A stretch of DNA of 24,000 nt from Clostridia bacterium. Its GTDB lineage: Bacteria > Bacillota > Clostridia > TANB77 > RGIG9151. This document shows, in pieces, positions 1 to 24,000 of the stretch (its first letter is position 1; every line of letters begins with the position of its first letter). A model generated the notes under the pieces. That model did no database searches, was not told where the DNA came from, and was given only the letters and a program-made list of their open reading frames with translations. The position numbers and the translations under genes are program-made. The stretch spans positions 32,800 through 56,799 of the forward strand of contig JAFSUW010000005.1 of assembly GCA_017450465.1 (NCBI GenBank), written 5' to 3'.

Positions 1-1231
1 GGAAACTTTGTACAACACCATGGTCAGTAATTGCAATAGCATTCCAGCCCCAATCAATAGCCCTTTTTAGCAAATCTTCGCATGAAGTAATTGCATCCAT
101 CTGGCTCATTTTAGTGTGCATATGAAGCTCAACACGTTTATTTTCAGCATCATCCATTCTTTTTTCTTCAGGAATTGGTGGCACATCAATTACAGTTTTA
201 GCAATTACAGTAACCTCTTTCGCAAATTCATCGTATCTTGCTGAACCCTCTACTCTTACTGCTTTTGCTTTATTTAACTTGCTAAAAACTTCTTCAGAAT
301 CCTCTTTCTTAGGAAAAAATTTACATGTTATTGTACTAGTTCTATCAAAAATATTAAATGATATTATATCGTTTTGTTTCTTACCTGAAACTAATTCTGG
401 ATTTAACAAATCGCCTTCTAAAACAAGTTTTAGCTCTTCGCCCATTTTTATTTCAGGAATATTTATAATTTTATAATAATCAGATTTTGTCCTTAAATTT
501 GCACCATAAATTAAAGGCGACTCCTCTCCTTTAACTTTTTTTATGGTAGAAAGTGTATTCTCTTCATGTTTTTCTGTAGTTATCTCAGTAAGTTTAGTGC
601 GTGCTACAATTGTTTTACCATCTTTAGTAGTTATAGTCTTTTTAGCTGGTACATCTTGTGGTTGATCTTGTTGCCTTTCCTGCTGCTCTTTATTAAGCTC
701 CTCTAAAACCACTTTTTCTTGAAGTTTATGCATATTGTTATACTTTTCTTCCAAATCTTCATCAGTAGCACATTCAAACTTAACAATATAATTTTTATTA
801 AACAAATTCTTAAAAATACGTGCAAAAACTAAATTCATCTTCTTGGCCTCAAGCATGTAATCTAGTTTATTAACAACACACACAGTTACCACATTTTTAT
901 CAATATTTAGTTTACTGTTTTGCAAAACAGTAGAAACAAATGGCTCTTTTCTGCCAATATACTTTAATAAATCCTTCCAAACAGAACTTAAATCTTCAGC
1001 AATTTCGACATCTTTATACTCAATATTAAACAAAGTCGAACTTAAGTTAAACTTCTTAATCGCATACTCTTCAAAAGAAATCATATCTTTAAGCGTAATT
1101 TGAGCATTAGAAACAATACTTATTTCAAGTATGTTTTTATCCTTATGCAAATTAAGATTTTTAATCTCGGCATTTATTAAATTATTATTCTCTATATAAT
1201 CATTAAATGTATCTTTAACAAGTTTTCCCAT
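1..1231 (-). CDS. polC: DNA polymerase III PolC-type alpha subunit, N-terminal part (continues past the left window edge)
   Basis: Open frame from ATG 1231-1229, with AGGAG at 1243-1239 and a 7-nt spacer. It begins MGKLVKDTFNDYIENNN and at the window edge reads RVELHMHTKMSQMDAITSCEDLLKRAIDWGWNAIAITDHGVVQSF, which is a PHP-domain signature of PolC. The ORF track omits it because it is truncated by the window. Confidence 0.88.
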   Translation of the reverse strand, partial: MGKLVKDTFNDYIENNNLINAEIKNLNLHKDKNILEISIVSNAQITLKDMISFEEYAIKKFNLSSTLFNIEYKDVEIAEDLSSVWKDLLKYIGRKEPFVSTVLQNSKLNIDKNVVTVCVVNKLDYMLEAKKMNLVFARIFKNLFNKNYIVKFECATDEDLEEKYNNMHKLQEKVVLEELNKEQQERQQDQPQDVPAKKTITTKDGKTIVARTKLTEITTEKHEENTLSTIKKVKGEESPLIYGANLRTKSDYYKIINIPEIKMGEELKLVLEGDLLNPELVSGKKQNDIISFNIFDRTSTITCKFFPKKEDSEEVFSKLNKAKAVRVEGSARYDEFAKEVTVIAKTVIDVPPIPEEKRMDDAENKRVELHMHTKMSQMDAITSCEDLLKRAIDWGWNAIAITDHGVVQSF

Positions 1232-1253
1232 TTTGCATCTCCTAACATTTTGT

Positions 1254-1282
1254 ATTTTATTAAAATAAAATTGAGATGTCAA
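1254..1282 (-). promoter_or_regulatory. sigma-A-type promoter for polC
   Basis: On the minus strand: TTGACA (1282-1277), 17-nt spacer, TAAAAT (1259-1254). The predicted TSS near 1247 lies only ~4 nt upstream of the SD. Confidence 0.5.
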
Positions 1283-1317
1283 AGGAACAAATTGTAATTT
1301 TTTGTATAAATATTAAA

Positions 1318-1512
1318 AATAAAAAACAAATAAAGCAAATTCATCACGAGAGTTTGTTAGCATTCCTCCAAAATGGCTTATGGTGGTCAAAAAAGCTGGA
1401 CGCTTTTTTGAGCGAGGATACGACATGGACGTCGTTTGTGAGCGACCACCATTTATTTTGGTTAGGAATGCAACAAACGAAGTGAAAGAATGAAGCGTAT
1501 TTGTTTTTTATT
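1318..1512. ncRNA. Candidate structured RNA (long imperfect rod, 6S-RNA-like in size and shape); strand unresolved
   Basis: Nested Watson-Crick helices: 1318-1332/1498-1512 (15 bp), 1340-1344/1490-1494, 1345-1347/1482-1484, 1352-1358/1472-1478, 1360-1366/1465-1471, 1368-1374/1455-1461, 1380-1388/1444-1452. Two apical hairpins sit at 1389-1409 and 1420-1435. The core 1340-1480 is visibly more GC-rich than its flanks. It lies in the gap between the pepD stop and the polC promoter. Confidence 0.45.
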
Positions 1513-1531
1513 ATTTGTATTTTAAAAATAT

Positions 1532-2902
1532 TTATATGCTAGAAAGTAATTTAACAACATACCCCCACATTCTATCAGCGGAACTAATCGACAACTTTTC
1601 ATTTGGGCTGTGCGCATCATAAATATTTGGAGCAATCGCAACATACTCGAGATTTTTTATCTTTTCGGCGAAAAAGCCACATTCAAGACAGGCCTGAGTC
1701 TTTATCTTCTTTATATCCTTACCAAAGCACTCCTTATAAACACTAGAACATTTACTAATTAAAGAATTATTCATATCAGGAAAATAACCCGCCATTTCAT
1801 CATATTCTTTTATTTCAATACCATTTTTACTCATTAATGTATCTATTTCCGTTTTTAACTTTTCGCCTAAATTTTTATCATTTGCACGAAGAGAATACTT
1901 AAATAAAATCTCGCACTCATCTTCTTCAATAGCACCCATATTAGCAGATAAAATTATATTATTCTCATCATCGTATGCACACACACCATTTTTGAAGTAA
2001 AAAACAAAATCTAATAATCTTTTAGTTAAACTTTGGCTAAAACATTTTTCACAAAACTGAATTTCACTTAAAGTTATATCCCCATAAATCTTATACCCTT
2101 CTATTTTTGAAATAAGAGTATCTAATTTTTCTTTAGTAGAAAAAGTTATAGCAAACTCCCTTGGTATTATATTTACTCTGCTACCACCCTTTACTTCATT
2201 AATGCAAACATCATACCCCTTAAGAAGTTCTGCTGCTAACTTAATAGGATTAACTCTAGTTTCGTCGCCTATATCTAGTCCTGAGTGTCCGCCCTTAAAA
2301 TTTTTTAATTCTAATTTGTATGTAACATAATCTTTTGGAGTATTCTCATACTCTTTTTTTGTCTTTGATATCCATTCTTTGCTATTTGAGGATGATACCC
2401 ACATAAAATCTTCTGAAAAGCAATCAAATGAAATTATTTTATTACTCATAAGTTTACTACTATCTATCATTCTTGCACCATTCATTGTAGTTTCTTCTTG
2501 CACAGTAAATAAACATTCAAGTGGTGGAGTTTCAATGTCAGAATCTAAAATGGCAAGCATATAAGCAACTCCAATGCCATCATCCGCACCCAGAGTTGTA
2601 CCACGTGCTTTTAAGAAATCTCCATCTACATATAAATCAAGACCCTGCGTTAAAAAGTCGTGTGCAACACCTAACTCCTTTTCACATATCATATCCATGT
2701 GGCTTTGGAGTATTATAAGTTCTTTATCTTCATTACCAATTGACGCTTCCTTAAAAATTATCACGTTATTTATAGCATCACGAAAGTATTTTAAGTTTCT
2801 TTCTTTTGCAAAATTTACTAAATAATCTGCAATTTTTTCTTCATTACTTGGTTTTCTTGGCACATTACTTATTTCATAAAAATAATTTAAATATGTTTTC
2901 AT
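1532..2902 (-). CDS. pepD: Aminoacyl-histidine (Xaa-His) dipeptidase, M20 family PepD
   Basis: 456 aa. PepD-like metal and catalytic motifs are present: LQSHMDM, KARGTTLGADDGIGVA, VQEETTMNGA, KGGHSG, DAHSPNE. SD GAGGAGGAG lies upstream, and the start overlaps the racemase stop (ATGA at 2899-2902). Confidence 0.85.
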   Translation of the reverse strand: MKTYLNYFYEISNVPRKPSNEEKIADYLVNFAKERNLKYFRDAINNVIIFKEASIGNEDKELIILQSHMDMICEKELGVAHDFLTQGLDLYVDGDFLKARGTTLGADDGIGVAYMLAILDSDIETPPLECLFTVQEETTMNGARMIDSSKLMSNKIISFDCFSEDFMWVSSSNSKEWISKTKKEYENTPKDYVTYKLELKNFKGGHSGLDIGDETRVNPIKLAAELLKGYDVCINEVKGGSRVNIIPREFAITFSTKEKLDTLISKIEGYKIYGDITLSEIQFCEKCFSQSLTKRLLDFVFYFKNGVCAYDDENNIILSANMGAIEEDECEILFKYSLRANDKNLGEKLKTEIDTLMSKNGIEIKEYDEMAGYFPDMNNSLISKCSSVYKECFGKDIKKIKTQACLECGFFAEKIKNLEYVAIAPNIYDAHSPNEKLSISSADRMWGYVVKLLSSI

Positions 2903-3654
2903 AAAATCTCCTCCTCATATTCAGCTTCATACTGCACAATTCCCAAAATTCTTGCACTGTTTTTCTCAACTTTTTGGGCATTTATGATAAAACCTGATGG
3001 CTGTAATATATCTAATTTTTCTTCGTCAAAAGCCATAAGAGTGGCTACTGTACCACTTCCACAAGCAGTTTCAAAAAATAGTGTATCTATACTTTTTACA
3101 AGTACAATTGGGAAAATTTTTAATGCCTTATCTGTTTCCTCTGTAAAAATCACGCCAACTGCCTTATCATCCACTTTTAAATTATCTATAATCTCTCTTG
3201 CTTTTTCTTTAATGTTAGTTAAATCACATAAATATTTTTCACTTTCATTTTCGTTTAATACAATGTGCGTAATACCTTCTATTTCAATAATTTTATAACC
3301 TTTATACTTTTTAACGCTATTTACTTTTATATCTGCGTATACATTACTGTTTTTATCTATACCCGCTTTTACTTTATCCGTCATACCAGAAACTTTAATA
3401 CTAATATTTCTATTTTTATTTTCTCCTAGATAATACAATGCTGCACATCTTGTAGCGTTGCCACAAAACTCTCCTCCAGCCATAGTAAGTTTATATTCTT
3501 TTTCACTTACAAAGCCCACTTGTTCAACACTTTTATGCTTATATAAAATAAAATCATTTATATGCTTTTTCTGCGCCTTTGTGTACCAGTCACCAATTAC
3601 TAATGCAGTCTTATTACCACTAGGGACATACAATTTGTACTTTACTTTTTCCAT
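2899..3654 (-). CDS. DapF-fold cofactor-independent two-cysteine racemase/epimerase (CntK/histidine-racemase-like); substrate unknown
   Basis: 251 aa. Motifs: PSGNKTALV near the N-terminus, MAGGEFCGNATRCAA (Cys64) and FFETACGSGTVA (Cys198). This is the two-domain, two-thiol pattern of the diaminopimelate-epimerase family. SD GGAGGA (3666-3661) precedes ATG 3654. Confidence 0.65.
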   Translation of the reverse strand: MEKVKYKLYVPSGNKTALVIGDWYTKAQKKHINDFILYKHKSVEQVGFVSEKEYKLTMAGGEFCGNATRCAALYYLGENKNRNISIKVSGMTDKVKAGIDKNSNVYADIKVNSVKKYKGYKIIEIEGITHIVLNENESEKYLCDLTNIKEKAREIIDNLKVDDKAVGVIFTEETDKALKIFPIVLVKSIDTLFFETACGSGTVATLMAFDEEKLDILQPSGFIINAQKVEKNSARILGIVQYEAEYEEEIL

Positions 3655-3678
3655 AAAAATTCCTCCTTTTTTGCATAC

Positions 3679-3712
3679 AAAAAAGCTATCTAGTTATACC
3701 TAGATAGCTTTT
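3679..3712 (-). terminator. Rho-independent terminator inside the 5' leader of the racemase-pepD operon (attenuator terminator)
   Basis: Minus strand reads AAAAGCUAUCUAG (3712-3700), loop GUAUAA, CUAGAUAGCUUUU (3693-3681), then UU G. This gives a 13-bp stem and an effective U6 tract, about 15 nt before the racemase SD. Confidence 0.7.
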
Positions 3713-3829
3713 ACCCATCGTAGGTATAACACAAATAGTGCTTATACCTACGAAATTTTCGTAAGTTTAAGCACTCCTACGATGATGCCAATTTGTATTA
3801 ATTAAAAATTTTAACATAATAATCACTCC
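3693..3829 (-). promoter_or_regulatory. Leader region with mutually exclusive RNA pairings (candidate transcription attenuator)
   Basis: Exact complementarities on the minus strand: 3752-3742 with 3729-3719 (11 bp); 3730-3721 with 3702-3693 (10 bp); 3784-3776 with 3724-3716 (9 bp); 3775-3768 with 3744-3737 (8 bp). 3765-3757 pairs with 3755-3747 (9 bp including one G.U). The motif UAGGUAUAA occurs twice and its complement once. Confidence 0.55.
3767..3817 (-). CDS. Candidate 16-codon leader peptide MLKFLINTNWHHRRSA
   Basis: GGAG (3829-3826) lies 8 nt upstream of the ATG (3817-3815). The codons are ATG TTA AAA TTT TTA ATT AAT ACA AAT TGG CAT CAT CGT AGG AGT GCT TAA. The tandem His codons (3787-3782) and the Arg codons overlap attenuator segment 1. 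Confidence 0.4.
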   Translation of the reverse strand: MLKFLINTNWHHRRSA

Positions 3830-3835
3830 ATATTT

Positions 3836-3864
3836 ATAATAATTCATATTATGTTTTATGTCAA
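3836..3864 (-). promoter_or_regulatory. sigma-A-type promoter for the leader/racemase-pepD transcript
   Basis: TTGACA (3864-3859), 17 nt, TATTAT (3841-3836). It starts immediately after the stop of the upstream gene. The predicted TSS near 3829 coincides with the leader GGAG. Confidence 0.45.
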
Positions 3865-3871
3865 GTATAGT

Positions 3872-5272
3872 CTATAATCTTGCTCTTTTACCAGTAGTCA
3901 AATTAACAACTTCATATACACCATTTCTAATACAATAAAGACTTCCTTCTTTAGTAACAAAAGCGTCACCATCTATAAAATCATAGATTTTTGTCATTTC
4001 GCCATTACTACTCATATAAAAATAGCCATCATTTATTGCACTTACTTTACCAACAGCCATTATTTTGTCTTTATCAGGGAAATATGTCGCTAAAACATAT
4101 AAACCATCATCAAAATAACCAACTACTCTTAAACTATTATAATCATTATACCTTTTATTAATTATTTCTAAATTTCCTTCTTTGTCGAGAATAGCTATCA
4201 TTCCAGCACTGTTGCTAAACTTACCTCCTAAGTTCCTATGATTTGAGCATAGATAGTATCCAACACTTGATTTATATACATTCGTTAACATTTGTGCTTT
4301 ATCCCAATCTACTACATTTTTCACAATATCTTTAGTTTCTACCAAAACATAATTTTCATATGGTGTATAAGGTGCTGGAATATGATCATCTAAATAAACC
4401 GTTAAACTAATAATATTTTTATCATCAAATTCCCAAATCTCACCGGAAAGACGTACATTTTCTCCTTCAAATTGTCCAAGATTCTCTACTTTTTTATCAT
4501 TGTAATAAACATAGCCATCTTCTAATTCAAAATTATCTGTAACATCTTCGGCAATTTTTTCTTCTCCCTTATAATCTGATGTTTCAGATTCATCAACCAA
4601 TATTAAACTATTAGAACTATAATCTAAACTGTAGTTATAATACTTTCTACCAGTTAGTGTGGATTCGATATCACCATCTTCATTTACTGTTTTGTCATAA
4701 ATATCCTTACATACTTGTAATTCTGCATTATTTTTATTTATTTTAGTTAAATACATTGGTGAAGTTCTATCCCTTGTATCTACTACAAGACCTTTTTCCT
4801 TACTATATGAAATTTGCCAACCGTACTCATCGTTTGCAAATCTCCATGTTAGTGGGAAATATGTTATATCCCTAAAATTCAAAACAGGGAATTCTTCTTC
4901 ATCATTGTCTATCTGTAAACCATTAATTATAATTGGATATCTTGCGATAGTCGCTTTATAAATTGTATCTTTTTTGTTAGAGCCCGCATAACTCTTATAT
5001 TCTTCGTTATTTCCTGCATAATTTGCTATATATAACCCATCAATTCTGTCCCACGAAATAACAAGTCCAACATTTTGACATAAAGAATATGTCATTGGGA
5101 AATATGTAATATCTTTATATACTACTAATGGATATAATTCCTTTTCATTATCAAAAACAAATTCATTTATCGTGGTTTTAAATGATGGTATTTTAACATT
5201 TACCTCATCAGCTGCATAACTTATATTTAAAATCAAAAAAAGGCAACAAATAAGTAATAATCCTCTCTTCAT
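3872..5272 (-). CDS. Secreted protein of unknown function: signal peptide, two stalk-like repeats, C-terminal Tyr/Gly-rich repeats suggestive of a beta-propeller
   Basis: 466 aa. The N-terminus MKRGLLLICCLFLILNISYA-ADE looks like a signal peptide. Internal repeat YPLVVYKDITYFPMTY / FPVLNFRDITYFPLTW resembles copper-amine-oxidase-N-terminal-like stalk repeats of clostridial secreted proteins. Later motifs recur: GYVYYND, GYYLCSN, DGLYVLATY, DGYFYMSSNG, GSLYCIRNG. SD AGGGTGA precedes the ATG. Confidence 0.6.
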   Translation of the reverse strand: MKRGLLLICCLFLILNISYAADEVNVKIPSFKTTINEFVFDNEKELYPLVVYKDITYFPMTYSLCQNVGLVISWDRIDGLYIANYAGNNEEYKSYAGSNKKDTIYKATIARYPIIINGLQIDNDEEEFPVLNFRDITYFPLTWRFANDEYGWQISYSKEKGLVVDTRDRTSPMYLTKINKNNAELQVCKDIYDKTVNEDGDIESTLTGRKYYNYSLDYSSNSLILVDESETSDYKGEEKIAEDVTDNFELEDGYVYYNDKKVENLGQFEGENVRLSGEIWEFDDKNIISLTVYLDDHIPAPYTPYENYVLVETKDIVKNVVDWDKAQMLTNVYKSSVGYYLCSNHRNLGGKFSNSAGMIAILDKEGNLEIINKRYNDYNSLRVVGYFDDGLYVLATYFPDKDKIMAVGKVSAINDGYFYMSSNGEMTKIYDFIDGDAFVTKEGSLYCIRNGVYEVVNLTTGKRARL

Positions 5273-5291
5273 AAAAAATCACCCTACGTTT

Positions 5292-5300
5292 ATTATATCA
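5292..5300 (-). promoter_or_regulatory. Extended -10 promoter element (TGATATAAT) for the secreted-protein gene
   Basis: Minus strand TGATATAAT matches TGnTATAAT. The predicted TSS near 5285 is at the first base of the SD AGGGTGA. Confidence 0.4.
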
Positions 5301-5342
5301 TATTGAAACCATTTTTCCATTACAAATTTATTACATTTTTCA

Positions 5343-5876
5343 TCAAATTTTGTAACATCTTATTTCACAATTTACCTGATAAAAATCAGTTATTTCTCCT
5401 ATATCTGTTATATTATTTAAATAAACATAAATTGCTCTTGCTATGTCTCCATGAGTTACAAATAACACATTTTTATCTTTATATTCTTTTTTCACATCTT
5501 CAATTAAACTTCCTACTCTTCTTAAAATACTTTTCATACCTTCAGAATCTTCGTATACTACTTCTTTTGTTATATCATGCCACAAGTTTCTATCTAGTTT
5601 TGTTACTGGTTCAAACTGCATTTTACCAGCGTTTCGTTCTATTAGTCTTTCATCATAAATTACTTTTACATTATTTTTATTTATTATTTCACAAGTCTGT
5701 TTAGTCCTTTTTAATGGCGAACAAATAATAACATCTAAATTTATTTTTGCTATTTCTTCTTTCATAGCATTTGCTTGCTCTATACCTACTTCATTTAATT
5801 TATGTTCGTTCCATGCATTAATTAAACCATTAACGTTTTCATCTGTCTGGCCATGCCTTATTACATATAAATTCAT
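5343..5876 (-). CDS. Histidine phosphatase family protein (phosphoglycerate-mutase-like)
   Basis: MNLYVIRHGQTDEN contains the RHG catalytic motif, and a THG motif (LFVTHGDI) occurs later. I moved the start to ATG 5876 because AAGGAG (5889-5884) sits 7 nt upstream. The track start at 5894 lacks an SD. Confidence 0.8.
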   Translation of the reverse strand: MNLYVIRHGQTDENVNGLINAWNEHKLNEVGIEQANAMKEEIAKINLDVIICSPLKRTKQTCEIINKNNVKVIYDERLIERNAGKMQFEPVTKLDRNLWHDITKEVVYEDSEGMKSILRRVGSLIEDVKKEYKDKNVLFVTHGDIARAIYVYLNNITDIGEITDFYQVNCEIRCYKI

Positions 5877-5890
5877 TATAATTCTCCTTA

Positions 5891-6376
5891 TCACATGTAA
5901 ATTATAGCTAAATCATATTTGAAAATATTTATTTTTAGTGTTTCACAAGTCGCAACTATTTTATCTGCTATGCAAAGTATTACACTTTCTTTATGCTTTG
6001 GCGGTTTTAAGTTTAATGGAAACATATGCTTTAGTATCATATCTTTTTCTACATCATTTAATTCAAACTCTTTTTCTGCATTCTCTAGTGCAGTTTTTGC
6101 ATGTGTAAAACCATGTAACCCATGACACGAATTTTTGTCATGCCAATCATAAAGAAAATAGTCATGTAAAAGCGATCCTCTTATTAACGATTTCTCATCT
6201 ACTTTTAACTTTAATTTCTTAGCTATCGAATAGCTTACACAGGCAACTTTAAGCGAATGCAAAAAAGCACTCGTGTTTCCATGTTGCATATATCTTTTCT
6301 CTAACTCCATACCATTTGAATTTATTATATCTTGTCCAAAAAACTTTACTGCTTCCTCAGTACGCACCTTTTTCAC
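5891..6376 (-). CDS. HD-domain phosphohydrolase
   Basis: 161 aa with QHGNTSAFLHSLKVA ... SLLHDYFLYDWHD, the H...HD metal-binding pattern of HD hydrolases. The start is uncertain: GTG 6376 has a poorly spaced SD, and GTG 6367 is an alternative. Confidence 0.7.
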   Translation of the reverse strand: MKKVRTEEAVKFFGQDIINSNGMELEKRYMQHGNTSAFLHSLKVACVSYSIAKKLKLKVDEKSLIRGSLLHDYFLYDWHDKNSCHGLHGFTHAKTALENAEKEFELNDVEKDMILKHMFPLNLKPPKHKESVILCIADKIVATCETLKINIFKYDLAIIYM

Positions 6377-6491
6377 TTTCCTTTAATTCAATAAATATAC
6401 ACGACTAAAAACTTGCTATCCCCATAAAAAGATTAACAACTATTTCACCATAAACTGCTCCCTTAAGGTTAAAATTTATTATATTAAGTCT

Positions 6492-7031
6492 TTATTCTTC
6501 ATTTATATCAATCAAGGAAAATAAGTCTTTATTATTGTTTAACTCAACAATATTCATTACAACACCTTCACCTAATACATTGCCACCTAATTTTTTAATT
6601 GCTTCTTTTATAGAATCTAATGTATTCCCTGTTGCATAAATATCATCAATTATGTAGAAATTTTTACCGGTATACTCGGTATTTACTAACTTAGGAAGTT
6701 CAAGAGTATCTTTTCCATATTCTTTTTCGTAATCAAATTGACTTGCCACAGTAGTTGGAGGAAGCTTTCCTTTTTTTCTTACTGGAACTAGTCCAACACT
6801 TAATTTCTCAGCAATTGCAGAGCCGAACAAAAATCCACGTGCTTCTGGTGCTACAATATAATCAATATTTCTATTTTTTAATTCCTCCACAAATTTATCC
6901 ATTATTTCATTAAATACATCTTTTTGAAGTATAAGTGGGTTAATATCAATAAACTCAATCCCCTTTATTGGATAATCTTTCTCTGTTCGTAAATTTAATT
7001 CACTTTTTAATTCGTTTCTTAAAATTTTCAT
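6492..7031 (-). CDS. apt: Adenine phosphoribosyltransferase
   Basis: 179 aa. IKGIEFIDINPL, YIVAPEARGFLFGSAIA, and the PRPP-binding loop FYIIDDIYATGNT. SD AAGGAG lies upstream. Confidence 0.9.
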   Translation of the reverse strand: MKILRNELKSELNLRTEKDYPIKGIEFIDINPLILQKDVFNEIMDKFVEELKNRNIDYIVAPEARGFLFGSAIAEKLSVGLVPVRKKGKLPPTTVASQFDYEKEYGKDTLELPKLVNTEYTGKNFYIIDDIYATGNTLDSIKEAIKKLGGNVLGEGVVMNIVELNNNKDLFSLIDINEE

Positions 7032-7120
7032 AAAAACACTCCTTTTTTTTACTTTATATTAAAAGCCACTATAAAAGACATTGAATCTTTGTTCCTTCCA
7101 TTTTTGACTTTTAATATAAG

Positions 7121-8392
7121 TTAATTATAAATTTTTTCCTCCCTTACTATATAGTTCTCATATGGTAGAATATATTGCCTGTCACATTCAACAACTATAT
7201 TTATATTTTCATCATAGTCTACTTTTATGACATTACCATGCTCTCTTAAAAATGCTTCGACCTTTGTCATATCGTAAGGAAGTGCTAAAGTATATTTCCT
7301 ATAACTTTTAAAAATCTCACTACAAACTTTATTTACAACTTCATCAATGCATTTTGTATTATTAGCGGAAATATAAAGTATGCCTGGCTCTTTTATTCGC
7401 CTTTTTATATTTACTTTGTCACATTTATTATATACTAATATTTCAGGAATACCTTTTACTCCGATATCCATTAATACATTTCTCGTAATTTCAATTTGGT
7501 CTCTATAATTTGGGTTTGAATAATCAACAACATGAAGTAATAAATCAGCTTCACACACTTCTTCAAGAGTTGAACGAAACGCTTTTACCAAAAATGTTGG
7601 TAACTTACTTACAAAGCCAACAGTATCAACAAATATAACTTCCTTGTTACCAGGAAACTTAATTCCTCTTGCCGACGTTTCAAGCGTTGCAAATAACATA
7701 TCCTTTTCCAAAACTTTTTTCTCATCGTCTTCTTTATATTTATCGACAATTGAATTTAATAATGTAGATTTGCCCGCATTTGTATATCCAACTATCGCAA
7801 CAGTAGGTATCATATTTTTCTTTCTTCTACGTCTTTGCGTTTTTCTAACTGATACTAACTCTTGCAACTCTTTATTCAAAAATGTAATTTTTTTCTCAAT
7901 CGCACGTCTATCTAATTCTAACTTCTTCTCACCAAGACCTTTGTTACTAGCGCCTCCACTACCGCCACCATACTGTCTTCCAAGCGATTCACGAAGTCCT
8001 ATTAACCTTGGTAACATGTAATTTAATTCTGCGATTTCAACTTGTAACTTTGCCTCTTTTGTTTTGGCTCGTCTTGCAAATATATCAAGTATCAAAATTG
8101 TTCTATCAATAACTTTACATGGTATTATCTCTTCAAGATTTCTAATATTCGAATGTGTAAGTTCATCGTTAAATATTACTGCATCTATACTTTCACGATT
8201 TACAATGTTTTTTATTTCATGTGCCTTACCTTCACCTATATAGGTTGCCTTATTTATACTTTCTAAATTTTGTACTACAACATCTACTACCTCTATATTA
8301 CATGCTTCGGCTAAGTTCTTTAACTCTTCCATCGAATATTCAAAATTTTCATCTTCTATAAGTTTTACACCTACTAAAATTGCTTTTTCCAT
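7121..8392 (-). CDS. hflX: GTPase HflX
   Basis: HflX N-terminal domain plus G motifs GYTNAGKST, DTVGF and NKCD. I moved the start to ATG 8392 (MEKAILVGV), which has GGAGG at 8401-8397. The 26 extra codons in the track overlap the tRNA gene. Confidence 0.9.
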   Translation of the reverse strand: MEKAILVGVKLIEDENFEYSMEELKNLAEACNIEVVDVVVQNLESINKATYIGEGKAHEIKNIVNRESIDAVIFNDELTHSNIRNLEEIIPCKVIDRTILILDIFARRAKTKEAKLQVEIAELNYMLPRLIGLRESLGRQYGGGSGGASNKGLGEKKLELDRRAIEKKITFLNKELQELVSVRKTQRRRRKKNMIPTVAIVGYTNAGKSTLLNSIVDKYKEDDEKKVLEKDMLFATLETSARGIKFPGNKEVIFVDTVGFVSKLPTFLVKAFRSTLEEVCEADLLLHVVDYSNPNYRDQIEITRNVLMDIGVKGIPEILVYNKCDKVNIKRRIKEPGILYISANNTKCIDEVVNKVCSEIFKSYRKYTLALPYDMTKVEAFLREHGNVIKVDYDENINIVVECDRQYILPYENYIVREEKIYN

Positions 8393-8409
8393 AGTTCCTC
8401 CATATATTT

Positions 8410-8484
8410 TGGCACCCCGAACAGGAATCGAACCTGCATTAACGGAACCGGAATCCGTTGCCTTATCCATTAGGCCATCGGGGC
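8410..8484 (-). tRNA. tRNA-Arg (anticodon CCG)
   Basis: 75 nt, GCCCCGA-UG-GCCU-AAUGGAUA-AGGC-A-ACGGA-UUCCGGU-UCCGU-UAAU-GCAGG-UUCGAUU-CCUGU-UCGGGGU-GCCA. A full cloverleaf can be drawn, the T-loop is UUCGAUU, and the 3' CCA is encoded. Anticodon loop UU-CCG-GU. Confidence 0.9.
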
Positions 8485-8496
8485 ATCAACAAATTA

Positions 8497-8525
8497 ATTT
8501 TATAATGTAATTACAGTTTTTGCAA
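8497..8525 (-). promoter_or_regulatory. sigma-A-type promoter for tRNA-Arg (and probably hflX)
   Basis: TTGCAA (8525-8520), 17 nt, TAAAAT (8502-8497). The predicted TSS is about 6 nt before the mature tRNA 5' end. Confidence 0.5.
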
Positions 8526-8557
8526 CAAAAAAGAGAGTATTTTTCATACTCTCTTTT
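8523..8557 (-). terminator. Rho-independent terminator of rny
   Basis: Minus strand AAAAGAGAGUAU-GAAAA-AUACUCUCUUUU followed by UUGUUG, starting 4 nt after the rny stop. Confidence 0.8.
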
Positions 8558-8561
8558 AAGG

Positions 8562-10103
8562 TTATTTTGCATAATCAACTGCACGTGTTTCACGCACAAT
8601 ATTTACTTTGATTTGACCCGGATAATTTACATCGCTTTCAATTTTCTTAGCTATATCTCTTGCAAGAAGTGTCATCTCTGCATCTGAAATATCTTCAGGA
8701 TTTACAATGATTCTAACTTCTCTTCCGGCTTGTATTGCAAAAGATCTATCAACTCCCTTGAAGGAAGTAGTTATCTCTTCAATTTTCTCAATTCTCTTTA
8801 TATAAGCTTCCAAAGTTTCTTTTCTTGCGCCTGGTCTTGCTGCAGAAATTGAATCAGCCGCCTGAATCAATACTGCTGTAATCGTTTTTGGCTCAACATC
8901 TTCGTGGTGAGCTTCAACCGCATTTAAGATTTCATCGCATTCTTTGTATTTCTTTAAGATATCCACACCAATTTGTACGTGTGAACCTTCCATCTCTTGG
9001 TCAACGGCCTTACCAATATCATGTAAAAGACCTGCTCTTTTTGCCATATCTGGGTCGACACCAAGTTCTGATGCCATCATTCCGGCAAGATGAGCAACCT
9101 CAATGGAGTGAATTAAGACATTTTGACCATAACTTGTTCTGTACTTTAATTTACCAAGTAATCTAATGATATCAGGATGAAGTCCATGAACACCAACTTC
9201 AAAGCTTGCACTTTCGCCAGCTTCTCTCATTGATTCTTCAACTTCGGCTTTTGCCTTTTCTACCATTTCCTCAATTCGTGTAGGATGTATTCTACCATCT
9301 AAAACCAATTTCTCTAAAGCAATTTTTGCAATTTCACGTCTTACAGGATCAAATCCAGATAAAATTACTGCCTCAGGAGTATCATCAATAATTAAATCTA
9401 TACCTGTAAGGGTTTCAAGAGTTTTAATGTTTCTACCTTCACGTCCTATTATTCTACCCTTCATTTCGTCGTTAGGTAGAGCCACAACAGATACCGTATG
9501 TTCTGCGACTTGCTCTGCTGCACATTTTTGGATTGCTGTAGCGATAATAGATTGTGCCTTTTTATTTGCTTCTTCTTTAGCGCTTTGCTCCATGTTCTTT
9601 ATCATTAGTGCTGTTTCAAGTTTTACTTCATGTTCAATATTTTGAACTAAAGTTTGTTTTGCTTCTTCCGCAGTCATTCCTGCAATTCTTTCAAGTTCTA
9701 AAAGTTGTTTATCAAGCTTAACTTTTAGTTCTTCTTTTAAGATATCTACTTCTTTACTTTTCTTGCTAAGAGCTTCTTCCTTTTCTTCTAAACTCTCAGT
9801 TTTCTTATCGAGTCCTTCTTCTTTTTGTAGAACTCTTCTTTCTAACCTTTGCATTTCATTTCTGCGTTCTTTCATTTCTTTGTCTAATTCTACCCTGTTT
9901 TTGTGAATTTCTTCTTTAGCTTGAAGTAACATTTCTCTTTTTTCATTTTCAATAGTTTTTCTTGCATCTTCAATTATAGATTCTGCTTCTTTCTTGGCTG
10001 AACCTATTTTAGCTTCGGCAACCATTTTCCTTATAATAAAGCCAATGGCTATACCGACAACAAAAACAATAAGGCAGATAGCAATAACGATAGTAGGTTC
10101 CAC
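8562..10103 (-). CDS. rny: Ribonuclease Y
   Basis: N-terminal TM helix, coiled-coil region, KH motif GREGRNIK and HD motif LLHDIGK. I placed the start at GTG 10103, which has GGAGG (10118-10114) with an 8-10 nt spacer. The TTG start at 10127 in the track has no SD. Confidence 0.9.
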
Positions 10104-10245
10104 TATCTTTCCACCTCCAATTTTCAATTTTCAAAGTTCGATTCCACCAGCCGTAGTGGATTTATTTCCCCGAAAACATAATTTTAATGCATTTTGTAAA
10201 CCAAAGATAAATTTAAATGCTGACCTTTAAACTTATCTCGCTACT

Positions 10246-10275
10246 ATTGTAACATTTTAGAAAAAAGTATGTCAA
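10246..10275 (-). promoter_or_regulatory. sigma-A-type promoter for rny
   Basis: TTGACA (10275-10270), 18 nt, TACAAT (10251-10246), preceded by TG to give the extended -10 TGTTACAAT. This implies a ~135-nt 5' UTR. Confidence 0.5.
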
Positions 10276-10302
10276 GTGATTTAAAAATTTTTTATACAAT
10301 AT

Positions 10303-10331
10303 TTGTACAATTCTATATATAATGTTATAAT
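10303..10331 (+). promoter_or_regulatory. sigma-A-type promoter for the 541-aa lipoprotein gene (divergent from the rny promoter)
   Basis: TTGTAC (10303-10308), 17 nt, TATAAT (10326-10331) with TG at 10323-10324 (TGTTATAAT). Confidence 0.55.
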
Positions 10332-10363
10332 AAGTTGATTAATATCAATAGGAGGTAAAACAA

Positions 10364-11989
10364 ATGAAAAAAATTATTTCATTAATCATGGTAATGGTTT
10401 TAATTTTAAGTTGTTCTTCTTTCTCAATGGCAGCAAATAGTGGTAAAACAACTTACTTAAAACTAATTCAGAGTGACATAAAGGCACTTAACAAAGTTTC
10501 AAATAGCTACAATTTCTTAGCTGACACAAATTACAAAACTCAAAGACAAACTGTAGAAATTTATGGAGAAAATTTACCGCTTGAATTTTCAAACTTAAAA
10601 CTAACCACCCTTGAAGAAGAGGACAAAACAAAGAATTATGATTACGCGAAAGTAACCTTAGGGACAAGAGAAACTGAAAAATTAAACGTTCATGTTTCTT
10701 TTCAAAACAACGTTTTAAGAATGCAAATTCCAGAAATTTACGATAAAACAATTGTAATTGATTTTAACGACTTAAAAAATCTTTGTGAGAAGTTTGAAAT
10801 AGATCTTTCAGAAGAAGAAATCAATTCTATTATAGCTATGCTTTCAAATGTAAATAAGGGTTCAGTACTCACAAAAGATGATGAAGCATACTTAAAAAAA
10901 GTTTCTAAAGAATACGCAAAGAAAATCACTAATTTATTAAATGATAAATATTTTTCTTCAAAAACATCTGATTCTATAATTTATAATGGGAAAACAGTAA
11001 AATGTAAATCTGTAACTCTTGAACTACCTATGTTAGATGTTTATGGTATATTAAACGAAATTTTAAAAGATGTAAGAAGCGATGAAAAACTATTAACTAT
11101 ATTTGCTACTTCTATGGCAAGTAGCGGTAGACCAGTTACCAAAGAAGAAATCATAGACGGAATCGATGAGTATTTAGAAGATTTAGAATACTCACTAGCA
11201 TATATGACTGACGAAAAAATTGTTTCTACATATTATTACAATAACAAAAATGAAGTATTAAAAAGAGAAATATCTGTAATAACTGATTATGATACTGCTA
11301 AATTAGGTTTTGTAGCAATAAAAAATAAAAAAGACGCTTATTATGAACTAGAAACAGATAATCTTTTAATAAAAGATTATGTAACTATAAATAGCAAAAA
11401 AGAAAATCACAGTATAGAATTTAACTTAATTACCGAAAAAGTCGACTGGGAAGCTTACGGTGAAGTTAGTGACATGTATTATGATTACATGGATGAATAT
11501 TATGATAGTTATTATGATGCTTATGATTCATATAGCGATTTTGTAGAAAAAAGATACAATATTGTATATCCTAATTATTCAGACTATCAAATTAAAGAAA
11601 CAACAACTTACAACGCTAATTTACTAATTGAAACACTTGATAAATATACTACTTCTTATACATTTACCGTAAAGGATAACCCAAATTCAGTTAAACTAGA
11701 TATTTATAAGAACCAAGCAAATAAAAATAAACTTATTTATAACTTAAAACTAGCCGTAACTTATAACTACAATGAATATAAATTATACGTAAATTCAACA
11801 ACTGAACGTGGCTTAAAAATCACACCAAGAATATTTGCTAGCGAATTAAAGATTAACAATTTATCAATTGATGAATTAATAGCTGAATTTGATCCAAAGC
11901 GTGAAGAAATACTCCAAAAAATCACTAATATATTCAACGAACTTTTCCCTACTTCAAGCGAACTTTTGCAAGAAAAAATTGGTCTTTAA
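10364..11989 (+). CDS. Putative lipoprotein / secreted protein of unknown function
   Basis: 541 aa. The N-terminus MKKIISLIMVMVLILSCSS has a lipobox-like ILSC. SD AGGAGG is 8 nt upstream. Contains a Tyr/Asp low-complexity patch DMYYDYMDEYYDSYYDAYDSYSDF. I recognised no catalytic motif. Confidence 0.65.
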   Translation: MKKIISLIMVMVLILSCSSFSMAANSGKTTYLKLIQSDIKALNKVSNSYNFLADTNYKTQRQTVEIYGENLPLEFSNLKLTTLEEEDKTKNYDYAKVTLGTRETEKLNVHVSFQNNVLRMQIPEIYDKTIVIDFNDLKNLCEKFEIDLSEEEINSIIAMLSNVNKGSVLTKDDEAYLKKVSKEYAKKITNLLNDKYFSSKTSDSIIYNGKTVKCKSVTLELPMLDVYGILNEILKDVRSDEKLLTIFATSMASSGRPVTKEEIIDGIDEYLEDLEYSLAYMTDEKIVSTYYYNNKNEVLKREISVITDYDTAKLGFVAIKNKKDAYYELETDNLLIKDYVTINSKKENHSIEFNLITEKVDWEAYGEVSDMYYDYMDEYYDSYYDAYDSYSDFVEKRYNIVYPNYSDYQIKETTTYNANLLIETLDKYTTSYTFTVKDNPNSVKLDIYKNQANKNKLIYNLKLAVTYNYNEYKLYVNSTTERGLKITPRIFASELKINNLSIDELIAEFDPKREEILQKITNIFNELFPTSSELLQEKIGL

Positions 11990-12001
11990 TATATATTAGA
12001 T

Positions 12002-12037
12002 AAACCAGAAGATAAAAATCTTCTGGTTTATTTTTTA
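12002..12037 (+). terminator. Rho-independent terminator
   Basis: AAACCAGAAGA-UAAAAA-UCUUCUGGUUU followed by AUUUUUUAUU. Confidence 0.85.
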
Positions 12038-12132
12038 TTCTCCTGTTTACAAAATATTTTAAAAATAGGAAATTTTGCCTATTGTAATTAATTGTAAAAT
12101 GTAATATATTGGAAAAGAAAAGGGGGATTTTT

Positions 12133-13668
12133 ATGTTTTCATCTGTAAATACTATCGGCCTTACCGGCCTTAATGCGTATAAAATCAATGTTGAAGCAAG
12201 TATCTTACCTGGTCTTACTGGCTGTGATATAGTTGGGCTTCCTGATACTGCAGTACGTGAATCACGCGAAAGAGTTTTTTCCGCCATCAAAAACATTGGA
12301 TTTGAATTACCATATGGCAAAATAACTATAAATTTATCACCTGCAGATACCAAAAAAGAAGGTGCCGTCTTTGATTTACCTATCGCAATTGCATTACTTA
12401 TGGTCATGGAAGTAATAAAACCTATCGACTTAAAAGAATATGCTTTTCTTGGAGAATTATCATTAAATGGTGACTTAAAACATATTGCGGGTGTTTTACC
12501 ATCTGTTTCAGCTGCCCATAATTTTAACATAAAAAACATCATTTTACCTACCATTAATGCAGCAGAAGCAAGTATCCCACAAAATATAAACGTATATGGT
12601 GCTAAAAATTTGACCGAAGTTCTTGAACACATTTGCAATAAAAAAATACTGCCTCAAACCAAAATAGATGTAAGCACATTATTTAATACTACTGAAACAT
12701 ACGACGTCGATTTTTGCGATGTAAAGGGACAAGAAAATGTAAAACGTGCATTTGAAATCGCTGCAGCAGGTGGTCACAACATTTTACTTATCGGTGCACC
12801 TGGTTCTGGCAAAACTATGCTCTCGAGAAGTCTTCCTTCTATACTTCCGGACATAACTTTTGAAGAAGCATTAGAGGTAACAAAAATATATAGCGTGGCT
12901 GGTATGCTACCAAAAGATGTATCGCTTATAAACAAACGACCATTTAGGAGCCCTCATCATACTATCTCTTCAGTTGCTTTAATTGGTGGTGGAAAAGCTG
13001 CACTTCCTGGAGAAATAAGTCTTGCACACAATGGTGTTTTATTTTTAGACGAGTTACCAGAATTCCATAAAAACACATTAGAAGTACTGCGCCAGCCATT
13101 AGAAGATAAATTCGTAACTATCAATCGTGCAAATGTAAAAAATACATATCCGTCTAAAGTAATGCTCGTCGCGTCAATGAATCCTTGTCCATGCGGTTAC
13201 TATGGAAGTACCGATAATAGATGCAATTGTACTCCACTAAAAATACAAAACTACTTAAACAAAATATCTGGGCCATTACTAGATAGAATCGATATTCATG
13301 TTGAAGTTTCAAGTGTCAAATTTACTGATTTTGAAAATACCACTCCTGCTGAAAATTCAAAAACAATTCGTGAACGTGTAAATCTAGCACGAGCTGTACA
13401 ACTTGATAGATATAAAGGAAAAAATATTTTTTCGAATTCGGAACTTACTTCTAGCATGATAAACAAATATTGCAAACTCGATGAAAAATCCAATAACTTA
13501 TTAAAAAATGCCTTTGAAAAACTAAACTTATCCGCACGAGCATATTCAAGGATATTAAAAGTAGCAAGAACTATAGCAGACCTTGCAGGAGAGGATGATA
13601 TAAAAACAAACCATGTTGCCGAAGCAATTCAGTATAGGAATTTAGACAGAAAATATTTTGGCGGATAA
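12133..13668 (+). CDS. comM: YifB/ComM family Mg-chelatase-like AAA+ ATPase
   Basis: N-terminal Lon-like domain (GLPDTAVRESRERV, INLSPADTKKEG), Walker A GAPGSGKT, Walker B VLFLDELPEF, Cys cluster CPCGYYGSTDNRCNC. I moved the start to ATG 12133 (MFSSVNT), which follows AGGGGGA. The gene looks full length. Confidence 0.9.
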   Translation: MFSSVNTIGLTGLNAYKINVEASILPGLTGCDIVGLPDTAVRESRERVFSAIKNIGFELPYGKITINLSPADTKKEGAVFDLPIAIALLMVMEVIKPIDLKEYAFLGELSLNGDLKHIAGVLPSVSAAHNFNIKNIILPTINAAEASIPQNINVYGAKNLTEVLEHICNKKILPQTKIDVSTLFNTTETYDVDFCDVKGQENVKRAFEIAAAGGHNILLIGAPGSGKTMLSRSLPSILPDITFEEALEVTKIYSVAGMLPKDVSLINKRPFRSPHHTISSVALIGGGKAALPGEISLAHNGVLFLDELPEFHKNTLEVLRQPLEDKFVTINRANVKNTYPSKVMLVASMNPCPCGYYGSTDNRCNCTPLKIQNYLNKISGPLLDRIDIHVEVSSVKFTDFENTTPAENSKTIRERVNLARAVQLDRYKGKNIFSNSELTSSMINKYCKLDEKSNNLLKNAFEKLNLSARAYSRILKVARTIADLAGEDDIKTNHVAEAIQYRNLDRKYFGG

Positions 13669-13682
13669 AAGGATTAAAACAA

Positions 13683-14243
13683 ATGACTAATATAGATAAT
13701 ACAGAAGATAATTTATTAAAAAAATACACACTTGTTGAACAAAAAAGTATAAAAGGGAAAATAATCTTAAATAATCAAGAAAATTTTGAAGAATTTCTTA
13801 AAAATTCGTTCAACAACACTAGCTTCCAAAAATTTTATTTTGGTAAAATAGGCGAAAAACTTGCTACATTTATAAAAAGCAAAACAGGCGTAGATGTAAA
13901 TAACTATAATTTATCGTTGCGTAGTGATACTGTAAAGAAAATTATAAATTCACATGGTACAGAAAAAGAATTTTTACGTGGTCAAATACCTATAACTTAT
14001 GAAGAAATAAAGAATATACCACAAGTTGTGGCAAAACCAGACATAGTAAGCAAAAACGGAACAAGTGCACAAGGTAAACCCGCCATTACTTTCTCTAAAG
14101 ATATAGATGGAATGACATACGTAGTTACATATATATCTGACAAACATAAAAACTTAGAAGTACAAACTATGTATAAGCATAAAAAAATAGAGCCTGTCAC
14201 TGTGCAAGATGTTGATATACAACCTCCGCAACAAACGTCCTAA
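13683..14243 (+). CDS. Small protein resembling the Barnase-EndoU-ColicinE5/D-RelE-like (PBECR-type) nuclease domain of phage/conjugative-element polyvalent proteins
   Basis: 186 aa, starting 14 nt after the comM stop with AAGGA upstream. The segment FYFGKIGEKLATFIKSKTGVDVNNYNLSLRSDTVKKIINSHGTEKEFLRGQIPITYEEIKNIPQVVAKPDIV...KPAITFSKDIDGMTYVVTYI...LEVQTMY matches my recollection of that domain's pattern (..HG....RGQ.pit.eDi..Ip.i...PD.i). No HMM search was run. Confidence 0.45.
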   Translation: MTNIDNTEDNLLKKYTLVEQKSIKGKIILNNQENFEEFLKNSFNNTSFQKFYFGKIGEKLATFIKSKTGVDVNNYNLSLRSDTVKKIINSHGTEKEFLRGQIPITYEEIKNIPQVVAKPDIVSKNGTSAQGKPAITFSKDIDGMTYVVTYISDKHKNLEVQTMYKHKKIEPVTVQDVDIQPPQQTS

Positions 14244-14307
14244 ACGGTCAGTGATATGGTTCTATTAATAGTATACAACAGAATAACACATCTGTCAATT
14301 ATAGTAT

Positions 14308-15030
14308 CTACTTAACTGGTGCAATATATTCACTACGTACTAACTCAATTTCACAAGGAAGTGCACCAGAGCAAATTAAATCTGTAAGCTCATCTGCATA
14401 TTCTTTAGTAAAATCGCCTACTATTACAGGGGCAGCAGTTTCTACTCTTTCTAACACAATAGGGCTACTAAGCAAAGTATTATCTAAAAACATATACATC
14501 ATATTTTGCCCATCTGGTTTTGTAGCAAGTTCTTCTGTTACATTCGCAAATGTATTTGCTGCATCATCACTTAATTGTATTTGCACCATATACTTAAAGC
14601 CAAGTTCTTCATTTATTTTATCATAAATTACTTGAGCACCCAGTACATCATTACCAGTCAAAAACGCATCACCAGTTACATCTGTAAATTTTAACTCTGC
14701 AGTTTTACCCAAAAATTCTGTAACTGTATCTTCTTCTATACGTGGTAGCCTAACAATAATATTCTGGTTACCCTCTTCTTCTACAGTTTCAAAACCTATG
14801 TCCCAGATATTTTTTACATTAAGTCGATTCCTTAAAATGCTTTCTAGTCTATCTATTGTGTCTTCTGTAACATCTAATGCAAGTATTTTATACTCAATTT
14901 CTAGGCCACCAACATCAGTAAACTTTAATTTATTATCGTTACTATTATTAATTATAAAATTACTAAAATATGCTAAAAGTACCACTACTATTAAAACTAT
15001 AATGGCTATAAAAACATTTTTCTTTTTCAT
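14308..15030 (-). CDS. Membrane-anchored SecD P1 (periplasmic head)-like domain protein lacking the SecD/F transmembrane core
   Basis: I moved the start to ATG 15030 (MKKKNVFIAIIVLIVVVLLAYF), which follows GGAGG (15043-15039). The protein has one TM helix, followed by a region I judge colinear with the B. subtilis SecDF N-terminal domain as I recall that sequence: IIVRLPRIEE, GKTAELKFTD, LTGNDVLGAQV, MMYMFLDNTLLSSPIV, IVGDFTKEYADELTDLICSGALPCEIELV. It stops where SecD TM2 would begin. Confidence 0.6.
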   Translation of the reverse strand: MKKKNVFIAIIVLIVVVLLAYFSNFIINNSNDNKLKFTDVGGLEIEYKILALDVTEDTIDRLESILRNRLNVKNIWDIGFETVEEEGNQNIIVRLPRIEEDTVTEFLGKTAELKFTDVTGDAFLTGNDVLGAQVIYDKINEELGFKYMVQIQLSDDAANTFANVTEELATKPDGQNMMYMFLDNTLLSSPIVLERVETAAPVIVGDFTKEYADELTDLICSGALPCEIELVRSEYIAPVK

Positions 15031-15071
15031 ACCATAACCTCCAAAATTTATATCGGCATATAAAAAATTTT

Positions 15072-15105
15072 TTAAAGAAAAAGCAAGGATAAAACCTTGC
15101 TTTTT
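15072..15105 (-). terminator. Rho-independent terminator after htrA
   Basis: Minus strand AAAAAGCAAGG-UUUUAU-CCUUGCUUUUU followed by CUUUAAAAAAUUUUUU. It lies between the htrA stop (15113) and the SecD-like start. Confidence 0.65.
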
Positions 15106-15112
15106 CAACATA

Positions 15113-16330
15113 TTAGCCATTTGCCTCGGTTAAATAAATCTTAAACGTTCTTTCTCTACCGTCTCTTATTACAACTATATCAACCGTTTGACCTACTTCA
15201 CATTTACTCATTGCCTTCTTTAATTTTGAATAACTATCTATTTCAACTCCATTAAATTCTACTATTTTATCACCTGTTTTTAATCCAGCTTTATCCGCAC
15301 TAGAGCCATCTGTAACGCTTTGGATATATACACCTGTGCTATTTACTCTATACATCATAGCAGTATATACATCACTTATATCAATTAAGTTTACCCCCAT
15401 TTGTACTTTACCTTTTACATATCCATATGTTTTGATATCGTCTATACATTTTTTTACATCATTTATAGGTATTGCAAATCCAAGGCCTTCAACAGAATTT
15501 CCGGCAGATTTTGCAACCGTTATACCAATAAGTTCACCTGCACCATTAAATAATCCTCCACCAGAGTTACCAGGATTTATTGCTGCATTAGTCTGTAATA
15601 AATTCATAACAGTATCTTCTAATTCAATTTCTCTATCAAGAGCACTTATTATACCGTCTGTAACAGTTCCACCAAGTTCACCTAAAGGATTACCTATTGC
15701 AAGAGCAAATTCACCTACTACAAGTTTATCGGAGTCACCCAATACAGCAGCTTTTAACCCCTTAGCATCGATTTTTAATACAGCAATATCTGTGTCTGCA
15801 TCTTTACCAATTAACTTTGCCTCGTAAGACTCACCATTTTTCAACTTAACCATTATTTTATTTGCATCATCTATTACGTGATTATTTGTAACTATATAAC
15901 CATCTTCGCTTATAATTACGCCACTTCCTGCACCTTCTGCTACATAGTTCCTTATAAAACTGCCACGTACTACTGTTTCTGTAGCAATCTCTACAACCGA
16001 ATTAGTTGTTAAGTTTACTATTTCAGGGATAGTAAGTGTTGATTTATCCGGCATTGTTATAGCACTTGCATAATTTGCAGTTGACGTAGATGATATTGTC
16101 GATAATCCGCCACCACCACTTTGTGTTTTTAGCGTATCCTTATTCCTTTCAAATACTACACCACTTGTAAAACCAATTGATGCTACAAGTAGTACTGCAA
16201 GTGTTCCAGAAAGTACTTTATAGCCCAAATTTGAATTAGTCGTCTTTTTCTCCTCTACAGTATCTACTCTTTTCTCAACGCTTTCTTGATAAAAATTTTG
16301 TTCGTCCATATTATTAAAATTATCTTCCAT
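15113..16330 (-). CDS. htrA: HtrA/DegP-family serine protease with N-terminal TM anchor and C-terminal PDZ domain
   Basis: Catalytic triad contexts IVTNNHVI, DTDIAVLKI and GNSGGGLFN. A PDZ-like C-terminus is present (KAGLKTGDKIVEFNG). Confidence 0.9.
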   Translation of the reverse strand: MEDNFNNMDEQNFYQESVEKRVDTVEEKKTTNSNLGYKVLSGTLAVLLVASIGFTSGVVFERNKDTLKTQSGGGGLSTISSTSTANYASAITMPDKSTLTIPEIVNLTTNSVVEIATETVVRGSFIRNYVAEGAGSGVIISEDGYIVTNNHVIDDANKIMVKLKNGESYEAKLIGKDADTDIAVLKIDAKGLKAAVLGDSDKLVVGEFALAIGNPLGELGGTVTDGIISALDREIELEDTVMNLLQTNAAINPGNSGGGLFNGAGELIGITVAKSAGNSVEGLGFAIPINDVKKCIDDIKTYGYVKGKVQMGVNLIDISDVYTAMMYRVNSTGVYIQSVTDGSSADKAGLKTGDKIVEFNGVEIDSYSKLKKAMSKCEVGQTVDIVVIRDGRERTFKIYLTEANG

Positions 16331-16420
16331 AGTTAAACATCTCCCTACTATTTATCGTATTCACATATAATAATATAATACATTATTGTGATAAACATTT
16401 TAACTAAATATGAAAATTAT

Positions 16421-16452
16421 GTGAAAAAAGGTGTGCAAAAGCACACCTTTTT
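16421..16452 (-). terminator. Rho-independent terminator after rbfA (end of the nusA-infB operon)
   Basis: AAAAAGGUGUGC-UUUU-GCACACCUUUUU followed by U, abutting the rbfA stop. The hairpin is symmetric, so it could act in both directions. Confidence 0.85.
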
Positions 16453-16779
16453 CTACAATTTTCTTAAAACTTCATCTATGTGTGCACCATACTCCATTGA
16501 ATCATCTAAAACAAATTGCAATTCTGGAATTGTACGAATTTTTATTCTTGTAGATAATTCTTTTCTCATAAAGCCCGCACCACTTTTGATTCCCGAAAGA
16601 ACAGACGCCTTATCCTCACTAAATATACTCACAAAAACTTTACAATACTTTAAGTCTTTTGTAACCGTTACTTTAGTGATACTAATGAGTCCTGTTACTC
16701 TTGGATCTTTTATACCATTTTGGAGCATTGAACTTAGTTCTTTTTTTATCTCCTCGGCAATTCTATCAGTTCTATCCAT
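16453..16779 (-). CDS. rbfA: Ribosome-binding factor A
   Basis: 108 aa. RIAEEIKKELSSMLQNGIKDPRV...ISITKVTVTKDLKYCKVFVS, located directly after infB. Confidence 0.9.
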   Translation of the reverse strand: MDRTDRIAEEIKKELSSMLQNGIKDPRVTGLISITKVTVTKDLKYCKVFVSIFSEDKASVLSGIKSGAGFMRKELSTRIKIRTIPELQFVLDDSMEYGAHIDEVLRKL

Positions 16780-16780
16780 T

Positions 16781-19639
16781 TTACTTCTCCTTTATTTCTT
16801 CCATAACAAATCCTTCAATGACATCGCCCTCTTTGATATCATTAAATTTGTCTATACCAATACCACATTCATATCCTTCAGCAACTTCCTTTGCATCATC
16901 CTTTTCTCTTTTGAGTGACGCAAGTTTACCTTCAAATACTACAATGCCTTCTCTAATTAATCTTACATCAGAGTTCCTTTCAATCTTTCCATCTGTTACA
17001 TAGCATCCAGCAATATTACCAACACTAGAAATCCTAAATACTTGCCTAATTTCTGCATGACCTGTAACAACTTCTTTATATTTTGGTGCAAGCATTCCTT
17101 TCATAGCAGCTGTTATATCTTCTATTGCATCATAGATAATTCTATATAATCTTATATCTACGCCTTCACGTTCTGCAGTAGCTTTAGCAAGTGAATCTGT
17201 AACAACATTAAATCCAATTATAATTGCATTTGCAACTTGCGCAAGCATTACATCAGATTCATTTACAGCACCAACAGCACCATGAATAACTTTTACTCTA
17301 ACTTCTTCATTAGATATTTTTTCGATACTTTGTTTTACGGCTTCAACAGATCCTTGAACATCGGCCTTTACTATAATATTTAGTTCCTTCATTTCACCTG
17401 TAGAAATTCTATCGAATAAATCATCCAATGTTACTCTTGAAGTAGATTTTAGTGCATCTTCTCTTTTCTTAATCTTACGTTTTTCAACAAGTTGTTTTGC
17501 AACTCTTTCATCAGTTACAACATAGAATATTTCACCAGATTCAGGTACTTCTTGAAGTCCAATAATCTCTACCGGTGTTGAAGGCCCTGCCTTCTTTATT
17601 TTCTTTCCTCTTGAATCGTTCATTGCTCTTATATGTCCTACAACGTTACCAGCAATAATTGTATCGCCAACATTTATAGTACCTCTTTGAACAAGAAGCG
17701 TTGCAACAGGTCCACGACCCTTATCAAGTTTTGCTTCAATGATTGTTCCTTTTGCTTGTTTATTTGGATCAGCTTTCAAATCTAATACATCTGCAACTAA
17801 TAATACAGTTTCTAAAAGATTATCTATACCAATTCTCTTCTTAGCAGAAACAGGAACACAAATTGCGTCACCGCCCCATTCTTCAGGGACAACATCATAA
17901 TTCATTAATTCTTGTTTAATTCTTTCTACATCTGCCCCTTCTTTATCTATCTTGTTGATAGCAACAATTATAGATACTCCAGCAGCTTTTGCGTGATTTA
18001 TTGCTTCTATTGTTTGTGGCATGATACCATCATCTGCAGCAACAACCAAAATTGCAATATCTGTAACTTGAGCTCCTCTTGCTCTCATAGCAGTAAATGC
18101 TTCGTGACCAGGTGTATCTAAGAATGTAATCTCACGACCATTTATAACAACTGTCGATGCACCAATATGTTGTGTTATTCCACCAGCTTCTGTATCTATT
18201 ACGTTTGTTTCACGAATAGCATCTAGAAGTGATGTTTTACCATGGTCAACGTGTCCCATAACAACAACGATTGGTGGACGTGGTTGTAAGTTTTCTTCTT
18301 TATCCTCTGTATCATCAAATAATATGTCTTCTTCTTTAACAACGACTTCTCTTTCAATCTTTATTCCATACTCTTCAGCCATAACAGATGCAGTATCAAA
18401 ATCTACTTCATGGTTTAATGTTGCCATTATTCCATAAGAAAGTAATTTCTTTATTACATCAGCAGAAGTCTTCTTTAATTTTTCTGCTAAATCTTTAACT
18501 GTTATATAATCTCCAACTGTTATGCTAAATGGTAATTGTTTTGGTTGTTCAAAAGTACGTGTTTCTTCTTTCTTCTTCTTGTTTCTCTTTGCTCCACGCT
18601 CTAAATCATAAAAATTCATTAAAACAGAATCATCATCATTTAATAAATCTGAAACTTTATGGCCTGCGCGAAGTTCTTTTAAGTGTTCTTTATTAAAGTG
18701 TTGTGATGAACCTTGACCTTTTGAAAACTTAGAAGGTCTTCTTTCACCCGAATTATCCATATTTGTATTATTTCTTGGCTTAAAGTTCTCACGTGTGTTT
18801 TCCTTTGTTACTGGTGTTACAACAGGTGATTCCTTAAATGCATCCTTTAACTTTTTATCCATATTAGCTTCTGGATTTCTTGGCTTAAAGTCTTTTTTCC
18901 ATTCCTTCTTTTCGCCATTTGGACGAGAATTATTATCTCTTTGTTGCCACTGACCTTTATCATTGTTAAAACGTGGTTTATTGTTATTAGGATTATTATT
19001 ATTTCTATTATCTCTATTATCTCTATTATTAAATTTATTATTTACATTAGGATTAACTTTATTGTTATTTGGGTTTTCTTTTCTGTCAAAAGGTTTTTGT
19101 TCTTTTGCAGGTTCTGTTTTAGGCGCAATAACCGGTTGGGGTTCAACTGGTTTTTCCTTTTCAGGTGCCTTTGGTGGTTCAGGAGGCACTTCTTTCTTTG
19201 GCCTAAATAAATCATTTATACTTGGTATTGGTGCTTTTTTCTTAACGATTTGGGCATCGCTTCTTCTAAATTGTTCAGGATTTGCAGCATGTTTTGGTTT
19301 CAATTCATAATCGTTATATGAATTTTCCTTCTTCTCCTCAACTTTATTTTCTTCATCTCTAACTTGAACAATTTCTCTTCTAATAATTCTAGGTTGATCC
19401 TTCTTTACATCTTTCTTTGCTGCTTTTGCATCTGCTGTCTTTTTTTGCACTTTCTCTTCTCCATTCTTTGTTAAGTCAGAACTTGGTTTTAAGCGCTCAT
19501 AGATTTTCTTAATATCTGCCTCGTCTAAAACATTTAAGTGGCTCTTTACTTCTATGCCCATTTCTTTTAATTTTGCTATGAATTCTTTGTTATTCATTTC
19601 AAGTTCTTTTGCAACTTCATAAACTTTCATTTTACCCAA
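16781..19639 (-). CDS. infB: Translation initiation factor IF-2
   Basis: 952 aa. G domain motifs [20 protein letters not shown] and NKIDK, with a long Lys/Pro/Asn-rich N-terminal region. The start is either TTG 19639 (GGGGG 8 nt upstream) or ATG 19630. Confidence 0.93.
19003..19029. repeat. Three tandem 9-nt repeats inside infB
   Basis: Plus strand tctattatc tctattatc tctattatt, encoding the NRDNRDNRN part of the Asn-rich IF-2 linker. Confidence 0.8.
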
Positions 19640-19665
19640 TTAATGCACCCCCAAAATTACCTTAC

Positions 19666-19959
19666 TTAATTTTTACCCATTATACTTTTTGCAAAATTTT
19701 CATCTTCGACAGAAAATATAACTTTATTTATTTCACCAGTTGCTTTACTTAGCAACTCGCTACTACCGTAAATTATATATGGTACTGAATTTTCATCGCA
19801 AAGCCGTGTTATTTTATTTTTTATGCTAAGCCCTGCATCTTCTGTAATTATAACTAAATAGCTTTTCCCATATAGTATGCTTCTAATAACTGCATTCGCT
19901 CCAGAAATTACTTTCCTTGCTTTTTTTGCAAACCCAAGTAGTGATAAAACTTTATCCAT
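19666..19959 (-). CDS. ylxQ: L7Ae-family RNA-binding protein YlxQ
   Basis: MDKVLSLLGFAKKARKVISGANAVIRSI...LVIITEDAG, in the conserved position between ylxR and infB. An alternative GTG start at 19974 overlaps ylxR. Confidence 0.8.
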   Translation of the reverse strand: MDKVLSLLGFAKKARKVISGANAVIRSILYGKSYLVIITEDAGLSIKNKITRLCDENSVPYIIYGSSELLSKATGEINKVIFSVEDENFAKSIMGKN

Positions 19960-19966
19960 TTTTATT

Positions 19967-20233
19967 TCACTCACTTTCGTTTACAAGTTCTTCACGAAGT
20001 TTATCATAAATTTCATTAGGTATAGCCATTTCAAATTCTCTTGAAAGTCGTTTATTCTTAATCGCCATATCAAGGCACTTTATATCTTTACAAATATATG
20101 CGCCTCTACCATTTTTCTTACCTGTAACATCTATACTTATATCATTATCGGCACTTTTTACAATACGAATAAGTTCCTTTTTTGGCTTAACCTCTTTACA
20201 ACCTATGCAAGTCCTTTGTGGAATTTTTTTCAC
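19967..20233 (-). CDS. ylxR: YlxR/DUF448 family RNA-binding protein
   Basis: 88 aa. PQRTCIGCKEVKPKKELIRIV...GRGAYIC, in the conserved position after nusA. Confidence 0.85.
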   Translation of the reverse strand: MKKIPQRTCIGCKEVKPKKELIRIVKSADNDISIDVTGKKNGRGAYICKDIKCLDMAIKNKRLSREFEMAIPNEIYDKLREELVNESE

Positions 20234-20254
20234 CTAAAACACCCTTTCAAAGCA

Positions 20255-21307
20255 CTAGATTTCTAATATTTCATTCTTAATTTGAGTTTCGCTCTTTATA
20301 TCAATCTTGTAACCAGTAAGTTTAGCAGCAAGACGTACGTTTTGACCTTCCTTACCAATTGCAAGTGAAAGTTGATTATCTGGTACAACTATTTTTGCGC
20401 TCTTTTCATCTTCTGATATATCTACCGCCAAAACTTCAGCAGGATTTAATGCACTTGCGATAAACTGTGCTATATCACTGCTCCACTCAATTATATCTAT
20501 TTTTTCACCATTTAATTCATTGATTATATTTTGAACACGAGTACCTTTTTGTCCAACACATGAACCAACTGGGTCGATACTTTCCATTTTTGCCATAACT
20601 GCAATCTTACTTCTTGAACCTGCTTCTCTTGCAACAGAAACAATTTCAATAATTCCTTCATATATTTCAGGAACTTCAAGTTCGAATAATCTTCTAACTA
20701 AACCTGGATGAGTTCTTGAAACAAAAACTTGTGGACCTTTTGCGTTCTTTTCAACTTTTGTTATATATGCTTTAATTCTTTCGCCAATGTGAAATGTTTC
20801 GTTTGGTATTTGATCTGAAGTAAGCATCAATGCTTCTGTCTTACCAAGGTCGATAATAGTACCACGTTTATCTGATGTAGATACAACACCAGTTACGATA
20901 TCTCCCTCTTTACCAAGGTACGAATTAAAAGTAACTTCACGTTCTGCTTCACGAATTCTTTGAATAACAACTTGCTTTGCTGTTTGTGCTGCTATTCTTC
21001 CAAAATTTCTTGGTGTTACTTCATGTTCTACAATATCTCCAAGTTTATATTTAGCACTTATTTCTTTTGCCTCTTCCTTAGATATTTCAAGAGCTGGATT
21101 GGTAACCTCCTTTACAACTGTCCTTTGCGCATAAACATGAATGTCGCCGGTTTCCTTATCCATTGATACTCTAACATTTTCATTTGAATCAAAATTTCTT
21201 TTAAATGCTGTTATAAGTGCTGTTTCTATGGCTTCAAATAAAATGTCGGAACTAATTCCTTTTTCCTTTTCAAGATCCATGATTGCACCAATAAATTCAT
21301 TATTCAT
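20255..21307 (-). CDS. nusA: Transcription termination/antitermination factor NusA
   Basis: 350 aa. N-terminal domain, S1 domain (GDIVTGVV) and two KH domains (VGQKGTRVQNI, IGKEGQNVRLA). Confidence 0.93.
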   Translation of the reverse strand: MNNEFIGAIMDLEKEKGISSDILFEAIETALITAFKRNFDSNENVRVSMDKETGDIHVYAQRTVVKEVTNPALEISKEEAKEISAKYKLGDIVEHEVTPRNFGRIAAQTAKQVVIQRIREAEREVTFNSYLGKEGDIVTGVVSTSDKRGTIIDLGKTEALMLTSDQIPNETFHIGERIKAYITKVEKNAKGPQVFVSRTHPGLVRRLFELEVPEIYEGIIEIVSVAREAGSRSKIAVMAKMESIDPVGSCVGQKGTRVQNIINELNGEKIDIIEWSSDIAQFIASALNPAEVLAVDISEDEKSAKIVVPDNQLSLAIGKEGQNVRLAAKLTGYKIDIKSETQIKNEILEI

Positions 21308-21322
21308 TTTTGTACCTCCCCC

Positions 21323-21763
21323 TTAAAATTCGTACACCGTTTTTACTTTTGATATATCTTTTCGTTCAAATTTTTTATCATCTATTATTATATTGTTATC
21401 ATCAGCACTCTTTAGTATGCCAACAAAACTCTTTTCACCATCAATTGGTTTATAAAAACTTGCTTCAACTTTACTACCAATATTTTGTTCAAAATGTTTA
21501 GGTAATCTTAAAATTCTTTCAATACCTGGTGATGAAACTTCTAAACAATACTGGCCTTTAATTATATCGGCATCATCGAGTATTGGCTCAATAGTTCTAC
21601 TCACATTTTCACAGTCATTAATATCTACGCCACCATCTTTATCAATGTATATTCGTAAAAACCAACTGCTACCTTCTTTTACATACTCTACATCATAAAC
21701 ATCAATTTTTAAGTTATTTATGGTAGATTCAATCAAACTTAAAACTTTTTCTTCTATCTTCAT
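21323..21763 (-). CDS. rimP: Ribosome maturation factor RimP
   Basis: 146 aa. VYDVEYVKEGSSWFLRIYIDKDGGV...LEVSSPGIERIL, immediately upstream of nusA. Confidence 0.88.
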   Translation of the reverse strand: MKIEEKVLSLIESTINNLKIDVYDVEYVKEGSSWFLRIYIDKDGGVDINDCENVSRTIEPILDDADIIKGQYCLEVSSPGIERILRLPKHFEQNIGSKVEASFYKPIDGEKSFVGILKSADDNNIIIDDKKFERKDISKVKTVYEF

Positions 21764-21783
21764 TTCTAACTCCTATCTAAAAC

Positions 21784-21810
21784 TAAAGAGTGGGATTTCC
21801 CCACTCTTTA
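21784..21810 (-). terminator. Hairpin with an interrupted U-tract in the rimP-nusA 5' leader (candidate attenuator; also the only terminator for the upstream gene)
   Basis: Minus strand UAAAGAGUGGG-GAAAU-CCCACUCUUUA followed by GUUUUAGAU. It lies downstream of the predicted promoter and about 20 nt before the rimP SD. Confidence 0.55.
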
Positions 21811-21831
21811 CGCCAGTTCTTATGCTTAATT

Positions 21832-21860
21832 ATATTAACATATTTTGATTACTTTTTCAA
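21832..21860 (-). promoter_or_regulatory. sigma-A-type promoter of the rimP-nusA-infB operon
   Basis: TTGAAA (21860-21855), 17 nt, TAATAT (21837-21832), with an upstream TG giving TGTTAATAT. Confidence 0.55.
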
Positions 21861-21920
21861 TAGTTTTTAAGTTAAATATTGCAATTTTTTGATTAAAGCT
21901 TAACCCCGACAATATAAAAA

Positions 21921-22250
21921 CTATATCACATTACAGTTGCAATATTCACATACTAATTTTTTTACTGTTGGTGCTCCACAATGTGGACATTTTAATGGAA
22001 TATTGTTTAATTTTCTCGCCTCAGATAGTTCCATTTCTTTCTGTGCATTTTTTAAACGCATTTCCTGAGTTAAATTATCAACAGTTTGATCTGCTAACTT
22101 ATCTACAGACTCACTTATAACGCTACCTATTTTACTACCTAATGATACACCAACGCCTGTAAGTGTAGAACCTATCAAACTATTTATTAAGCTATTGCCA
22201 CGCCTAATTCTACGTGGTGGAAAACCTTGTGGCCTATTCATATAGTTCAT
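21921..22250 (-). CDS. Small protein: Arg-rich N-terminus, Gly/Ser-rich segment, coiled-coil-like middle, C-terminal CxxC...CxxC zinc ribbon
   Basis: 109 aa. RRIRRGNSLINSLIGSTLTGVGVSLGSKIGS ... CPHCGAPTVKKLVCEYCNC. The SD is weak. No family recognised. Confidence 0.55.
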   Translation of the reverse strand: MNYMNRPQGFPPRRIRRGNSLINSLIGSTLTGVGVSLGSKIGSVISESVDKLADQTVDNLTQEMRLKNAQKEMELSEARKLNNIPLKCPHCGAPTVKKLVCEYCNCNVI

Positions 22251-22288
22251 TTTATCATCTCTTTCAAAATTTATTGATTGCTATTACA

Positions 22289-22777
22289 CTAATTTGGGTA
22301 TACTAAATTTTCTTCTTTCAAATTACAAAGTACCTCTTCATAGAATTTCTTTGATTCATATTTAGCCATTGTTAAGTTTTGATCTAAATAATTACCACAA
22401 GATTTTGGATCCGCCCCAGGAATTTCACCTTCATAATCCTTCATAAATACAAACATTTCTTTAATTATATCTACTACATCAGTAGATTTTAAGTCTCCCT
22501 TAAATATTACATAGAAACCTGTTCTACATCCCATTGGGCCAAAATAAACTGTTTCATTTTTATAAACCTCGTGATTTCTTAAAAATGTTGCACCTAAATG
22601 TTCTATCGTATGCAGTTCTGCTATATTTATAACTGGCTCACGATTTGGCTCCTTCATACGTATATCAAATGTTGTAGCAATGCATTCACCCGTTTTGTTA
22701 TCATAGTCTTTTCTCGATACATAGATTCCTCTTTTGAGTAATTCATGATTTACTTTAAAGCTTTCTATTTTTTCCAC
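22289..22777 (-). CDS. luxS: S-ribosylhomocysteine lyase LuxS
   Basis: Metal-site motifs HTIEHL and GCRTGFY. I moved the start to GTG 22777 (VEKIESFKV), which follows GAGGTG with a 6-nt spacer. The longer track ORF runs through a terminator and promoter. Confidence 0.9.
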   Translation of the reverse strand: MEKIESFKVNHELLKRGIYVSRKDYDNKTGECIATTFDIRMKEPNREPVINIAELHTIEHLGATFLRNHEVYKNETVYFGPMGCRTGFYVIFKGDLKSTDVVDIIKEMFVFMKDYEGEIPGADPKSCGNYLDQNLTMAKYESKKFYEEVLCNLKEENLVYPN

Positions 22778-22795
22778 AATAATCACCTCGTAAAT

Positions 22796-22804
22796 ATTAT
22801 ACCA
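22796..22804 (-). promoter_or_regulatory. Extended -10 element (TGGTATAAT) for luxS
   Basis: Minus strand TGGTATAAT, directly after the upstream terminator. The predicted TSS near 22789 is at the first base of the luxS SD. Confidence 0.4.
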
Positions 22805-22837
22805 TAAAAAAAAGAAATCCGAAAGATTTCCTTTTTT
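22805..22837 (-). terminator. Rho-independent terminator of the membrane-protein gene
   Basis: Minus strand AAAAAAGGAAAUC-UUUCG-GAUUUCU followed by UUUUUUU. One stem pair is G.U only on the minus strand. Confidence 0.8.
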
Positions 22838-23186
22838 ATAAACCAAAATAATTTATCAAATTAATAATTAATGCCCCTATTCCAAAAATAACTACCCCGA
22901 AAAACATTGTTATTGTTATATGTTTTGCAAAACTTTTACTTTCTTTTGCTTTTACCGTATTATTAACAATATAATTTTCCGTCAAAATAGGTAGTACTAT
23001 TATTAAAAATATATCTAGTAAAGCTATAATCATAAATAAATTTTCTGGGACAACATTTATAACCATCATCAAAAGTAGTACTAGAGTAAGACTTAAACCA
23101 AAATGATATGTTATTATTTCATCTGCTTCTTTGGCGGTTTCAATACCATTTTTCATTAGTTTAATCTTCATCTCGTTAATTTTCAT
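22836..23186 (-). CDS. Small integral membrane protein, unknown function
   Basis: 116 aa with about three hydrophobic helices (LSLTLVLLLMMVINVV, FMIIALLDIFLIIVLPIL, ITITMFFGVVIFGIGALIINLI). SD GGAGGGG lies upstream. Confidence 0.6.
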   Translation of the reverse strand: MKINEMKIKLMKNGIETAKEADEIITYHFGLSLTLVLLLMMVINVVPENLFMIIALLDIFLIIVLPILTENYIVNNTVKAKESKSFAKHITITMFFGVVIFGIGALIINLINYFGL

Positions 23187-23277
23187 ACTACCCCTCCATA
23201 ATGAAAGATAAATGTTTAGTTAAAACTATTAACTAATATATACATAGTAAAACTATAAAACTCGTTTTTATATAATT

Positions 23278-23307
23278 ATTATACCACTTGTTTCAATTTT
23301 ATGTCAA
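23278..23307 (-). promoter_or_regulatory. sigma-A-type promoter for the membrane-protein gene
   Basis: TTGACA (23307-23302), 18 nt, TATAAT (23283-23278). Confidence 0.55.
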
Positions 23308-23316
23308 CAAAGCACC

Positions 23317-23346
23317 TTGCTAAAATACGCTATCTTATGATAAAAT
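23317..23346 (+). promoter_or_regulatory. sigma-A-type promoter for the HAD nucleotidase gene (divergent)
   Basis: TTGCTA (23317-23322), 18 nt, TAAAAT (23341-23346), with TG at 23338-23339. Confidence 0.5.
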
Positions 23347-23375
23347 ATTTGTATCAAATATAAAGGAGGATAAAA

Positions 23376-23969
23376 ATGAGAATAGGTTTAGATATTGACG
23401 ACACTATTTCTAATACACACTTTATACTAATGAAATATGCATATAAATATAATGCTGAAAATGGAAACGACGAATTATTAAAATATAATACTAATGACTT
23501 TACGAAAATTTTTGGCTGGGATGATGAAAAAGTATACAACTTTTTTAGGACATATTACCTAGATGCCTTAAAAGAAATTGAACCAAAATTCGGTGTTAAA
23601 GAAACACTCACTAAATTAAAAAAAGATGGACACGAAATCATTTTTATCACCATACGTGATGACAATGAATGTGGTGGCGAAGGCGAAGCATATAGATTAA
23701 CATATGAATGGCTAAAGAAATATGAAATACCTTATGATGAATTAAATGTTGCCATTTCTAATAAAAAAGATTTTTGCAGTAAAAACAATATCGACATATT
23801 TATGGATGATTCAGAAAAAACTTGCAAAGCCGTAAGTGAGCTTGGTATTAAAACTTTTATAGCAATGAATCCATACAATTTAGAGTTTAAGGATGATAAT
23901 ATTATTAATATTTATAGTATGAATGAGTTTTATAATGAAGTATTAAATATACAAAAAAGTAGACACTAG
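23376..23969 (+). CDS. HAD-superfamily 5'(3')-deoxyribonucleotidase-like phosphatase
   Basis: 197 aa. The N-terminal GLDIDDTI carries the DxDxT motif, and the later FMDDS is a motif IV-like acidic pair. SD AAGGAGG lies upstream. Confidence 0.7.
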   Translation: MRIGLDIDDTISNTHFILMKYAYKYNAENGNDELLKYNTNDFTKIFGWDDEKVYNFFRTYYLDALKEIEPKFGVKETLTKLKKDGHEIIFITIRDDNECGGEGEAYRLTYEWLKKYEIPYDELNVAISNKKDFCSKNNIDIFMDDSEKTCKAVSELGIKTFIAMNPYNLEFKDDNIINIYSMNEFYNEVLNIQKSRH

Positions 23970-23981
23970 GTCTACTTTTTT
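23953..23981 (+). terminator. Rho-independent terminator overlapping the CDS end
   Basis: AAAAAAGUAGAC-ACUAG-GUCUACUUUUUU. The stop codon lies in the loop. Confidence 0.8.
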
Positions 23982-24000
23982 ATTAAATTGTCATACTTAG

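Follow-up and report, generated by a model that had tools for sequence, protein, structure and literature searches.

A candidate histidine-codon attenuator preceding a histidine-racemase-like gene and a pepD-like gene in a Clostridia bacterium

The locus examined here (3679-3864, minus strand) lies in a 24,000-nucleotide stretch of Clostridia DNA, which was analysed as a whole and is called the window. It raises the question of which signal decides whether transcription reaches a racemase gene and a dipeptidase gene that stand behind a promoter, a very short ORF and a terminator. An earlier note on this DNA had proposed ribosome-mediated attenuation through tandem His codons in a leader peptide. 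Sequence comparison and modelled folding make it very likely that the leader is a ribosome-mediated transcription attenuator sensing the supply of charged tRNA-His, and the operon is most likely switched on upon shortage of charged tRNA-His. All coordinates refer to the window and all features described are on its minus strand.

The gene pair and the anatomy of its leader

The first gene (2899..3654) encodes a CntK/HisR-like cofactor-independent racemase of 251 aa and has its own Shine-Dalgarno (SD) sequence, GGAGG (3666-3662). Its product is probably, judging by sequence matches, a histidine racemase. It was matched by the NCBIfam models His_racem_CntK (4.8e-23, 82 bits) and HisR (2.5e-20, 73 bits), with the curated cut-offs of 300 and 400 bits unreached, and by PF26317 (CntK_N). 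The PDB matches were the S. aureus 'diaminopimelate epimerase' entries 6L4L and 6JIS, which we take to be CntK, together with HisR. The catalytic Cys64 and Cys198 and the residues Glu44, Glu62, and Glu195 are invariant in 36 homologues, and N14 and N66 are conserved too. The equivalents of the three Glu residues are proposed imidazole binders in CntK and HisR (PMC11602996). By these comparisons, the racemase is placed in a third clade beside CntK and HisR. The description 'amino-acid racemase' in the earlier note was correct but too broad, the enzyme being specifically CntK/HisR-like and a probable histidine racemase, which strengthens the His logic of that reading. The second gene (1532..2902), whose first 4 nt are shared with the end of the racemase gene, encodes a PepD-like M20 Xaa-His (beta-Ala-His) dipeptidase of 456 aa; it exceeded the TIGR01893 cut-off (372.7 versus 343.75 bits) and matched Pfam Peptidase_M20.

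The promoter, SD, 16-codon ORF, terminator, and all pairings listed in the earlier note were found where it had placed them. The sigma-70-type promoter (3836..3864; TTGACA 3864-3859, 17-nt spacer, TATTAT 3841-3836) has 11 of 12 consensus matches and is the top promoter-like site within 1200-5600. The predicted transcription start (near 3830-3828) is about 12 nt 5' of the leader ORF, and the leader SD GGAG (3826..3829) is 8 nt 5' of the ATG (3817-3815). The ORF MLKFLINTNWHHRRSA with its stop (3767..3817; TAA 3769-3767) comprises 16 codons, including two adjacent His codons (CAU 3787-3785 and CAU 3784-3782) followed by CGU (3781-3779) and AGG (3778-3776). The window contains only these two regulatory His codons.

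The last His codon and both Arg codons constitute the 5' strand of helix P1, CAUCGUAGG (3776..3784), which pairs with 3724-3716 and would act as an anti-antiterminator, holding the 3' half of segment 3 (seg3); the tandem CAU CAU lies directly 5' of this strand and overlaps it. The P2+P3 hairpin (3737..3775, dG -19.9) follows, in which P2 is formed by AGUGCUUA (3775-3768) with UAAGCACU (3744-3737) and P3 by CUUACGAAA (3765-3757) with UUUCGUAGG (3755-3747). An alternative seg2:seg3 helix (3718..3753; UCGUAGGUAUAA 3753-3742 with UUAUACCUACGA 3729-3718) has 12 bp and a dG of -19.9. The antiterminator (3693..3730) consists of GUUAUACCUA-C-GAUGG (3730-3715), the loop GUAAAAG (3714-3708), and CUAUC-UAGGUAUAAC (3707-3693). 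The earlier note had counted a weak antiterminator of 10 bp; the actual helix has 15 bp with one bulged C and a dG of -16.8 kcal/mol. It occupies 8 of the 13 nt of the terminator 5' arm, the entire terminator loop, and the first nt of the 3' arm, and it is about as stable as the intrinsic terminator hairpin itself (3712-3681, -17.2 kcal/mol). The terminator (3679..3712) is built from AAAAGCUAUCUAG (3712-3700), the loop GUAUAA (3699-3694), and CUAGAUAGCUUUU (3693-3681), and its U6 tract (3684-3679) ends up 25 nt 5' of the racemase ATG. In this arrangement, seg3, GUUAUACCUACGAUGG, would have three mutually exclusive partners.

A repeat search returned the seg1/1':seg2 inverted repeat (19 nt, 89%) and the terminator arms (16 nt, 94%), as well as exact pairings of 12 bp for seg2:seg3, 10 bp for seg3:seg4, and 9 bp for seg1:seg3. 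The leader (3832-3672) folds with a minimum free energy (MFE) of -54.6 kcal/mol; 200 dinucleotide shuffles gave -28.1 ± 3.2, and none of them was as good (z = -8.2). A simple terminator scanner called no terminator in 1200-5600, though the hairpin is plain by folding and by the repeat search; our guess is that the maximal stem swallowed four U's of the tract.

A leader family with conserved histidine codons

The family was searched for with an RNA-core pattern, GTAGGTAYARGYN{5,17}RTRCCTAYRAT, which represents the seg2-seg3 core without the His codons. It gave 86 metagenome matches, 56 of them with a terminator, and the mini-ORF was present in every terminator-bearing match whose upstream DNA is available. 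A further 29 matches without a called terminator were unrelated sequence without such an ORF; in one more match (L168) the ORF (...HIHHHRKRACS) was present, the U-run was interrupted, and the terminator was not called. Together, the window, GTDB, and metagenome sequences provided 54 distinct full-length leaders. According to the earlier note, loss of the mini-ORF or its His codons from relatives with the hairpins would refute attenuation; 52 of the 54 leaders keep both, with HH, HHH, HQH, or HYH at the equivalent ORF position. The two non-His exceptions are L117, which reads N-C-C-C instead of the His run and stands upstream of a PALP/CysK-like (cysteine-synthase-like) gene, and L157, which reads H-R-C-C. 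The CGUAGG hexamer is constrained by its pairing with CCUACG in P1, and elsewhere in the family its positions encode Cys-Arg, Ser-Arg, Tyr-Ile, or Ile-Val.

The other leader elements are shared as well. A TTGACA-like/17 nt/TAnnnT promoter was found 18-37 nt before the leader ATG in 48 of 51 family members, and AAGAGG, AAGGAG, or AGGATG takes the SD position in relatives. The shortest promoter-ATG spacing (18 nt) belongs to the window and to two relatives, L020 and L023; with its SD within about 1-5 nt of the predicted transcription start, a geometry common to these two, the window marks the short end of the range seen in the family. More than 60 loci have the leader module; their upstream genes are unrelated, and the module travels with the downstream gene. 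Among the genes that it precedes are hisS, HisRS::racemase fusions, hisZ, hisG, a hisC-like aminotransferase gene, and others for M20 and M15 peptidases, the binding protein of an amino-acid ABC transporter, and a GNAT.

Alignment of racemase-pepD orthologs, as suggested in the earlier note, is impossible at scale because a PepD homologue adjoins the racemase in only one of 80 GTDB loci (L033, in reverse order). These 80 racemase loci (628 kb, both strands) were surveyed with a strict detector, which called ORFs of 6-40 codons that begin with an ATG preceded by an SD, include a run of two or more His codons, and have a terminator no farther than 190 nt away. It returned 30 candidates; 28 of them precede the racemase or its operon and share its orientation. 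The doubled control codons were distributed between upstream and elsewhere as follows: QQ 0/3, NN 5/3, KK 2/8, DD 0/1, and YY 0/1. Some racemase-locus leaders are structurally unrelated to the window leader and resemble it in nothing but the His run and a terminator (..HHVW.., ..HHNxxHLLIRH, and, in Patescibacteria, ..NHHH..). In other lineages (L006, L035, and L081), different complementary antiterminator sequences were read by eye.

The leaders of the nearest racemase homologues (49-53% identity) end in ...HHRRST, in ...HHHRRSA (twice, L173 and L176), or are of the different HHVW type (L177); those of the closest relatives read ...NLHHRRST and ...NLHHHRRSA. The racemase-M20 gene pair recurs in L172, where the leader MKLFINIFNLHHRRST precedes a racemase-M20 operon, the one true equivalent of the window gene pair, which was reached by way of the closest protein homologue. 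Five other contigs with an identical racemase have a 100% identical leader and are hence uninformative.

Covariation and dependence of the fold on ribosome position

For P1, P2, and the terminator taken together, 93.8% of alignment cells are paired and 12 pairs show double changes, a level reached by none of 500 shuffles; slid controls gave 27-46%. The P1 helix has 92.6-93.9% of cells paired, with C-G/U-A/U-G covariation. The terminator of the window is misplaced in the MAFFT alignment (A3), and the subgroup to which the window belongs was therefore aligned separately (A4); here 91.2% of cells are paired and nine pairs covary, four of them in P2, which has compensatory two-sided changes at four of its eight pairs. 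The terminator helix covaries at 9 of 12 pairs in A3 and at 4 of 12 in A4. The seg2:seg3 helix (97.2% of cells paired, two covarying pairs) appears in the RNAalifold consensus of 43 leaders. The antiterminator complementarity is retained in 81-92% of cells, compared with 29-48% in slid controls. Its columns are almost invariant (one double change, equalled by 79-171 of 500 shuffles), so that covariation neither supports nor refutes this helix.

These data bear on the idea of an unregulated structure, in which the hairpin would either terminate the upstream 466-aa gene, with the other hairpins arising by chance, or act as a constitutive partial terminator and keep expression low. That gene ends at 3872 with no other terminator before 3712, and equilibrium folds of the full-length leader always hold the terminator, as this idea would have it. 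However, a near-consensus promoter and the mini-ORF precede the terminator, the module follows the downstream gene across loci with unrelated upstream genes, the fold is far more stable than shuffled sequence, and the alternative pairings are conserved and covarying. An absence of regulation is thus hardly credible.

A ligand- or protein-dependent attenuator (a riboswitch, T-box, PyrR-type, or HutP-type UAG binder), with the mini-ORF incidental, was weighed against the same alignments and against Rfam, and it is very improbable. It could draw on the threefold recurrence of a GUAGG/UAG motif and on a weak PyrR match (E = 0.05). In the whole window, only tRNA and TwoAYGGAY reach the gathering score. 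Within 3600-3950 at E up to 10, the best match is PyrR (RF00515, 28.1 bits versus a gathering score of 54), its alignment mainly covers the terminator, and RF00514 and RF00230 were unmatched; in 18 related loci nothing was matched upstream of the racemase and there was no T-box match. The P1-P3 rod is almost fully paired and offers no conserved unpaired nucleotides for a ligand pocket, while the repeated GUAGG is explained by a single CCUAC strand, that of seg3, having three alternative partners. The ORF, SD, and His run are conserved, and the His codons change to Cys codons before a CysK-like gene, which argues against an incidental ORF.

Two protein sites were also considered and rejected. 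HutP recognises UAG repeats in response to histidine, and the B. subtilis hut leader carries two sets of three UAG with 4-nt spacers that overlap the terminator. In the window, the UAGs (3778, 3749, 3702, 3692, and 3688) have spacers of about 26-30, 44, 7, and 1 nt rather than 4 nt, and no hutP gene was seen within its 24,000 nt. The operator consensus of HisR of the TrpR family, cacTTTAnnnnnnTAAAgtg, was not seen by eye at the window promoter.

For ribosome-mediated attenuation, the elements suggest the following course. With a His codon waiting in the A site, the ribosome would cover the P1 5' strand and leave P2+P3 intact, so seg2 would stay locked up; the freed seg3 could then pair with the top of the terminator 5' arm and the loop, forming the 15-bp antiterminator, and RNA polymerase would read through into the histidine-racemase-like gene and pepD. 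When His-tRNA is plentiful, the ribosome would reach the UAA and melt P2+P3, seg2 would capture seg3 in the 12-bp helix, and the removal of seg3 from the antiterminator would let the terminator fold and transcription stop at the U6 tract.

The dependence of the fold on ribosome position was calculated with transcripts cut 5' of the terminator 3' arm and a ribosome footprint of A-15..A+10, in an equilibrium and not a kinetic model. The probability of the CCUA:UAGG core served as the metric, replacing a noisy score for the terminator 5' arm being paired upstream. Over the 54 leaders, the median antiterminator probability was 0.97-0.99 with the A site at codons -3 to -1 from the last His (above 0.5 in 49-52 of 54), 0.29 on the last His codon, and about 0.00 from +1 to the stop (above 0.5 in 1 of 54; at +1, in 5 of 54). 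In the window leader, it was at least 0.99 on H11, H12, R13, and R14, 0.31 on S15, and 0.00 on A16 and the stop; moving the 3' footprint edge between A+7 and A+16 left both His codons at 0.99 or above and the stop at 0.00. The seg2:seg3 helix is the MFE structure with the ribosome at S15, A16, or the stop, and at the stop the antiterminator is improbable in 53 of 54 leaders. The stall logic put forward in the earlier note, with an antiterminator on the His codons that is gone at the stop, was thereby reproduced by constrained folding. A crude ribosome scan of non-type-A leaders was mixed, with no clear switch in L045, L047, L060, and L034.

Two expectations of that note fared differently. It had predicted termination without translation, whereas the window leader without a ribosome has an antiterminator probability of 0.96 at equilibrium. 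It had also suggested folding the full leader under ribosome masks; the terminator is kept in every modelled state of the full-length leader at equilibrium, and no switch is visible, so that the switch has to be kinetic, as in classical attenuators. Without a ribosome, the P1-P2-P3 rod may form first, and termination in the untranslated leader would have to rest on such kinetics, with P1 forming ahead of the antiterminator.

The same calculations define how specific the sensor may be. It is unlikely that the leader is a dual or general sensor of translation speed, in which the operon would respond equally to Arg stalls at CGU AGG or to slow translation anywhere ahead of codon 15. The window antiterminator keeps a probability of 0.99 when R13 or R14 occupies the A site, the AGG codon is often rare in low-GC Firmicutes, and a ribosome upstream of the His run also yields the antiterminator (median 0.97 at codon -3, all leaders). 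Against this, the antiterminator is lost at the first codon after the His run in 49 of 54 leaders (median 0.00 at +1), and the three closest relatives lose it likewise at footprint edges of A+10 and beyond. The CGUAGG of the window is held by its P1 pairing, with other amino acids encoded there in other members, the His run is common to otherwise unrelated leaders, and the regulated genes are His-related. Because the window Arg codons also fall in the readthrough-stall zone, we infer His specificity from the family and not from the window sequence alone.

Relation to known systems and possible role

His-leader attenuators were predicted by Ashniev et al. 2022 for his operons of Peptostreptococcaceae and Lutispora in five cultured species (PMC9413887, Additional file 6). 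Clostridioides difficile also has a related his attenuator. The window leader resembles the published examples in its short ORF, whose His run stops within or beside the first helix, in the core ...[CA]TAG[GA]TAYAAG.. / ..TGTAGCTATGATGGGTA.., and in a terminator containing TAGG. An nhmmer profile of the window's subgroup matched the Terrisporobacter (T. glycolicus) attenuator with 21.1 bits (model positions 25-179 of 180) and that of Lutispora with 16.5 bits, nearly full length; the best of 600 shuffles scored 2.3 bits, and the Acetoanaerobium sticklandii attenuator of the same published group was unmatched by this profile. By its sequence, the window leader is thus assigned to an RNA family already predicted for the his operons of a few Clostridia and is not a new kind of element. 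The published cases control hisZG... biosynthesis operons with 3-5 His codons, whereas the leader studied here has two and precedes a racemase and an Xaa-His dipeptidase, and the terms 'racemase' and 'dipeptidase' are both absent from PMC9413887. Both the published set and the present leaders are predicted attenuators. For the Bacillus cereus group, Naville & Gautheret 2010 predicted His leader peptides that precede hisZ and a paralogue of hisS (PMC2965389). By their description, these are likewise His-codon attenuators of a HisRS paralogue and hisZ in Firmicutes; they belong to another host clade, and racemase or peptidase targets are unreported there. The novelty seen by the earlier note, which had regarded leader-peptide attenuation as rare in Firmicutes, therefore holds for the target and not for the kind of element.

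In its general logic, the leader is similar to hisL (RF00514) and trpL, in which translation of a leader ORF over tandem codons chooses between antiterminator and terminator. There are seven His codons in hisL and two in the window leader, which has no Rfam match; in E. coli, two tandem regulatory codons suffice for trpL. The classical design uses four segments (1:2, 2:3, 3:4), whereas here an extra layer is present (P1, P2+P3, 2:3, antiterminator, terminator). Unlike in the classical design, the stalled ribosome would have to spare a downstream hairpin, and the ORF ends five codons past the His run. T-box(His) riboswitches share the signal (tRNA-His charging) and the output (termination or readthrough), and their targets (hisS, his operons, and His transporters) are of the kinds met with here too (PMC9413887). 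Their sensor is direct tRNA binding, in contrast to the translating ribosome proposed for the window leader, which lacks a T-box match.

The mechanism is thus textbook and its occurrence in Firmicutes was predicted before; the value of the element is the functional label that it provides. A His-codon attenuator before a racemase and an Xaa-His dipeptidase implies that the cell needs these genes when charged tRNA-His is in short supply, and the physiological role would be the release of His from Xaa-His dipeptides and the conversion of D-His to L-His during His limitation. The new aspects are the target and how far the regulon extends (hisS, hisZG, transporters, peptidases, and HisRS::racemase fusions). 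The leader targets point to His salvage from dipeptides and D-histidine and give the racemase family a testable role. The published five-genome RNA motif is enlarged to more than 60 sequence-diverse examples, enough for an Rfam-type family.

A broader reading, to which we give slightly less than even weight, is that the leader is the signature of a histidine-salvage module that has so far gone unrecognised and is induced when His-tRNA runs short, with the attenuator scaffold retargeted from His to Cys before the CysK-like gene. Such a module would comprise third-clade CntK/HisR-like racemases (D-His to L-His) repeatedly coupled or fused to partner genes, namely PepD-like M20 and VanX-like M15 dipeptidases, a HisRS paralogue, and GNAT, and it would extend over uncultured gut and rumen Clostridia, some Bacilli, and Patescibacteria. 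If true, this would explain for the first time what HisR-type racemases do physiologically; their role is described as unclear in PMC11602996.

Polycysteine or Cys-codon uORF attenuators have been described for mycobacterial leaderless Cys sORFs (bioRxiv 10.1101/834739) and for uORFC-8-2 upstream of cysS (PMC8632094). They share the idea of Cys-codon sensing with the L117 variant, their RNA scaffold and host clade being unrelated, so that this variant is relevant only as evidence of a codon-reading scaffold. As such, a natural specificity swap from His-His-His to Cys-Cys-Cys on one scaffold would make a clean argument for codon reading.

Leader architecture and its conservation

The intergenic gap on the minus strand comprises 217 nt between a 466-aa ORF (end 3872) and a 251-aa ORF (start 3654). 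The layout proposed in the earlier note was recovered with its coordinates, including a near-consensus promoter (TTGACA 3864-3859, 17 nt, TATTAT 3841-3836), a GGAG Shine-Dalgarno (SD) motif (3829-3826), a 16-codon leader ORF, MLKFLINTNWHHRRSA (3817-3767), and a terminator hairpin followed by U6 (3712-3679), all on the minus strand. The 251-aa gene starts at an ATG 25 nt past the hairpin and U6 and has a separate SD, GGAGG. A repeat search of the gap returned exactly the listed pairings among the segments seg1, seg1', seg2, seg3 and seg4. The leader region folded at -54.6 kcal/mol versus -28.1 ± 3.2 in shuffles (z = -8.2), and in its minimum free energy (MFE) structure three helices, P1 (seg1:seg3, 9 bp), P2 (8 bp) and P3 (9 bp; with P2 the seg1/seg1':seg2 hairpin), stack into a rod that is followed by the terminator. 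The antiterminator, regarded as weak in the earlier note, is longer than described there, with 15 bp (GUUAUACCUA-C-GAUGG paired with CUAUC-UAGGUAUAAC) and a dG of -16.8, equal in energy to the terminator (-17.2). P2+P3 and seg2:seg3 each have a dG of -19.9; the alternative helices are energetically balanced. The 466-aa ORF (3872-5272, minus) adjoins the promoter on its upstream side; this ORF and a 541-aa one (10364-11989, plus) had no Pfam or NCBIfam match.

A TTGACA/17 nt/TAnnnT promoter was found 18-37 nt 5' of the leader ATG in 48 of 51 leaders. The concern that the transcription start falls on the SD holds insofar as the geometry is unusual, but it recurs: the shortest spacing, 18 nt, is common to the window and the related loci L020 and L023.

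In the alignment of 43 leaders, P1+P2+terminator had 93.8% of cells paired (slid controls 27-46%) and 12 pairs changed on both sides, a count reached in 0/500 shuffles. In the nine-sequence alignment of the window's subgroup, the values were 91.2% (slid 25-49%) and 9 pairs, including four of the eight P2 pairs (1/500). In the latter alignment, seg2:seg3 was paired in 97.2% of cells (slid 25-45%) with 2 pairs changed on both sides (74/500); it is also the RNAalifold consensus of the larger alignment. A G/A position in seg3 tracks C/U before GUAGG in both seg1 and seg2, a three-way covariation expected if seg3 pairs alternately with them. For the antiterminator (81-92% of cells paired in the two alignments, slid 29-48%; 1 pair changed on both sides, 79-171/500 shuffles), covariation is silent because its columns hardly vary, complementarity being kept.

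Locus L006 (~2240-2630) carries tandem attenuators before one racemase gene. The first leader (...NNCHHVW...) has its own strong terminator; the second is window-like (ORF ending WHYHCRRT), with seg2:seg3 extended to ~28 bp and the antiterminator never predicted. In most leaders ending LHHHRRSL, the terminator lies within an outer inverted repeat, ..ATAGATATA.. / ..TATATCTAT.., 30-40 nt on either side and followed by a second U-run (e.g., metagenome loci L089, L100 and L153), which suggests a double terminator. The window has no outer inverted repeat around its terminator.

Histidine codons and modelled ribosome-dependent folding

The window derives from an uncultured Clostridia MAG; its leader recurs at 100% identity in five other contigs. 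A short His-run ORF and a terminator precede the racemase homologue in many of the 80 GTDB loci. The RNAs there are of several types: that of the window (...LHHH(R/C)RSL); a four-segment one of classical design (...HHVW...); leaders ending in ...HLLIRH; and, in Patescibacteria, short ...NHHH... leaders. Across 628 kb, strict detection criteria picked out 30 HH leaders, of which 28 lie upstream of a racemase or a racemase-containing operon; with QQ, NN, KK, DD or YY as controls, 0-5 were so placed. To remove circularity, metagenomes were scanned with a pattern from seg2 and seg3 only. A terminator was present in 56 of 86 matches, and all of these with upstream sequence present had a mini-ORF ~20 nt upstream; matches without a terminator were unrelated sequence lacking such a mini-ORF, with the single exception of L168 (U-run interrupted). 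Among 54 distinct full-length leaders (window, GTDB cases and metagenome matches), 52 encode HH, HHH, HQH or HYH. The two others are informative: L157 (...HRCCRNT) and L117, a Cys version of the same scaffold (1328-1547) with UGU UGU on the P1 5' strand, whose leader MNKKYIVNCCCTS precedes a PALP (CysK-like) gene (1572-2531). L117 has a second mini-ORF, MNGICCTYLI, just 5' of the SD of that gene.

All four of the nearest traceable racemase homologues have His leaders. L172 has the racemase–M20 peptidase operon of the window and the leader MKLFINIFNLHHRRST, with two His and two Arg codons likewise; L173 and L176 end in ...HHHRRSA, and L177 is of the HHVW type. The idea of a His leader is thus supported by leaders retrieved without His codons in the search and by these homologues. 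The window's leader has only two His codons, and so do its closest relative, L172, and several other members (HHIVGDL, HHVW). The trpL leader functions with two regulatory codons.

Equilibrium folding of the full-length leader under ribosome masks, the check suggested in the earlier note, gave no switch, the terminator being kept in every state; this argues that the decision would have to precede transcription of the terminator 3' arm, as in classical attenuators. Transcripts were therefore cut before that arm, 26 nt were masked around the A site, and the probability of forming the antiterminator core was calculated. With the A site at codons -3 to -1 relative to the last His, the median was 0.97-0.99 (>0.5 in 49-52 of 54 leaders); on the last His codon, it was 0.29 (22/54); from +1 through the stop, ~0.00 (1/54 at the stop); and without a ribosome, 0.27 (21/54). 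In the window, the probability was at least 0.99 on H11, H12, R13 and R14, 0.31 on S15, and 0.00 on A16 and the stop, so the Arg codons also lie within the permissive zone. With the 3' edge of the footprint varied between A+7 and A+16, both His codons gave at least 0.99 and the stop 0.00. These folds reproduced the structures proposed for stalled and completed ribosomes: P2/P3 retained with seg3 paired to the terminator arm on His, and seg2:seg3 at the stop. In most leaders the switch boundary falls at the end of the His run, and this match supports the mechanism more strongly than any other in-silico result. Termination without translation was not reproduced at equilibrium, the naked window RNA giving an antiterminator probability of 0.96; it would require kinetic trapping of P1, which is the MFE structure once transcription reaches the terminator start. 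Overall, leader-peptide attenuation with tRNA-His charging as the signal is very likely.

Predicted regulated genes and relation to published attenuators

The 251-aa protein matched the NCBIfam models CntK (4.8e-23) and HisR (2.5e-20), which represent the two histidine racemases known to work without a cofactor, both with scores far below the curated cut-offs, and contains Pfam CntK_N. The solved structures most closely related to it are HisR and S. aureus 6L4L/6JIS, deposited as diaminopimelate epimerase, which we take to be CntK. Catalytic C64 and C198 and E44, E62 and E195 are kept and invariant across 36 aligned homologues; the equivalent glutamates were proposed to hold the imidazole ring (PMC11602996), where the role of HisR is stated as unclear. 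The protein is thus predicted to be CntK/HisR-like, more specific than a generic racemase; beyond identical copies, the next-nearest homologue is only 53% identical. The second gene overlaps it by 4 nt, and its score exceeds the curated cut-off for TIGR01893 (Xaa-His/beta-Ala-His dipeptidase family); therefore the operon plausibly concerns histidine. A VanX-like Peptidase_M15 (D-Ala-D-Ala-dipeptidase family) gene adjoins the racemase in L025 (3192-3878), L034 (2142-2831) and L176 (2446-3135), paralleling the PepD-like M20 gene of the window and L172; 'racemase plus dipeptidase' thus recurs as a pair.

The same leader type precedes genes for HisRS and HisRS::racemase fusions (687-707 aa), hisZ–hisG–racemase::GNAT operons, a hisC-like aminotransferase, amino-acid ABC transporters (including Lactococcus taiwanensis, L060), M20 and VanX-like M15 peptidases and a GNAT, and thus the window operon would be one member of a His-starvation regulon. 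The single-ORF fusions join a complete HisRS paralogue (tRNA-synt_His and anticodon-binding domain) to a CntK-like racemase, all behind His leaders as the first ORF (L011 2711-4774; also L100, L122 and L153/L156); in L030, they are encoded by separate, neighbouring genes. Fusion of HisRS to a racemase is not known to have been described before. Racemases with a C-terminal GNAT acetyltransferase domain (...PPY(N/C/S)E.. motif) occur in L029 (2004-3470), L038 (3965-5329) and L025 (3971-4915); the same GNAT stands alone directly past His leaders in at least nine metagenome loci (e.g., L106) and adjoins the racemase as a separate gene in L047.

His leader peptides in Firmicutes are already known as predictions, for hisZ and a hisS paralogue in bacilli (Naville & Gautheret 2010, PMC2965389) and for his operons in the B. 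cereus group, Peptostreptococcaceae plus Lutispora, and Erysipelotrichales (Ashniev et al. 2022, PMC9413887). The profile of the window's subgroup matched the published T. glycolicus (21.1 bits) and Lutispora (16.5 bits) leaders nearly end to end (best of 600 shuffles, 2.3 bits); judging from these matches, the window element belongs to their attenuator family, still unnamed and absent from Rfam. Neither 'racemase' nor 'dipeptidase' occurs in Ashniev et al. 2022 (PMC9413887). What is new is the set of target genes, how large and diverse the family is, and the variant retargeted to Cys; the main value lies in a functional hint on the racemase family and in material for defining an RNA family.

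Additional features of the related loci and the window

Short His mini-ORFs with terminators were observed in Patescibacteria and some 'Gammaproteobacteria' MAG loci (e.g., MTFRFTQNHHHEPA in L055), lying ~100-250 nt 5' of the racemase start (~4000) in L040, L053, L054, L059, L067, L068, L073 and L080. The same loci carry promoter-overlapping palindromes, TATTAAC-N2-GTTAATA, sometimes duplicated, which look like the operator of a repressor; the published HisR operator consensus does not fit them. In the window, a TwoAYGGAY RNA (RF01731; 1345-1485, plus) scored 46.2 bits, above its gathering score of 43. It lies in convergent orientation to the 3' end of the pepD-like gene, and a 69-aa ORF called mechanically overlaps it. 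The HflX-like ORF, as called mechanically (7121-8470), is overlapped at its 5' end by a tRNA-Arg(CCG) (8410-8484, minus), and its true start probably lies further downstream than called.
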